DNA of 62,665 nt from assembly GCA_964441145.1 (NCBI GenBank), contig CAYTUB010000004.1:1-62665 (forward strand), read 5' to 3'. The notes under the pieces are model-generated. The model was not told the DNA's origin. It worked only from the letters and a program-made list of their open reading frames with translations, and searched no databases. Every line of letters begins with the position of its first letter. The stretch's first letter is position 1. The position numbers and the translations under genes were made by a program. The stretch is from an uncultured Acidimicrobiales bacterium (GTDB taxonomy: Bacteria > Actinomycetota > Acidimicrobiia > Acidimicrobiales > SHLQ01). Shown here in pieces: positions 1 to 62,665 of the stretch.

Positions 1-237
1 ATGCGCGACATCGCGAGCTCAGCAGCCGGCAACCTGCGGGTGCCTTCGAGCAAGTCAGTTAGCGAGACAGCCCGTCCGGGCTGAGGACCGACGAGCCAGC
101 AGACAACCCAGGCCGACCGATGCGAGTCGCCTCACTCACTCAAGGAATAGGTATCGAAAATCAGAGTCGCATTGGCGTTGGCGAGCACCTGGAGTTGGTC
201 AGACTCGCGCTCGGGCAGTGTCGAGGGCACACCGGCG

Positions 238-1677
238 TTAGTAGCTGCGAGCGAGGGCGACCAGGGTGCGCACTCCGAAGCCGGTTCCACCCTTGCGGGT
301 TTCGACGTTCTCCTTGTCGGTAAATGCTGGGCCCGCAATATCGAGGTGCACCCACGGGATGTCTTCGCCGACGAACTCCTGGAGCAGCAACCCGGCCGTG
401 AGCGCTCCACCAGAGGGGCCGCCGATGTTCTTCATGTCGGCAATGGGCGAGTCGATCATCGACTTGTAGTCGTCGGGCAGGGGCAGACGCCACAAACGTT
501 CGCCAGCCGTCTCTGAAGCGTCGATCACCGACCGGGCAAAGTCGTCGTCGTTCGCCATGAGCCCGGCAATGTCTGGACCGAGCGCCGCCATGCACGCCCC
601 GGTAAGGGTGGCGAGATCGATGATGGCATCGGGCTTTGCCTCGGTAGCCAGGCTCAAGGCATCGGCCAGAACCAGTCGACCCTCGGCGTCGGTGTTGAGC
701 ACTTCGATGGTCTTGCCGTTGCGAATCTTCAAGACATCGCCAGGACGGGTGGCGTCGCCGCCCAACATGTTGTCGGTCATTGGCACGTACGCCCGTACGC
801 GAACCTTGGCCCCCACAGCCTTGAGCGCCGACATAGCGCCGATGACCGCGGCTGCGCCACCCATGTCGCTCTTCATGGTCATCATGCCTTTGCCGGTCTT
901 GATCGACAGACCACCGGCGTCAAAGGTGATGCCCTTGCCCACGAAAGCAATCGTTCCCGTTGGCTTAGACGGCGAATAGGTCAGCTCCACAAACCGCGGA
1001 TGATGCGTCGAGCCACGGTTCACACCGAGGAGGCCACCAAGCTTTGCCTTCTTGATCGCGGCGAGGTCCATCACCTTGCACTGCAATCCAGCCTTCTTGG
1101 CCATGGCCTGCACGCGCTTGGCCATCTCCGGAGGAGTCAGTGTGCCTCCCGGTTCGTTGACCAGATCACGGGCGAAGCTCTGCCCAGCGGCAATCGCCGA
1201 ACCAACTTCGAGTCCCTTGCGAACCGCCGCCGATGTTGTGCCTGCAACGGTGACCTTGGTCAGGTCATTGCGTGCGGGCTTGCCCTTGTACTTCTCGAAG
1301 CGGTAGCTGCCGAGTTGCAGCCCCTCGGCCAAAGCCTCGGCGCATACGCCTTGGTCAAGCCCGTCGATTGCCGCGACCGCATCGGCGAGCAACGTCGTGG
1401 CGATTGTCTTATGGCGGCGCGCAGCGCGAGCCAAACTCGCACCCGCCTTGCGAAGCACAGCCGGATCGAAATCTTCGCTCTTTCCAAGCCCAACCGCAGC
1501 GCGCAAACCATCGGCAGTCTCCACGATCATCGTCTTGCCCAAGCCAGCGTCAAAGCCTCGGGATTCGAGCGCATCTTTGGGAAGAAGTTCGGGCCGGTCG
1601 AGGTCAGAGAACACGCCAACGCCAACGAGCTTTGTTGCGGTGGGTGCGGAGCGTGCGGTGGTGATCGTAAGAGCCAT
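238..1677 (-). CDS. pepA: Leucyl aminopeptidase (M17 family)
   Basis: 479-aa ORF with M17 signatures VGKGITFDAGGLSIK and NTDAEGRLVLADAL. Confidence 0.93.
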   Translation of the reverse strand: MALTITTARSAPTATKLVGVGVFSDLDRPELLPKDALESRGFDAGLGKTMIVETADGLRAAVGLGKSEDFDPAVLRKAGASLARAARRHKTIATTLLADAVAAIDGLDQGVCAEALAEGLQLGSYRFEKYKGKPARNDLTKVTVAGTTSAAVRKGLEVGSAIAAGQSFARDLVNEPGGTLTPPEMAKRVQAMAKKAGLQCKVMDLAAIKKAKLGGLLGVNRGSTHHPRFVELTYSPSKPTGTIAFVGKGITFDAGGLSIKTGKGMMTMKSDMGGAAAVIGAMSALKAVGAKVRVRAYVPMTDNMLGGDATRPGDVLKIRNGKTIEVLNTDAEGRLVLADALSLATEAKPDAIIDLATLTGACMAALGPDIAGLMANDDDFARSVIDASETAGERLWRLPLPDDYKSMIDSPIADMKNIGGPSGGALTAGLLLQEFVGEDIPWVHLDIAGPAFTDKENVETRKGGTGFGVRTLVALARSY

Positions 1678-1804
1678 GGCCCAACGCTAGTCCCGCCGGG
1701 ATGTCTACGGGGCGAGCACTGGCGCCAACACGTCCTGACTTGAACAAGCAACGTTGTACAACAAGGCGCGTGTCGCTAAGCCCGACCGCCTAGGTTGTGC
1801 GTCG

Positions 1805-2467
1805 ATGGCGCCAACGACCGACTGGAACCCGATTCTTCGCGATGAGTTCGACCAGGACTACTGGCGCGAACTTCAAGCGTTCGTCGCATCGGAGCGAAGC
1901 GAACACACCGTCTATCCCCCGCACGACGACGTCTTTCGGGCGCTTCACCTGACGCCATATGCCAACACCCGGGTGATGATTCTCGGCCAGGATCCCTATC
2001 ACGGCCCCGGTCAAGCCAACGGGCTTGCGTTCTCGGTTGCCGACGGAATCGACATTCCTCCCAGCCTGCGAAACATCCACAAAGAACTCGAATCCGATCT
2101 CGGCGTCGCGCCGCCGGGGCACGGCAACCTCGAGGCGTGGGCCAAATCTGGTGTGCTACTGCTCAACGCGACGCTCACCGTCAGGGCCCGCACCGCGGCG
2201 TCTCATCAAAAGCGTGGCTGGGAGACCTTCACCGACCGGATGATCGAAGCTATAAGCGCCAAGACCGAACGAGTAGTGTTCATCTTGTGGGGGGCGTCCG
2301 CGCGAAAGAAGAAGGCCTTGATCGACTCTGGAACCCACGTCGTGATCGAAAGCCCACACCCCTCTCCCCTGTCGGCCCATCGAGGCTTCTTTGGCAGCAA
2401 GCCTTTCTCGGCGGCCAACGCCGCCCTCACCGAAGCCGGCCTCCAACCCGTTAGTTGGGAACTATGA
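1805..2467 (+). CDS. ung: Uracil-DNA glycosylase (family 1)
   Basis: Motifs GQDPYHGPGQANGLAFSV and HPSPLSA. The ATG at 1805 (MAPTTDWNP...) is preferred over the ORF-track start at 1754. Confidence 0.92.
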   Translation: MAPTTDWNPILRDEFDQDYWRELQAFVASERSEHTVYPPHDDVFRALHLTPYANTRVMILGQDPYHGPGQANGLAFSVADGIDIPPSLRNIHKELESDLGVAPPGHGNLEAWAKSGVLLLNATLTVRARTAASHQKRGWETFTDRMIEAISAKTERVVFILWGASARKKKALIDSGTHVVIESPHPSPLSAHRGFFGSKPFSAANAALTEAGLQPVSWEL

Positions 2468-2522
2468 CTCTCACAAGCCTTCCGGTTGCCTCGGATCTCC
2501 GTCGGAAGTACGGAGAAAAGTA

Positions 2523-3824
2523 ATGGGCGCGGGACATTCGCACGGCCACAGCCACGACCATGAACTTCCCGGTGGCGGCTGGGAACACTGGCTGGGTTCG
2601 CCGCGGCTACGCGGCGTGCTCGGCATCCTCGTCGTGGCCTTCATCGGCGCAGTTATTGGATTGTTCGTGCTGTGGCCCACGGGCGAAGGCCGAGTCGCCG
2701 CCCTCGATGCCGCCGACGAAGTGGGGCTTGCAACCGATCGGGTCCGTGCCGACATCGTCAGCTCTGCGACTCAGGAGTGTTCCTTTGCAACACCGGAGCG
2801 CCCGGTGCAGTGCCGGTTGCTCAACCTCGACATTCTCGAAGGCCCTGACGCCGGTTCGGTCATTGCTCTGCCCGAGATCAACTTAGATATCGAGCGCGGC
2901 CTGCCCGAGTTTGATCCCGGCGACCGGGTCATCCTCGGGTACGCTCCGCCAACCGATACGTACTTCTACGAAGACGTCGAGCGTTCGAACACGCTGATCA
3001 TTCTCACCGTCATCTTCGTGGTGGTCGTGATCGCTTTCGCCCGTGTGCGCGGCATTCTGGCGCTCATCGCCATGGCTGCCACAGTGGCCGTGCTTGTCGG
3101 ATTCGTCGCGCCCAGCGTGCTCGACGGCAATGACCCGGTGGCCGTCGCGATCGTCGCGGCCATCGTGATCGCGTTCGTGAGCCTCTTCCTTACCCACGGC
3201 TTCACGCCCACCACTGCGGTTGCGCTCGCCGGAACCCTGTCCGCGCTTGGGCTGACTTTGGTGTTGTCCTGGGTCTTCTTTGGTCTCGCGGGGTTCAACG
3301 GCTTCGCCGATGGCGAAGCGCTGCTGCTCCCGATCCTTGCTCCGGATCTGCGGGTGAGCTCGCTCCTTCTCGGCGGTGCGGTCATCGGCGCACTCGGCGC
3401 GCTCGACGACGTCACGGTCACGCAAGTCGCAACAGTTGCCGAGCTCCGCCGAAACAACGCGTCGATGCCAGCCAGCGAACTGATCGCTTCGGGCATTCGA
3501 GTCGGACGCGACCACATTGCCGCCACGGTCAACACCTTGCTGCTCGCCTACGCCGGCGCCAGCCTTCCGATCCTGTTGCTGTTTGCAGCGTCGGATCAAT
3601 CGCTCGGCATCGTCGCCAACTCTGAGGTGGTCGCCGTCGAAATCGCCCGAACGTTGTGCGGATCGATCGGGCTGATCGCTGCCGTTCCCTTTACGACGGG
3701 TCTGGCGGCAGGGGTGCTTCCTCCAACCGAGGCGGAACCTGACTCTGCGTCGTCGCAGAATGCTGACCCTGCGCTACGGGACGGTCCGAGTTGGGATGAC
3801 TTTGCTCCCGACGATCCGCAGTAG
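2523..3824 (+). CDS. YibE/F-like multi-pass membrane protein with His-rich N-terminus
   Basis: The ATG at 2523 gives MGAGHSHGHSHDHE..., followed by many hydrophobic helices with a YibE/F-like layout. The ORF-track start at 2391 overlaps ung and is less likely. Confidence 0.7.
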   Translation: MGAGHSHGHSHDHELPGGGWEHWLGSPRLRGVLGILVVAFIGAVIGLFVLWPTGEGRVAALDAADEVGLATDRVRADIVSSATQECSFATPERPVQCRLLNLDILEGPDAGSVIALPEINLDIERGLPEFDPGDRVILGYAPPTDTYFYEDVERSNTLIILTVIFVVVVIAFARVRGILALIAMAATVAVLVGFVAPSVLDGNDPVAVAIVAAIVIAFVSLFLTHGFTPTTAVALAGTLSALGLTLVLSWVFFGLAGFNGFADGEALLLPILAPDLRVSSLLLGGAVIGALGALDDVTVTQVATVAELRRNNASMPASELIASGIRVGRDHIAATVNTLLLAYAGASLPILLLFAASDQSLGIVANSEVVAVEIARTLCGSIGLIAAVPFTTGLAAGVLPPTEAEPDSASSQNADPALRDGPSWDDFAPDDPQ

Positions 3825-4695
3825 CAGATCTCTCTTGGGAGGCGCGGAGTTCGCCTCGCACCACGAAGACCAAGGCGAGCCAGATCCATGCAAACCCGAG
3901 CAGTCGGGCTGCCGTTACCTCTTCACCAAAGAGCTGCCATCCCACCAGGAACTGCAGGGTTGGGTTGATGTATTGCAGCAACCCAACCGCCGTTAGTGAC
4001 ACGGTCCGAGCTGCCGAGGCAAACAAGAGTAACGGGACGATGGTGACGAACCCGGTTGCGACGATGAGCGCCATTGTCGTGACTTCCCCGTCGCCCAACA
4101 CCTCGGTGCCGCCGCCTGCTCGCCACAGCACCAGTCCAACGACGAACGGGCCAACGAGTGACATTTCAAACGTGAGGCCGTCGACGCTGTTCCAGGGCCC
4201 AACCTTTCGAGCCCAGCCATAGAGCGCGAAGCTCGACCCGAGCGCGAGCGCTACCCATGGCACGGCGCCGATCACCACGAAGGTCCACACCAAGCCAATG
4301 GTCGCAAGCCCTAGGGCGATTCGTTGGTTAGTGCTCAGTCGCTCGCCGAGCGCAAGAACCCCGAGCGCTACCGACATCAATGGCATTAGGAAATAGCCGA
4401 GAGCTGCTTCCACGGCTTGGTCGTTGTCGATCGCCCAAAGAAAGACCGCCCAGTTCACGGCGATGAGAAAGGCAGACAGCGCCCCGAACCACATATGACG
4501 AGGGGTCAGCTCAGCAAAGGGATGGTTTCTGCGAGCCAACGACCACACCAGCAAGAACAGCGCGCCAAAGCCCACCCGGAATCCCAGTTGATCGACAGGC
4601 GCCACCGTGTCGAGGGCACGCCAAAAGATCGCGGAGAGCCCCCACCACGAATACGCGAGGATCACAAAGATCACCGCACGGCGCGAATTGTTCAC
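3691..4695 (-). CDS. rarD: EamA/DMT-family transporter, RarD-like
   Basis: Ten-helix hydrophobic profile and an N-terminus VIFVILAYSWWGLSAIFWRAL typical of RarD/EamA. The GTG start at 4695 overlaps the upstream stop by 1 nt. The low-complexity C-terminal tail overlaps the convergent gene. Confidence 0.72.
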   Translation of the reverse strand: MNNSRRAVIFVILAYSWWGLSAIFWRALDTVAPVDQLGFRVGFGALFLLVWSLARRNHPFAELTPRHMWFGALSAFLIAVNWAVFLWAIDNDQAVEAALGYFLMPLMSVALGVLALGERLSTNQRIALGLATIGLVWTFVVIGAVPWVALALGSSFALYGWARKVGPWNSVDGLTFEMSLVGPFVVGLVLWRAGGGTEVLGDGEVTTMALIVATGFVTIVPLLLFASAARTVSLTAVGLLQYINPTLQFLVGWQLFGEEVTAARLLGFAWIWLALVFVVRGELRASQERSATADRREQSHPNSDRPVAQGQHSATTQSQVPPRLEEAPLPPDPS

Positions 4696-5375
4696 TACGC
4701 CCGCTCCCCCAGCTCAAGTTGACGACACTCTCGATTGCCCCAACGCTTGCAGACCTCGGCCACGGGCTCCAATGTCGAGCGGAAAAGGTCGTATTCGTCG
4801 TCGAAGCAGTGATACTCGCCACCGGGGTCTCGAGCATCGGTGATTCGGGTTCGGGCGTCGACCGCGGCGCATTCAGCCCAGGCTTCGGTTCCCAGGCCAC
4901 CTTTTCGATCGTCGGCCGATGGCTCCCACAGCGCGAAGTCGAGAAGATGCCCGATTTCGTGGTCGATCAACTCGTCGAGGCGATCCTCATTCCAGGGGCG
5001 AAAGTCCAGGGTGATGACTCCATCAGGCGGGTTGTTGGTAACAAACGCGCCCACGTTGGGCCGCTCGATATCGGAGAGGACGATGTCTTCGACGAGCCAT
5101 CCCAGAGGCGAGTCGTTCACCTCCGCCCATGCAGCCGCTTCGATTTCTGCCGGGGTGCGAAAGTCGGGGCTGGTCGCCACGCTGTCGGCCAACGTCAACA
5201 CGCCCCCGAGCGCCATGGCCGACGCGACGAAGAGCCCGAGCAACCTCGGAGCGCGTCCCATCCGTTGGCTGCGCGGAGGCAGCGGTTCGCTTTGCCCACC
5301 AAAGAGCTCTTCGAACTCCTCCTCGGTGAACATGTCGTCGTCGCCATCGGGCGCACTTGTTGGGATCTCACTCAT
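4695..5375 (-). CDS. Membrane-anchored zincin-like (HExxH) protein, function unknown
   Basis: Acidic N-terminus, one TM helix (LLGLFVASAMALGGVLTL), an extracytoplasmic domain with HEIGH and four Cys. The ATG at 5375 forms an ATGA overlap with the ligD-pol stop. Confidence 0.55.
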   Translation of the reverse strand: MSEIPTSAPDGDDDMFTEEEFEELFGGQSEPLPPRSQRMGRAPRLLGLFVASAMALGGVLTLADSVATSPDFRTPAEIEAAAWAEVNDSPLGWLVEDIVLSDIERPNVGAFVTNNPPDGVITLDFRPWNEDRLDELIDHEIGHLLDFALWEPSADDRKGGLGTEAWAECAAVDARTRITDARDPGGEYHCFDDEYDLFRSTLEPVAEVCKRWGNRECRQLELGERA

Positions 5376-6277
5376 TGGCCGACCGGCAATGTTTGTTCGA
5401 GCGTGGGGACCTCTTCCCAAAGGTCACCCACATCTGCGACCCGATCGAGAACGTCAGCGGACTCAAACCCCAGCCACTCTCCATCGGCGCCGTCGCTCAC
5501 TTCATCCCAGGTGATCGGCGTCGACACGGTCGGGCGCTCCTTGCCCCGGAGCGAATAGGGGGCAATCGTCGTCTTGTGCCGGGTGTTTTGGCTCCAGTCG
5601 ATGAAGATCTTCCCATTCCGTTCTTTGCGCGCCATGTTCGACGTCACGTCAGCCGGTCTTTGCTGTTCGAGCAACTGCGCGACGGCGAGCGCGAAATCAG
5701 AAGCATGACTGTGGGTGTGCGGTGTATTGAGTGGCACATAGAGCTGCAAGCCCTTCGAGCCAGAGGTCTTGGCGAAGCTGCGCAGCCCGACGGTCTCTAA
5801 CACCTCCGCGATCGAGAGAGCGACCTGGCAACACTCGACCACCGTGGCGGGCTCGCCGGGATCGAGGTCAAAGACGACGATGGTGGGCGACTCGATATCG
5901 ACACATCGCGCCATCGGAGCGTGGATTTCGAGAGCCGCCAGATTTGCCGACCATGCGAGAGCTGCTACCTCTGACAGCACCGGATACTCGATGCCCTTGC
6001 CCTTGTCTCCGGGGCCAACGCACGTGCTCACCCAATCAGGGCGATGACCAGGGGCTCGCTTGTTGAAGAACGGCTCCGCGGTTACACCATCGGGCCACCG
6101 CTTGAAGGTGATCCCTCGGTCGGCAATGTGGGGCAACATTGCCGAGGCGATGCTCACGTAGTACTCGATGACCTGCCCCTTCGTGAACCCCACCATGGGG
6201 TACAGCACCTTCTCCAGATTCGTTACCTTCAGCGTCCGACCGGCAATCTCGGTGCGAATAGGAACGGGGGTAGCCAC
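5372..6277 (-). CDS. ligD: NHEJ polymerase/primase domain protein (stand-alone LigD PolDom)
   Basis: 301 aa with LKVTNLEKVLYP, FDLDP, SGSKGLQLYVPL and IDWSQN, the archaeo-eukaryotic primase-type LigD polymerase motifs. No ligase or phosphoesterase domain is attached. Confidence 0.88.
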   Translation of the reverse strand: MATPVPIRTEIAGRTLKVTNLEKVLYPMVGFTKGQVIEYYVSIASAMLPHIADRGITFKRWPDGVTAEPFFNKRAPGHRPDWVSTCVGPGDKGKGIEYPVLSEVAALAWSANLAALEIHAPMARCVDIESPTIVVFDLDPGEPATVVECCQVALSIAEVLETVGLRSFAKTSGSKGLQLYVPLNTPHTHSHASDFALAVAQLLEQQRPADVTSNMARKERNGKIFIDWSQNTRHKTTIAPYSLRGKERPTVSTPITWDEVSDGADGEWLGFESADVLDRVADVGDLWEEVPTLEQTLPVGQ

Positions 6278-6348
6278 CCACCAAACCGTATCTTCAACAC
6301 GGCGTGGGCGGCTAGCGGCCGATTGCAGCGGGCTGCAATCGGATGGGG

Positions 6349-7275
6349 CTAGGAGGCTTTCTTGACCTTCTTGGCTGCGGCCTTCTTCTTCGTGGTTGCT
6401 TTCGCCGCCTTGGCCTTCTTTGCTGGAGCCTTCTTCTTGGCTGCCGGCTTCTTGGCCTTGGCTTTCTTCGCCGTTGGGTGACGAGTGCGAGCCTGTTTGG
6501 CCGCGGCGACCGATGCTTCGAGGGCTGCCATCAGGTCAACTACCGACCCGACCTCTTCCTCATCGACTGGCGCAGCGACGGTTTCCTCGCCCGCCGCCTT
6601 GCGGTCGATCAGCCCGAGCACGGCCTCGCGATAGGTATCGGTGTGTTTCTCGGGCGCGAAGTCAGCTTCGAGCGACGAGATGAGTTGCCGGGCCATGTCG
6701 ACTTCTTTGTCGGCGATCTCGATGTCGTCGAGCCCATCGAAGAGTTCCACTTCGGCCGGTGCGACGATCTCGTCGGCGTACACCATCGTCGACAACACGA
6801 GCTTTCCGTCGACTGGCCGGATCGCCGCCAGATACTGCTTTGTCCGCATGACGAAGCGGGCGATACCGACCTTGCCCGCTTCTTCCATTGCGGTGACGAG
6901 CAGCTTGTAGGGCTTTTGCGTATCGGCACTCGGCGCCAAGTAATAGGCGGCGTCATAAAAGACTGGGTCGATGTCGGCCAGGTCGACGAACTCTTCGAGG
7001 TCGATGGTTTTGGCAGCAGCCGGATCGAGTGCGTCGAGTTCGGCGGGAGTGATCGTGACGTATTCGCCGTTGGCGAGCTCGTAGCCCTTGACGATGTCTT
7101 CGTAGGCGACCTCTTCTCCGGTGACCGCGGAAACCCGCTTCTGTTTGATGCGACCTCCGGTCGCGGCCTCGAGTTGATTGAAGCGCACGTTCTTGCGACT
7201 TACCGCGCTGAAGAGCTTCACAGGGATGTTCACCAACCCGAAGCTCACCGAGCCAGACCAAATAGGACGTGCCAT
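6349..7275 (-). CDS. ku: Ku DNA end-binding protein with Lys/Ala-rich C-terminal tail
   Basis: N-terminus MARPIWSGSVSFGLVNIPVKLFSA is canonical bacterial Ku. The C-terminus is a KKAKAKKPAAKKK-type basic tail. Confidence 0.93.
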   Translation of the reverse strand: MARPIWSGSVSFGLVNIPVKLFSAVSRKNVRFNQLEAATGGRIKQKRVSAVTGEEVAYEDIVKGYELANGEYVTITPAELDALDPAAAKTIDLEEFVDLADIDPVFYDAAYYLAPSADTQKPYKLLVTAMEEAGKVGIARFVMRTKQYLAAIRPVDGKLVLSTMVYADEIVAPAEVELFDGLDDIEIADKEVDMARQLISSLEADFAPEKHTDTYREAVLGLIDRKAAGEETVAAPVDEEEVGSVVDLMAALEASVAAAKQARTRHPTAKKAKAKKPAAKKKAPAKKAKAAKATTKKKAAAKKVKKAS

Positions 7276-7347
7276 ATCTCAAGTATCGGACATTCTGGCG
7301 TTCCTGTGAAATGACGGTGTTAAATGAACGCCTCATAGACTTGCGCA

Positions 7348-8202
7348 GTGATCGCTCTCGACGCCGCCACCGTCATGATCCAATGGGCTACCGGTGGGCT
7401 TGCGTTTCTCTGGATAACCACGCGCACCCGAACCGTTGGTCTCGGCTATGGCTGGCTGCAACGCGTCACGTTCATCACCTTTGGGATCATCGCCCTCGTC
7501 ATTGCCTTCTACACCCGCTGGGTCCCCGTTCGAGACATCGCGAACGTCTTGATGATCCTCGCCAGCAGTGTCGCCCTGTGGGTGTCGGTCGCCCGCAAGT
7601 CCGCGGGAGTCAAGGGTCAACGTGAAGTGATCGAACGTCGGTCGCGGCGGATCGCAGAGATGACCGGCATCGACAAGGAAGAAGAGCGCTTCGATAAGAA
7701 CGCCCCAGAATTTCCACCGGTTCTCGACGCCATCGCTCCCGTCTTTGGCCTGATCGCGGTGATCGCCGCCGGTGTTGACGCTGCCGACCCGGCGTGGCTC
7801 GGTGTGGTTCGCATCACGGTCGGCGCCTTCTTCCTCGGAGCGGTCAGTGACGCCATGTTGCTCGGCCACTGGTACCTGGTGCAGCCTGGCCTAAGCCGCC
7901 AACCACTCAACGAACTCGTCCGCTGGACCACAGCGCTCTGGCCTTTCGAACTGATCGTGCTGTTGATCCCCACCGGCATGTGGTCGGTGTTGAACGGCAC
8001 GATCGACGATGGCTTTGCCGGCCAGCTGGGATGGTTCTGGGCCGCGTCGAGCGTCGCCACGATCATTCTGCTCGGGCTCACGATCGTCATCTTGCGTGGC
8101 AAGGAGTACTCGGCGGTCATGGCGGCGACCGGCATGTTGTACCTGGCGATTCTGATGGCCTTCAGCATGGACCTCGTCGCCCGAGCCACGTTGCGAATCT
8201 GA
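7348..8202 (+). CDS. Polytopic membrane protein, unknown function
   Basis: 284-aa ORF from a GTG at 7348 with about 7-8 hydrophobic helices. The antisense ORFs are R/P/S-rich shadows. Confidence 0.6.
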   Translation: MIALDAATVMIQWATGGLAFLWITTRTRTVGLGYGWLQRVTFITFGIIALVIAFYTRWVPVRDIANVLMILASSVALWVSVARKSAGVKGQREVIERRSRRIAEMTGIDKEEERFDKNAPEFPPVLDAIAPVFGLIAVIAAGVDAADPAWLGVVRITVGAFFLGAVSDAMLLGHWYLVQPGLSRQPLNELVRWTTALWPFELIVLLIPTGMWSVLNGTIDDGFAGQLGWFWAASSVATIILLGLTIVILRGKEYSAVMAATGMLYLAILMAFSMDLVARATLRI

Positions 8203-8308
8203 ACCCGGCTGCATCTAACCACGACTGCATATAGGTCCGGCTGTCCAGCAGCATCGCTGACCTGAATGCCCGGTCAAGGCCATCCGCGAAATCGCCGACA
8301 ATACGGCC

Positions 8309-9121
8309 ATGTTGATGTTTCGGCGTTTCTGGTTGTCAACACTTCTGCTTCTCGGCGCGTGCTCGCCAAATTCTGAAATAGGTTCGCCAACCGCTCCATC
8401 TGGCGAAGACCCTCAACAGATCGCTATCCCCACGCCCACCACGCCCAACCAAGACATCGACGAAACGGTCCCCACCTCCCAAGAAACCGAGTTTGAAAGG
8501 CCCCCAAACTCGTTCGACACAACCATCTTCTTGCACGCCGATTCCGACGATGAAGCGTTCGAATCCGTTCGCGAAATCATCGGCCAGGTTGAGGACATTG
8601 CCTTTGTCGACCAGCAAGAGACCTATCTCGAATACATCGGGTTCTTCCCCGACGCCGCTGACACAGCGTCGCCAGAAGACATGCCGCCATCCTTTCGCGT
8701 TTCGCCTCGGGTATCGGCAGAGACGAGAGCCTCATTAGATGCCCATCCCGCCGTACGCCACATCGTGGAACCGACAATGCCAACGCTCGCAGAGGTTCGG
8801 CGCGAGCTCCGCTGGGCCAACGACCCTAGAAAGGACCTCAGCATCATCTACCTGCATGCAACCGTCGGGCCCGAGGAGGCGCAGCTTGTTCGAGACATCA
8901 TTGGCCCCTCGCTACCGGGGGTCTATTTCGTGGATCAAGAAGAGACGTATCGCGAGTTCACTTTCCTTAATGAGGGAGATCCCGCAACGCCCTCTTTGAC
9001 GGTTGACCTCATGCCACCCTCATGGAGGGTAGATCTCGACGGGGCCTCGCTACCTCCCGAACTCCAAGCGAAACTCGAAGCCAATGAGTTTGTTCGCAGC
9101 ATCACCAATGCGCAGAGTTGA
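8309..9121 (+). CDS. Lipoprotein with two FtsX-extracellular-domain-like repeats
   Basis: Lipobox LLLGAC. There are two internal modules (TIFLHAD...ETYLEYIGFF...MPPSFRVSP and IIYLHAT...ETYREFTFL...MPPSWRVDL) that resemble the FtsX periplasmic domain. Confidence 0.55.
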   Translation: MLMFRRFWLSTLLLLGACSPNSEIGSPTAPSGEDPQQIAIPTPTTPNQDIDETVPTSQETEFERPPNSFDTTIFLHADSDDEAFESVREIIGQVEDIAFVDQQETYLEYIGFFPDAADTASPEDMPPSFRVSPRVSAETRASLDAHPAVRHIVEPTMPTLAEVRRELRWANDPRKDLSIIYLHATVGPEEAQLVRDIIGPSLPGVYFVDQEETYREFTFLNEGDPATPSLTVDLMPPSWRVDLDGASLPPELQAKLEANEFVRSITNAQS

Positions 9122-9373
9122 ATGCCTCGGCAACAACTAGGTACTTGAGCAACAAAGACAATGCCCACATTGTTGACCAGGCACGCCGGGTTCCCCAGCT
9201 GATCACCTTGTTTGGTCGGGTAGCTGACATTTGCCCAGCGTCGCACACCGGCTACCTACGCCTATTTCGCAGTCCTGGTAGCTTTGCCAGTCACGGCAGC
9301 AGCGATGCCAAATTGTCGCAGCAAGCAATCCGCCCGTTACCCCCTGTCCCGTTACCCCTATAAGGATCACGAC

Positions 9374-9937
9374 ATGAACCCAACAGCACCTCTCGAACAA
9401 GCAATCGCCTCAACGCGCCAGGTCATGGCCTCCGTGCAGGCCGATCAAATGTCTGCCCAAACCCCCTGCGCACAATGGGATGTTGCCGGCGTCATCAACC
9501 ACGTCGTTGGCGGAGCGCAATTCTTCACCGCAGGAATGAAGGGCACCCAACCACCTGAAGGACAGAACTGGGCAGAGGGCGACTACATGGCAGCCTTCGA
9601 TCAAGCTGCCGCCGAATGCATCGACTGCTTCCAACAAGATGGGGCCCTCGAACAGACCGTGGCCCTTCCGTTCGGCGAAATGCCAGGATCTGCCGTCATG
9701 GGAATTGCGATGACCGATATCTTCACGCACGGCTGGGACATCGCGAAGGCAACCGGACAAAGCACCGATCTCGCACCTGAACTCGCCGCGGGCATTCTTG
9801 CCCAATCACAGCAAGCCATCGCCCCTGAATGGCGCGGCCCAGAGGACAGCCCAGCACCATTCGGTAGTGAACAGCACTGTGCCGATGGTTCCTGCGCAGC
9901 CGATCAGTTGGCTGCCTTCCTCGGCCGCGAGGTTTAG
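9374..9937 (+). CDS. DinB-like / TIGR03086-type (mycothiol maleylpyruvate isomerase N-terminal-like) protein
   Basis: MNPTAPLEQAIASTRQVMASV...TPCAQWDVAGVINHVVGG...TDIFTHGWDIAKATGQ, the typical TIGR03086 pattern. The ATG at 9374 is preceded by AAGGA. Confidence 0.78.
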   Translation: MNPTAPLEQAIASTRQVMASVQADQMSAQTPCAQWDVAGVINHVVGGAQFFTAGMKGTQPPEGQNWAEGDYMAAFDQAAAECIDCFQQDGALEQTVALPFGEMPGSAVMGIAMTDIFTHGWDIAKATGQSTDLAPELAAGILAQSQQAIAPEWRGPEDSPAPFGSEQHCADGSCAADQLAAFLGREV

Positions 9938-10094
9938 CTCTTTCTGTCGAGGAATCTGGCTACACACATCGCCAGCGACAACGACTGATCCTAGAGCGTG
10001 CCCTGTCATCGCTCGGATCGAGATAGCAGGGTGACGCTCAGGCTTAAACGCACCTTTGGCGATCCTGTCATAGTCGTCACATACGATTGCAGTT

Positions 10095-10508
10095 ATGAAT
10101 CGGCGAGACCTTCAAGACCTGAGCAAACTCAGGCTGAAAGAGGCGAGAGTTCTCCTTAGCGCGCAGCATTGGTCTGGCGCCTACTACCTCGCTGGCTACG
10201 CTGCGGAATGCGCCATCAAAGCCTGTATCGCGAAGAAGACTATGCGTGGGGACTTTCCGAATAAGGGATTCGCGAATCAGGTACACACCCACGATGTCGT
10301 CGCACTGGTTAAAGCCGCTGGCCTACAGTCACAGCTTGACCAACGGATAAAAGACCCAGGAACGTTCGCCGTCAACTGGACTATCGTTAAGGACTGGGAC
10401 GTCAGTTCTCGTTACACCACAGCAAGCGAATCAGAAGCAAGAGATTTGTTGAGCGCCCTAACCGCCCGCAAGGAAGGAGTCATACCGTGGATCAAGCAAC
10501 ATTGGTAG
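10095..10508 (+). CDS. HEPN-domain-like protein
   Basis: 137 aa. It shows a HEPN-type helical pattern: AYYLAGYAAECAIKACIAKK, VHTHDVVALVKAAGL, and SSRYT..SESEARDLLSAL. I found no canonical Rx4-6H motif. G+C is visibly lower than in the flanks. Confidence 0.6.
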   Translation: MNRRDLQDLSKLRLKEARVLLSAQHWSGAYYLAGYAAECAIKACIAKKTMRGDFPNKGFANQVHTHDVVALVKAAGLQSQLDQRIKDPGTFAVNWTIVKDWDVSSRYTTASESEARDLLSALTARKEGVIPWIKQHW

Positions 10509-10924
10509 GCCGCCTTGAACGAGCCGGCGAACAACTCACGGCCAAACTACGCGACGATCCGAGCTTCGATCTAACCGCATCATTCTGGTGGTGGAACTCG
10601 GAATCGTCCGCATGGCTTCTAGTCATTGCATCGAAGAATTACGAACGGCTCGGCCCTAAATCCACCTATCAGCACGTTCGACGTCTATTGAAGAAACTGG
10701 ATACGAAGCGCTCGAGGTCACCCCTAGACCTCAGCATGATCAGTGCAGTATCTGCAACTGACCCACGGGTTGCCGCTATGGCATCAGCAATATCAGTTTC
10801 GTCCGGGCACACCCGCGTCACTCGATCGAACCTAAATGGTGTCCAGGTTGACGATGCGCTGATATACGAGCTGTCGCTTGCCGGGGTCAGTTCAGATGCC
10901 GCCGAGATCCCGGCATCGGCCTAG
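10487..10924 (+). CDS. Unknown protein translationally coupled to the HEPN-like gene
   Basis: 145 aa. The GTG at 10487 is preceded by AAGGAAGGAGT about 7 nt upstream and overlaps the HEPN gene by 22 nt. No recognisable motif, and no G[SG]...DxD of minimal nucleotidyltransferases. Confidence 0.6.
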   Translation: MDQATLVGRLERAGEQLTAKLRDDPSFDLTASFWWWNSESSAWLLVIASKNYERLGPKSTYQHVRRLLKKLDTKRSRSPLDLSMISAVSATDPRVAAMASAISVSSGHTRVTRSNLNGVQVDDALIYELSLAGVSSDAAEIPASA

Positions 10925-11015
10925 CGGTTCACCAGACGCGACAAACCCAGAGAGTCCCAGGCGTCACACCCGCTAGGGCATACATCCAGGTAGGTCAGGG
11001 TTCACACTTGTAACT

Positions 11016-12695
11016 ATGTCTGCAGTCGAATCGACCCCCGACACTCCGGAGTTTCACGGCGATCTGGCGCTTGCCGCCTTCAGCGATCGTGGGCCGTGGC
11101 AGGTTTCGCTCGACGAGGCTCGTTGGCTCAAGCGAGTCCCGACAATTCGCTCGACGGTCCAACGCCAGATTCCCGATCTCATCCGACCAAAGAAGGTGCC
11201 CGCTGGCGGCCGCTTGGTCGAGGTCACCCGACGTCTCGGCACGGCAGTCGGGCTGTGGTACGCCCTCGGTCGACGAAAGGGTCAGACCGAAGACTTCGAC
11301 GCGTCGAGGGCTGACCTATCACTTCGCTTGCGCGAGGCAGCCGAGATCCTCGGACCGACCTACATCAAGCTCGGCCAGATCATCTCGAGCGGACAAGGCA
11401 TCTTTCCCAAAGAACTCGTGGATGAGTTCATCAAGTGTCGTGACCAAGTTCCCGCCGAATCCTTCGAAACGGTTCGAGAGGTTGTCGAGAACGAACTCGG
11501 CGCTCGCATCGAAGACGTCTTCAGCGAGTTCGACCGTGAACCGTTGGCGGCAGCCTCGATTGCCCAAGTCCACCGAGCGGTGCTCGCCGATCACATCACG
11601 CCGGGCGGCGGCGAAGAGATCGTCGTCAAAGTCCAGCGCCCAACGGTCAGCGAACTCGTACATCAAGACCTCAAGGTCATGGCCTGGCTCGCGCCGTTCC
11701 TCATCGGGCGAATACCGGTTGCGGCCCTGGCCAACCCACCGGCACTCGTCGAAGTGTTCGCGGAGACGATCACCGAAGAGCTCGACTTTCGACTCGAAGC
11801 GGCGAACATGCTCGATGTCGCGATGTCGCTTCGCCAACTCGGCCAAACGGCGTACGTGATCCCGCGGCCACACCCGACATTGGTTACTCGGCGCATCATG
11901 GTGATGGAACGCCTCAGCGGTTTCAACTTCGACGATGTTGCGGGCATCGAGGACGCTGGCGTCGACACCCATGAGATCGTGCGCACGTCAATGATCGGGT
12001 TCTTGGAAGGCGCCATGATCCACGGTGTCTTCCACGGCGATCTCCACGGCGGCAACTTGTTCGTCCAGCCAGATGGCCGCACCGCCTTGTTCGACTTTGG
12101 GATCACCGGGCGACTCACCGAGGCGAAACGGCAGGCATTTCTTCGTCTGCTCATGAGCGGCATGATCAGTGACGTAAAAGGGCAGCTCACAGCGATCCGC
12201 GATCTCGGCGCCCTCCCGCCCGACACGGACCTTGACGTCGTGTTCAACGACCTGGGCCTGGCCAACGCACCTTTGGATCCAACCGCACTCACACCAGACG
12301 AGCTCATCGTGGAACTCCAAAAGTTCGTGAAGCTCCTTTTGGGTTACGGGGCGAACCTTCCCAAAGAGCTCATGTTGTTTGTGAAGAACCTGATGTTCGT
12401 CGACGCAGCGATCGGGACGCTGGCCCCCGACCTCGACCTCTTTGGAGAGGTCGCGCACATCGCTACGTACTTTGCCCAAAACCACGGCCAACGGCTGGCC
12501 GCGGAGATGGGTCAGTCGGGCAAGGACATCGAAGTCGACCTGACTTCGTTCAAGGACAGCCTTGGCGTCGATCGTTCGACAGATTCCATCACCTACAACG
12601 ACCTCAAGGCCCGGCGCGACCTCATCCAAAAGCGCATGCACGATCATCACCATGACGACGCGCCGAAGGGATTTTTCTCCCGTTTCCGTCGATAG
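11016..12695 (+). CDS. ABC1/UbiB-family atypical kinase
   Basis: 559 aa with LGPTYIKLGQIISS, AAASIAQVHRAVL and HGDLHGGNLF, the ABC1/AarF/UbiB motifs. Confidence 0.9.
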   Translation: MSAVESTPDTPEFHGDLALAAFSDRGPWQVSLDEARWLKRVPTIRSTVQRQIPDLIRPKKVPAGGRLVEVTRRLGTAVGLWYALGRRKGQTEDFDASRADLSLRLREAAEILGPTYIKLGQIISSGQGIFPKELVDEFIKCRDQVPAESFETVREVVENELGARIEDVFSEFDREPLAAASIAQVHRAVLADHITPGGGEEIVVKVQRPTVSELVHQDLKVMAWLAPFLIGRIPVAALANPPALVEVFAETITEELDFRLEAANMLDVAMSLRQLGQTAYVIPRPHPTLVTRRIMVMERLSGFNFDDVAGIEDAGVDTHEIVRTSMIGFLEGAMIHGVFHGDLHGGNLFVQPDGRTALFDFGITGRLTEAKRQAFLRLLMSGMISDVKGQLTAIRDLGALPPDTDLDVVFNDLGLANAPLDPTALTPDELIVELQKFVKLLLGYGANLPKELMLFVKNLMFVDAAIGTLAPDLDLFGEVAHIATYFAQNHGQRLAAEMGQSGKDIEVDLTSFKDSLGVDRSTDSITYNDLKARRDLIQKRMHDHHHDDAPKGFFSRFRR

Positions 12696-12787
12696 CTCGT
12701 CAAACGACGACGGTGAGACCTGCGGTGGGGGTCGCTCCCCAGGGTGGCGAATAGGCGAAAGCAAAAAGCTGATCTACTCTTGCGCAC

Positions 12788-13447
12788 GTGCGCTTAGTCA
12801 TCGCCAGATGCACCGTCGACTATGACGGCAGACTCACCGCCCATCTTCCCGAGGCGACCCGCCTCATCATGGTGAAGGCGGACGGTTGCGTCGCCGTGCA
12901 CGCAGACGGCGGTGCGTACAAGCCTCTCAATTGGATGAACGCGCCCAATCGCCTCATCGAAGATGGATCCGAATGGCGCGTGGTGAGCCCCAAGGGCGAA
13001 ACACTCACCATCACGCTTCACGAAGTGCTCAGCGACACGAGTTGGGACCTCGGTATCGACCCCGGGCTACAAAAAGATGGCGTCGAAGCACATATTCAAG
13101 AACTGCTGGCCGCCGACCCCGAAGCCATCTCCAGCGGCTACAAGCTCGTACGCCGCGAATACCCAACCGATATCGGGCCTGTCGACCTACTCTGCCGAGA
13201 TGAACAAGACGGCGTCATCGCCATCGAGGTAAAGCGCCGCGGAGAGATCGATGGCGTCGAACAGCTCAGCCGCTATCTCGAGTTCCTCAACCAGGACCCA
13301 CGACTCTCACCGGTTAAGGGTGTCTTCGTTGCCCAAGAGATCAAGCCACAGGCAAAGGTTCTCGCCGGCGAACGCTCCATCGAGTGCGTGGAAGTTGACT
13401 ACGACGAGCTGCGGGGGATCGAACGCCCGCAGTTGAAGTTGCTATGA
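12788..13447 (+). CDS. nucS: Endonuclease NucS (EndoMS)
   Basis: [35 protein letters not shown] and the C-terminal RecB-like DLLCRD...[11 protein letters not shown] start at 12788. Confidence 0.93.
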
Positions 13448-15396
13448 CCTCGCAACTCCGCTCTCGTTTCATCCCCGGCGCGTTGATCGCCGCAGTGCTC
13501 TTGACGGGCTGTGGCGTCTTTGGCGACGACGACCAGGCCGCCAGCGAACAAGCTGCTCCGGCTGTGGCCGAGGTCGTGCGCGTCGAGAGCGGCGACCGCT
13601 GGTTCGACATCGATCCCTCAGAGGTCGATTTGTCTGCAAGCGGCGGACCAACCGCGGCGACTATCGAGCAACTCAGCCAGGAAGTCGACAATCTCTCCCT
13701 GACGCTTTCTGCACCGGCCGACGCTGGCATCGTGCACGATGGCGCGACCTTCGTTGTCCAGCCAGCGGTTCCAGGACAAACACCAGACATCGAAACGCTG
13801 GCGCTCAACATCGCCGAAGCAGCCGAAACCGGTATCGAAACGGTGGAGATCCCCTTTTCCGACCTCGCTGCTGATCTAGGCGATGAGGCTGCAGCCGAGT
13901 ACGCCGCAGAGCTCAACGGTCGGCTCGCCGATGGCATCACCGTTGCGATAGCTGGCGAGACCGCGGTCTTGTCGAACGAGCTTCTCGGCCCGGCAACGAC
14001 GGTGAGTTTCTCCGGAAACCAATGGGACGCGGCAATCGACTTCGAACAACTCGATGCAGTACTCGCTCGCATGTTCCCCGATGTCGGCCAACCCGGCGGC
14101 GAGGCGACCATCACCATCGAAGAGTCCGACGACCCTGACGTTCCCGGAACGGTCGTCATCGTTCCCGGAACACCACAAACCGTGTGCTGCGATGCCGAAT
14201 CGGCTCGCCGTCTCGAACAGGCGCTGACATCTGATGTCGAAGTTGCGACGTTGCTGTTCCGTGAGGAAGAGGGCGAACGTGGCACGGCCTGGGCCGAAGA
14301 ACTCGGCATCGAAGAGCGCGTCTCAACATTCACGACGAACTACACCCCCGGCCAAGATCGCAACACCAACATTCGCCTGATCGCTGAACTGAGCCAGGGT
14401 GTCATTTTGATGCCTGGCGAAGCGTTCTCGCTCAACGAACACGTCGGGCAACGAACCAGGGAGAAGGGTTTCGTTCCGGCGGGAACCATCGTGAACGGCC
14501 ACCTCGTCGACAGCGTCGGCGGCGGTATCAGCCAGTTCGCCACCACCTTGTTCAACGCTGCGTTCTTTGGCGGGCTCGAGTTCGATGCCTACCAGGCGCA
14601 CTCGATCTACTTCAGCCGGTATCCCTACGGCCGCGAGGCGACGATCTCGTGGCCAGCGCCAGCACTGATCATCTCGAATCCAACCCCCTATCCCGTCATG
14701 ATCTGGCCGACGAGCACCTCTAGCTCGGTGACCGTGGATCTGTACTCGACGCCATGGGTTGAGGTCGAGCAGACAGGCCAGTTCGAGAGCGTGGTCGGCG
14801 TCGCGTGCACCCGAGTCGTCACCGAACGAACCCGAACGTTTATCGACGACAACTCCACCGACGTCGACACCGTCTTTGCCACATACCGCCCCGAGGGCAT
14901 CGCCTGCGATGGCACGGAGACCGACGACCCCGATGCCGAACAGATCGAAGCGCTCGAGAACGGTGAGGACCCTGGCTTCGAAGACGGCAACCCAGCCGAC
15001 GAAGAAGGCGGCGACGGTGAAGCACCCGGAGACGGAAATGGCCAGAATCCTGACGGCGACGACGATCCAGACGCCGAAGACCCAGACGGCGATGACCCGA
15101 ATCCTGATCCCGGAGACGGCGACAACCCCGATGACGGCGGCGACGGTGAAGCACCCGGAGGCGGAAATGGTGATCCCGGTGACGGTGACGATGGCGACGG
15201 CGGAAATCCCGATCCCGGAGACACGGATAACCCCGGCGGACAGCAACCCGACGGACAAGATGACGACACCGCTGATCCGCCCCCACCGGCTGATGATGAC
15301 GATGCTCCGGTTGCCCCCGAAACACCTCCGGCGACCGAGCCCGAGGACGCAGCGCCAGACGACACCGGTTCACCCGACGACGACCAAGCTGGCTGA
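13444..15396 (+). CDS. VanW-domain lipoprotein with long D/P/G-rich acidic tail
   Basis: Lipobox LLTGCG. VanW core [14 protein letters not shown]...[21 protein letters not shown]...[11 protein letters not shown]. About 170 aa of acidic low-complexity C-terminus. ATGA overlap with nucS. Confidence 0.85.
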
Positions 15397-15476
15397 CCCT
15401 CGGGTGTGACACCGTCCACCCTCTCGGGTGCGTACAGAATCCGGTCGTCTGAGGCCACGCTCGATACGCTCGTCTC

Positions 15477-16679
15477 ATGACCTCGGTAGAGACCATCATT
15501 GTGGGGGCTGGCCCCGCCGGCGCAGCGGCCGCCCACGCGTTGGCGACCGAGGGACGAGAAGTCCTGCTTCTCGACAAGGCCACCTTCCCACGAGACAAGT
15601 TCTGCGGTGACGGACTGACGACCCTGTGTTTGCGTCAACTCGACGAGATGGGGGTGGCGGTTTCACAACTGCCTTCGTTCGCGCCGGTTCGGGCGGCAAA
15701 GATTCGTTCGCCGAAGGGGCAGCTCCTCGACCTGCCGCTGCCGGGTGGGCCAGGATTGTTCGCGGGCGTCGCTCGCCGTACCGAACTCGATGCACTGCTC
15801 GTCGACCATGCGCTCGAAGCTGGCGCCACTGGCCAGTTTGGGGTCAAGGTCATCGAAGCTACGCCTGGGCCAGACAGCATCTCGGTTCGCCTCGAGGACG
15901 GACAGCAGATCACTGCGAGCCAGTGCATCGCTGCCGATGGCATGTGGTCGCCCATGCGAAAGATGCTCGGTCTCGAGATCGAGGGCTACCGAGGCGAATG
16001 GCATGCCTTTCGCCAGTACTTCGACAATGTCGACGAGAAAGCGCAAAGCGGCCTCTTTGTGTGGTTCGAGCCCGACATTCTTCCTGGTTACGTGTGGTCG
16101 TTTCCTATCGGAGGCGGCAAAGCCAACGTGGGCTTTGGCATCCTGCGAGGCGGAAACGTCTCCACGCAGGACATGAAGACCGTGTGGCCCGAGCTTCTGA
16201 CGCGTCCATACATTCGAGAGGTCATCGGAGCCGACGCGACCCCCGAGGCCCCACACAGGGCTTGGCCAATACCGGCTCGCATCGATGGCGTTCCACTTAC
16301 CGGACCTAGGACACTGTTCGTCGGCGACGCTGCAGCCGCGTGCGACACACTCACCGGTGAGGGAATCGGGCAGGCGCTTCTCACCGGGCGAGTCGCTGCA
16401 CAAGCGCTGCTCGATAACCCGAGCTTTGCAACCGCTGCGTCGAGCTATCGCGAGGCCGTCGACGAGGAACTCTTCGCCGACCACAAGATGGCAGAACTGT
16501 GCGGCCGACTTCTCAGCCGCGAAGCGGTAGCTGAGGCGGCGCTGCGTATGGTCGGCACCAATGCGTGGACCCGGCGCAACTTCGCCCGTTGGATGTTCGA
16601 GGACTACCCGCGAGCCATCATCGCCACGCCGCGACGTTGGAAGCGTGGCATGTTCTCTGCTGCGGGAGCGTCGACCTAG
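15477..16679 (+). CDS. Geranylgeranyl reductase-family FAD-dependent oxidoreductase
   Basis: IIVGAGPAGAAAAHALATEGREVLLLDKATFPRDKFCGDGL and GDAAAACDTLTGEGIGQAL. Confidence 0.85.
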   Translation: MTSVETIIVGAGPAGAAAAHALATEGREVLLLDKATFPRDKFCGDGLTTLCLRQLDEMGVAVSQLPSFAPVRAAKIRSPKGQLLDLPLPGGPGLFAGVARRTELDALLVDHALEAGATGQFGVKVIEATPGPDSISVRLEDGQQITASQCIAADGMWSPMRKMLGLEIEGYRGEWHAFRQYFDNVDEKAQSGLFVWFEPDILPGYVWSFPIGGGKANVGFGILRGGNVSTQDMKTVWPELLTRPYIREVIGADATPEAPHRAWPIPARIDGVPLTGPRTLFVGDAAAACDTLTGEGIGQALLTGRVAAQALLDNPSFATAASSYREAVDEELFADHKMAELCGRLLSREAVAEAALRMVGTNAWTRRNFARWMFEDYPRAIIATPRRWKRGMFSAAGAST

Positions 16680-16706
16680 AGGCGAAGTAGGGATAGCGTT
16701 CTCAGC

Positions 16707-17423
16707 GTGACGACCACGAACGAACACGGCCAGCCGATTTCTGAGGATCTCGACGGTTGGGAACCCCCAGAGATGCCGGCCCACGACGCGATTGTTGGCA
16801 GGATCGTTCGTCTCGAACCGTTGCAGCGGGCTCGACATGCCATCCCGTTGTTTCATACGTTCAAGTTCGCCGACGATTCGCTGTGGACCTATATGCCCCT
16901 TGGGCCTTTCGAGGATGCGGCCGGGCTCGGTCAGCTCATCGATGCCATGAACCGCAATCGCGACACCCAGCCCTACGCGGTCATCGTCGATGGCGAGGTG
17001 CATGGGATGCTGTCGTTCCTTCGCATCCAACCCGACATTGGTTCACTGGAGATTGGTTGGATCGCATTCTCGCCGATGATTCAACGGTCAACGGCTACGA
17101 CCGAAACCCTGGCACTACTGCTGCGACATGCTTTCGAGTCGGGCTATCGACGGGTCGAGTGGAAGTGCGACTCACTGAACGCGAAATCACGGGCCGCCGC
17201 AGAGCGTCTGGGCTTCGAATACGAAGGCACCTTCCGCAAGGCCACCCACTACAAAGGTCGCAACCGCGACACCGCATGGTTTGCCATGACCGACGATGAC
17301 TGGCCTGTCATCGACCAGGGCCTGGAGAACTGGCTCTCCCCCGACAACTTCGATGAGGCGGGAAACCAGCTAACCCCACTCGGCCAAGACGAACGAGCAG
17401 CATCACCCTTCACTGCTTTGTAG
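16707..17423 (+). CDS. GNAT-family N-acetyltransferase (RimJ/RimL-like)
   Basis: 238 aa from a GTG start. Acetyl-CoA-binding pattern QRSTATTETLALLLRHAFESGYRRVEWKCDSLNAKSRAAAERLGFEYEGTFR. Confidence 0.8.
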   Translation: MTTTNEHGQPISEDLDGWEPPEMPAHDAIVGRIVRLEPLQRARHAIPLFHTFKFADDSLWTYMPLGPFEDAAGLGQLIDAMNRNRDTQPYAVIVDGEVHGMLSFLRIQPDIGSLEIGWIAFSPMIQRSTATTETLALLLRHAFESGYRRVEWKCDSLNAKSRAAAERLGFEYEGTFRKATHYKGRNRDTAWFAMTDDDWPVIDQGLENWLSPDNFDEAGNQLTPLGQDERAASPFTAL

Positions 17424-17437
17424 GGCCCCGCAGGAAT

Positions 17438-17480
17438 CTAGGAACGATCAGCATGACTATTTCATGCTGATCGTTCCTAG
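17438..17480. terminator. Perfect 18-bp-stem hairpin between convergent genes
   Basis: CTAGGAACGATCAGCATG - 7-nt loop - CATGCTGATCGTTCCTAG, lying between the stops at 17423 (+) and 17501 (-). No strong U-tract on either side. Confidence 0.6.
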
Positions 17481-17500
17481 AACCGTTCTGGGAGGCGGAG

Positions 17501-18712
17501 TTACGATGATGCGTCAGCGCTCGTTCGAGTCAAGCGCAAGTAGGCGGCTCGGACGGCGAGGGCTTCGCGGACCTCATCGTTACTTTCGGTGACGAACTGT
17601 TCTTGGTACGCCTCGTCGGTGACGAGCGAGACCGCGAACTGCAGGCCGCTGAAGGCGGCCACGAGCCCGGCGGCAATCAGGTGCAGGGTCGTCAACACGA
17701 TGTCGTTGTCGAACACCTGAAAGCGCAACAACTCGGCGTCTCCCAACATGCCCAGCGTCGTCCACTGAAGAATTGTTTCCTCGCGCACCGTCAGCAATCC
17801 AAAGATCACATAGAACCCAAAGATCAACAGGGTCACCGCGCCTGCTTGCGCGGCAAGGCCAACGACCAGTCGCAGCGTGAGGTTCGACCGCGCGGCCCGG
17901 TCCAAGGGCACGTGCTTTGGCGCCCCGGGGAAGTTCGTCGTGTCGCACTCCTCCAGGGGCGTACCCTCGAGTTCCTTTGCCACGTCGCTCCACGCGGTGA
18001 AGTAGCGAAGCTCCGAGATCGCTCCACGCATAGCGCCCACGAAGAAGCTGAACCCAATAAGGGCAAGGATCCCCATCACGATGGCGAACAGTGGCAGCGG
18101 CAAGTCGTTGACCACCTGCCAGATCTCTGCGTTCAAGAACAAGAAGGCAGAGAACAGCAACATCAACGGCAGGATGCGTCCGAGAAGCTGGATGATCTGG
18201 GTGAGATGGCCCCACATTGCCGTAAGCCCCCAGCGAGCCATGGAGAAGATGCCCCACGACACAACGAAGTACACCCCCAGCAAGATCGCAACGTTCAACA
18301 GCACCACGAATACGAAGTCCGAAGTAGAACGAGCGCCTCCGAGCCATGCGAGAACCGGTGGCACCAGGACAAACAACGTGAGTTCGCCAATGCCAATCTC
18401 GTTCGGCCGGGAGAACGCGGAGCGACCACGGGCTCGGTTCACCAGAGCAACCGCGCCGAACATGATCACTAGGCCGCCGACGAATGCGGCAACTTGTTGC
18501 CAACCGCTGACCTCTTGGCCAAAGGTCAAGAACAGTTCGGCGAAGAAGACGAGTGAGAGGAACCCAACGGCGCGCGTCCAGACATCCTCTGAGGCTTTGA
18601 AGTCGTCGATGAAGTGCGGGATGCCGTGGTGAACAAACCAGTCTTCGGTGTCATCAATCAGTGCAGAAACGTCGACAGTGTTCGCCGATTCGCTTTCCGC
18701 CGCTGAGCTCAC
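17501..18712 (-). CDS. Polytopic membrane protein, unknown function
   Basis: 403 aa with many TM helices. Its start overlaps the thrB stop (18709-18712). Confidence 0.65.
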   Translation of the reverse strand: MSSAAESESANTVDVSALIDDTEDWFVHHGIPHFIDDFKASEDVWTRAVGFLSLVFFAELFLTFGQEVSGWQQVAAFVGGLVIMFGAVALVNRARGRSAFSRPNEIGIGELTLFVLVPPVLAWLGGARSTSDFVFVVLLNVAILLGVYFVVSWGIFSMARWGLTAMWGHLTQIIQLLGRILPLMLLFSAFLFLNAEIWQVVNDLPLPLFAIVMGILALIGFSFFVGAMRGAISELRYFTAWSDVAKELEGTPLEECDTTNFPGAPKHVPLDRAARSNLTLRLVVGLAAQAGAVTLLIFGFYVIFGLLTVREETILQWTTLGMLGDAELLRFQVFDNDIVLTTLHLIAAGLVAAFSGLQFAVSLVTDEAYQEQFVTESNDEVREALAVRAAYLRLTRTSADASS

Positions 18713-19515
18713 TCGTACACCGCTCCGCGCATGTCGATATGCGAGATGCTGACCTCGCCACCTGGCGGCAGGGCCTCGGCAATCTTTGACGCCATGGCAG
18801 GCTCACAAAGGGCTGCTGCCGTGGGCCCGCTGCCCGATAGCCATGAGCACCACGCCCCGGCGTCCGATGCGGCTTTCATCGCAGCCGCTGTATCGGGCAG
18901 CGACTGGAGGCGGATCTCTTGATGCATCCGATCCTCGGAGGCCTCGCCGAGCAACTCGACGTCACCGTTGGTGAGGGCGGCCAACAACAAGGCAGTGCGC
19001 CCCATGTTGAATACCGCGTCCTCCATAGAGATCTGCTTGGGGAGCTTGCCCCGAGATTCCTTCGTACCCGACAGCGTGTCGGGGATCCAGAGAACCACGT
19101 TTGCTTGCAATCCGAGCGGGACGCGCTCGACGCGATCCCCTACGGCTACCGTGACGCCGCCAAAGACCGAGGGCGCAACGTTGTCGGGGTGCCCTTCAAG
19201 TTCGGTGGCTTCCACAAAGAGCCATCGTTGACATTCCTCGAGGGTGCTTCCCTTTTGGATGGCGGCTGCGAGCAAGCCGGCGACCCGGGCGGCACCAGAA
19301 AACCCCATCCCTCGTGCGGGGGGAATCGTCGAGGTGATCTTCAAACCGCCGGTTCCGCCAAACTGTTGGAACACGCGCATGGTGAGATGGTCGGGGCTTC
19401 CAATGCCCTCTTCGGCAAATTCGACCTCGAGGTATCGGTCGATGGCCATGCCCAAAACGTCGAACCCTGGTCCGAGGTTCGCCGATGATGCCGGAACACG
19501 AATCTTCTTTGTCAT
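18709..19515 (-). CDS. thrB: Homoserine kinase (GHMP family)
   Basis: KIRVPASSANLGPGFDVLGMAI plus a GHMP motif (GMGFSGAA). The ATG at 19515 forms an ATGA overlap with the upstream stop. Confidence 0.82.
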   Translation of the reverse strand: MTKKIRVPASSANLGPGFDVLGMAIDRYLEVEFAEEGIGSPDHLTMRVFQQFGGTGGLKITSTIPPARGMGFSGAARVAGLLAAAIQKGSTLEECQRWLFVEATELEGHPDNVAPSVFGGVTVAVGDRVERVPLGLQANVVLWIPDTLSGTKESRGKLPKQISMEDAVFNMGRTALLLAALTNGDVELLGEASEDRMHQEIRLQSLPDTAAAMKAASDAGAWCSWLSGSGPTAAALCEPAMASKIAEALPPGGEVSISHIDMRGAVYE

Positions 19516-20000
19516 GCGTCGCGTACTCCATCGACCAGCGGCGGTTCGGTCGACCAAGGGAACTCAATCCATTGATCCGTGCGCTTCCACACGTACTCAC
19601 ACTTAATGAGCGAATGCGGCTTCTCGTAGAGACATGCCGATCGAACGTCGCCAACAACATCGGAGCAGAAGTCGTGCACGTGTCGCAAGGTGTGACCCGT
19701 ATCGGCCACGTCATCGGCGATGAGAACCTTGGAATCGGTGAGGTCGAACTTGTCCAAGTAGGGAGGCAAGGTCGTCGGCACATCGAGGCGTTCGTCGACT
19801 CCGGTATAGAACTCGACGTTCATCACGTAGAGGTTCTTCACCGATAGCGCATACCCCAGTGACCCAGCGACAAAGAGACCGCCGCGTGCGATGGCCAAGA
19901 TGATGTCTGGGCGGTAACCGTCGTCTGCGACCCGTCCGGCAAGTTCGCGTGCTGCGCTGCCGTAGGTGGCCCAATCGAGGTGCTCTCGTTGCTCACTCAT
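19512..20000 (-). CDS. Purine phosphoribosyltransferase family protein
   Basis: PRPP-binding loop KVLIADDVADTGHTL in a 162-aa protein of Gpt/Hpt size. Confidence 0.8.
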   Translation of the reverse strand: MSEQREHLDWATYGSAARELAGRVADDGYRPDIILAIARGGLFVAGSLGYALSVKNLYVMNVEFYTGVDERLDVPTTLPPYLDKFDLTDSKVLIADDVADTGHTLRHVHDFCSDVVGDVRSACLYEKPHSLIKCEYVWKRTDQWIEFPWSTEPPLVDGVRDA

Positions 20001-20024
20001 GAGCCATGAGACTACTCAGTGTTT

Positions 20025-21578
20025 TCAGTAGACCCCAGCCAGCCACCAGCATTGATCTTCGAGGAACACAAGGACGGCACCGCCATGCTCGTCAACGACT
20101 TGAAACCGAGCCCTGCGACGAGATCGTTCCGCGTCCCACCATCGTTCATCGAGGAGCCACGGACCGGCCCATGACTCGATCTTTCGCCAGTCAGATTTGA
20201 GCCCACGAATGTACGCGGGTTCAGCGGTGAGTTCCCCTCGACCGTTTACGCCTATCAATCGATAATCACCATCGACAAGCTCTATTGGGGTTTGCGTAAA
20301 GAGCTCAGCGGGAGACGGCGCCGACAAAGCACCTGGCCATGGCCGGTCATTAGGTTGGACGACGCGCCGGTCGGTGAGATCGATCGAACCTGCCGGGAGT
20401 AGTTCGATCTGATCGCTGGGTTCGCGCCCGCCACGCAGTTCGGCCAGTTGCACGTTGTGCACGCCAAGCAACCCTTCCAGGCGAGCGACCGCTCGCCCGG
20501 CACGTTGATCTGCTTCGGTCTCTCCTCCCCAGAAACCGAGTTGGCGCCCACCGGCAGCAACGAGATCATCGGGACGCAAGGAAAGCCGACTGAGCCCGCC
20601 CGTAGGACGAATCTGTGGTGCGGCCTGCAACCAGCCATCGAGTTGCCATCGAACCCGGTCGGTCATAGCTCCCACCGATAGCGCACCTTCGTGACGCCAA
20701 CTTCTGGTGAAGGACTCCCCATGTTCGCTCTCGGCAATGACGGTGACTCTGGTGCATGCCGAACCTCGACGTTCGAGTTTTTCGCTCAGTCCCACCGCCA
20801 CGTGGCGTGCGGCAAAGGCTGCTTGGTCGATCCGCTCTACCGGTGGTTCTAGCTCGATGGTCACCTCCATGTCTTCGGGAGGGTCGGTCACATCTGCACG
20901 TTGTTCGTCGAGCCCGGATGCTCGTCGGTGCGCTTGGAGGCCCTCCCTCCCAAACCTTCCCAAGACATCGGCGACATCGAGGATGGCGAACTCCCCCAGC
21001 GTCCGGATACCGAGACGCCACAACACGTCGGTGAGATCGGGTCGGTCGAGTGTCGTGATCCCCAGCGGAGCAAGAAATGCTGCGCTCGCTCCGGGTTCGA
21101 TGACTCGGACACCTGAGCCATGACGGCGAGAGGCCAATCGAGCAGCGAAGATACCGTCGGCTATGCCTATGTGGCACGTGGTGCGGTCGCCAAGCACCGC
21201 GGTTACGGCATCACATATCTGCTCCCCGAGTGCGCGGTCACCTCCGAAATAGCGTGATGGCCCGCGGGTCAAGAAGAGACACGTCCCCGCGTTTGTGAGT
21301 TCGAGCCGCGGGGTGAAGGTTTCGATGACGGATGCGACCTCTTCAAAGGTTCGGACCTCGCGGGCGATATCTCTCTCGGCCACCACGAGTTCGGGACATC
21401 GACTCTGGGCCTCGCGTCGCCGCAGCCCGCGCACCACACCTACGCTTCGCGCGGTTGAGGAGGACGCGACCACGCGGTTGGCATGGAGAACGGCTCCTGG
21501 TTCTGATGCTGGGATTCCCGATGCGACGACCGGCCAATCCGGACACCACACGCAGGCCACTCGTTCGGGTGCAACCAC
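20025..21578 (-). CDS. imuB: Y-family polymerase-like ImuB
   Basis: 517 aa. N-terminus VACVWCPDWPVVA... has a Y-family fold pattern. It sits immediately downstream of an ImuA'-like gene behind an SOS box. The GTG start overlaps the imuA' stop by 1 nt. Confidence 0.82.
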   Translation of the reverse strand: MVAPERVACVWCPDWPVVASGIPASEPGAVLHANRVVASSSTARSVGVVRGLRRREAQSRCPELVVAERDIAREVRTFEEVASVIETFTPRLELTNAGTCLFLTRGPSRYFGGDRALGEQICDAVTAVLGDRTTCHIGIADGIFAARLASRRHGSGVRVIEPGASAAFLAPLGITTLDRPDLTDVLWRLGIRTLGEFAILDVADVLGRFGREGLQAHRRASGLDEQRADVTDPPEDMEVTIELEPPVERIDQAAFAARHVAVGLSEKLERRGSACTRVTVIAESEHGESFTRSWRHEGALSVGAMTDRVRWQLDGWLQAAPQIRPTGGLSRLSLRPDDLVAAGGRQLGFWGGETEADQRAGRAVARLEGLLGVHNVQLAELRGGREPSDQIELLPAGSIDLTDRRVVQPNDRPWPGALSAPSPAELFTQTPIELVDGDYRLIGVNGRGELTAEPAYIRGLKSDWRKIESWAGPWLLDERWWDAERSRRRARFQVVDEHGGAVLVFLEDQCWWLAGVY

Positions 21579-22312
21579 TAGCTGACTATCGAAAGAACCG
21601 GGTCTGCTGTGTCACGGGCCGAGGCTGTCTTGGCTGTCTCGGTGACGGCACACACTGCTCCGTCGACGTCGGGCACCATAAACAACCCGTTGCGCGTACG
21701 TCCCTGCGCTCGGCGCCCCGATACCGAAACGCTGATCGCACGAGATTCAAGGCGTCCGTGCCCGTTCCCCAACCCGTTCCAGCTAACCGGATGGACATCG
21801 AAGGCAACATCGGCGTCAACGGGGATTGGATCTCGTGTGGGTGCCGCCGGGCCACATGTCAGTTGCAGCAATATGGTTCCGCGCTCCCGGCACCGTGAGG
21901 TGAGCTTGCGATAGATGTTCGGTTGGACTCGATGTCGAGGGGTTCCGTACACAATCGCATCGACAGATCCAATAAGGGCGCTCATGGTTGCAGCCCAGTT
22001 CTTGGCATCGACGCCAGAGACAACAACGACCCGTTCGATCGACAGCCCAACCTCGCTCGCTGCCGAAAGGCTGACTCCGGGAACATCGACCGCAGCTATC
22101 CATCCCCCGCTACGGGTGACCTCGCTTAAGAGCGCCCAGGCAAAAACACGTCCCGACGCTGACCCGGTTACCTTTGTTGCCCACCCACGTTGCAGGCCTA
22201 CACCCGGCAAGACGTCATGAAACACCTTGGGCACGGGGATGAGTAATTCCTTGGCCAAGACGACCGGGGCGATCTTGTCGATATCGGCGAGCTGATGAGC
22301 GGAGAGAGCCAT
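21578..22312 (-). CDS. imuA': ImuA'-like (RecA-fold) SOS mutagenesis cassette protein
   Basis: 244 aa. ...GLQRGWATKVTGSASGRVFAWALLSEV...IAAVDVPG... is typical of ImuA'. Its position is upstream of imuB, with a LexA box 9 nt upstream of the start. Confidence 0.72.
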   Translation of the reverse strand: MALSAHQLADIDKIAPVVLAKELLIPVPKVFHDVLPGVGLQRGWATKVTGSASGRVFAWALLSEVTRSGGWIAAVDVPGVSLSAASEVGLSIERVVVVSGVDAKNWAATMSALIGSVDAIVYGTPRHRVQPNIYRKLTSRCRERGTILLQLTCGPAAPTRDPIPVDADVAFDVHPVSWNGLGNGHGRLESRAISVSVSGRRAQGRTRNGLFMVPDVDGAVCAVTETAKTASARDTADPVLSIVS

Positions 22313-22321
22313 TCCCCAGTA

Positions 22322-22336
22322 TCGAACATGTGTTCG
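22322..22336. promoter_or_regulatory. LexA SOS box (actinobacterial/Gram-positive type)
   Basis: TCGAACATGTGTTCG matches TCGAAC-N4-GTTCGA. It lies in the divergent intergenic region between imuA' and the 22426 gene. Confidence 0.8.
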
Positions 22337-22425
22337 CTTTCCGCAAATCTTTGCATATCAGCTTGCTTTTAGACAGGAAGTGCGTTTCAATGCATTTCAG
22401 TAATCTTGGGCATTTCAGGGGTGAA

Positions 22426-22863
22426 ATGATGCAAACTTCGACCGACACTGTGGACCAACAAGCGATCGACGCGATCAACACAGAGATCTCGTTTCTCAAC
22501 AACGGCCTTGGCTATTGGATCGGGGAAGAGGTGGAGCACAACAACCGGGCCACAAAGCTGAGAGAGACCGCAGACGGCATCGACCTCAACGCTGCACCCC
22601 TCCAGAACATCCTTCGCCCGATCTGGGATTTCCACACCTCGAACACCTGGGAAGGCGGTGCCGCAACGCGAAGCCGTACACGCCTCGGCACCCACGAAGA
22701 CCGGATTCGCGACGTCATTACCACCCTCAACCGACTTGTTACAGACCTTGACGCCGAAGCCGCTCTCGAGGAGGGCTTGGCCTCTGAAGCCGGTGCACAA
22801 GTCAGCGCGTTTCGGGTACAGCTCAGTAGCGCCAGAACCGAACTCGCCGAGCTCCGAGAGTAG
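22426..22863 (+). CDS. Small helical protein with WXG-like motif, unknown function
   Basis: About 145 aa starting MMQTST... It has a central NTWEGGAATR flanked by predicted long helices. The start at 22426 is preferred over the ORF-track start at 22330. Confidence 0.5.
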   Translation: MMQTSTDTVDQQAIDAINTEISFLNNGLGYWIGEEVEHNNRATKLRETADGIDLNAAPLQNILRPIWDFHTSNTWEGGAATRSRTRLGTHEDRIRDVITTLNRLVTDLDAEAALEEGLASEAGAQVSAFRVQLSSARTELAELRE

Positions 22864-22879
22864 ACATCTGCCACGACTG

Positions 22880-22909
22880 CACCGAGTTGCGAATTCTTCG
22901 AACTCGGTG
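22880..22909 (+). promoter_or_regulatory. Intercistronic hairpin
   Basis: CACCGAGTT-12 nt-AACTCGGTG, extendable to about 13 bp with one bulge. It starts 17 nt after the stop at 22863. No U-tract. Confidence 0.45.
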
Positions 22910-22965
22910 AGCGCTACACCCCGCTTGATGTGACGTAGGTCAAATGATTCATAGTCTGCTGAAAC

Positions 22966-24774
22966 GTGCCGACAATGCCGAAGATGCATGTTTGCGCCAT
23001 CTGGCCTAGGCGGTGGGCGGTTTCTGTCCTCATTGTCGCGCTCGCCATGTCGGCAATCGTGGCGGCCCCAGCGGGAGCGCAAACCACCGGCCCCATCCCT
23101 GAGCCCGACATCGATGACCTCCTCGGCTACACCATCTCCGGCACCCCCTTTACTGACGATGAACCGTGGGTCGACCCCGTAGAAATCGTCGGCCTCGATC
23201 CAAGCAACCTTGCACCGGCGCCAGAATTTGACCGGCTCGCTCTCCACGACAGCACGGTGTTCGCATCCGGAGTGGACCTGGTCTCGGTCGGTGGTGAACG
23301 CCTCGATGAACTCGCCGCCCGACATGTGCGGGTACTGCAAACCATCGCAACCTTGGACCGCGACATCGATGAACTCGCTGAAGAAGTCGATGACCTCCGT
23401 CCTCGTGCCAATCGGCTCGTCGGTCAAATCACTCGTGAGCGCGAGAACGAAACCCGGTTGGCCGAGGAAATAGATGTGCTCGAAAGGGCTGTCGCTGAAT
23501 ATGCAGTCCGGACCTTCATCTTCCAGGAAGACCTCGACACCGCACTCACCGAGCCAGACACCGAGATCAGCGAGAACCGCGTGGTCTCCGACACAGTCCG
23601 CTCCGATCACTTCGATCAACTCGAGGAGCGTCGCAGCGAACTCGCCGAACGCAGGGAGCGTCGCGGCGGTTACGAAGACGACCTCGGCGAGGTGCGCGGC
23701 CAACTCGAGGAACTTCGAACCGAACGTCTTGAGCTATTGCGGCAGCGCCTCGACATCTCGACGTTGACCGATCGCACCGAAGCCACATACCTGGTGGAGC
23801 TTCACACAAGGCTTGTCCAATTCGTCGAAGGAACCGACATCCCCCTCGTTGCGCTGAACGCCTATGTCATCGCATCTCGGACGCTGGCCGAAGAACAACC
23901 CCAGTGTGGAATCAGATGGTCGATGCTTGCCGGCATTGGACGCATCGAATCGTTCCACGGCCACTTCGCTGATTCCACTCTCGATATCAACGGACACACC
24001 ACCGAAGACATTCGCGGCCCGGCCCTCGACGGGCGAATTCTCGAAGGTGGCGAATTCGTCGGCCCCGATGGCGAGGCTCCCGACCCGACCGCACGCACCG
24101 AAACATTGCCGGTTCCGCAGACTCCCGGACCTGGCGAACCGCCGACCGGGGAAAACCCACCAGAAGCCATCGCCTCGGCACCGGCCACTGAACCTGACAC
24201 GGCCGCTGCCGATAACGCCGAGGGTCCTGGAGACACCGGCGAGGGCGACGAGACCGAGGAGGGCCAAGAGACCGGACCTACGCCAGTCATTCGACGGCTC
24301 GCCCTGATCGAAGACAGCGACGATGGGCTCCTCGACGGAGACACAACCTTTGATCGCGCCGTCGGGCCAATGCAGTTCATTCCGTCAACGTGGCGCCTCT
24401 TCGCCCAAGACGGAAACCTCGACGAAGAGCTCGACCCACAAAACATCTACGACGCATCGCTCGCGTCTGCCCGCTACCTCTGTGCGGCAACCTCGACGAT
24501 GACCACGGTCGACGGCGAACTTCGTGCCTACTTTGCCTACAACCACGATCAGCAATACAGCAGAGACGTTCGTGCTGCGGGACTGCGATATAGCGGTCTC
24601 ATCGACGTTCCAGAGCCCGACGAGCCAGCTGAGGAATCCACCGACGGCAACTCCTCAGCCGCCACATTCCCCCTCGGCATCGCCGATCCCGAGCGGGTGT
24701 CACTGGTTGGTCAGGTGCGCGAGCAGCAACGCGGTTTCGATGGCCTCGCCCCTTGGACTTTCCCTGCAGAGTGA
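22966..24774 (+). CDS. Secreted coiled-coil protein with MltB-like (SLT_2) lytic transglycosylase domain
   Basis: Signal peptide ...AAPAGAQT, then about 230 aa of heptad-like E/R/L-rich sequence. Catalytic-type block WSMLAGIGRIESFHG and, later, GPMQFIPSTW...YDASLASARYLC, separated by an acidic/Pro-rich insertion. Confidence 0.8.
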   Translation: MPTMPKMHVCAIWPRRWAVSVLIVALAMSAIVAAPAGAQTTGPIPEPDIDDLLGYTISGTPFTDDEPWVDPVEIVGLDPSNLAPAPEFDRLALHDSTVFASGVDLVSVGGERLDELAARHVRVLQTIATLDRDIDELAEEVDDLRPRANRLVGQITRERENETRLAEEIDVLERAVAEYAVRTFIFQEDLDTALTEPDTEISENRVVSDTVRSDHFDQLEERRSELAERRERRGGYEDDLGEVRGQLEELRTERLELLRQRLDISTLTDRTEATYLVELHTRLVQFVEGTDIPLVALNAYVIASRTLAEEQPQCGIRWSMLAGIGRIESFHGHFADSTLDINGHTTEDIRGPALDGRILEGGEFVGPDGEAPDPTARTETLPVPQTPGPGEPPTGENPPEAIASAPATEPDTAAADNAEGPGDTGEGDETEEGQETGPTPVIRRLALIEDSDDGLLDGDTTFDRAVGPMQFIPSTWRLFAQDGNLDEELDPQNIYDASLASARYLCAATSTMTTVDGELRAYFAYNHDQQYSRDVRAAGLRYSGLIDVPEPDEPAEESTDGNSSAATFPLGIADPERVSLVGQVREQQRGFDGLAPWTFPAE

Positions 24775-24805
24775 GCGCACGCCCACCCGCTCCTAGCATG
24801 GGGAC

Positions 24806-25432
24806 ATGCACGAGATAGGCGTTGGCCCTCACCCCGAACCTTGGCCGACCGGGGAGCATTTCGACGAGGAGCTTCTCGCCGAAGGCGATCGCCGCAACGT
24901 GGTTGACAAATACCGGTACTGGACGAGAGAAGCCATCGTGGCCGATCTTGACGGCACCCGAAGTCCGCTGCACATCGCGATCGAGAACTGGGAGCACGAC
25001 TTCAACATTGGAACCGTTGTGCGCAACGCCAACGCCTTCAATACCGCTGGTGTCCATATCGTCGGAAAGCGGCGCTGGAATCGCCGCGGCGCAATGGTCA
25101 CCGACCGCTATCACCACGTGCATCACCACGAGACGGTCGATGACTTCGTCGCCTGGGCTGGCTCGCAAGAACTCGCTGTCATCGGCATCGACAACTTGCC
25201 GGGATCGGTCCCCATCGAACACACCTCGCTCCCTGAAGCGTGCGTGATGGTGTTTGGTCAGGAAGGTCCCGGGCTATCAGCCGCCGTGCGCGACGTTGCC
25301 GACATGGTGTGTTCCATTAGCCAGTTCGGGTCGACGCGCTCGATCAACGCTGGCGTCGCTTCAGGGATAGCCATGCACAGTTGGATAACCCAACACCGCT
25401 TAGGGGAGATTGACCCTCAGCCTTCGACTTGA
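24806..25432 (+). CDS. SpoU/TrmH-family RNA 2'-O-methyltransferase
   Basis: NIGTVVRNANAF, VFGQEGPGLS and QFGSTRSINAGVASGIAMH. Confidence 0.85.
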   Translation: MHEIGVGPHPEPWPTGEHFDEELLAEGDRRNVVDKYRYWTREAIVADLDGTRSPLHIAIENWEHDFNIGTVVRNANAFNTAGVHIVGKRRWNRRGAMVTDRYHHVHHHETVDDFVAWAGSQELAVIGIDNLPGSVPIEHTSLPEACVMVFGQEGPGLSAAVRDVADMVCSISQFGSTRSINAGVASGIAMHSWITQHRLGEIDPQPST

Positions 25433-25749
25433 GCCATGAGCTCTTCGTCGGAGGGGATCTCTACGCCGGGCACGTAGTACGTGTAGAGATCGATGATGAT
25501 CTCTTTGAGACCCGTTGCATCGTTGCCGTCAAGATCCACGGTCACGACATTGGAGTTGATGGCGACCGATGCGACCTGCCCGGTGGCAAGCAGGCGACGT
25601 GCGAGCTCATCTGCGGGACGATCGCCAATAATCTCGTCCCTCGCCGCGAAGCGTTCGTGCCCCATTCCGGTGAGCGCACGGTTGAGCACGTAGCGGACAA
25701 TGCCCGGACGATTCGAGTGCTTTTCAATAACGGAGACCAGCTGACCCAT
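25417..25749 (-). CDS. Nfu_N-like (NifU N-terminal-type) small protein
   Basis: 110 aa. The pattern SNRPGIVRYVLN...LARRLLATGQVASVAINSNVVTVDL resembles the Nfu N-terminal domain. This is a weak call. Confidence 0.45.
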   Translation of the reverse strand: MGQLVSVIEKHSNRPGIVRYVLNRALTGMGHERFAARDEIIGDRPADELARRLLATGQVASVAINSNVVTVDLDGNDATGLKEIIIDLYTYYVPGVEIPSDEELMAQVEG

Positions 25750-25759
25750 ACCTGTGATG

Positions 25760-26179
25760 TTACCCGACTAGGGCTGCGCGCAGGCCCTTGGCATCGCGAA
25801 CTCGCGGGTGCTCGAGTAGTGCACGGACACTCAAAAAGACGGTGACGAGCCAGAGCACGGTGTGCACAACTTTGAAACCCACCGTCCATTCATCGCTGAC
25901 CAAGATCACCGGGCCTCGAAAGGTCCATCGGGCAATACCGAGCACCACCAGGACGAGTAGAGGCGTCCACTGCAACTGTCGACGAAGCACGCCAGCTCCA
26001 ACGATCACACCAAGCGCAACAAAGACCGCAGCTATGACAATCGCACTCACCCGGTCGGCCCCAACCAGCTCATCGTCGGCGAGCGCGTTGCGAAGACGAC
26101 TGCCCCAAATGCCTACGGTCCAGAGCGCCAGCGCTCCACGCCACGACACCACGGGGGCTTCACTCTTCGGCGAACTCAT
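25760..26179 (-). CDS. Small membrane protein, unknown function
   Basis: 139 aa with four hydrophobic helices. Its start overlaps the rnhB stop (26176-26179). Confidence 0.6.
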   Translation of the reverse strand: MSSPKSEAPVVSWRGALALWTVGIWGSRLRNALADDELVGADRVSAIVIAAVFVALGVIVGAGVLRRQLQWTPLLVLVVLGIARWTFRGPVILVSDEWTVGFKVVHTVLWLVTVFLSVRALLEHPRVRDAKGLRAALVG

Positions 26180-26874
26180 ATAAACAGTGTTCCCTGACCG
26201 TCGTCAGGTTCCACCCGACGCAAGCCACGCCACGCAAGCGAATCCATAAACGCCCAACTTTGTCGATGAATCGGGCTCGGCCCGACGAACTGCAACGCGG
26301 AGCGATGACGATGGCACGGATAGCCCTTGTTCTCTGCCAACGCATACCAGGGGTACTCATCATCGAGCGAACGCATCATCCGGTCGCGGGTCACCTTGGC
26401 CAAGATGCTCGCCGCGGCGATCGACAGGCTGACCCGTTCACCCTTCACGATGGTTCGCGCTCGCCCACCACCGACGAAATCCCACTTGCCGTCGACGAGC
26501 ACCCGGTCAGCGTTTGCGCCGAGTCCATCGAGTGCACGACGACACGCAAGACGTTGAGCCTCAGACATGCCAAGTTCATCGCATTCGGCTGGCGATGCAT
26601 GGCCAATCGCCCACGCGTCACACCAGTCGGCGATGCGGTCGAACATGGACTCTCGCTCGTCCTCGGTCAACAGTTTGGAATCACGAACCTTGTAGATACG
26701 TCGATCCTTCGGCACGATCACGGCGCCGACACTAAGGGGTCCTGCCCAGGCTCCCTTACCGACCTCGTCGACACCGACGACGATGTCGTATCCGGATTCC
26801 CACATCTCGTTTTCGACGCTCAGACCCGGCGATGACTTCTTGAGCGATCCTCGGAGCTGGCGAACCTTTGTCAC
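26176..26874 (-). CDS. rnhB: Ribonuclease HII
   Basis: VVGVDEVGKGAWAGPLSVGAV, DSKLLT, and the GYP..H C-terminal pattern. Confidence 0.92.
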   Translation of the reverse strand: MTKVRQLRGSLKKSSPGLSVENEMWESGYDIVVGVDEVGKGAWAGPLSVGAVIVPKDRRIYKVRDSKLLTEDERESMFDRIADWCDAWAIGHASPAECDELGMSEAQRLACRRALDGLGANADRVLVDGKWDFVGGGRARTIVKGERVSLSIAAASILAKVTRDRMMRSLDDEYPWYALAENKGYPCHRHRSALQFVGPSPIHRQSWAFMDSLAWRGLRRVEPDDGQGTLFI

Positions 26875-28628
26875 TGCGGACCACCGGGCGGAACCGAAAG
26901 CAGCACTTCACCCGACGAGTCGATGGACTCGAAATCGAGGTCGAGGCGACTGCAGGTGATACGAGTCCCTTCGGGAACGTCACCATCGAACTCCCACAGG
27001 AGCGCTGGTCGAGCGCCGTGCCACCGCAACGCACAGGACAACCGCGATCCAGCAACTGGCAACCGACGAAAGCTCAGGCTCTGGCCGTACCAATCCGGGC
27101 GCATTCCTGGAAGCAAGTCGATCGTGTGCGCACCCTGGTCGACGTCGAGTGCATAGCACCAACTCACGAGGGCGATCGCGAGTTGCGCCCTCACGTGAGG
27201 GCTATCGCCGCAGCCATCACGCGACCAGCGCCACGATGAACCGGCCTGACCCCGAAGCGCGACCAGAGGTTCGGAGGGTGCGCCCCGGAGCGCACTGGCG
27301 ATCATCTCGATCGACACCGCTTCAGGAGTCTTTGGACGATCAGCGTGGTTCAGCTCTTCGGTGTTGACCGTAGAGCTGGTGAGAAATCCGTGGCGAAGTA
27401 GCGCGTTCAGGTTGGCGCCCTGGGGTTGCTTGCCGGTGATTTGGGCGGCGTCTGAGGCTGCGTCGGGTCCGTTGGAGATGGCGATCGCCTCCACCAATCG
27501 TTCGGCGAGGGCTGCATTGTGCGACGTCGACAGCACGTGGCCGACAACGGCCGCCACCGCTTCCCGCTCGTGAACCAAAACCGCGTCACCCTCGGCCGTG
27601 CCTGCGATTCCGGCAATCGCCGCTGCGACATCGATCCAGTGGTCGCGTCCAAGCGCACCGGTAACGACACCCGAGAGAAGCCCGGCGGTTATACGGACAC
27701 CGGAGTCTCCGAGTCCAATCGCAGCCAACGCGGACACGATGATCGCGTCGTCGCTCACCTGCCAGCTTCGATCCCCCATTGGGCGGCCAGTGTGGGCAGC
27801 GGCACCCAAAAGGCTGGAGCTGAGCGAGGCAAACAAATGCGCGGGCCAACGCGGCAATTCGATTTCGGCTGCATTGCCGATGTGATGCTTCCAGCCGCGA
27901 ACGACCGCATCGAGCGGCGCTGGCGCAACCGTTGCCTCTTCGCGTCCATCGAGTATTTGCAGGGTCCGGTCGACACCAGGTGTTAGCGGGATGACCGCGG
28001 CAAGCGACGCCGCCCCGCTGGGGTCGCTCATCTCCCATGAGTCCGCGCTTTCCCCCGTGGGCAGCGAGAGTGCCTTCAGGACCGCCGGCTCCTCCCGACT
28101 GAGGTCTTGCGCTGTTGCACAGTCGCCGGGTACTCGACCAATGTCGACCACCGGGCGGCCGTTGGCGACGATCAGTGAATCGACGCAGCGAATCGTCTCG
28201 ATAGTCCCGGACTCGATTGCTCTGAAGGGGCGAACGACTACAGCTGCGATTACGGCATCGTCGGTCTCGTTGCTGAGGTGGACATTGATACGCCCCTTGC
28301 CATCCCCCGACTCATCGGCCCATGCGGTCTGAACCACATCGGATTCTCCGACTCTTTGACGCGTCTCGATGACGGGCAGACCATCGCTGCGACGTTGCCG
28401 CACGCCATCTCCGCTTCCGCCACGCAACCAACGTTCGCCGACACCAAACCAGACCTCTACGGACAGCCCTCGCCGGTGCGGATACAGCGCTCCCCGGTCG
28501 TCGACGACGCCTACTGCGCCGACATCGAGGGTGTACAACGAGTTCCATGTCGAAATGGCATCATCGGCGATTGGAGCAACATTGGCCGATGGCTCGGTGC
28601 GGGAAAGCCGGTCACGGAGAGACCTCAT
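26871..28628 (-). CDS. Large conserved-looking protein of unknown function
   Basis: About 585 aa from the ATG at 28628 (MRSLRDRL...). The ORF-track start at 28826 would overlap divergent cofC. The stop overlaps the rnhB start. No motif recognised. Confidence 0.6.
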   Translation of the reverse strand: MRSLRDRLSRTEPSANVAPIADDAISTWNSLYTLDVGAVGVVDDRGALYPHRRGLSVEVWFGVGERWLRGGSGDGVRQRRSDGLPVIETRQRVGESDVVQTAWADESGDGKGRINVHLSNETDDAVIAAVVVRPFRAIESGTIETIRCVDSLIVANGRPVVDIGRVPGDCATAQDLSREEPAVLKALSLPTGESADSWEMSDPSGAASLAAVIPLTPGVDRTLQILDGREEATVAPAPLDAVVRGWKHHIGNAAEIELPRWPAHLFASLSSSLLGAAAHTGRPMGDRSWQVSDDAIIVSALAAIGLGDSGVRITAGLLSGVVTGALGRDHWIDVAAAIAGIAGTAEGDAVLVHEREAVAAVVGHVLSTSHNAALAERLVEAIAISNGPDAASDAAQITGKQPQGANLNALLRHGFLTSSTVNTEELNHADRPKTPEAVSIEMIASALRGAPSEPLVALRGQAGSSWRWSRDGCGDSPHVRAQLAIALVSWCYALDVDQGAHTIDLLPGMRPDWYGQSLSFRRLPVAGSRLSCALRWHGARPALLWEFDGDVPEGTRITCSRLDLDFESIDSSGEVLLSVPPGGPQ

Positions 28629-28652
28629 GGGTCGAAACCCTAGACTCGTCCC

Positions 28653-29300
28653 ATGGCGCTTCCTCAACCCAACGCACAACAGCGCGGAATCGAGGGACCC
28701 GACGCCGTTCTCATTGCCTTGCGATCGTTGCGCGAGGGGAAGCATCGCCTCGACTCGGTTCTCGATGCTGACGAACGAGCGACGCTCATTGAGCTGATGG
28801 CGAACCGCGTAGTCGCTGCGGCCCATGGACTACCCATACTCATCGTTCACGACGACCCCGACGTCGAGCAATGGGCAGCTCAGCGAAACGCCGCCACGCT
28901 TCGCCCGACCTCGCCAGGGCTCAACCACGCCGTCACAACAGGTCGCGACCTTCTGGCCTCTCTGGGGGTCGAGCGTGTCGTCATTGCCCATGCCGACCTC
29001 CCTGAAGCGCAGGATCTCCGCCCGCTGCTGAGCGATGCCCCTATCTCGATTGTTCCGGACCGGCATGGTCAAGGAACCAACGTCATGTGCATTCCAGCCA
29101 CGTTGCCCTTTGAGTTCGCCTACGGCCCGGGATCGTTCGCCCGCCACTGTGCGCAGGCTCGAACCCTTGGCATCGAACCGCGTATCGTCGATGCTCCCGA
29201 TCTGGCACACGATCTGGACTATCCCGAAGACGTCCACAGCTTGGCTGCGAGTAACGGCCTTGCTGCATTTACCAAACTTGTCGATGAGGAACTCACATGA
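28653..29300 (+). CDS. cofC: 2-phospho-L-lactate (or PEP) guanylyltransferase CofC/FbiD
   Basis: SLREGKHRL...GLNHAV...VVIAHADLP...IVPDRHGQGTN pattern of CofC. Confidence 0.8.
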   Translation: MALPQPNAQQRGIEGPDAVLIALRSLREGKHRLDSVLDADERATLIELMANRVVAAAHGLPILIVHDDPDVEQWAAQRNAATLRPTSPGLNHAVTTGRDLLASLGVERVVIAHADLPEAQDLRPLLSDAPISIVPDRHGQGTNVMCIPATLPFEFAYGPGSFARHCAQARTLGIEPRIVDAPDLAHDLDYPEDVHSLAASNGLAAFTKLVDEELT

Positions 29301-30025
29301 CGATCTCCACCAACCTCCCCACACCCGAAAGGGTTCTCGCAATCGCCGCACACCCCGACGACATCGAGTTCGAATGCGGTGCCACTCTCGCAAAGTGGGC
29401 GGCGGCGGGCGCGGTGGTCAACCACCTCATCTGCACCGATGGATCAAAGGGAACCTGGGACGAGAACGCGGACACCGTTGCCTTGGTCGGCGTCCGCCAA
29501 GACGAGCAGCGCGAAGCAGCCAAGCGGCTGGGTGCTACCGGTGAGGTCTTCTTCCTCGGTGCGGTCGACGGCGAGCTCACAGCCGAGCTCAGCTGGCGAC
29601 GGGAGGTAGCGCGGGTGATTCGTATGACGCGGCCCGACGTCGTGCTTGGGCACGACCCCTGGAAGCGTTGGCGACTGCACCCCGACCACCGCAATGCAGG
29701 ATTTCTTGCTGTCGAAGGCGTCGTTGCCGCCCGCGATCCGTTCTTCTTTCCTGAGCTCGGCCTCGAACGTCATCGGCCCGAGACACTTCTGCTCTTTGAG
29801 AGTGAGGAGTTCAATCACGCGGAAGACGTCGCTGGATTCACCGACGCCAAGATTCAGGCCCTATTGGCACACGAGAGCCAGTTTGAAACCACGATGGTCA
29901 TTACCGACAACCCCGACAGTGAAACCGCTGCCTTCCATGCACGAGAGATCGAGCAGATGCGCACCATGGCAGCGGGAACAGAGTTCGCGGTAGCCGAAGC
30001 GTTCCATCGCATCGACGAACTATAA
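29297..30025 (+). CDS. PIG-L/LmbE-family deacetylase
   Basis: VLAIAAHPDDIEFECGATLAKW and HPDHRNAG motifs. ATGA overlap with cofC. Confidence 0.85.
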   Translation: MTISTNLPTPERVLAIAAHPDDIEFECGATLAKWAAAGAVVNHLICTDGSKGTWDENADTVALVGVRQDEQREAAKRLGATGEVFFLGAVDGELTAELSWRREVARVIRMTRPDVVLGHDPWKRWRLHPDHRNAGFLAVEGVVAARDPFFFPELGLERHRPETLLLFESEEFNHAEDVAGFTDAKIQALLAHESQFETTMVITDNPDSETAAFHAREIEQMRTMAAGTEFAVAEAFHRIDEL

Positions 30026-30045
30026 GAACCCAAAACAAACAACAA

Positions 30046-30071
30046 CCCCCACCGCATCGTTGCGGTGGGGG
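30046..30071. terminator. Bidirectional intrinsic terminator
   Basis: CCCCCACCGCA-TCGT-TGCGGTGGGGG between convergent genes. There is a T-rich run on the minus-strand side (TTGTTGTTTGTTTTGGG) and TTGGAGTTT on the plus side. Confidence 0.75.
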
Positions 30072-30135
30072 TTGGAGTTTGACTGAAAGGCAGAGCTTCC
30101 CGCCTTTTGCTTACTGGCTCAGAGCCAGCATGAAA

Positions 30136-30801
30136 TTAGCCTTCGACTGAGTCGTAGACCTTTGGCCAGAAGCGGTCACGTGCGGCCCAGATGCCACCGA
30201 TACCGAACTTGATGACGATGATCGCCACAAGGCCGGTGGTGAGTGCGTTCCAGAGCTGCTGAACGAGCTCTTCGCCGAAGCCGAGCTGGTTGAATGCAAG
30301 CAATCCACCGGTGATCCAGATCATTGCGTTGACAACCTTGAGAATCAGGTCCCCAGCGTTGACGTTTGCAACAGATGGAGCCAGTACGTCGCGAGCAATG
30401 TTTGCTGCGGCGCCGGTGATCACGATCAGGATGATCGCGATGATCACGTTCGGGATCCACGAGATGAAGGTGGTAACCAGTTCCTCGATGGAGTCAATGC
30501 CGAGTGTGGTAACTGCGAGCTGAACGAAGACCAACATGATGATCCAGCCGACGATCTTGGCGAGCAATGCAGAGGAGTCTGGGTAACCAGCACGCTCTAC
30601 GTATGCGCCGAGACCACTACGGTCGATAACACGATCAAACTTGATGGCGTCAAGCAGCTTCTTGAAGAGTCCAGCGATGAAGCCGGAGATGATCTTGCCT
30701 ACAAAGAGCAGCAAGAGGGCGCCTACAAGCGCCGGTACAAACTCAATGAAGGAACCGATCAGGTTTCCGAAAGAGTCTCTAATTTGGTCAACTAAATCCA
30801 T
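30136..30801 (-). CDS. Membrane protein with 'conserved TM helix' repeats (MscS-N-terminal-like)
   Basis: 221 aa. Repeated amphipathic/TM segments resemble the N-terminal part of small mechanosensitive channel proteins. There is no beta-barrel domain. Confidence 0.55.
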   Translation of the reverse strand: MDLVDQIRDSFGNLIGSFIEFVPALVGALLLLFVGKIISGFIAGLFKKLLDAIKFDRVIDRSGLGAYVERAGYPDSSALLAKIVGWIIMLVFVQLAVTTLGIDSIEELVTTFISWIPNVIIAIILIVITGAAANIARDVLAPSVANVNAGDLILKVVNAMIWITGGLLAFNQLGFGEELVQQLWNALTTGLVAIIVIKFGIGGIWAARDRFWPKVYDSVEG

Positions 30802-31016
30802 GGTGGGTAAATATGCCTTTCGCTATTTTTTTGTCAGGGACTGCAGCTTGGACGCCTCGGCGAAACCGAAAGTCGCGTGAACTGCGGAAAATTACGGATG
30901 TATATTTCGCCGCGACTTTAGCCACATGCAGTGCGTCATCACACCATGACTGCCACGCTTATTCCAAATGCAGGAGCGACGACTATTGCGCCATCGCCCC
31001 TGCATCACCGGGCGTG

Positions 31017-31042
31017 GGAATTTTTGACTGATGCAATGCGTA
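31017..31042 (+). promoter_or_regulatory. Candidate ECF-type promoter
   Basis: GGAAT-N17-CGTA about 130 nt upstream of the sigma-factor ATG, in a low-G+C leader. It resembles GGAAC/T-N17-18-CGTT. Confidence 0.2.
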
Positions 31043-31173
31043 GCGAGATAGCCGCATTGTTGACTTTCTCTCAGGCAATGGAAACAGCCAACGAGAAAAC
31101 CGGTTCGAGAACCTCGGCGAACAGCGATAACGTCACATCGACGGGAGGCGCAGGAAAGTCTGCGCATGAAAAG

Positions 31174-31686
31174 ATGGACGCCGAGCTAACACCAGAACAG
31201 CAGCTCGAGGTACTCGTACGAGATCACCTCGACGCGGTCTACCGCGTGGCGTTCTCCGTCGTGCGCGACAACGCCCTGGCCGAGGATGTTGCCCAAGACG
31301 CAATCCTCAAGGCGTGGAATGCGCTCCCCACCTTCCGCGGCGACTCATCATTGCGCTCATGGTTGCTACGAATCACCCACAACACGGCAATCTCGACAAT
31401 TCGCAAGCGCCGAGAAGAACTTCGAGAACCCGACCTGCTTCCAGAGCACGAAACATTGTCCTCGACGGAACATCAAGTTCTCGACCGTATGAGCATGTCG
31501 GCGTTCGAAGATGCTCTCAATCAGCTCGACGAGCTGTCCCGCTCGATCGTTGTCCTTCGTGAAGTCGAGGGGCTCAGCTACGACGAAATCTCAGACATTC
31601 TGGAAGTTCCACTTCCGACAGTGAAGACCCGACTGCTGCGTGCACGGCGAGTCCTCGCGGCAGCTCTCTCCGACTGGAGGGAATGA
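31174..31686 (+). CDS. ECF-type sigma-70 family RNA polymerase sigma factor
   Basis: Region 2 (DAVYRVAFSVVRDNALAEDVAQDAILKAW...WLLRITHN) and region 4 (LREVEGLSYDEISDILEVPLPTVKTRLLRAR). The ATG at 31174 gives a typical 170-aa length. Confidence 0.85.
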   Translation: MDAELTPEQQLEVLVRDHLDAVYRVAFSVVRDNALAEDVAQDAILKAWNALPTFRGDSSLRSWLLRITHNTAISTIRKRREELREPDLLPEHETLSSTEHQVLDRMSMSAFEDALNQLDELSRSIVVLREVEGLSYDEISDILEVPLPTVKTRLLRARRVLAAALSDWRE

Positions 31687-32069
31687 TGGCTCGACACCCA
31701 AAGCGCGAGGCACTCGCAAAATGGCTTACCGAACCAACTGCGGTAGACGTCGATCTCGATGAACACCTCTCCACGTGTGAGTACTGCGCGTCGGAGCTTG
31801 AGACCATTAGCCTTTCGGTCTCCAATGATGACCCTGAGCCTTCAGAACTCGGCCCAGCATTGCTTACATTGCTGGCACCTCCCGATGACCTACACGAGCG
31901 TGTGAGCAAACGATTGGCAGCGCGACTCCAGCGCCGCCAAGACGTGGAATTGTTCGGATCCATGTTGGGTATTCCACGAGAGGCCGGCGAGGTCTTCTTG
32001 AGCGATTCGCCAACACCGGCCGGCGAGTCTGACCTGTCAGAAGCAGACGAAAAAGCCGACGAGGCGTAG
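31683..32069 (+). CDS. Putative soluble ZAS-like anti-sigma factor
   Basis: ATGA overlap with the sigma gene. It has H-x3-C-x2-C (HLSTCEYC), no TM helix and an acidic C-terminus. Confidence 0.55.
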   Translation: MMARHPKREALAKWLTEPTAVDVDLDEHLSTCEYCASELETISLSVSNDDPEPSELGPALLTLLAPPDDLHERVSKRLAARLQRRQDVELFGSMLGIPREAGEVFLSDSPTPAGESDLSEADEKADEA

Positions 32070-32230
32070 CAGCCCAGGGACCCCGATTCCCCAATGTTGG
32101 CTTGGTTACACGCGAGTTCATCCGTATTCGCGCATCTTTGCTGGGCCTCACTCCGCGTATTTGCCCGAACGCTCGTTTTCATCAATTCCGCGGAGTCAGC
32201 CTAAGGTGCAGGATTGACGGAGGTGTGGCG

Positions 32231-32977
32231 ATGCTCTTTCTCGCCCAAACAAGTGGAACTGATGCGCTGATCGCGCTCGCCGTTATTGTCGGCGGCTTCA
32301 TCGTTGGCAGCCTGGCTGCGGCTATCGCTCGCCGGGTGGCGAGTTCGAGCAGCAGCGAGACGGTACAGAGTTCTGCAGCCGCACTCGCGACCTTGGCGTT
32401 CTCGATACTCGTGATCGCGGCGCTGGTTGCAGCCCTCGGCATCATCAACGAAGCCGCGCTCGATCAACTGGTTTCTGACCTCATCACCTTCATGCCGCGG
32501 CTTCTCTCGGCCACGATCGTCTTAATCATCGGAAACATCGCCGGCGCGATCGTCGAAACCGGGGTGGCACGCAGCCTCGGTCACGTATCTGCCGAACTTC
32601 GCCAGCGCGTCCCGTTGATTGTCAAGTGGGTCATCCAAGCGTTCGTACTCGTCATCGCAGCGAACCAACTCGGCATCGACACAACGATCATCTCGGTCGT
32701 CGTCGCAGCCGTCTCGTTCGGAATTGCCCTTTCGTTCGCCCTGCTGGCCGGCCTCGGTGGGCGCGGCGTTGCTGAACAAATCGCTGCCGGGCGAGCCTTG
32801 CGCCGCCAGCTAAAGATTGGCGACACGGTTCGCCTCGGGGAGCTGCATGGCGAGGTCAAGGCGATCGGTTCAACGGCTACGCAAATCACGAGCCACTCCG
32901 ACGTCATCTTCGTCCCGAACAAGGAGTTCCTCAACTCCTCCATCGAGATCCTCCACGCGGTGGACCAAGCCGAATAG
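32231..32977 (+). CDS. Small MscS-like mechanosensitive channel family protein
   Basis: The ATG at 32231 is preceded by GGAGG. It has TM helices and then IKIGDTVRLGELHGEVKAIGSTATQITSHSDVIFVPNKEFLNSSI (MscS beta-domain pattern). Confidence 0.65.
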   Translation: MLFLAQTSGTDALIALAVIVGGFIVGSLAAAIARRVASSSSSETVQSSAAALATLAFSILVIAALVAALGIINEAALDQLVSDLITFMPRLLSATIVLIIGNIAGAIVETGVARSLGHVSAELRQRVPLIVKWVIQAFVLVIAANQLGIDTTIISVVVAAVSFGIALSFALLAGLGGRGVAEQIAAGRALRRQLKIGDTVRLGELHGEVKAIGSTATQITSHSDVIFVPNKEFLNSSIEILHAVDQAE

Positions 32978-33156
32978 GCCTGCCGAGAACCGGCCCACGC
33001 ACGCTGCCAACTTTCTAGACGCACGGTGGCCTGGGTCAGCGAGTACTCACGGACCGTGATTTACTCCAAGCGTGTCGCTAAAACCTCGCGCCAGCCGCTA
33101 AAACAGTGGTCGGTACGGGAACCGATCTGATCCTGACGCTTGAGGAGATCACTGAG

Positions 33157-34023
33157 ATGGCCGTCACGCCCGACGAAATACGCAACAAGACTTTTTCTAT
33201 TCACCGCCGTGGATATGACCAACAAGAGGTAAGCCGGTACCTCGCGGCGATCGCCGATGAGCTGTCCTCGTTTAACGCGAGTACGGCCGCTAGCGACGAC
33301 ATCGTGGTCGCTGAGGTCGTCGACAGTGACGGCGTTGTCGAGGCGACACCAGTGGTCACCGCCGACGTCGAGCCCCAGCCCGAACCTGAGGTATCGCCGC
33401 TGGCTCCATCACGGACCGATGAGTTCGATCGCGTGGGCAACGAGATTTCGCTTATGTTGCGCCAGGCGCAAGAGAGCGCCTTGAAGATTCGAAGCGACGC
33501 CGAGGTAGAAGCACGGACGCTCGTCGACCAAATCCGCCTCGATATCGAAGCCGACCGTCAAGCACACGAACAGGCCGCCGGAGAGCTCATTGCTCGTACC
33601 GAGGAGCGCGCTGCAGAAGTTCGTGACGAGGCAGAGCTGTATGCAGGAGAGACCCGCGGTAACGCAGACACCTATGCCGCGGAGGTTCGCCAAAAGGCTG
33701 GATTGGAAAAGGCGGAACTCACCGCAGCGGTCGAAACCGACCGACAGCTCGCAGCCGACAAGCTGGAAGCGGCCTCCAACGATGCCGAGACCACCATCGC
33801 AGACGCGAATCGCCAGGCGGAAGAGATCATCCAGCAGGCTAAAGATGAGGCCAAGGCTCAGAGCGAACAGATGCTCGCCGACGCCCGTGGCTCACTCAAC
33901 ACCTTGCTCGATGCTGAACGTGCATCGAAGGAGAACCTAGAGAAGGCACGCGAAAACATCGCCTCTGCGCTCGCCGACCTCCGACTTACCTCCGTCGACA
34001 GCGCCTCACTGGGCGTCTCCTAG
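33157..34023 (+). CDS. DivIVA-domain protein
   Basis: MAVTPDEIRNKTFSIHRRGYDQQEVSRYLAAIADEL followed by a long coiled-coil. GAGGAG lies upstream of the ATG at 33157. Confidence 0.82.
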   Translation: MAVTPDEIRNKTFSIHRRGYDQQEVSRYLAAIADELSSFNASTAASDDIVVAEVVDSDGVVEATPVVTADVEPQPEPEVSPLAPSRTDEFDRVGNEISLMLRQAQESALKIRSDAEVEARTLVDQIRLDIEADRQAHEQAAGELIARTEERAAEVRDEAELYAGETRGNADTYAAEVRQKAGLEKAELTAAVETDRQLAADKLEAASNDAETTIADANRQAEEIIQQAKDEAKAQSEQMLADARGSLNTLLDAERASKENLEKARENIASALADLRLTSVDSASLGVS

Positions 34024-34379
34024 AGCTTCTGGTCGAGCTCTCTCGGAAGTTCGAAGCTTCCATCGGGAAGACAACCAAACCCATGCACCGCTTGAACCGC
34101 GTCGATGTTGAGCGCTCCATAAAGGTGCGGGAACATCTCGTCTTCGCCGTGCGAGCCCGGCTCGTATCGAAGCTCAGCGGTCAGCGCTGCGACGCTGATC
34201 TCGAGCAGAAGTAAGTCGTCGCGGCCCTGGTAGAGAAGGTTCGCCGGGCGAAGCACCTGGTGAAGTCCAGAGAGGTGAATGAACCCGTCGATTTCATAAC
34301 GCTGCGGCACATACTCGCTGCCGCCCTTGGTGTTGTTCCACAACTCCTCGTCAATGATGTGAAACACGACCTCGTCCAT
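34020..34379 (-). CDS. DUF952-like small protein
   Basis: MDEVVFHII...GFIHLSGLHQV...LLLLEI...FPHLYGALN pattern. The start at 34379 is preferred over the ORF-track start at 34598. Confidence 0.6.
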   Translation of the reverse strand: MDEVVFHIIDEELWNNTKGGSEYVPQRYEIDGFIHLSGLHQVLRPANLLYQGRDDLLLLEISVAALTAELRYEPGSHGEDEMFPHLYGALNIDAVQAVHGFGCLPDGSFELPRELDQKL

Positions 34380-34404
34380 CACGAGGACGCTATCGGACGA
34401 TAGC

Positions 34405-36054
34405 TTGATCGCTCCGATGAGTTCTACGGTCTCTCTCCGTCGCTGGCAACGAGATGCGCTAATTGCGTTTGCCGATCGCCCCTTGCCTGATTTTCTCGCT
34501 GTTGCGTGCCCGGGCGCAGGCAAGACCACCTTTGCACTCGCCGCGATCAGAGCTGAGCTCGGCGGCCAGCCACGCCCACTCGCGATCACCGTGCCCACCG
34601 CTCACCTGAAACAGCAGTGGGCCAGTGCAGCTGCTCGCTTTGGTCTGCACCTCGACCCTGATTGGCATCCAGAGAGCGGCCTGTCGGCCGATATGCACGG
34701 CGTGGTGGTCACCTACGCCCAGGCCGCCTCCGCTCGCCATCATCTTCGTTCGCTCTTGGAGGGTGGTGTGGTCGTGCTCGACGAGATTCACCACGCTGCC
34801 AACGATCGCTCGTGGGGCGACGGTGTCTTCCATGCCTTTGGTACGGCGGGCGTTCGGCTACTGCTCTCGGGAACACCATTTCGCAGCGACGACAACCCAA
34901 TCCCTTTCGTCCGCTACACCTTTGGTGACCACGGCGAGGCCGTAGCCGACGTCGAATATGGATACGGCGAAGCTCTGGCCGAGGGCGGCGTCGTGCGACC
35001 GGTGTACTTCCCTCGTTTCGATGGCCATATGGAGTGGACCGATGCCACCGGAGCGATCAAGGAAGCGACCTTTGGTGACACGGTCACCCGTGAGGACTGG
35101 AGCGCACGACTGAGAACAGCGCTCGACCCCGACGGCAACTGGCTCCCTACGGTTCTCCAAAAGGCAAACGAGCGCCTCGAACGGATTCGCGACGAGCACC
35201 CCGACGCGGGCGGACTCATCATCGCGACCGACCACGACCACGCCCGCGCAATCGCGACACAGATGACTTCGATTTCGGGCCAAGAGCCCGTGCTCGTGCT
35301 CAGTGATGACCCAGCAGCATCGAGCAAGATCAGCGACTTCGCCACGAACGATCAGCCGTGGATCATTGCGGTCCGAATGATCTCTGAAGGCGTTGATGTT
35401 CCACGCCTTCGAGTGGCCGTGTTCGCAACCACCACAACAACGGCACTCTTCTTTCGCCAGGCGGTGGGACGCATCGCACGCTGGACTGCCGGCTACTCGG
35501 TACAGCCCTCATATTTCTTTATCCCTGACGATCACCGGCTCCGGCAACAAGCAGCAACGATCGCCCTCGAACGACGTCATTCCATCGACAAGCGCCCTAC
35601 CGCAGACAACGGTCGTGACGTCGAGTTCGACAAGCCCACGGAACAGATCTCGCTATTTGCTGCTCTGTCGTCGACCGTGGTCGACGACAATCTGGCCGAT
35701 AGTGCCAACGGACTCGATCCAGATGAATCGCCGCTCGTCTCATCGGGTGCCGACCTCATTGGCCACCCGTTCGATCTTCCTCCGCCTCCCCCATTGGCTG
35801 GGGTGGCCGCTTCCCTTGATGTCCCAAGCGAGCTCAGCGCTATTCGCAGCCGCTTCGCGTCAAAGCAAGATCTTCGCGACAAGAACGCCGACCGGGCACG
35901 AACAATCGCCCGGATCGTCGGATGGGAGCATCGCGCGGTCAACGGCGAGCTGAATCGCCGTAGTGGGGTGCATCGAATTACCGAAGCGACCGCACAACAA
36001 CTCGAGCGTCGCCTCGCTGCCGCTGACGAGTGGCTTGAAGAATTGACCGGTTAA
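34405..36054 (+). CDS. Superfamily-2 DEAD/DEAH-box helicase (ResIII-like)
   Basis: LRRWQRDAL, Walker A CPGAGKTTFAL, DEIH box VVLDEIHHAA, and motif VI-like FRQAVGRIAR. The start is TTG 34405 or ATG 34417. Confidence 0.85.
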   Translation: MIAPMSSTVSLRRWQRDALIAFADRPLPDFLAVACPGAGKTTFALAAIRAELGGQPRPLAITVPTAHLKQQWASAAARFGLHLDPDWHPESGLSADMHGVVVTYAQAASARHHLRSLLEGGVVVLDEIHHAANDRSWGDGVFHAFGTAGVRLLLSGTPFRSDDNPIPFVRYTFGDHGEAVADVEYGYGEALAEGGVVRPVYFPRFDGHMEWTDATGAIKEATFGDTVTREDWSARLRTALDPDGNWLPTVLQKANERLERIRDEHPDAGGLIIATDHDHARAIATQMTSISGQEPVLVLSDDPAASSKISDFATNDQPWIIAVRMISEGVDVPRLRVAVFATTTTTALFFRQAVGRIARWTAGYSVQPSYFFIPDDHRLRQQAATIALERRHSIDKRPTADNGRDVEFDKPTEQISLFAALSSTVVDDNLADSANGLDPDESPLVSSGADLIGHPFDLPPPPPLAGVAASLDVPSELSAIRSRFASKQDLRDKNADRARTIARIVGWEHRAVNGELNRRSGVHRITEATAQQLERRLAAADEWLEELTG

Positions 36055-36752
36055 CGGCCGCTATCTCCGGCGCGCCGTTGCTCGAGAGCGAGTCCGATCT
36101 CTTCAAACATTGCCAGGACGCCAGGAAACCCAGGTATCGAGCGCAACCGTCGATCGGCGTAGGCAACGGCGACAAGAAACCCGATGAAACCTGCAGCGGT
36201 ACCGACGATCGTGCGGATGATCAAAAAGGCGGTGCCCGAATCAGATTCGCCTAACAACCAGATCTCGAACCCCACGGTCACCAGCTGGTAGATGGCATAG
36301 GCCAGGGTGATATCGCGCATGGTCGATTGATAGCGGGGATGGGCCTGTGTCTCCTCGGAGAACGGCAGCACCAGTGGAGCGAGCTTTGCCGCCAACGCTC
36401 GGCCGATAAGCACCGACCCCAGCGCAGCGAGTCCAAGTCCCACCTTGAGTCCAATTCCGATCGCGAGAAAGACCTGCTCTCCCCAGATCAGACCCGCGAT
36501 TCCTCGAACGAACAGGTACACGGCGATCGACGGAATCCACCAACCAATCGCCTCCCCTCGGCGCTGGCGCTGCACGACCGCCCATCCCGCTGCGAGGGTC
36601 ATCAAGATGATGGCCAGTCGATCGCCCCAAACGTCGCCGACAAATCGAGACCCGAGCTGATCTCCAATGACAAATCCAGCTATGGGAAGGATGCCCTCTG
36701 TGGAGGAGCCCTTTCGATAGGCCAGAGGTAGTTCGTCGTCGTGTGTCGTCAT
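36051..36752 (-). CDS. Polytopic membrane protein, unknown function
   Basis: About 233 aa from the ATG at 36752 (MTTHDDELPL...) with six hydrophobic helices. The ORF-track start at 36818 overlaps the upstream gene. Confidence 0.6.
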   Translation of the reverse strand: MTTHDDELPLAYRKGSSTEGILPIAGFVIGDQLGSRFVGDVWGDRLAIILMTLAAGWAVVQRQRRGEAIGWWIPSIAVYLFVRGIAGLIWGEQVFLAIGIGLKVGLGLAALGSVLIGRALAAKLAPLVLPFSEETQAHPRYQSTMRDITLAYAIYQLVTVGFEIWLLGESDSGTAFLIIRTIVGTAAGFIGFLVAVAYADRRLRSIPGFPGVLAMFEEIGLALEQRRAGDSGR

Positions 36753-36801
36753 TGGCAGGGGAAACCAGCAGGCCCTTTGAATATAGACGCCATGTGTGCC
36801 C

Positions 36802-37491
36802 TCAAAGCGGCGCGCCACCCGTCAAGATGACAGCGATCATGGCGAAGTGGATGGCGTTTGCCACGATGACGAACACGTGCCAAATCTCGTGGTAGCCAAA
36901 CACGTGCGGGTTCGGGTTCGGCCATTGAAATCCAACGATTAGCGCCCCGACGGTATATACGGCTCCTCCTGCGAGCAGAAGGGTCAAACCACCCGCGCCA
37001 AGCGCCGAGGAGATAGGGCCAATGAAAAGAACCGGCCACCAAGACACAACGAAGAACAACGAATTCGTAAAGCCGCGAGGTGGATGAAAGGGAGCCCAAA
37101 TCGCAAGGATCCCAAGTGTTGCTCCAACCAACATGCCCACCGACAGCCACAACCCACTTCGACCGCCTATGGCGTAGCCAACGGGAACCGTCGCTACGGC
37201 GATAAAGACCATGATCATCGACTTGTCGAGCTTGAAGAGCGCCTCCAGCCTGGACGTTTCCCACACCTTGTAGTGGGCAGCTGCACTCACGCTGTACAGA
37301 CCAACGCCGGCAAGTGCGTATACGACAGCGATAGCGGAAGCAGCCGCTCCGTCAGCCACGACCACCAGGACGATCCCTGCGATTGCCGAAACCGGGACCA
37401 TCCAAAGGTGCATCCGTCCACGCCACGAGGGGCGAGGCAGATTGAGCACGCGTCGCACCGACGGGCTCTGATCGCTGCGCATCGAAGTCAC
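36802..37491 (-). CDS. Hemolysin III / PAQR-family membrane protein
   Basis: Seven-TM profile and C-terminal EIWHVFVIVANAIHF, typical of the Hly-III family. Confidence 0.8.
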   Translation of the reverse strand: MTSMRSDQSPSVRRVLNLPRPSWRGRMHLWMVPVSAIAGIVLVVVADGAAASAIAVVYALAGVGLYSVSAAAHYKVWETSRLEALFKLDKSMIMVFIAVATVPVGYAIGGRSGLWLSVGMLVGATLGILAIWAPFHPPRGFTNSLFFVVSWWPVLFIGPISSALGAGGLTLLLAGGAVYTVGALIVGFQWPNPNPHVFGYHEIWHVFVIVANAIHFAMIAVILTGGAPL

Positions 37492-37603
37492 TGCGCAATT
37501 GTGCCCTCAGTAGTGCAACAATGCCCTTATTTGTCGCCATTTTCCTTGATCTTTATCAGATTTCCACGGCTGTTCCATTGCCTGTCGTCGGTACGGTTGG
37601 ACC

Positions 37604-37942
37604 ATGAGCAAGCGCACCGGGTTACGTCGATTTTGTGCGCTGGTCATCGTTTTGGCGGGTTTCATGCTGGTAGCGCCACCAGCACTTATCGGTGCCTTTC
37701 CCTCGGGGATTGCGGTGGCGCAGGTCACCCCACTCGATGATGAGCCAGACGAGGCCCCCAACCTCGGGCGCATCACAGGATCACCAGATCCTGGTCCGGT
37801 GGCCGAGGATGCTGGAGACCGTGGCGGCGCCGCACAATTGACTTTGGCGCTCGTCCTCTTCCTCGGGCTGGTCTTTATCGGGTACAGAATCAAGGCGGAA
37901 GTAACCCGGAACAGGAGCTCGAGTCCACCTAGGACAAGCTGA
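37604..37942 (+). CDS. Small secreted/membrane-tethered protein
   Basis: 112 aa. N-terminal signal/TM, an acidic Pro-rich middle, a C-terminal TM and a basic tail. Confidence 0.45.
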   Translation: MSKRTGLRRFCALVIVLAGFMLVAPPALIGAFPSGIAVAQVTPLDDEPDEAPNLGRITGSPDPGPVAEDAGDRGGAAQLTLALVLFLGLVFIGYRIKAEVTRNRSSSPPRTS

Positions 37943-37996
37943 GCTGTAGTAGTAAAACCGGGGAAGCAGACCACTGCGGCTGGGCTGAGGAGACCT

Positions 37997-38689
37997 ATGA
38001 CGATCGAGGGCCAATCGCCATCTATGCATCACTGTCTCTACATGTTGAAGCCACATGGCGATATCACCAAGTTTGAGCTCGAAGATGGGCTGATTCGTGG
38101 AGTGGTTTCCTCGTTGCTTGCGGAACGATCATCTATCGCCGAGATCATCGTTCACATCCCACGGGACGAGACGGTTGACCTCCCGGTGGATCTGGCCGTC
38201 GCCACCGACAATCTTCTCATCGCGATCACGGCTGGTTCCGAGGCCGACGCCATGCACGATCTCGGGCCACTCGTGGCCGAGTTTGCCACCGTCGAAGGTT
38301 CTGGAGCGGTCGTGCGCCACGATGCCGGCGTGCTCGATCAGACCTGGCCGGGCACCGCTACTCCCGGTGTCGGTCTGCGCATTCGTGTCGACGGCGCCCC
38401 CGGCATCGATCCAGCGACGCTGAGCACATCGGTATATGACTTCCTCGAGGCGCTCCGAGGACAGGTTCCCCTTCTTGGCTGCTGGGCAATGGCGGCGCTG
38501 CAGCCAGATTCTCCGCTGAGCTCCATGACCATCTCCATTTTGTTCCAGACCAGCGACGACCTGCGCGCGGCTCTTGCGCACGGCACGCTTGCGCCTTTTC
38601 TCGAAAGCCCGGACCTCGATTTCTCGCACCGTTATGTGCATATGGTGACCGAGCATCGCATCTCACCCAACGCGAACACTTGGGTGTAA
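37997..38689 (+). CDS. Hypothetical protein
   Basis: 230-aa ORF with host-like codon bias. No motif recognised. Confidence 0.5.
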   Translation: MTIEGQSPSMHHCLYMLKPHGDITKFELEDGLIRGVVSSLLAERSSIAEIIVHIPRDETVDLPVDLAVATDNLLIAITAGSEADAMHDLGPLVAEFATVEGSGAVVRHDAGVLDQTWPGTATPGVGLRIRVDGAPGIDPATLSTSVYDFLEALRGQVPLLGCWAMAALQPDSPLSSMTISILFQTSDDLRAALAHGTLAPFLESPDLDFSHRYVHMVTEHRISPNANTWV

Positions 38690-38744
38690 CGCTTTACCGC
38701 GTCGTATCGCTCCGCAGAGCGACAGATGTTGACAGACTGCAGAA

Positions 38745-39662
38745 GTGCTGGACCGTCCGAAAATCTTGCTGGATTGCGATCCTGGAATTGACGACGCCTT
38801 CGCCATCATGGTCGCGCTGCGTTTCGCTGAGCTCGCCGCGGTGACAACGGTCGGCGGTAACGTTTCGGTCGACAAGACCACCCGTAATGCGTTGTGGGTG
38901 CTCGAACTCGCTCAGGCTGGCCATGTTCCCGTTCACCGAGGCGCTGACGCCCCGCTGAAAGCCCCCGCGGCATGGGCCGAAGATATTCACGGCGTGTCAG
39001 GGCTTGGGACCCTCGACGTTCCCGAACCACAGATGTCTGCCAGCGATGTCTCGGCCCATGACGCAATCTTGCAGCACTGCGCCGACGGCAATGCCGTCAT
39101 CGTTGCGGTCGGCCCGTTAACCAACATCGCCTTGGCCCTCCAGGCCGATCCCTCGCTCGCGGACAGGATCGGCCATCTGCACTGGATGGGGGGTTCGGCG
39201 CAGGGTGGCAACACCACCCCCTATGCCGAGTTCAACGCACACTTCGACCCCGAAGCACTGCACGTAACGCTGGCGAGCAACTGCAGGTTCTCGATGTACG
39301 GGTTGGATCTGACGTATCAAGTGCGCCTAAACAACGCCGACATCGAAGGGCTGCGCGAGGCAAACACCCCTACGTCAACACATCTTGGCGACTTTCTGTC
39401 GTACTACCGATCTACCGCATCGTCGGCCGAGGAAGGCCAGCCAATCCACGATGCGTGTGCTGTGCTAGGCGCAACCCATCCTGACCTGTTCGAGAGTGTG
39501 CCATCGCGTATTGTCGTCGAAACAGTGAAGGCGGATATGCGAGGACAAACGACGGTGCTCGAAGTCGAAGAATCTCAACATGCCCATGTCAAGGCCGTCG
39601 ACGCCGTGTCGGCCCGAGCATCGATCCTGATGTCGGCCATCAACCCGGTACCGCAATCATGA
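38745..39662 (+). CDS. Nucleoside hydrolase (IUNH family)
   Basis: N-terminal ILLDCDPGIDDAFAI aspartate cluster and the later HDACAV motif. Confidence 0.9.
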   Translation: MLDRPKILLDCDPGIDDAFAIMVALRFAELAAVTTVGGNVSVDKTTRNALWVLELAQAGHVPVHRGADAPLKAPAAWAEDIHGVSGLGTLDVPEPQMSASDVSAHDAILQHCADGNAVIVAVGPLTNIALALQADPSLADRIGHLHWMGGSAQGGNTTPYAEFNAHFDPEALHVTLASNCRFSMYGLDLTYQVRLNNADIEGLREANTPTSTHLGDFLSYYRSTASSAEEGQPIHDACAVLGATHPDLFESVPSRIVVETVKADMRGQTTVLEVEESQHAHVKAVDAVSARASILMSAINPVPQS

Positions 39663-40315
39663 GTGAATGGTTTCTATCCCTAGGGCCGGTCGAGTGGTTT
39701 CGTGAGCAATTCGAGGGCTGTCCTGAAGACGCCCTGACCTGTGACTCGATCTCGGCTCAAGAGTTGTTTCGGTTCGTTCTGATCGCCTGGGTCGTTGCCG
39801 CGGTCGTCCTGATTGCTCTCGACCGATTGGGAAGTGGCCTTTGGGGCAGGAGTCGCCCTCTCGCGCAAGAGCCACCACAACTCGCCCGTTCGTGGCGATG
39901 GGGCCGCAAACCTCCGCCTGCAAATTATTCGCTTCTGCCACCCGGTACCACGGTGCAAAGCGCCGCTCCTACCCTCCCAGAGACCACCCCTGTGGAGCGT
40001 CCTGTTCTGCCCGCCTTGCCAGTTGGTGGCGCCGTTGTACCCGGAGCGGCCTCAACAGTTACGCTCATCGACCCGGGGAGCGACGTCTCCGATAACGAGT
40101 ACTGGAATACGTTTGCGGGCTCGGTCTCTCCAATCTTTGGACACGAAAATGATGATCGTCTCGGACGCGGGAACGCGCCAGAGCGTTACAACCCCATCAG
40201 CGGTCGGGTCGAGAGTCTTCGACGAGACCAAGATGCCGCCGAGCTGTATTGGGACTGGGCCCCCGAGTCGGTAGCGACGATCGGTGACGACCTGGTCGAG
40301 GAGGAGGAAGAGTGA
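39659..40315 (+). CDS. Membrane-anchored Pro-rich/acidic protein, unknown function
   Basis: ATGA overlap with the hydrolase gene. One TM (LFRFVLIAWVVAAVVLIAL), a Pro-rich linker and an acidic C-terminus. Confidence 0.5.
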   Translation: MSEWFLSLGPVEWFREQFEGCPEDALTCDSISAQELFRFVLIAWVVAAVVLIALDRLGSGLWGRSRPLAQEPPQLARSWRWGRKPPPANYSLLPPGTTVQSAAPTLPETTPVERPVLPALPVGGAVVPGAASTVTLIDPGSDVSDNEYWNTFAGSVSPIFGHENDDRLGRGNAPERYNPISGRVESLRRDQDAAELYWDWAPESVATIGDDLVEEEEE

Positions 40316-40812
40316 GCTCTTCACAGACCCTCGCGGACCGTTTCCGGACACAGCGCACAGACCGAATTCGAGTGGACGGTAACGAGGTTCTTTCGGTTGT
40401 CGACTTGGTCTTGGCACCAACATCGGCGGTGGAATTCGCCGTCCAATCCCAACGCAACGACATCGAGCAGCTCTTCTCGGTCCGCTCTCGCACGCGCGAC
40501 CTGCAACCCGTGGGAGAGGAGTTCGACCCCTCTCCTGTCGAGTTAATTCAGGTTCGTGCCAAAAACGCCACGACCATCGAATTAGTCGGCAGCGATTCGA
40601 GTGACAGCGTGCTGCAATTGTGGAACGGGTGGCGCGTCGACGCGACCGATCATTCATGGACCGGCAACAGCGGAATTATCGTCGAGGACCTGACGCCTCC
40701 GGAGGGCGCCAACCTTCGCTTTCGCATGTGGTGCAGCGACGGACTCGGCGATCCATCGTTCGATGACCTGGTACTCGTCGTCACCATTGGTGACAGAATC
40801 CCCCAAAAGTAG
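40312..40812 (+). CDS. Hypothetical beta-rich protein
   Basis: GTGA overlap with the upstream gene. 166 aa, no motif recognised. Confidence 0.5.
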   Translation: MSSSQTLADRFRTQRTDRIRVDGNEVLSVVDLVLAPTSAVEFAVQSQRNDIEQLFSVRSRTRDLQPVGEEFDPSPVELIQVRAKNATTIELVGSDSSDSVLQLWNGWRVDATDHSWTGNSGIIVEDLTPPEGANLRFRMWCSDGLGDPSFDDLVLVVTIGDRIPQK

Positions 40813-40912
40813 CGCTGACAAGATTCGGCGAGTATGTCAAGATACCTATATGGAATGCGGCGCAGTGTGCCGATGTTTCTATACGTAACACCCTAAACAC
40901 ATAGGAAAAACA

Positions 40913-41068
40913 ATGAGCATGACCCAGACAACGGCGTCTGGCGAACGACTCACGATGATCTTTGAAGCTGGGACCGAAACGGTCACCCGCCGACAAGCAG
41001 ATTCGTGGTTGCGCCTTCGCCAAGCATCGCAGAAGCCAACCACCAGCCAGCAGCGGATCGCTAGCTAG
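40913..41068 (+). CDS. Possible 51-codon small ORF
   Basis: The ATG is preceded by AGGAAAAAC in an AT-rich gap. It is below the ORF-track length cutoff. Peptide: MSMTQTTASGERLTMIFEAGTETVTRRQADSWLRLRQASQKPTTSQQRIAS. Confidence 0.25.
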   Translation: MSMTQTTASGERLTMIFEAGTETVTRRQADSWLRLRQASQKPTTSQQRIAS

Positions 41069-41077
41069 CTGCCCCGG

Positions 41078-41542
41078 TTACTCCGGGACCGACCACGTCC
41101 AACCGATAAATTCACCAATGTGAGCTCGGTTGAGCACTCGCATGGCCGCGAATAGCCAGTCTGCGAGTTCTTCCGACGATGCGTCATTAGGCCATTCCAC
41201 GACGAGCCCTCGTCGGGGATGGTCTTGTCGCACGCGCGCCCCCTCAGGAATAGCGAGGTCTGCCTCGCGTAGCTGCTGAGCCGCCTTCACCCCAGCTTGA
41301 TGTTGAATACCAACCGAAAGCAAAGAATCGGGCGAGTCACGCATGACTGTTGCAAGGGCGTTGGCAGGACCGCGCGCAGCAAGGAATCCAAATAGCGGCG
41401 AATCGAGTGTGTCTGGCTCTGCAATCTCTTCGAAGCTCAGGTTGCACCAGGACCCGGGGGTCGATCGAATTTGGTCGAACAGCTGCTTGGCCTGGACACG
41501 ATCTCTGGGGTCGAGTCGCCCGTAGTTTTGATCCATCGCCAT
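41078..41542 (-). CDS. Hypothetical protein
   Basis: The C-terminal about 154 aa of the 293-aa ORF (from MAMDQNYG...) look protein-like. The N-terminal R/P/S-rich part overlaps the Nudix gene and was rejected. Confidence 0.45.
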   Translation of the reverse strand: MAMDQNYGRLDPRDRVQAKQLFDQIRSTPGSWCNLSFEEIAEPDTLDSPLFGFLAARGPANALATVMRDSPDSLLSVGIQHQAGVKAAQQLREADLAIPEGARVRQDHPRRGLVVEWPNDASSEELADWLFAAMRVLNRAHIGEFIGWTWSVPE

Positions 41543-41553
41543 ACGATAGGGCG

Positions 41554-42270
41554 ATGACGGCTCCTCTAAACAGCGCCCTGCGCCTCGCGTCGACAGCGAT
41601 TCCTGTTCGCGAGCGTTCCGGTGCCCTCGAGATTTTGATGGTGGAGCGAAACAAAGATCTCTCATTTGGCGGAATGTGGGCCTTCCCGGGCGGAGCGATC
41701 GAGGCTGGCGACGGTCAAATTCCCGAGATTGAGAATGAGGACACGAACTGGGGGGCACCACAGTTACTGTCCACTGCTGCCAACGCCGCAGTTCGAGAGA
41801 CGCGTGAGGAGACGAACCTTTCGTGCTCGGTCTCATCGCTCGCCTGGCTCTCACACTGGATCCCTCCAAAGACGGGCGCACCAAAGCGATTCGCCACCTG
41901 GTTCTTTGTCGCTCCCGAGGTCTCCGGTGTACTCGAGGTCGATCAGCGCGAGAACTCACGAGCTCGATGGATCACCGCGGGCGATGCCTTAGACCTGTAC
42001 GCCGGTGACGAGTTCCCAATGGCTGCACCAACGTGGTGCACCTTGCATGATCTCGGCGATGTCACCGAGATCGGCAGGCTCATCGACCACATCATCACGC
42101 AAGGCCCCCGGATACACCACACGCGCGCGTTCGCGACAACGCAGGGTCGCATGCTCGTATGGAACGGTGATAGCGCCTATGAATCTGGCGATCTGTTGGC
42201 TGACGGATCACGCAACCGCATGTTGGTCGACGACACATTCAGCGTCATTGACCGAGAACGGTTGATGTAG
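41554..42270 (+). CDS. NUDIX hydrolase
   Basis: Nudix box GGMWAFPGGAIEAGD...AAVRETREETNL. The ATG at 41554 is preferred over the ORF-track start at 41350. Confidence 0.8.
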   Translation: MTAPLNSALRLASTAIPVRERSGALEILMVERNKDLSFGGMWAFPGGAIEAGDGQIPEIENEDTNWGAPQLLSTAANAAVRETREETNLSCSVSSLAWLSHWIPPKTGAPKRFATWFFVAPEVSGVLEVDQRENSRARWITAGDALDLYAGDEFPMAAPTWCTLHDLGDVTEIGRLIDHIITQGPRIHHTRAFATTQGRMLVWNGDSAYESGDLLADGSRNRMLVDDTFSVIDRERLM

Positions 42271-42302
42271 TCCCCCGCCGCGTAGCGGGTCCCACAGCGG
42301 GC

Positions 42303-42635
42303 TTAGCGAACAGTGCGTCCAAGTGCCGCAGCGGCACGAGTCTCTGCAACCTTGCGGCGGCCAATGATCGGGGTCGTGGGTGCAAAGCCAGCCGCAGCGC
42401 GCTCCGACTCGGACTCGCCACCCCAGAAACCAAGCTCAAGGTTCGCTCGAGCGTAGGTCCGACATGCCGAGACGACATCGCATTGTTCACAAATCACTCG
42501 CGCTTTCGCCTCCCGGCGAACGCGTGCTTCAGGGCGTTCTGCAAACGGGGCAAAAAATAGGTCGCTGTCTCCAGCACACGCCCCGGCTTCCATCCACGAT
42601 GTGGTTTCGCCCGAAACCTCAAGTGTATCGATCAT
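42303..42635 (-). CDS. WhiB-family transcriptional regulator
   Basis: Four Cys (C-x21-C-x2-C-x5-C: ACAGDS...CEQCDVVSAC) and the GFWGG turn. The ATG at 42635 is preferred. Confidence 0.85.
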   Translation of the reverse strand: MIDTLEVSGETTSWMEAGACAGDSDLFFAPFAERPEARVRREAKARVICEQCDVVSACRTYARANLELGFWGGESESERAAAGFAPTTPIIGRRKVAETRAAAALGRTVR

Positions 42636-42902
42636 GTCTTTACCTTGGTCCTCCTGAGGGCAGGACGAACAACACAAACGGATACGCCGTCGCGACGCGC
42701 CCATCAGCCCTCAACTCCACTCTTGCCGTCCAAGATGATGCGCGCGGTTTCGCGCGTTTTACCAATAGCTTTCTGCGAAAGAGCTATCTCAAAAACAGAT
42801 GGGGTGACTCACCGCGAGCTAGCACATCCACAGGTAGTTGTCGAACGCGCCCCTTGACACGACCACCTAAGCTGGCAATAGCACCCACTCGAAAGGGCTC
42901 TA

Positions 42903-44102
42903 ATGGCCGAAGCAGTAATCGTCGCCACATCACGCACCCCAATTGGACGAGCAGTCAAGGGGTCAATGGCCGACGTGCGGCCCGACGACATGTCCGCGTT
43001 CATCATCGACGACGTGTTGAACAAAGTCCCTGCACTCGACCGTTCCGAAATCGAAGACGTCTTATGGGGCATCGGGCAGCCTGGCGGTGAAGGCGGCTAC
43101 AACATCGCCCGCGTATCTGGTCTTATGGCCGGTCTCGAAGCACCCGGCGTCACCGTAAATCGCTACTGCAGCTCGTCTTTGCAGACCATCCGGATGGCAG
43201 CGCATGCAATCAAAGCCGGCGAAGGTGACGTATTTGTCGCCGGAGGCGTTGAGACCGTGAGCCGCTACGGCAGCGGGGCAGCCGACACCGGACCCCACAA
43301 CGAACACTTCGCCGATGCCGAAGCGCGAACCGCAGAACGATCCGCAGAAGGCGCTGAGGCTTGGGAGGCTCCTGAGGTACCCGACATATACATCTCGATG
43401 GGCCAGACGGCCGAGAACGTCGCCCAGGTAAGCGGCATCGGAAGAGAGCGCCAAGACCAATGGGGTGTCCGCTCGCAGAACCGTGCTGAAGAGGCACGCA
43501 ACCGAGGCTTCTTCGAGAACGAAATCACTCCATACCCGCTGCCCGATGGCTCGCTTATGACCCAAGACGACGGTATTCGAGAGGGCACAACGCTCGAAGG
43601 GGTCAGCGGCCTAAAGCCAGTCTTTCGCCCCGACGGAACAATCACTGCGGGCAACGCGTGCCCCCTCAACGATGGCGCCGCAGCCGTTGTCGTCATGAGC
43701 GATACCAAAGCAGCCGAGCTTGGCATACAACCACTGGCTCGCATCGTGTCGAGCGCCGTGACCAGCCTCGACCCAGAGATCATGGGCCTCGGCCCAATCG
43801 AGGCCATTAGGGCTGCGCTCGAGCGGGCCGACCTGACGGTCGACGACATCGACTTGTTTGAGATAAACGAAGCGTTCGCCGTGCAGGTCCTCGGTTCAGC
43901 CGATGAACTCGGAATTCCCGAGGACAAACTCAATGTCAATGGCGGCTCGATCGCTCTTGGCCATCCGTTCGGTATGACCGGCGCTCGCATCATGACCACC
44001 TTGATCAACGGGCTGCAGGACTCGGGTGGCCGCTACGGAGTCGAGTCGATGTGTGTCGGCGGCGGTCAGGGAATGGCCATGGTTATCGAGCGGCTGGGTT
44101 AA
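42903..44102 (+). CDS. Acetyl-CoA C-acetyltransferase (thiolase II)
   Basis: VNRYCSSSLQTI (active Cys), NVNGGSIALGHPFGMTGAR, and CVGGGQGMAM. Confidence 0.95.
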   Translation: MAEAVIVATSRTPIGRAVKGSMADVRPDDMSAFIIDDVLNKVPALDRSEIEDVLWGIGQPGGEGGYNIARVSGLMAGLEAPGVTVNRYCSSSLQTIRMAAHAIKAGEGDVFVAGGVETVSRYGSGAADTGPHNEHFADAEARTAERSAEGAEAWEAPEVPDIYISMGQTAENVAQVSGIGRERQDQWGVRSQNRAEEARNRGFFENEITPYPLPDGSLMTQDDGIREGTTLEGVSGLKPVFRPDGTITAGNACPLNDGAAAVVVMSDTKAAELGIQPLARIVSSAVTSLDPEIMGLGPIEAIRAALERADLTVDDIDLFEINEAFAVQVLGSADELGIPEDKLNVNGGSIALGHPFGMTGARIMTTLINGLQDSGGRYGVESMCVGGGQGMAMVIERLG

Positions 44103-44106
44103 CCCA

Positions 44107-45045
44107 TTGACCGCACGTCCAAGGTCCATCCGGCGAGCGCTAGCAGGTGTAACTGTTGGCGCGCTCATGATGACCGCGTGCGCCTCCGCCGACGTTGAGA
44201 CGCAATCGACTAGCGCAGCTGTCGATGCGGTGCAGTGCAGCGGCACCGACCCTGGTCCTGGGCTCGAACTGATTGCCGACTGGAGCGAGGGCGAACAGCG
44301 GGAGTTACTAGTCACCGAGTCCATTACTGGGGCGGGCACCGATCCGACCATGGATGGGGTCGTCGGCACTTCCCGAGTGACCGTGACCGCACTCGATGTG
44401 GACGATGCGGAACTCATGCTGCGATGGGCGACCTCGGCCACCGACTTCGACGATGCCTCGATCGATCCAGCAGAAGAATCCCTCCCCGCCATGGACATGG
44501 ACTTCGGGGTCGACTCTTTGGGCAACATCGTCCAGGTTGGAAACCTCGAAGAGATTCTCGATGAAGCTCGCGCAATGTATGGGGCACTCGAGGATGAAGC
44601 GCTACTTGAGCTTCTCGGGGGTGACCTAGAGATTTATCAAACCCCAAACCTGTCGATCGGCGAGGGCGAGACGCTTACAGAACCGACCAGGATGATCAGT
44701 CCAATGATGGCCCAGCTCGTCGATGCGGTTCGAACGGTCGAGCATCTAGGAACCGATGATGGCGGCTGCGAGGTCGTTCGTGTATCGCGCCACACGGGCC
44801 CCGATGCAATCATCGAAGACCTCGACGACCTCCTCGAAGAATTGGACAACCCCGACGAGCGGCCCAACGCCTTCGACGACGTCGGTGCCGATGGTGCCGT
44901 GGTACGAACCGCCACATACCGATTCGACCACGGGATCAATCGGGTTCGCCAGGTGGAATTCACCGAGGCCTGGGCGATCTTTGGCGCTGGCGGCATCGAT
45001 TCGCGCGTCGAAACCAAAATCTTTACCGACGTCACCGATCAATAG
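44107..45045 (+). CDS. Lipoprotein, unknown function
   Basis: The TTG at 44107 gives LTARPRSIRRALAGVTVGALMMTAC (lipobox). The ORF-track start at 44026 lies inside the thiolase gene. Confidence 0.55.
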   Translation: MTARPRSIRRALAGVTVGALMMTACASADVETQSTSAAVDAVQCSGTDPGPGLELIADWSEGEQRELLVTESITGAGTDPTMDGVVGTSRVTVTALDVDDAELMLRWATSATDFDDASIDPAEESLPAMDMDFGVDSLGNIVQVGNLEEILDEARAMYGALEDEALLELLGGDLEIYQTPNLSIGEGETLTEPTRMISPMMAQLVDAVRTVEHLGTDDGGCEVVRVSRHTGPDAIIEDLDDLLEELDNPDERPNAFDDVGADGAVVRTATYRFDHGINRVRQVEFTEAWAIFGAGGIDSRVETKIFTDVTDQ

Positions 45046-45285
45046 ATCGCTGCGCACGACGAGCAGTTTCTCAAGAAGTGGCAGGGGGTATCGATCGTCG
45101 ATCCGGCAGATCTCATCACTCGGCGGGTCATCCTGACCGAGCGCGCCATCTTTCACGGGGACGACTTCTTACGTCACGAGTCGCTCACCCTTATGCGAGA
45201 AATCTAAAGCGCCTGGCTGCTCTCTAACGGACGCTCCCTGGTCAAGCGGCGATTCCGGCAGCTGAAATAGTAGGGTCTCTTTCCT

Positions 45286-47724
45286 ATGACTGATGTTCCA
45301 CAGGGCCACCTGTATCTGGGCGGGGTACTCGATCCATCAAACGGCGAGCGCACGGGCGATCCGGTGCACCTCGAAGCGAGCGATCTCACCACCCACGGCG
45401 TGATCGTGGGTATGACGGGATCGGGTAAAACCGGCCTGTCGGTGATCATGCTCGAAGAAGCGCTACTCCAAGGCGTGCCCACGATCATCATCGATCCCAA
45501 GGGCGACATGGGCAACCTGTTGCTCACCTTCCCCGAGCTCGACGGCCCGTCGTTTGAACCATGGGTGAACCCCGCCGATGCCGACCGAGATGGTGTGTCG
45601 GTGGGCGAGCTTGCGAACAAGACCGCCGAGACCTGGAAGAACGGACTCGATGGTTGGGGGATCAGCCCCGATCGGATCGCCGCGCTGCGAGAGAAGGCGG
45701 ACTTCACCGTCTATACGCCCGGTTCGAACTCCGGCGTCGGCCTCGACATCATTGGCGATCTGTCCGCTCCTGAGGGCAGCGACTCCGAGGCGCTCGCCGA
45801 CGAAGTTGAGGGCTTGGTTTCTTCGCTTCTCGCATTGGTCGACATCGAAGCCGATCCGCTCACAAGCCGCGAGCACATCTTGTTGTCGAACCTGGTGCAT
45901 CGTTCTTGGCAGAACGGTGAGGACCTGTCGTTGTCGTCGCTGCTCGGCCAGATTCAGAATCCGCCGATGCGCAAGCTTGGCGTGCTGGAGCTTGAGAGCT
46001 TCTACCCGGCCAAGGACCGCACCAAGCTGGTTCTGAAGCTGAACGGTTTGCTCGCATCACCGGCGTTTGCTTCGTGGATGGAAGGCGAGCCGCTCAACAT
46101 CGACGCGATGCTCGGCCAAGGCCCAAAGGCATCGATCATCTCCATCGCGCATTTGTCGGATTCCGAGCGTCAGTTCGTTGTCACCTTGGTGCTCTCGAAG
46201 GTCGTCACGTGGATGCGCAAGCAGGCCGGCACACCGGAGCTCCGTGCGCTCGTCTACATGGACGAGGTCTTTGGGTACGTTCCGCCAACGGCGATGCCAC
46301 CGACCAAGAAGCCAATCCTGACGATCCTCAAGCAGGCCCGTGCGTTTGGTGTTGGTCTCGTGTTGGCCACGCAGAACCCGGTCGACATCGACTACAAGGC
46401 CATCTCCAATGCGGGCACGTGGATGGTTGGACGTCTGCAAACCGAGCGGGACAAGGATCGTCTGCTCGAAGGCATGACGGCCGCCGGTGGCGGCGCCAGC
46501 AAGAAAGAGCTGTCCGACATCATTTCCGCCCTCGACAAGCGCCAGTTCCTGTTGCATCAGACTCGCGCAACCGAGCCGACCATGTTCGGCACACGCTGGG
46601 CAATGAGCTATCTACCTGGCCCACTGACGCGCACCCAAATTTCCGACCTCATGGAAACCAAGAAGGCCGAGCTGGGAGCCAGTTCCCAAGCGGGCTCCGA
46701 GGGGTCGGTCGCCGCCTCCGGCGCAGCAGGCGCGAGCTCGAGGAGCGCAGCGACGGATGCGAGCCCTGGAGCGAAGCAGGAAGCACTGCGCGACGACGAA
46801 TCCGACATTGCACCTGAAGTAGCCGATGGCATCGACGTCAACTTCATCGATCCAGCTTCACCGTGGCTGGCCGACGTGGGTGGCGACCCGGATGGTCGAC
46901 GTCTGGTTGCTGGCATTGCTGCTCGTGTGAACTTGCTGTTCGACGACACGAAGGCCGACTTGCGTCATGAGGTCGAGTGGGAAGCAATCATTTCGCCCGT
47001 CGATGACGAGATCGATGTCGATGACGCCATCGAGGTCGACTACGACGATCGTGACCTCCGTCGCGAAAAGGTGAGCGAGGACCAAGTCTTTGTGCTCCCA
47101 ACGGCGAAGATCCACACCAAGACCCTGTTCTCCAAGGCGCAGACGCAGCTCAAGGACAAGTTGTACCGGGGCGAGGCCCTCGAATTGTTCTACAACCCGG
47201 AGCTCAAATTGGCCTCTCGTGTGGGCGAGTCGAAGGAAGACTTCGAGCAACGTTGCAATGACGCTGCGGGCGAGAAGGCCGACGAAGACGTGGCGAAGCT
47301 ACGCAAGTCGTTGGAGACGAAGGCAGATCGCGTGCGCGCCGCCATCGAAAAGGGCGAAGACCGCGTACGCGAGCTGGAGGCAGACGTCGACTCGCGAGGA
47401 AAAGACCAAATCTTAGATATCGGCATGTCGGTACTCGGCGGCGTCCTGGGCGGACGCCGCTCCACCCGGTCGATTCTCAGTGGCGCATCCTCAAAACGTC
47501 GGGTGAAGGGCAATGTGGAGGAACGCTTGAAGACGGCGGAGAATCGTCTTGCCGACAAGGTCGACGAGCTCGACGAACTCGAAACTGAGCTCACTGACAG
47601 CCTCTGGGATATCCAATCTGATTGGGACGATAAGGCCAAAGAAATCGACACCATCGAGGTTCCACTCGAGAAGACCGATATCTCCATTGATGAGTTCTCG
47701 CTTATCTGGATTCCCACTCGCTGA
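45286..47724 (+). CDS. YjgR/DUF853-like (HerA-FtsK superfamily) P-loop NTPase with long coiled-coil C-terminal extension
   Basis: THGVIVGMTGSGKTGLSVIMLEEALLQGVPTIIIDPKGDM (Walker A), LVYMDEVFGY (Walker B), and ATQNPVDIDYKAISNAGTWMVGRLQTERD. The C-terminal 300 aa or so are acidic/coiled-coil. Confidence 0.75.
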   Translation: MTDVPQGHLYLGGVLDPSNGERTGDPVHLEASDLTTHGVIVGMTGSGKTGLSVIMLEEALLQGVPTIIIDPKGDMGNLLLTFPELDGPSFEPWVNPADADRDGVSVGELANKTAETWKNGLDGWGISPDRIAALREKADFTVYTPGSNSGVGLDIIGDLSAPEGSDSEALADEVEGLVSSLLALVDIEADPLTSREHILLSNLVHRSWQNGEDLSLSSLLGQIQNPPMRKLGVLELESFYPAKDRTKLVLKLNGLLASPAFASWMEGEPLNIDAMLGQGPKASIISIAHLSDSERQFVVTLVLSKVVTWMRKQAGTPELRALVYMDEVFGYVPPTAMPPTKKPILTILKQARAFGVGLVLATQNPVDIDYKAISNAGTWMVGRLQTERDKDRLLEGMTAAGGGASKKELSDIISALDKRQFLLHQTRATEPTMFGTRWAMSYLPGPLTRTQISDLMETKKAELGASSQAGSEGSVAASGAAGASSRSAATDASPGAKQEALRDDESDIAPEVADGIDVNFIDPASPWLADVGGDPDGRRLVAGIAARVNLLFDDTKADLRHEVEWEAIISPVDDEIDVDDAIEVDYDDRDLRREKVSEDQVFVLPTAKIHTKTLFSKAQTQLKDKLYRGEALELFYNPELKLASRVGESKEDFEQRCNDAAGEKADEDVAKLRKSLETKADRVRAAIEKGEDRVRELEADVDSRGKDQILDIGMSVLGGVLGGRRSTRSILSGASSKRRVKGNVEERLKTAENRLADKVDELDELETELTDSLWDIQSDWDDKAKEIDTIEVPLEKTDISIDEFSLIWIPTR

Positions 47725-47873
47725 GGCCTTCTCAATAGTTCGCGACAAAGGATCCAAAGAATCAGTCAGTTCAACAGGGGATATGCCGATTGATTACTAC
47801 AGGTATTCGGCCGGTCACTACTGCCGAGTATCTCGCTAAAAATGTCCTCTATTGTTAGAAGTATCTACTGAGC

Positions 47874-49373
47874 GTGAGCGAAAACGCGGTGCCGATGTCC
47901 ACAACACAATCTGAAGACGTGGGACGCAAAGACGACCGCGTCATTCTGCACCCCACATCGGCAGTATTTAACGACGGCGAACGCCCATCGAGATTCAACG
48001 CCCGCAAGGCGGCGCTTTTCGTGGCCGATCTCAACGCGGTTGCTCTCTCGCTCCTGATCGCAAACCTGATCCACCCCTCGATCAATCCTGCCGATCCGGT
48101 CGAGCCCTCCACGTACTTTTGGCTGTTTCTTCTGACCTTCCCGATCTGGCCACTCAGTTTCACTCGCCAATTTCTCTACCGTTCCCGCCATATCGCCCGC
48201 AGCGCGGATGAGGCTTTGCGAGTCGTAAAGGCGATCTTCTACGGCTTTATGGGAGTTTTTGCGGTATCGATCTTTGCTCAGATCGTGCTCGCTCGAACCT
48301 TGGCGGTTGTTGCGTTCTTCGTGATGATCGTCGTTGTTGGCATTGAGCGCGGCATTGCCCGGTACCTCTTCAAGAAGGCTCGCTCCGAGGGCGAGAACCT
48401 TCGCAACGTCCTCATCGTGGGCAAGAACGAAGAGGGCGCATTCGTCCGGGACATGCTCGATGGCGACCTCTCACACGGATACTCGGTGTTGGGTTATCTG
48501 GAGGACCAGCTTCCCGAAGGCATCGACGATGTGTCGGACCCGGAGAAGGCGCTCGAAGCAATTAAGTCCGCTGGTGCTGGTGGCGTAATCATCGCTGCGA
48601 CTGGCATCGACGTTGGGACGAGCAACCAGTTGATCCGCACGCTCACCGAAAACGACGTGCACGTCGAGCTCTCCTCGACGTTGTGCGATATCGCGTCGGA
48701 CCGACTCACCATTCGCCCGCTGGGTCGCTTTCCAATGGTGTACATCGAGCCTGTTGAGCGCAACGGCTGGAGGGCGACGGCCAAGCAAGCCTTCGACTAC
48801 GTCCTTGGCGCCCTCTTGTTCTTGGGAACGCTCCCGATCCTGCTCGGTGCAATCATCGGCATCAAAGCAACCAGTCCTGGACCGGTCTTCTTCAAACAGC
48901 TCCGTGTTGGGCGAAACGGTGAAGAGTTCGAGGTCTACAAGCTGCGAACCATGGTCGTCGATGCTGAGGCGCAACTCGAAAACGTTCGCCACCTGAACGA
49001 AGCCAAGGGGCCGATCTTCAAGATCAAGGACGATCCGAGAATCACGAAGATCGGCCGCATCCTTCGCAAGACCTCGGTCGACGAATTGCCGCAGTTCATC
49101 AACGTGCTCCGAGGCGAGATGAGCATCGTTGGGCCGCGGCCAGCGCTTCCAAACGAAGTCGAGCAGTGGCAACCGGTTCTACGGAATCGCCTTCGTGTAC
49201 GCCCTGGTATCACCGGAATGTGGCAGGTCGGCGGACGCCTCGATGGCGACGGCGACGGTGACGACTATGGACAGCTCGATTTGTACTACGTCGACAACTG
49301 GACGCTGGTTACCGATCTCACGATCATCTTGCGCACGGTCCCCGCTGTCTTGCTCCAGAAGGGCTCGTACTAA
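47874..49373 (+). CDS. Polyprenyl-phosphate glycosyl-1-phosphate transferase (WbaP/exopolysaccharide-type 'bacterial sugar transferase')
   Basis: N-terminal TM helices, a Rossmann-like middle, and C-terminal KLRTM...DELPQFINVLRGEMSIVGPRP. Confidence 0.9.
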   Translation: MSENAVPMSTTQSEDVGRKDDRVILHPTSAVFNDGERPSRFNARKAALFVADLNAVALSLLIANLIHPSINPADPVEPSTYFWLFLLTFPIWPLSFTRQFLYRSRHIARSADEALRVVKAIFYGFMGVFAVSIFAQIVLARTLAVVAFFVMIVVVGIERGIARYLFKKARSEGENLRNVLIVGKNEEGAFVRDMLDGDLSHGYSVLGYLEDQLPEGIDDVSDPEKALEAIKSAGAGGVIIAATGIDVGTSNQLIRTLTENDVHVELSSTLCDIASDRLTIRPLGRFPMVYIEPVERNGWRATAKQAFDYVLGALLFLGTLPILLGAIIGIKATSPGPVFFKQLRVGRNGEEFEVYKLRTMVVDAEAQLENVRHLNEAKGPIFKIKDDPRITKIGRILRKTSVDELPQFINVLRGEMSIVGPRPALPNEVEQWQPVLRNRLRVRPGITGMWQVGGRLDGDGDGDDYGQLDLYYVDNWTLVTDLTIILRTVPAVLLQKGSY

Positions 49374-49852
49374 GTAGACGAGCCCTCCGTGGCCCCAGGC
49401 ACCGGACCACAGCAATTCTTGTACTTCACGCCTGACCGACACCAACAAGCGTCGTTGCGTCCTGGCGGCCATTCGATTGCGTTGCCGCTACGAGCTACCT
49501 GTGCGCCCATGGTGGCCCGTGAACGGGCTTCCCCGGCCTCCTCGCCGTACTCGGCTAGCAACGCATCCACATGCAGTGGAGAGACGTCTGGGGAGCCAGC
49601 CTCTCGCTCTGCGGCTGCCTTGAGGTTCGCCTCCACACGTTTGGAGTAGTCATCGTGATCGGCGGGCATTGTGTCGAGAAGTTCGGGCCACAATGCGATT
49701 GCCTTGGACCATTCGTCCTTGGGAAACCACGCCAACGCCCAGACGGTGACCACGCCTTCGCCAGGAACGATTGCTGTCGGGTCCTGTGTGAACGTGAAGA
49801 GTTCGCCGAGCTCTTCTTCACTGATTGGCTTTGGTGCGGGCTCGTTGTCCAT
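49370..49852 (-). CDS. SEC-C motif domain protein
   Basis: C-terminal NDACWCRSGVKYKNCCG zinc-binding SEC-C motif. Confidence 0.7.
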   Translation of the reverse strand: MDNEPAPKPISEEELGELFTFTQDPTAIVPGEGVVTVWALAWFPKDEWSKAIALWPELLDTMPADHDDYSKRVEANLKAAAEREAGSPDVSPLHVDALLAEYGEEAGEARSRATMGAQVARSGNAIEWPPGRNDACWCRSGVKYKNCCGPVPGATEGSST

Positions 49853-49896
49853 CTCGAGGTCTCAGACTAGGTCGCCGAGTCGACAACCAGGATCCC

Positions 49897-50664
49897 TTAG
49901 GGCGCAACCGTGCGTTCGAGCTTGCGATAGAGCGTGTCGAACGCGTCGGTGACGTCGGCGGCTCGAGCTCCAAAGCTATGAATGGGCCGACGGGCGCCGA
50001 GAGCTTCGTTCACGATCACTCGTTGAGGAACCGCGGGCTTCCAGATCGTCCGCTTTCCAACGACCTTTCCCAACTCGTCGTAGCGCGCCTCAGCCTCCTT
50101 GGAGACCGGGGGTTGACGATTCACGATGACCCCACCGAGGTCGAGGCCAGGGTTGATGCGATCCCAGACATCGTCGATCATGTCGGCGACCGGCCCCATC
50201 GTGTTGTTCGAGAACGCCGATGGCTCTGCAACCACGAGAGCAACGTCGGCTGCTCCAAGCGCGTTCAGGGTGATTTGACCCAACCCGGCGGGACAGTCAA
50301 GAAAGGTGATGTCGTGGTCGTCATCGACACCCTTCAATACCTTCGACAACACACGCGCAGACGTCTTTGGGCCTCCCTCGGGAAGCCATTGCTGCATATC
50401 CAAGCCGCCAGAAATAACACCGACAGCTGGGCTCCACGACGATGGAGCAACGGCATCTCGACTCGACCCGGTTCCCCCAGCTTTGAGCGCGTCGACCAGT
50501 CCGGTGGGTTCGTCGAGCCCGAGCGCCCAGGCAGCGCTTGCCTGAGGGTCGAGATCGACAGCCATCACCGACCGGCCTTTGGCCAAAGCAGCAGATATGA
50601 GACCGAGGGTGACGGTCGTCTTTCCGACCCCACCCTTTTGGTTGAGGACAGCAACTCTTGGCAT
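49897..50664 (-). CDS. ParA/MinD-family ATPase (orphan)
   Basis: Deviant Walker A VAVLNQKGGVGKTTVTLGL and DLDPQASA. No parB-like gene is adjacent. Confidence 0.85.
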   Translation of the reverse strand: MPRVAVLNQKGGVGKTTVTLGLISAALAKGRSVMAVDLDPQASAAWALGLDEPTGLVDALKAGGTGSSRDAVAPSSWSPAVGVISGGLDMQQWLPEGGPKTSARVLSKVLKGVDDDHDITFLDCPAGLGQITLNALGAADVALVVAEPSAFSNNTMGPVADMIDDVWDRINPGLDLGGVIVNRQPPVSKEAEARYDELGKVVGKRTIWKPAVPQRVIVNEALGARRPIHSFGARAADVTDAFDTLYRKLERTVAP

Positions 50665-50704
50665 TTTTGCCTCCCGCGAGAGATGTAGGGGTCGCCAAAT
50701 CTAT

Positions 50705-50739
50705 GTGCACTTCTCCCCCGTCAAGGTGGAGAAGTGCAC
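50705..50739 (-). terminator. Hairpin downstream of ilvC
   Basis: GTGCACTTCTCC-11 nt-GGAGAAGTGCAC, a perfect 12-bp stem 22 nt after the ilvC stop. The U-tract is weak. Confidence 0.55.
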
Positions 50740-50760
50740 AAATTTTCTAAGACGTGAGAT

Positions 50761-51792
50761 TTAGCCCTGGCCGCCTGCGGCGTCCTTAACGGACTGCTTT
50801 CCAGCTGAAATCCACGGCATCATGCCTCGTAGCGTGGAGCCAACCTTCTCGATGAGGTGGTCCTTGCCCTCTTCTTCCATTGCGAGGAAGTTCTTGCGGC
50901 CTGACTTGGACTCCGCAACCCATTCTTCGGCGAAGGTGCCGTCCTGGATCTCGGTCAGGATCTTCTTCATCTCGGCGCGGGTGTCGTCGTTGACGATGCG
51001 CGGGCCACGGCTGAGGTCGCCGTACTCCGCGGTATCACTCACGCTGTAGCGCATACCGGAGATGCCCTCTTCGTACATGAGGTCGACGATGAGCTTGAGC
51101 TCGTGAAGGCACTCGAAGTAGGCGATCTCTGGTTGGTAGCCAGCGTCGACCAAGGTCTGGAAACCGGAACGAACCAGTTCGGAGGTACCGCCACAAAGCA
51201 CGACTTGCTCGCCGAAGAGGTCGGTCTCGCACTCCTCGGTGAAGGTGGTCTCGATCACGCCTGCCCGGGCGCCACCGATGGCGTCCGCGTATGCGAGGGC
51301 GAGGCCCATGGCGTGACCGCTTGCATCGTTCTCAGCAGCGATGATGGCCGGTACGCCGCCGCCTTCGACGTAGGTACGGCGCACGAGGTGACCGGGACCC
51401 TTTGGTGCGATCATGATCACGTCGACGTCCTCAGGCGGCTCGATCAGATCGAAACGGATGTTGAAGCCGTGGGCGAACGCCAATGCGTTGCCAGGCTCAA
51501 GGTTGGGCAGGATGTGCTCTTCGTAGATCTCTGCCTGCTCGGTGTCTGGAAGCAGAACCATGATGACGTCGGCTTCGGCGGTGGCCTCAGCGATTGACTT
51601 CACCGTGAGACCCGCCTCTTCGGCCTTGGCTTTCGATGACGAGCCGTCTCGCAAGCCGACGCGCACGTCGATGCCTGACTCCTTCAGGTTCAACGCGTGT
51701 GCGTGGCCTTGGGAGCCGTACCCGAGGACCGCGACCTTCTTGTCGGCGATCAACGAACGATCGGCGTCCTTCTCGTAGTAGATGTTTGCCAC
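50761..51792 (-). CDS. ilvC: Ketol-acid reductoisomerase
   Basis: [21 protein letters not shown] and the full-length class I KARI pattern. Confidence 0.96.
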
Positions 51793-51869
51793 TGTGTGTC
51801 TTTCTGAGTTGAGTTTGCTGGGTGAAATCGTAATCGGTCGGGCCGTTAATGGCTCCGAAAAAGTTCGTC

Positions 51870-52373
51870 CTAGATGCCTGGTATGGCAATCGCTCCGGTT
51901 CGTTGCAGTTCAGCGATGCCAAATGGTTGGAGTTTCTCGAGAAACGCGTCGAGGTCGTCGGGGCGACTCGACAACGAAAGCATCATCTGTCGATCCCGGA
52001 CGCGCAAGACGCTGCCGCTGAACCCTTCGACCAACGACTCGACATCGGCGATCTTTACTTCATCGTCGATCTCGAGGCGGACGAGCACCATTTCGCGCAA
52101 TGCGGAGTGTTCTGGTGATAGCTCCTCGATGTCGACTACATCGATCAGCTTGTCGAGCTGCTTTTTGATCTGGTCGATGGGAGCCGACACTGCGTCGACA
52201 ACGATCGTGATCCGACTGAACCGGTCGTCGATGGGAGCAACAGCCAACGATTCGATGTTGAATCCTCGGCGTGCGAACAGACCGGCGACGCGAGCAAGAA
52301 CGCCCGCCTTGTTTTCGACAAGCACCGCCAGCGTGTGTGTTTCGGTGAGCTGTGAACGCTTCATTTCAGTCAC
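51870..52373 (-). CDS. ilvN: Acetolactate synthase small (regulatory) subunit
   Basis: [33 protein letters not shown] (ACT domain). Confidence 0.94.
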
Positions 52374-54112
52374 TGGGCGGTGTCCTTTTGCTGGAATGGA
52401 GGCACGACCACTTCAGAGTTGCTCTTGCCACCGGGAACCATCGGGTACACGTTCTCGTTTGGTTCGGTGACGAACTCGATGACGACCGGCCGATCGTTGA
52501 TGGCGTTGGCTCGTTCGATGGCAGCGTCAACCTCGTCTGGGTCTTCGACTCGGATCGCGACGCAACCCATGGCCTCTGAGAGTTTGACGTAGTCGGGAAT
52601 CGGTCCGCCGAGATCGACCTCGGACAAGCGGTTCTCGTAGAACATCTCCTGCCATTGTCGGACCATGCCGAGGTAGGTGTTGTTGAGCAAGGCGACCTTG
52701 ATCGGGATGCCCTCAACGGCTGCGGTGATGAGCTCCTGAGAGGTCATCTGGAAGCAGCCATCGCCGTCGACTGACCAGACGGTGCGCTCTGGCATGCCGG
52801 CCTTGGCGCCAATGGCGGCCGGAATCGAGTAGCCCATGGTGCCGAGGCCACCGGAGTTCAGCCAGGTATAGGGCTGCTCGAACTTCCAGTACTGGCTCGC
52901 CCACATCTGGTGCTGCCCTACGCCAGAGGCGACGATGGTGTCCGCTGGGGACAGCTCGTGCAGACGCTCGAGCACCATCTGTGGCTTGAGCTTGCCGCCA
53001 GGCTCTGCATCTTCATAGGCGAGTGGATAGTTCTCCTGCCATCCCGAAAGCGTCGAGCGCCAGGCGCCGTGGTCGGCTGGCGCCGACGACCCGATTTCGT
53101 CGAGCATTTGAGCCATGACCCGCTTGGCGTCGCCACGGATCGCGACGTCGGGCATGCGGATCTTGCCGAGCTCTGCGGGGTCGATATCGACATGGATGAC
53201 CTTGGCGTCGGGAGCGAACGAGTCGACCTTGCCGGTGACACGATCGTCGAAGCGACTGCCCATGGCGATGAGCAGGTCGGACTCTTGCATGGCCATGACG
53301 GCGGTGTAGTTGCCGTGCATGCCTGGCATACCAAGGTTGAGTTCATGGCTATCGGGTAGCGCTCCGCGGGCCATCAGGGTGGTGACCACCGGAATGTTGA
53401 GCTTCTCCGCGAGGGCACGAAGCTCGTCGGCTCCACGCGCATTCAAGATGCCGCCGCCGGCATAGATGACCGGACGGGACGCCTTCAGCATCAGTGCAAC
53501 CGCAGCTTTGATGTCGTCTGGCTCGCCATCGAGTACGGGCTTAAAGCCAGGCAGGTCGATAGCGACCGGATCTCGCCACGTCATTGCCGAATCGGGGTTG
53601 CGCACATCGGTGATGTTCTTCGGCAGATCGATAAGCACTGGACCTGGCCGCCCAGTGGTGGCGATGTGGAATGCCTCGTGGACCACCTGGGGAATGTCGT
53701 TGGGGTCTGACACCAGGTAGTTGTGCTTGGTAATCGACATCGTGATGCCGGTCGTATCCGTCTCTTGAAAGGCGTCGGTTCCGATCAGTCCGTAGGGAAC
53801 CTGGCCGGTGATTGCGACCATGGGAACCGAGTCGAGGTACGCATCGGCCAGTGGCGTAACAATGTTGGTTGCCGCAGGTCCGCTCGTCACCATCACAACG
53901 CCCGGCTTACCGGTCGCATGCGCGTAACCCGAAGCCATATGCCCGGCGCCTTGTTCGTGGCGCACCAGCACGTGGCGAGGACCTGATCCTCCAACCATGG
54001 AGTCGTACACAGGCATGATCGCGCCACCGGGATAACCAAATACCACTTCAACACCCTCGAACTCGAGGGCCTTTAGAAGTGCCTGTCCTCCATCCATCTG
54101 CATAATCATCAT
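52370..54112 (-). CDS. ilvB: Acetolactate synthase large subunit
   Basis: ThDP-enzyme motifs (GYPGGAIMPVYD, GLGTMGYSIPAAIGAK, VDGDGCFQM). The true start may be one of ATG 54112, 54109, 54103 or 54097. Confidence 0.96.
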   Translation of the reverse strand: MMIMQMDGGQALLKALEFEGVEVVFGYPGGAIMPVYDSMVGGSGPRHVLVRHEQGAGHMASGYAHATGKPGVVMVTSGPAATNIVTPLADAYLDSVPMVAITGQVPYGLIGTDAFQETDTTGITMSITKHNYLVSDPNDIPQVVHEAFHIATTGRPGPVLIDLPKNITDVRNPDSAMTWRDPVAIDLPGFKPVLDGEPDDIKAAVALMLKASRPVIYAGGGILNARGADELRALAEKLNIPVVTTLMARGALPDSHELNLGMPGMHGNYTAVMAMQESDLLIAMGSRFDDRVTGKVDSFAPDAKVIHVDIDPAELGKIRMPDVAIRGDAKRVMAQMLDEIGSSAPADHGAWRSTLSGWQENYPLAYEDAEPGGKLKPQMVLERLHELSPADTIVASGVGQHQMWASQYWKFEQPYTWLNSGGLGTMGYSIPAAIGAKAGMPERTVWSVDGDGCFQMTSQELITAAVEGIPIKVALLNNTYLGMVRQWQEMFYENRLSEVDLGGPIPDYVKLSEAMGCVAIRVEDPDEVDAAIERANAINDRPVVIEFVTEPNENVYPMVPGGKSNSEVVVPPFQQKDTAQ

Positions 54113-54155
54113 TTCCTATGTGAGCGTGTACCTGGTGAATTCAGTGTGCTGGGGC

Positions 54156-54187
54156 CAAAAACGAAGAAGCCTTCCCGGTTGGGAAGG
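54156..54187 (-). terminator. ilvB leader attenuator terminator
   Basis: On the minus strand: GCCTTCCC-AACC-GGGAAGGC followed by TTCTTCGTTTTT, about 44 nt upstream of ilvB. Confidence 0.75.
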
Positions 54188-54189
54188 CG

Positions 54190-54215
54190 AAGCACACGAC
54201 GAAATCGTCGTGTGC
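54190..54215 (-). promoter_or_regulatory. Leader hairpin overlapping the leader-peptide stop codon
   Basis: AGCACACGACG-ATTT-CGTCGTGTGCT (11-bp stem) starts within the TAG of the leader ORF. Confidence 0.6.
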
Positions 54216-54252
54216 TAAATAACTACTACTACGAGGTTGGCGTGCGAAAACA
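54214..54252 (-). CDS. ilvB leader peptide (M/V)FSHANLVVVVI
   Basis: GTG TTT TCG CAC GCC AAC CTC GTA GTA GTA GTT ATT TAG. Six consecutive Leu/Val/Ile codons lie just before the hairpin and terminator. An in-frame upstream GTG at 54279 would give a 21-aa version. Confidence 0.6.
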
Positions 54253-54258
54253 CCCCGT

Positions 54259-54288
54259 GAGTATGCCAATGAAGTCGCACTCAAGGCA
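54259..54288 (-). promoter_or_regulatory. Candidate ilv promoter
   Basis: Minus strand TTGCCT-N18-CATACT. The -10 ends 6 nt before the leader GTG, which suggests a leaderless leader-peptide mRNA. Confidence 0.35.
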
Positions 54289-54290
54289 AC

Positions 54291-54845
54291 ATGGCAGGCG
54301 TGGTAGGCCAACAGCTTCGTCGAGGTGTCTTCCCCGGTTCGTTCAACCCGCTCACCGTCGCGCACCTAGAAATTGCGCGCCTCGCACGAACGAAACACGC
54401 GCTCGACACCATTGTTCTCACGGTTTCTCGGGTGGCCCTCGACAAGCCCGCTCCCCCGGGCCCAAGCTTTGACGAGCGCCTTGCGTTGTTGCGCGCCGAT
54501 GCCGCTGCACATCCCTGGCTCGAGGTCACCCACACCGACAAACAACTCATTGCCGAGATCGCCGAAGGCTTTGACGTCGTGATTATGGGCGCCGATAAGT
54601 GGGTCCAGGTGAACAATGTCATCTACTACGCCGATGCATCTGCACGCGATGCTGCGGTCGCAGCTCTACCGACCGTGGTGGTCGCAGAACGATCGGGAGT
54701 CGCCGTGTCCGACGACGAGGTTCTGATGCTTGAAACACCCGAAATTCTTCATGATGTTTCCTCCAGCGCCGCCCGTGCTGGAAAACGTGATCTTATGGCT
54801 CCAGAGGCCCGAAAACATTGGGGTAAAGGCACAAAGCCACCCTAA
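54291..54845 (+). CDS. Cytidylyltransferase-fold protein, NadD/NMNAT-like
   Basis: GVFPGSFNPLTVAHLEIA, the (H/T)xGH-type nucleotidyltransferase motif at the N-terminus of a 184-aa protein. Confidence 0.6.
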   Translation: MAGVVGQQLRRGVFPGSFNPLTVAHLEIARLARTKHALDTIVLTVSRVALDKPAPPGPSFDERLALLRADAAAHPWLEVTHTDKQLIAEIAEGFDVVIMGADKWVQVNNVIYYADASARDAAVAALPTVVVAERSGVAVSDDEVLMLETPEILHDVSSSAARAGKRDLMAPEARKHWGKGTKPP

Positions 54846-54988
54846 GATTGAGTCTAAATACCTATCAACTTTGCCCCGCCTGGCCCTTACTGTCCTGTTT
54901 GCCGTACCTTTTGCGTATGGCTGTGGCGGACAGCGCGAAGCGCGTTCTTGACGGAACGGACAGGCGCGAGCCTGATAGGAGCAACAAC

Positions 54989-57115
54989 ATGCAACGGACC
55001 CGTACTACCCGGAAGGCGCCCAGGTGGTTTGCCGTATTCTCCACCTTCTTGTTCCTCATTACTGCGGTTGCGGCCCCCGCTAGCGCTGCGGAGATCACCG
55101 ACGCGGTCACCGACGTGCGAGTAACCACCTCCGACGCCACGATCTTTGCCGATGTCGACTTTGAGGTCGACTGGACGGTTCCCAACGGTTCTTCCGGGGG
55201 CGACTTCTTCAGCTTGGACCTTCCAGAAGCTCTCGACGTTCCCGATTCGCTCACATTCGACCTTGCGGACCCAGCGGGCGCAGTCATTGCTGTGGCGACG
55301 GTGAGCAACAGCGTTATTACCTTCACGCTGACCGACGCGATCAACGGACAGAACAATATTTCTGGTACCGCCTTCATCAGCACAGGCTTGAACCGTGACG
55401 CCATCGAGGAAGGCACCGTCGAAGATCTCACCTTCGTAACGGCGTCTGGCACCTTCACGCAGATGATCGAAATCACGGTCTTTGTTCCGAACGAGAATGC
55501 GGGCAAGTTCCTGGTTATTCTCGATCAGCCAACAGCTGCGGGTAACGAAATCCTCACCGGCATCGACACCCGCCTGCTCACCGCTGACGATGTCGGCGCA
55601 ACGGTCACCATTGTCGACACCCCCGGACCTGGTGTTGCCCTGGACTGTTCCACCACTGTTGGCACGATTCGCGAGCTGGCGTCAGGCGACGTCATCGCGA
55701 CTCTTGATCCTGCGACCTACACCGAGACCTGCACCCCGGAAATGTCCACCGTGGTCTTTGAAGTCACACCAGAGATGGTCGACCAGCGGGTTCGCTTTGC
55801 CTTCCAGATGATGATCACCGACGCCAACGCCACGGAATTCACCAACGACGGAAGCATTGACATCGCCGGCGACGCCACCAACGTAAGCGCTTCTGATGCC
55901 TTCCTCGAGGCTGGCGGCGCAGCGAACGCCGACACCTTCGATCTCGCGTTGATCAAGCAGCTCGACGACGGCACCAACCTCGCAACCGTCGCCCCTGGCG
56001 ATTCGGCCACCTTCACCATCACCGTTGAGAACCAAGGCCAAGTCGACGCAGCAAACATCGCCGTCACCGACTTCACCCCAGACGGACTCACCCTTGACGA
56101 CAGCGCATGGACCGACAACGGCGACGGCACCGCCACACTCGCAACACCAATCGCTGCACTCGCCGCAGGCGACAGCACCACCGTCAACATCACCTTCACC
56201 GTCGACGCTGACGCAACCGGAACCATCGACAACTTCGCCGAAATCAGCGACGCCACCGACAGCGACGGCAACCCCGTCACCGACATCGACTCCACCCCCG
56301 ACGCCATCAACGACGACACCTTCATCACCGACGATGACACCACCGGAAATGGCCTCGAAGGCGGCGACGAAGACGACAGCGACCGAGCCCAACTCGTCAT
56401 CGACGTCCCTGTCGAAGAAGAGCCGGTAGAAGAGGAAGAGCCAGTCGAAGTAGTCGTTTCCGACTTTGATCTTGCGTTGATCAAGCAGCTCGACGATGGC
56501 ACCAACCTCGCAACCGTCGCCCCTGGCGATTCGGCCACCTTCACCATCACCGTTGAGAACCAAGGCCAAGTCGACGCAGCAAACATCGCCGTCACCGACT
56601 TCACCCCAGACGGACTCACCCTTGACGACAGCGCATGGACCGACAACGGCGACGGCACCGCCACACTCGCAACACCAATCGCTGCACTCGCCGCAGGCGA
56701 CAGCACCACCGTCAACATCACCTTCACCGTCGACGCTGACGCAACCGGAACCATCGACAACTTCGCCGAAATCAGCGACGCCACCGACAGCGACGGCAAC
56801 CCCGTCACCGACATCGACTCCACCCCCGACGCCATCAACGACGACACCTTCATCACCGACGATGACACCACCGGAAATGGCCTCGAAGGCGGCGACGAAG
56901 ACGACAGCGACCGAGCCCAACTCGTCATCGAGATCCCCGTCGAAGTTCAGGGCACGGTAGAGACTCCAGCCCCGGCTGCGGAGCTCGCGGTCACCGGCTT
57001 CACCGATGCAAGCACCTTGGCGCTTCGCACATCGTTCTACCTGCTGCTCGCCGGCTGGCTCATGCTTGTCTTCTCAGAGATCCACGAACGTCGCTTGGAG
57101 CGTGCCGACGCCTAG
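54989..57115 (+). CDS. LAxTG-anchored surface adhesin with Cna/MSCRAMM-like N-terminal region and duplicated DUF11-type repeat modules
   Basis: The ATG at 54989 is preceded by AGGAG. Signal peptide ...AAPASAAE. There are two identical 155-aa modules (FDLALIKQLDDG...DRAQLVI). The C-terminus has LAVTG, a hydrophobic helix and a basic tail. Confidence 0.85.
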   Translation: MQRTRTTRKAPRWFAVFSTFLFLITAVAAPASAAEITDAVTDVRVTTSDATIFADVDFEVDWTVPNGSSGGDFFSLDLPEALDVPDSLTFDLADPAGAVIAVATVSNSVITFTLTDAINGQNNISGTAFISTGLNRDAIEEGTVEDLTFVTASGTFTQMIEITVFVPNENAGKFLVILDQPTAAGNEILTGIDTRLLTADDVGATVTIVDTPGPGVALDCSTTVGTIRELASGDVIATLDPATYTETCTPEMSTVVFEVTPEMVDQRVRFAFQMMITDANATEFTNDGSIDIAGDATNVSASDAFLEAGGAANADTFDLALIKQLDDGTNLATVAPGDSATFTITVENQGQVDAANIAVTDFTPDGLTLDDSAWTDNGDGTATLATPIAALAAGDSTTVNITFTVDADATGTIDNFAEISDATDSDGNPVTDIDSTPDAINDDTFITDDDTTGNGLEGGDEDDSDRAQLVIDVPVEEEPVEEEEPVEVVVSDFDLALIKQLDDGTNLATVAPGDSATFTITVENQGQVDAANIAVTDFTPDGLTLDDSAWTDNGDGTATLATPIAALAAGDSTTVNITFTVDADATGTIDNFAEISDATDSDGNPVTDIDSTPDAINDDTFITDDDTTGNGLEGGDEDDSDRAQLVIEIPVEVQGTVETPAPAAELAVTGFTDASTLALRTSFYLLLAGWLMLVFSEIHERRLERADA
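55937..56931 (+). repeat. 528-nt-period tandem duplication inside the adhesin gene
   Basis: By my alignment, 55970-56403 and 56498-56931 are identical (434 nt). The preceding 33 nt differ only at three synonymous third positions. Confidence 0.9.
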
Positions 57116-58137
57116 CGCTCGTAGTGAGCTATTGCCTCTGGGCCGTGGCCCATGTCAGCAATGGCACGCGTCGCGTCCTCGATAGCTGACTCAAGTTCAC
57201 CGATAACCGCGTCTTTGTCGTTGGTGAAGGGCAAGGTATCGACCAGCGTCTGTAGCCGGGAGGCTGATCGCCACGCGGCCATCTTGGCCCACTCGGTGTA
57301 GAGCACCTCAGGGTCATCGACCGTCATCAGATCCTTGTTCCGGGCTTGCTCGACGAGCGAGGTATCCATCGACACGTATCCGTTGACCATCGAGATCCGT
57401 TCGCACTGGGAAAACACGGGCCCTGCCCGGTGTACAACCATGTCGCCGTGAAGCGCAATGGCGTACCCGGGTCCGGGGAAGTCGGGGGCCACGACACGAT
57501 CTTGGGGAGGGGTTTGTTGTGCGGCGGCCATCTCGGCTGCTTCGTGTTTTGTCCCGTGGAAGTATTCGAAACGCCCGCCATCCACCTCGGCGGGGTCGGT
57601 CACCATCATCACGTAGTCAAGGGGAAGCGTGTCGTGGTGCCACTTGTCGATCGCGTTATCAATCGAGTCGGGTTCGAAGTTCATGTGCCCGAGGTGGACC
57701 GGCATTGGATGTGGAGCGATCTCGATGCCATAGATGCTGGAGAGATGCGCGGTGACCTCGGGGCTGAGGCACAGGTCCCGCAACCACTTCGAACGGTAGC
57801 AACCGCCGCGCACGACGTTCTCGATGCGTTCGCCAGCGGCGCAGGCGAACTGTCGCAGCTCTCGGGCCACCGAAAGCAAAACCTCTGCACCCTCATCGCT
57901 CAGCACCCGAAAGGCATTCGAGGCCGCCACAGGAGTCACCTTCTGGGCGATTTCCTCCGCGTCATAGCCCAAGTCTGCGAGCGTGAGGACCTCGGTAGGA
58001 GTCTCCAGCTGCAAGTGACGGTCCGGGTCAAAGGTGGGTTCATTGGCCAACCAGGCATACCCCGGCGGCTGGACAGACGGAAACGGAACTGCAATTGCCA
58101 TCCCGCAGCTTGGCTCGCTAGGAGCCTCTATGCCCAC
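57112..58137 (-). CDS. Possible Fe(II)/2-oxoglutarate-dependent oxygenase-like protein
   Basis: KWHHDTLPLDYVMMV (HxD) and a later ALHGDMVVHRAG (distal His/Arg). This is a weak call. The start is 58137 or 58101. Confidence 0.45.
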   Translation of the reverse strand: MGIEAPSEPSCGMAIAVPFPSVQPPGYAWLANEPTFDPDRHLQLETPTEVLTLADLGYDAEEIAQKVTPVAASNAFRVLSDEGAEVLLSVARELRQFACAAGERIENVVRGGCYRSKWLRDLCLSPEVTAHLSSIYGIEIAPHPMPVHLGHMNFEPDSIDNAIDKWHHDTLPLDYVMMVTDPAEVDGGRFEYFHGTKHEAAEMAAAQQTPPQDRVVAPDFPGPGYAIALHGDMVVHRAGPVFSQCERISMVNGYVSMDTSLVEQARNKDLMTVDDPEVLYTEWAKMAAWRSASRLQTLVDTLPFTNDKDAVIGELESAIEDATRAIADMGHGPEAIAHYER

Positions 58138-58197
58138 GCGGCCCGTTGCGGGTGTGTGTGGAGGGGTAGAGCGTGCCGCAGGGAGCGACGTGACCGC

Positions 58198-59052
58198 TCA
58201 GGACAGCAGAGAGGCTGCTACGACGGCTGCGCCGAAGAGACCGGCGTCTTCCCCGAGGCCGGCGGTAACGATCTTTGGGGGTCCGTCGACGATATATCCA
58301 CCCAAGTCAATATCGGCAGCCTTGCGGATGCGGTCGTCCAAATGCGGTTGCGTCCCAACTCCGCCACCAAAGAGCACGATGTCTGGCGCAAAGGTGTAGG
58401 AGTAGACCCGAATCAACTGGGCGAGGTAGTAGGCCTCTAAGTCCCAAACGTCGTCACGGTCAGACAAGGTCTTTGGATCCGCATCCCAACGCTCCGCAAT
58501 GGCGGGGCCACAGGCCATTCCTTCAAGACAGTCACCGTGGAACGGACAACGGCCCGGGTAGTCGTCGTCGGGGTGGCGACGGACGGGAACGTGACCCATC
58601 TCCGTGTGCGCCCGCCCGCGATAGGGAACGCCATCGACCGCAAGCGCCGCGCCGATACCGGTACCAACTGTGACGTAGCCAACTCGTGAGAAGCCTCGGC
58701 CTTCACCGTGACGCCACTCGGCTACTGCAGCTGCTTCCACATCGGTTTGGATATCAGCGGGAACACCCAACGACTCGGCAAGCCGGCTGAGCAACGGAGC
58801 ACCCGTCCAGCTGGGCTTGGGAGTCGTTGCAATCGAGCCGAATTTGGGAGATGACTTGTCGACCACGAGAGGACCAAAGGACGCGATCCCAAGGGCAGTG
58901 ATCCCGCTATATTTTGCAAAGAAAGCTTCCACGGCGCCGAGCGTCTCATCAGGCGTCGTAGTGGGAATCCACTCCTGATCTTCGATGGTCATCTCGTCGC
59001 TAAAGATCGCGGCTCGAAATTTCGTGCCACCAGCCTCTACTGCTGCAAGCAT
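58198..59052 (-). CDS. ROK-family sugar kinase (fructokinase-like)
   Basis: MLAAVEAGGTKF, GTGIGAALAVDG, and the zinc motif CPFHGDCLEGMACGPA. Confidence 0.85.
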   Translation of the reverse strand: MLAAVEAGGTKFRAAIFSDEMTIEDQEWIPTTTPDETLGAVEAFFAKYSGITALGIASFGPLVVDKSSPKFGSIATTPKPSWTGAPLLSRLAESLGVPADIQTDVEAAAVAEWRHGEGRGFSRVGYVTVGTGIGAALAVDGVPYRGRAHTEMGHVPVRRHPDDDYPGRCPFHGDCLEGMACGPAIAERWDADPKTLSDRDDVWDLEAYYLAQLIRVYSYTFAPDIVLFGGGVGTQPHLDDRIRKAADIDLGGYIVDGPPKIVTAGLGEDAGLFGAAVVAASLLS

Positions 59053-59061
59053 GGAGAACCG

Positions 59062-60165
59062 CTACTCGTCGTCGGCTTGACCGAGACGAACTCCCGACTC
59101 AGCATCGAAGATATGAAGCGGGCCGCTGACCCCAACAGGGATCGAATCGCCGCGTGAGATGGCCGTTTCGCCAGGCACACGGACAACGACGGTCTTCTCT
59201 TCACCTTGATGCGGAAGGATCGTATGGATGAACGCTTCGGAACCGAGGTCCTCGATCACGTTGGCCTTACCAATGGTTCCGCCCTCGGCGGTGGTGAGGT
59301 GCTCGGGACGTGCACCGATCACGAACTTCTTCGAGTTCGAGGCACGCAAGTCAGCCTTGACCGATTCGGTAATCGGCACGGCGCTGTCTCCAAGGTGGAG
59401 CTCGTCGCCCGAACGTTCGGTTTCGACGAGGTTCATAGCCGGAGAACCAATGAAACCCGCAACAAAGAGGTTGTCAGGATGGCTATACAGGCGGCCTGGG
59501 GTGTCGACCTGCTTGAGTTCACCATGATCGAGAACGGCCACGCGATGGCCCATGGTCATAGCTTCGACCTGATCGTGGGTCACGTACACGGTGGTAACAC
59601 CAAGACGAGCCTGGAGATCGACGAGCTCGGTACGGGTTTGTACACGCAGCTTGGCGTCGAGGTTCGACAATGGCTCGTCCATAAGGAATACCTTGGGCTC
59701 ACGAACAATCGCACGGCCCATGGCGACACGCTGTCGCTGACCACCCGAGAGCGCCTTTGGCTTACGATCGAGGTACGGCGAGAGGTCGAGGATGCGAGCG
59801 GCTTCTTCAACACGCTGACGACGCTCGTCCTTGGGGACCTTCTGCTGCTTGAGAGCAAAACCCATGTTCTCACCCACGGTCATCTGTGGATAGAGCGCAT
59901 AGTTCTGGAAGACCATGGCGATGTCACGATCCTGCGGGCGCACGAGCGACACATCACGGTTATCGATCGTGATACGTCCTTCGTTCACCGATTCAAGACC
60001 AGCGAGCATGCGCAACGCAGTCGACTTACCAGAGCCCGATGGACCGACGAGCACCAACAGTTCGGCGTCGTTGATTTCAAGGTTCAGCTTGTCGACAGCC
60101 CGTACCTCAAGGTTCGAACCGAACCCGTAAATACGGCTTGCATTTTCATAGGTGACCTCAGCCAC
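59062..60165 (-). CDS. Sugar ABC transporter ATP-binding protein (MalK/UgpC/MsiK type)
   Basis: GPSGSGKST, LSGGQRQRVAMGRA, FLMDEPLSNLD, and a C-terminal TOBE-like domain. Confidence 0.95.
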   Translation of the reverse strand: MAEVTYENASRIYGFGSNLEVRAVDKLNLEINDAELLVLVGPSGSGKSTALRMLAGLESVNEGRITIDNRDVSLVRPQDRDIAMVFQNYALYPQMTVGENMGFALKQQKVPKDERRQRVEEAARILDLSPYLDRKPKALSGGQRQRVAMGRAIVREPKVFLMDEPLSNLDAKLRVQTRTELVDLQARLGVTTVYVTHDQVEAMTMGHRVAVLDHGELKQVDTPGRLYSHPDNLFVAGFIGSPAMNLVETERSGDELHLGDSAVPITESVKADLRASNSKKFVIGARPEHLTTAEGGTIGKANVIEDLGSEAFIHTILPHQGEEKTVVVRVPGETAISRGDSIPVGVSGPLHIFDAESGVRLGQADDE

Positions 60166-60205
60166 GACTTCCTCCGTCCACGCAGTGGTGGTGATTTATG
60201 AAACG

Positions 60206-61102
60206 TTACTTGATAGCGCCGAGCGACAGGCCACGAACCAGTCGCTTTTGTGCGATCCAACCGGCGGCGATAACCGGGATGGAAGCCATTGTCGCACCAG
60301 CCGACAGCTTTGCGAAGAATTGCCCACGTCCGTCGACGATAGCGGTTACCCAGATAGGAACCGTTGCCGTACTAGCCGAAGTGAGGTTGAGAGCCAGGAA
60401 GAATTCGTTCCAGGCAAAGATGAAGCTGAGAAGCGCCGTTGCCGCAATACCTGGCGACACGATCGGCAAGATGACCGAGCGAAGCTGGGCAAAGATGGAC
60501 GCTCCATCGATTTGTGCGGCCTCGATGAGTTCCTTTGGAACCTCATCGAAGAACGAGCGCATCATCCAGACACCAAGAGGCAGGTTGAACGCCGTGTAGA
60601 CGATCGTCAGCCCCAGTCGGGTACCGAGGAGCTGATCCGCATCAAGGAACGGCAATCCAAGCGTTGGATACGGGATTGCTCGTGCGAAGAAGAACAACGG
60701 CACGATCGCGGCAGCGATAGGCAGGAACTTCGTCGAGATGAAGAAGAACAACACATCTCGCCACTTCGGTACAGGCCGAATGGTGAGGGCGTATGCCGCA
60801 GGGATACCCATGATCAGTACGAGGATGGTCGAGGTAAGCACGACACTGATTGAGTTCGTGAATGCCTCGACGGCGCTCAGGTTGCCACCAAAGTCGGCGC
60901 TGACCTCTCGGTAGCGGTCCAACGATGGTGAGAAGAAGAAGACCGGATCGAGACTCTGTGCGTCTTCCTCGGTCTTAAACGAGGTGTGAACCATCCAAAA
61001 GATGGGGAAGAAGAAGATGATGGCTGCACTCCAGCCGACAACTCCTGCGCCGACCGAACTCCAACGGCTCTTAAAGCCAACGATGTCATCGTTTGCACTC
61101 AT
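60206..61102 (-). CDS. Carbohydrate ABC transporter permease
   Basis: EAA-loop-type EAAQIDGASIFAQLRSVILP and six TM helices. Confidence 0.9.
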   Translation of the reverse strand: MSANDDIVGFKSRWSSVGAGVVGWSAAIIFFFPIFWMVHTSFKTEEDAQSLDPVFFFSPSLDRYREVSADFGGNLSAVEAFTNSISVVLTSTILVLIMGIPAAYALTIRPVPKWRDVLFFFISTKFLPIAAAIVPLFFFARAIPYPTLGLPFLDADQLLGTRLGLTIVYTAFNLPLGVWMMRSFFDEVPKELIEAAQIDGASIFAQLRSVILPIVSPGIAATALLSFIFAWNEFFLALNLTSASTATVPIWVTAIVDGRGQFFAKLSAGATMASIPVIAAGWIAQKRLVRGLSLGAIK

Positions 61103-62049
61103 ACGACGTCCTCTCCATCAAGTAGACCCGAAAGCACTCGGAGCGAGAATGTCGCCAGGATGATCGAGAAGACCACGACCACCACACCAAATGCTGAAGC
61201 TTCACCGAACTCAAATGCACCACCGATAGCTCGTTGGTGGACAAAGAACGGCACGTTCTGGGCGCCGAGTGCGCCACCGACGAGCTGATCCACAGCGTCA
61301 AAGGTCTGGATCAAGAAGATTGAGCTCAACAAGGCGCCGAGTTCGAGATAGGGGCGCAGATGCGGGAGCGTGATTTGAAAGAAGATTGCCGAGTTGCTGG
61401 CGCCGTCGACTCGAGCGGCTTCGAGGACCGACGGCGACTGGCTCTGAAGCCCGGCGAGCAGGATCAACATAAGGAACGGCGTCCACTGCCAGATCGAGAA
61501 GACCAGCACGGTGAACAGCGGTGACCCTGCGGTTTCGAAGGCTTCGAACCCGAGGCTTGTCAAGATGAAGTTCACGAATCCGAATCGGACATCGAGAATA
61601 CTGTTACGCCAGATCAGCGATGCCGCCACCGGCATGGTGAGGAATGGCGTGATCAGAAGCGTACGGACGAGCGAGCGTCCAATGAACTTCTTATCGAGGG
61701 CGACGGCAAGGCCGGTCGCAAGGATCGTCGAGAACAATGCGGTTCCGAAGGTGATCCAGAACGTATTGACCACAGCGTCACGGAAACGGCTGTTGGTAAA
61801 GATCGGCCCGTAGTTATCGAGGCCGACGAATTCGATCGGGTTCGGCGTAAGGAAAGCCCAATCGTTTAGAGAGATCCACAGTGCAATAACAAACGGGACC
61901 TGGGTGACGATGATCGTGAAGATCAGCGCTGGGAGAAGTGGTAGTCGCCGTAACCAGCGTTCTCGACGTTCCGCCTTTTTGACGTCATCAGGATCTACTC
62001 CTACGACCTCAACTCGCGTGTCTAGATTCGGTATTTCAGCGGTTGTCAC
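61099..62049 (-). CDS. Carbohydrate ABC transporter permease
   Basis: EAARVDGASNSAIFFQITLPHLRP and six TM helices. It overlaps the downstream permease start. Confidence 0.9.
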   Translation of the reverse strand: MTTAEIPNLDTRVEVVGVDPDDVKKAERRERWLRRLPLLPALIFTIIVTQVPFVIALWISLNDWAFLTPNPIEFVGLDNYGPIFTNSRFRDAVVNTFWITFGTALFSTILATGLAVALDKKFIGRSLVRTLLITPFLTMPVAASLIWRNSILDVRFGFVNFILTSLGFEAFETAGSPLFTVLVFSIWQWTPFLMLILLAGLQSQSPSVLEAARVDGASNSAIFFQITLPHLRPYLELGALLSSIFLIQTFDAVDQLVGGALGAQNVPFFVHQRAIGGAFEFGEASAFGVVVVVFSIILATFSLRVLSGLLDGEDVV

Positions 62050-62115
62050 AGCGCCCTTTGTCTCCCTAGCTCGACCTCCAGGGGCCGAACTCTTCCGTCA
62101 GTTTAAGCAGGAAGC

Positions 62116-62142
62116 GGCCCCCGCACACGCTGTGCGGGGGCC
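62116..62142 (-). promoter_or_regulatory. Intercistronic stem-loop after the binding-protein gene
   Basis: GGCCCCCGCACA-CGC-TGTGCGGGGGCC, a perfect 12-bp stem between the SBP stop (62196) and the permease start (62049). Confidence 0.6.
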
Positions 62143-62195
62143 GAATCCCAATACTAATTACATCCAGTTGATGCCGTTGACATCAACCAAACAAA

Positions 62196-62665
62196 TTACT
62201 GGCTTACCTCAGAGGCAATTGCCTGGCAAGCATCAAGCGCTGCATCCACCGACTGCGATCCTGCGATTGCAGCTGAGATTTCCTGGGTGCATCGGGTACC
62301 GATGTCCTGGAATTCTGGGATACCTACGTACTGGACGCCAGGAAGACCTGGGCGAGGCGTGGTTCCAGGGTTCTCTGGGTTAGCACCATTGATCTGGTCA
62401 AGCACGGTTGCTGCAAAGGTTTCGGTCTCTGCAAGGTACTCAGGGTTCTCGTAGGTTGAGGTACGTGATCCGGGAGGGGCAGCTGCCCATCCGCCGTCAC
62501 CGTTCTCGCCTGAGACACGGATGAAGTCTTCAGAGGTTGCCCAGCTGATGAATTCCCATGCTGCTTCGGCGTTAGGAGCGTTCTCTGGGATCGCGAACGA
62601 CCAGGTCCAGAGCCAGCCACCGGTTACGCCAGCAGGACCAACAGGTGCAAGTGCTACACCGAGGT
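62196..62665 (-). CDS. ABC transporter extracellular sugar-binding protein (5' end outside the window)
   Basis: The frame stays open to the window edge: ...GGWLWTWSFAIPENAPNAEAAWEFISWATSEDF..., typical of family 1 solute-binding proteins. The ORF track shows only the last 69 codons. Confidence 0.8.
   Translation of the reverse strand, partial: LGVALAPVGPAGVTGGWLWTWSFAIPENAPNAEAAWEFISWATSEDFIRVSGENGDGGWAAAPPGSRTSTYENPEYLAETETFAATVLDQINGANPENPGTTPRPGLPGVQYVGIPEFQDIGTRCTQEISAAIAGSQSVDAALDACQAIASEVSQ

Follow-up and report, generated by a model that had tools for sequence, protein, structure and literature searches.

The two overlapping genes at positions 10095-10924 of the window, the whole 62,665-nt stretch of DNA analysed, belong to a large, ancient and strictly syntenic two-gene family and represent one copy of it. 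The first gene encodes a HEPN protein and the second a partner that belongs to no named family. The original prediction had presented the pair as new; instead, it has relatives in 815 partner clusters, and at least 570 HEPN relatives are found among species-representative genomes. We consider it somewhat better than an even bet (probability about 0.55) that the two genes form a conflict module, autonomous and horizontally mobile, of the toxin-antitoxin or abortive-infection type, and we favour this toxin-antitoxin/defence reading over the alternatives. HEPN nucleases, among them Cas13, Csm6, HepT, RnlA, AbiV, Tha and HepS, play a central part as effectors in bacterial immunity and in toxin-antitoxin biology, and known ways of controlling them include AMPylation by MNT proteins, RNA antitoxins, and the proteins RnlB or Ith. 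The family described here locks a HEPN clade with a non-canonical site to a partner family unnamed in databases, across hundreds of species. Should the partner prove to be an inhibitor or sensor protein of new fold, it would add a new mode of control for HEPN nucleases and provide an annotation model for about 800 protein clusters labelled 'hypothetical'. A copy in an Escherichia coli prophage makes the hypothesis cheap to test.

The features of the locus are as follows.

9938-10094, + strand: intergenic region 5' of the HEPN gene, presumed promoter
10095-10508, + strand: HEPN gene, 137 aa, ATG start, predicted effector/toxin (PF05168), with all family-invariant residues intact
10290-10292, + strand: His66 codon of HEPN, candidate 'alternative' catalytic histidine, 100% conserved
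10410-10415, + strand: Arg106-Tyr107 codons of HEPN, the Arg being the R of the HEPN motif, 100% conserved
10474-10480, + strand: AAGGAGT Shine-Dalgarno of the partner, inside the HEPN Gly128-Val129 codons, read from the sequence
10487-10508, + strand: 22-nt dual-coding overlap of the HEPN and partner genes
10487-10924, + strand: partner gene, 145 aa, GTG start, unnamed family, predicted antitoxin, inhibitor or sensor
10925-11015, + strand: spacer 3' of the partner gene, which holds a synteny breakpoint (~10985)

The coordinates, start codons and 22-nt overlap of the two predicted reading frames were reproduced, and the Shine-Dalgarno claimed for the second gene was found inside the first, 6 nt before the GTG. 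The partner starts on the Trp132 codon of HEPN, and its own Leu6-Val7 codons are read over HEPN Trp137 and the stop codon. This arrangement is not due to chance, because an identical 22-nt overlap was present in 58 of 88 related loci and a script located an in-frame start codon at -22 in most of the others. The overlap is kept even in the most divergent members and in E. coli, and a GGNGT motif is conserved across loci at the position of the embedded Shine-Dalgarno. The conserved overlap and embedded Shine-Dalgarno couple translation of the two genes, as expected of the obligate operon originally proposed, and HEPN and partner are therefore made together. The region upstream of the HEPN gene (9938-10094) contained no sigma-70-like site, operator-like or tandem repeat, or Rfam match, and neither promoter, terminator or operator elements nor an RNA antitoxin turned up in scans of the flanks of the pair. 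A 15-nt imperfect direct repeat brackets the pair, probably by chance.

We collected related loci with the HEPN alignment as query and examined 138 loci in all, spanning bacteria, archaea, plasmids, viral contigs and E. coli lambdoid prophages. On the question of whether partner homologues always neighbour HEPN genes, the partner lay directly downstream of HEPN in 138/138 loci, and the three most divergent partners, taken as a converse check, also had a HEPN neighbour. The pair is mobile and is scattered across phyla and archaea. All 41 viral contigs positive for HEPN carry it, and a small Acinetobacter plasmid carries it next to BrnTA. Among 5,426 complete E. coli genomes, 190 (3.5%) contain the pair within lambdoid prophages, at their ren-nin accessory region (HEPN WP_001038620.1, partner WP_000520499.1); these copies were found by the 'distant' search mode, while megablast with the Klebsiella-phage pair gave none. 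It had also been asked whether the homologues sit in defence islands, and this was not supported for the immediate neighbours, most of which are housekeeping genes. Neighbours are unrelated between loci, with no conserved third gene; many ~470-aa upstream ORFs, taken up as a candidate recurrent third gene, were rejected as unrelated housekeeping genes conserved only within lineages. Individual loci, L008 for example, do lie among restriction and helicase genes. No description of the pair was found in the literature on PDC-M28 or the E. coli accessions, or in the accessible parts of the DefensePredictor supplements.

Relative to the window around it, the pair has a foreign composition. Its G+C content is 54.7% versus 60.1% for the window, which places it in the lowest 2.4% of equal-sized windows, and the GC3 of the two genes is 0.56-0.60 versus 0.685 ± 0.047 in proxy genes (z = -1.9 and -2.7). 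ATA, AAA and CTA codons are enriched 5-8 fold. The description of an A/T-rich block with rare codons thus held for the low G+C and for ATA and AAA, but failed for TTA, of which there are zero in-frame codons. The placement between two core genes stood on one side only: UbiB-NucS is syntenic in relatives, but the DinB-like gene and the genes upstream are not. By tblastx of the closest UbiB-bearing relatives (L096-L100) against the window, the pair borders a synteny break at ~10985. It was absent from 80/80 UbiB relatives, and no clean empty site lacking the pair was found. DNA similarity to a 65%-identical, differently located relative spans only the two coding sequences, starting at 10096. The DNA directly before the conserved UbiB-NucS block is a variable spot of horizontal acquisition, marked by the pair, and low G+C, rare codons, the synteny break and the absence from UbiB relatives all agree with the acquisition that had been proposed.

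The HEPN identity of the first protein was confirmed by PF05168 ('HEPN-T'), which scored 28.1 bits against a gathering cut-off of 22 over residues 12-117; many homologues carry a precomputed match to the same model. At least 155 HEPN homologues of ~137 aa each were recovered. Conservation scored on 100 non-redundant sequences showed R13, E38, C39, K42, C44, H66, W95, W101, R106, Y107, G128 and W132 to be 100% conserved. The original prediction was right that the canonical Rx4-6H motif is missing, and only 1/100 sequences has an Rx4-6H starting at the invariant R106. The protein is nevertheless not motif-less. AbiV/AF0298-type HEPN domains have an 'alternative histidine', a second conserved His N-terminal to the motif Arg (PMC3710099), and the invariant H66 and R106 appear to form a site of this type, with the motif Arg kept and a conserved His on its N-terminal side. 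AbiV, which has the alternative-histidine site, is reported as an active rRNA-degrading toxin of abortive infection (PMC13064643). The AbiV model itself (TIGR04498, NCBIfam) stayed below its cut-off of 27 bits on the window protein, with 14.6 bits, E = 0.031 and residues 14-50 only. PADLOC PDC-M28A matched HEPN at E = 3e-12 over nearly the full length, and matched the plasmid copies too; the HEPN family profile had no match among PDB chain sequences. HEPN is a probable RNA-cutting toxin. The missing canonical motif does mean that it could bind without being catalytic.

For the second protein, the claimed absence of a known family was borne out, with no Pfam, NCBIfam, PADLOC or PDB sequence match. 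The 86 partner-family members likewise gave no match to Pfam, NCBIfam or PADLOC (for PADLOC including the fusions), and none of them matched NTP_transf_2. The G[SG]-x-DxD motif is missing from the window partner, as had been noted; the partner is not an MNT. No DNA-binding domain (HTH, RHH, AbrB or similar) was detected in any member or in the fold model. An exhaustive HMMER search supplied the 815 partner cluster representatives, against which the 2 relatives returned by a word-indexed homology search are misleading. The family has so far gone unannotated because the partner diverges quickly. phrog_5760 matched the window partner at E = 1.1e-7 (positions 15-132 of a 133-position profile) and was matched over its full length by 78/86 members; it has no function or name and therefore shows only that the family occurs in phage genomes. 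Kelch-repeat matches in a PDB sequence profile search were spurious, being driven by the Trp-rich hairpin of the partner. The pI of the partner is not acidic, and the pI contrast between the two proteins is uninformative. Some members carry, behind the partner domain, fused C-terminal regions of various kinds, among them DUF3800.

We modelled the partner with AlphaFold2 on an 86-sequence alignment (pLDDT 91, pTM 0.83), which replaced a run with a 3-sequence alignment (pLDDT 62). The model has the element order alpha-beta-beta-alpha-beta-alpha and a low-confidence tail at residues 130-145. Foldseek returned no significant match (all E > 0.01), and a search of BFVD gave nothing useful. The top PDB match was the antitoxin 7ae9_G/7ae2_B (probability 0.80, E = 0.03, TM 0.39), confirmed as the MNT chain of a HEPN-MNT complex, and matches to BolA and to ribosomal S3 KH-like domains were comparable (target-normalised TM up to 0.49).

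HEPN and partner have co-evolved: the mirror-tree correlation was r = 0.84 (Mantel p = 0.001), with the partner evolving faster (mean pairwise identity 29% versus 47% for HEPN), and one member (P0260) is a natural single-chain fusion of the two. In the mechanism that we propose, HEPN would act as the effector: in its free state it would arrest growth as an RNase, with a predicted site of R106 and H66 plus E38, K42 and R13. The partner, a fast-evolving alpha/beta protein without a catalytic signature, would bind HEPN directly and keep the nuclease inactive in a type II-like manner. Its loss or displacement, for example during phage infection or once the element is lost, would free the HEPN nuclease, which would give the module a role in defence or addiction. 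The partner is probably a non-enzymatic inhibitor or sensor of the module.

Damaged alleles bear on this mechanism. Five in-frame nonsense alleles inactivate HEPN beside an intact partner, and one in-frame HEPN deletion with an intact partner occurred in three separate samples. The nonsense alleles suggest that HEPN carries a cost. Conversely, at two loci the partner is damaged while HEPN appears intact (L061, by frameshift, and L069, by truncation), which would be unexpected if free HEPN is lethal; the contrast between 5-6 damaged HEPN genes and 2 damaged partners is not statistically compelling. Together with the absent canonical motif, the lack of a DNA-binding domain in the partner, its non-acidic pI and the mostly housekeeping neighbours, these two alleles are the points against the toxin-antitoxin/defence reading.

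The same two alleles fit a reading in which HEPN alone is inert and is activated or targeted by the partner, which would serve as sensor, adaptor or specificity subunit, for example by recognising a phage protein or by binding RNA through a KH/BolA-like surface. The much faster, sensor-like evolution of the partner, its fusion to varied C-terminal regions and the BolA and KH-like structural matches point the same way, and there is precedent in the prophage HEPN defences HepS and Tha, which are activated by phage tail proteins. We nevertheless regard this explanation as unlikely: none of the fold matches is significant, the strict 1:1 coupling of translation and the natural fusion are just as compatible with an inhibitor, and the HEPN nonsense alleles beside an intact partner suggest a cost of HEPN itself.

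The structural match to an MNT antitoxin raises the further explanation that the partner is a catalytically dead MNT descendant and the pair a HEPN-MNT (type VII) module without AMPylation, neutralising by binding alone. The original prediction had suggested a degenerate nucleotidyltransferase fold for the partner, and the top Foldseek match fits this idea, as does the classification of PF05168-type HEPNs as nucleotidyltransferase-associated (PMC3710099); the modelled element order could also derive from a minimal nucleotidyltransferase core. However, the TM of that match is low and its E-value poor, BolA/KH-like folds score similarly, hhalign of the partner profile against an MNT alignment, a small one of six sequences, gave a probability of 0.2%, and a G[SG]...[DE]x[DE] pattern appeared in 4/100 partners, at inconsistent positions. 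The gene order is reversed relative to mntA-hepT, and the single MNT gene among all fetched loci is part of a separate MNT-HepT pair. We consider such an origin improbable; it concerns the ancestry of the partner and is compatible with the mechanism of the toxin-antitoxin/defence reading.

A non-conflict housekeeping role, in which HEPN would be catalytically inactive and the pair would form, for instance, a heterodimer for nucleotide binding or RNA processing, agrees with the absence of Rx4-6H, the mostly housekeeping neighbours and the conserved chromosomal position of the pair in some lineages, but is very improbable given the patchy, transfer-shaped distribution, which extends to plasmids and phages but covers only 3.5% of E. 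coli genomes, the foreign composition of the pair in the window and its absence from the closest relatives, the recurrence of pseudogenised copies, and invariant E, K, H and R residues, whose conservation makes little sense unless they form an active or binding site.

Returning to the toxin-antitoxin/defence reading, a more specific version can be put forward tentatively, as a possibility that we hold at clearly less than even odds. The pair may be a founding member of a new, widespread abortive-infection/toxin-antitoxin family of bacteria, archaea, plasmids and lambdoid prophages, in which a non-canonical HEPN RNase (H66 and R106 in place of Rx4-6H) would be restrained by a protein of undescribed fold; that protein may double as a fast-evolving infection sensor and as a portable 'HEPN-docking' domain that can be fused to DUF3800, to unnamed extensions or to HEPN.

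We compared the pair with known systems. It has the generic layout of type II toxin-antitoxin systems, with small adjacent genes, overlapping frames and a patchy mobile distribution. Most type II antitoxins contain a DNA-binding domain, and the autoregulatory DNA binding of that class has no counterpart in the partner. The HEPN-MNT (HepT/MntA) type VII systems, for which Shewanella SO_3166/SO_3165, Aphanizomenon 7AE2/7AE9 and Legionella served as examples, are likewise small co-directional two-gene modules that join a ~140-aa HEPN to a ~140-aa alpha/beta partner; like the pair, they are widespread and mobile, and HEPN is the presumed RNase toxin in both. In contrast, their toxin is a HepT/DUF86 protein (PF01934) with Rx4-6H, whereas the HEPN here matches only PF05168 and lacks that motif, and the order here places HEPN first, with the 22-nt overlap, the reverse of mntA-hepT. 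Y107 of HEPN is an invariant tyrosine, but since the partner has neither nucleotidyltransferase motifs and catalytic residues nor similarity to the MNT profile, neutralisation by AMPylation is implausible.

AbiV of Lactococcus and AF0298 (HEPN-T) share the site variant of the HEPN protein: they retain the motif Arg, lack the motif His and have a second invariant His on the N-terminal side. AbiV, however, has 201 aa and an antitoxin reported as RNA (type III), whereas the partner here is a protein; the flanks of the HEPN gene contained neither a tandem or direct repeat array nor an Rfam match that would point to a type III repeat-RNA antitoxin. The phage-defence candidate PDC-M28 of PADLOC (Payne et al. 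2024 preprint) has a component A that matches the HEPN here, but it is a three-gene cassette, FAM_01482>>FAM_02546>>FAM_01036, of which the pair matches component A only. The HEPN RNases Tha (with Ith, in Staphylococcus aureus) and HepS (in Salmonella Gifsy-1) belong to the accessory genes of prophages, the setting in which the E. coli copies of the pair also occur. HepS acts solo and, unlike the HEPN here, has a canonical R100-H105 motif; Ith is antisense-encoded and unrelated to the partner. HepS nevertheless occupies a lambdoid accessory region comparable to that of the E. coli ren-nin copies, and Tha is restrained, as we propose for the HEPN protein here, by a dedicated small protein inhibitor.

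The two reading frames lie where they had been read from the sequence, and the Shine-Dalgarno expected ahead of the second gene was found at its place:

10095-10508, + strand: HEPN gene, ATG start, 137 aa
10474-10480, + strand: Shine-Dalgarno AAGGAGT of the partner gene, with the GTG 6 nt further on
10487-10924, + strand: partner gene, GTG start, 145 aa
10487-10508, + strand: reading-frame overlap of both genes, 22 nt

The foreign composition claimed for the pair was upheld in part. The G+C content is 54.7% in the 830-bp pair and 60.1% window-wide, which puts the pair in the bottom 2.4% of sliding windows of its own size. GC3 is 0.60 in the HEPN gene and 0.56 in the partner gene vs 0.685 ± 0.047 in 50 proxy genes, and the frequency of ATA, AAA and CTA codons exceeds that of the remaining window 5-8 times. 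The claimed use of TTA did not hold, as neither gene has this codon in frame. A 15-nt direct repeat, imperfect with 12/15 identical positions (10067-10081 and 10954-10968), flanks the pair and may be due to chance.

The decisive comparative result is the synteny of the two genes. Species-representative genomes were scanned with the HEPN alignment, which yielded at least 570 relatives, and 80 loci spread over many bacterial phyla and several archaea were kept. HMMs for both families placed the partner directly downstream on the same strand in 80/80 of these loci. The same arrangement was found in four loci reached via individual homologues, in 41/41 viral or phage contigs, on two plasmids and in E. 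coli, so that the HEPN-then-partner order held in 138/138 loci overall. Conversely, the three most divergent partners looked up, which are 21-28% identical to that of the window, each stood behind a HEPN-like gene and shared the 22-nt overlap. At one locus (L043, 6350-6541), a second, partial partner copy (HMM positions 2-65) lies just 3' of the complete pair.

The partner start codon sits on the HEPN codon for Trp132 (N-TGG), an invariant residue, and the partner Shine-Dalgarno falls in the likewise invariant Gly128-Val129 codons (GGNGT). The conserved Leu6-Val7 of the partner are read over HEPN Trp137 and the stop codon; in a few loci a 7-nt overlap at the Trp137 codon replaces the usual one. 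Pairwise identities of HEPN and partner correlate across 100 loci (r = 0.84, Mantel p = 0.001). Mean pairwise identity is 29% for the partner vs 47% for HEPN, and this faster divergence explains why the partner looked like an orphan. A 261-aa metagenomic protein (P0260) joins HEPN and partner in a single chain exactly at the usual overlap point; the fusion could be natural or the artefact of a frameshift. Some members carry C-terminal extensions on the partner domain (P0139, P0201, L008, L040, L065 and L086) that are unrelated and match no family. On a plasmid of Deinococcus sp. AB2017081 (NZ_CP140099.1; L092, 5381-6763), the partner domain (residues 1-125) is followed by a C-terminal region of ~335 aa annotated as DUF3800, which is mentioned in the literature as retron- and CRISPR-associated.

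Protein 1 comes from a large family whose members are ~137 aa long, and its assignment as HEPN-like was confirmed by Pfam PF05168 (28.1 bits vs a cut-off of 22). It also matched the PADLOC candidate model PDC-M28A (E = 3e-12) and scored under the cut-off of the AbiV model. Twelve residues are 100% conserved in 100 non-redundant members: R13, E38, C39, K42, C44, H66, W95, W101, R106, Y107, G128 and W132. The canonical Rx4-6H motif, which the original prediction had already failed to find, begins at R106 in only 1/100 family members. A 2013 HEPN survey (PMC3710099) reported that AbiV and AF0298-type PF05168 domains retain the motif Arg, lack the motif His and have a second conserved His towards the N-terminus, which its authors proposed to build an alternative active site; the protein 1 family shows this same arrangement. 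As AbiV is an active rRNA-degrading toxin according to a 2026 review (PMC13064643), the missing canonical motif need not mean an inactive HEPN.

Damaged copies fall mostly on the HEPN side. The HEPN gene carries in-frame nonsense codons beside an intact partner in 5/80 genomic copies (L018, L036, L037, L042 and L068), and R106 is also gone from L068. In the 65% relative, recovered from three independent samples (L001/L002/L003; HEPN at L001 625-879), an in-frame 159-nt deletion removes HEPN codons ~76-129 and the partner Shine-Dalgarno with them; the partner ORF is nevertheless intact. HEPN-biased inactivation is the pattern expected of a toxin, but as a sign of HEPN toxicity it is weakened by the few cases and by two counter-examples with damaged partners beside apparently intact HEPN genes (L061, frameshift; L069, truncation).

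We infer, with a probability of about 0.55, that the pair is a toxin-antitoxin or abortive-infection-like module in which a HEPN nuclease is restrained by a non-enzymatic partner. The HEPN protein would be the nuclease effector, using R106 and H66 with E38, K42 and R13. The partner, produced in step with it via translational coupling, would bind HEPN and keep it restrained, and loss or displacement of the partner would then release it. What the comparison demonstrates is the anatomy of the pair, its synteny, its co-evolution and its mobility, while activity, toxicity, binding and the biological role are inferred. The main rival, to which we assign a distinctly smaller chance, makes the partner a sensor, adaptor or specificity subunit, not an inhibitor. 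Its rapid evolution, the modular fusions of its domain and the two partner-damaged loci fit this reading, which would also have a parallel in HepS and Tha, both activated by phage tail proteins.

Protein 2 had zero matches in Pfam, NCBIfam and PADLOC, and a word-indexed search returned only two relatives (99% and 65% identity). Exhaustive HMMER searching of 1.84 billion cluster representatives found 815 relatives at E ≤ 1e-3, mostly of 125-135 aa. None of 86 aligned members matched a curated family, in agreement with the partner being of unrecognised family; 78/86 members matched phrog_5760 (function unknown), and every source labels these proteins "hypothetical". In the 86-member alignment, conservation is mostly structural (W34, W43, G14, G56, Y61 and Y127), and among charged residues only E39 (D/E in 96%), R110 (83%) and D123 (87%) are conserved.

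An AlphaFold2 model on a deep alignment (pLDDT 91, pTM 0.83) gave the order alpha1-beta1-beta2-alpha-alpha-beta3-alpha-beta4-beta5, with a low-confidence tail beyond residue 129 in the window protein. The suggestion that this is a degenerate nucleotidyltransferase survives at the level of fold only. The best Foldseek match was indeed an MNT antitoxin (7ae9_G/7ae2_B of the Aphanizomenon HEPN-MNT complex, chain identity checked; E = 0.03, probability 0.80), but its TM was 0.39, nothing in PDB or BFVD fell under E = 1e-3, and BolA and ribosomal S3 KH-like domains ranked close behind. The hhalign probability against an MNT alignment was 0.2%, and a motif scan confirmed that the MNT catalytic motifs are absent. 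MNT genes essentially never occur near this HEPN clade, with one among all fetched loci, in a separate MNT-HepT pair. At L011 (5049-5742), the HEPN-partner pair is directly preceded by a canonical MNT gene followed by a HepT-like (PF01934) gene, and two different HEPN modules thus adjoin.

Around the pair in 80 genomes, the immediate neighbours comprised 154 Pfam families, mostly housekeeping and each seen at most four times, and clustering revealed no recurrent third gene, which indicates that the pair is autonomous. It was found on a 13.9-kb Acinetobacter plasmid, adjoining a BrnT/BrnA module, in 40 IMG/VR viral contigs and one Klebsiella phage, and in 190/5,426 complete E. coli genomes. Two inspected E. 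coli loci (L217 9001-9797, NZ_CP101274.1; L218, NZ_CP041422.1) carry WP_001038620.1 and WP_000520499.1 in the ren-nin accessory region of a lambdoid prophage, between O/P/ren and ybcN-ninE-rusA-Q. Given this patchy and mobile distribution, a housekeeping role is unlikely.

In the window, synteny shared with the closest relatives that carry UbiB (76-82% identity) begins at ~10985 and continues past NucS, with nothing in common upstream; the pair occurred in 0/80 UbiB loci. The 65%-identical relative adjoins an unrelated gene, and its DNA similarity to the window is limited to 10096-10881, essentially both coding sequences. These results support horizontal acquisition. They do not support a clean insertion with a core gene on either side, the setting originally envisaged, since the DinB-like side varies too. 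Two features lie upstream, the first lacking synteny with the closest UbiB-NucS relatives:

~3800-8200: variable block with Ku, LigD-type NHEJ, EamA transporter and membrane protein genes (coordinates by comparison with L004, a near-identical relative contig)
8309-9121: lipoprotein-like gene, 270 aa, FtsX_ECD match; L004 lacks the ~1.1-kb segment around it (8210-9350), which makes this part of the variable block polymorphic for an indel

Further downstream, 13444-15396 encodes a 650-aa ORF with an N-terminal part conserved in relatives and a long Asp/Pro/Gly/Glu-rich low-complexity C-terminal tail.

Breadth, strict coupling, a non-canonical active site, a partner without close fold match and an E. 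coli prophage copy make the pair a worthwhile and cheap experimental target, although another HEPN two-gene module would not astonish a specialist. We found no paper naming its E. coli accessions, which are also absent from the searchable part of the DefensePredictor supplements. By its predicted mode of action, the pair comes closest to HEPN-based toxin-antitoxin and abortive-infection systems. Compared with HepT-MntA, it has another HEPN subfamily, no MNT and, as first noticed, the opposite gene order, with the HEPN gene first. Its HEPN falls under the AbiV cut-off and its partner is a protein, whereas the AbiV antitoxin is reported to be an RNA. PADLOC PDC-M28 is an untested candidate cassette with three genes, of which the pair matches component A only, and neither HepS nor Tha/Ith fits. 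Resembling HEPN systems while belonging to none of those tested, the pair is rated as a HEPN nuclease module whose partner represents an unnamed family not described before, and not as categorically new.
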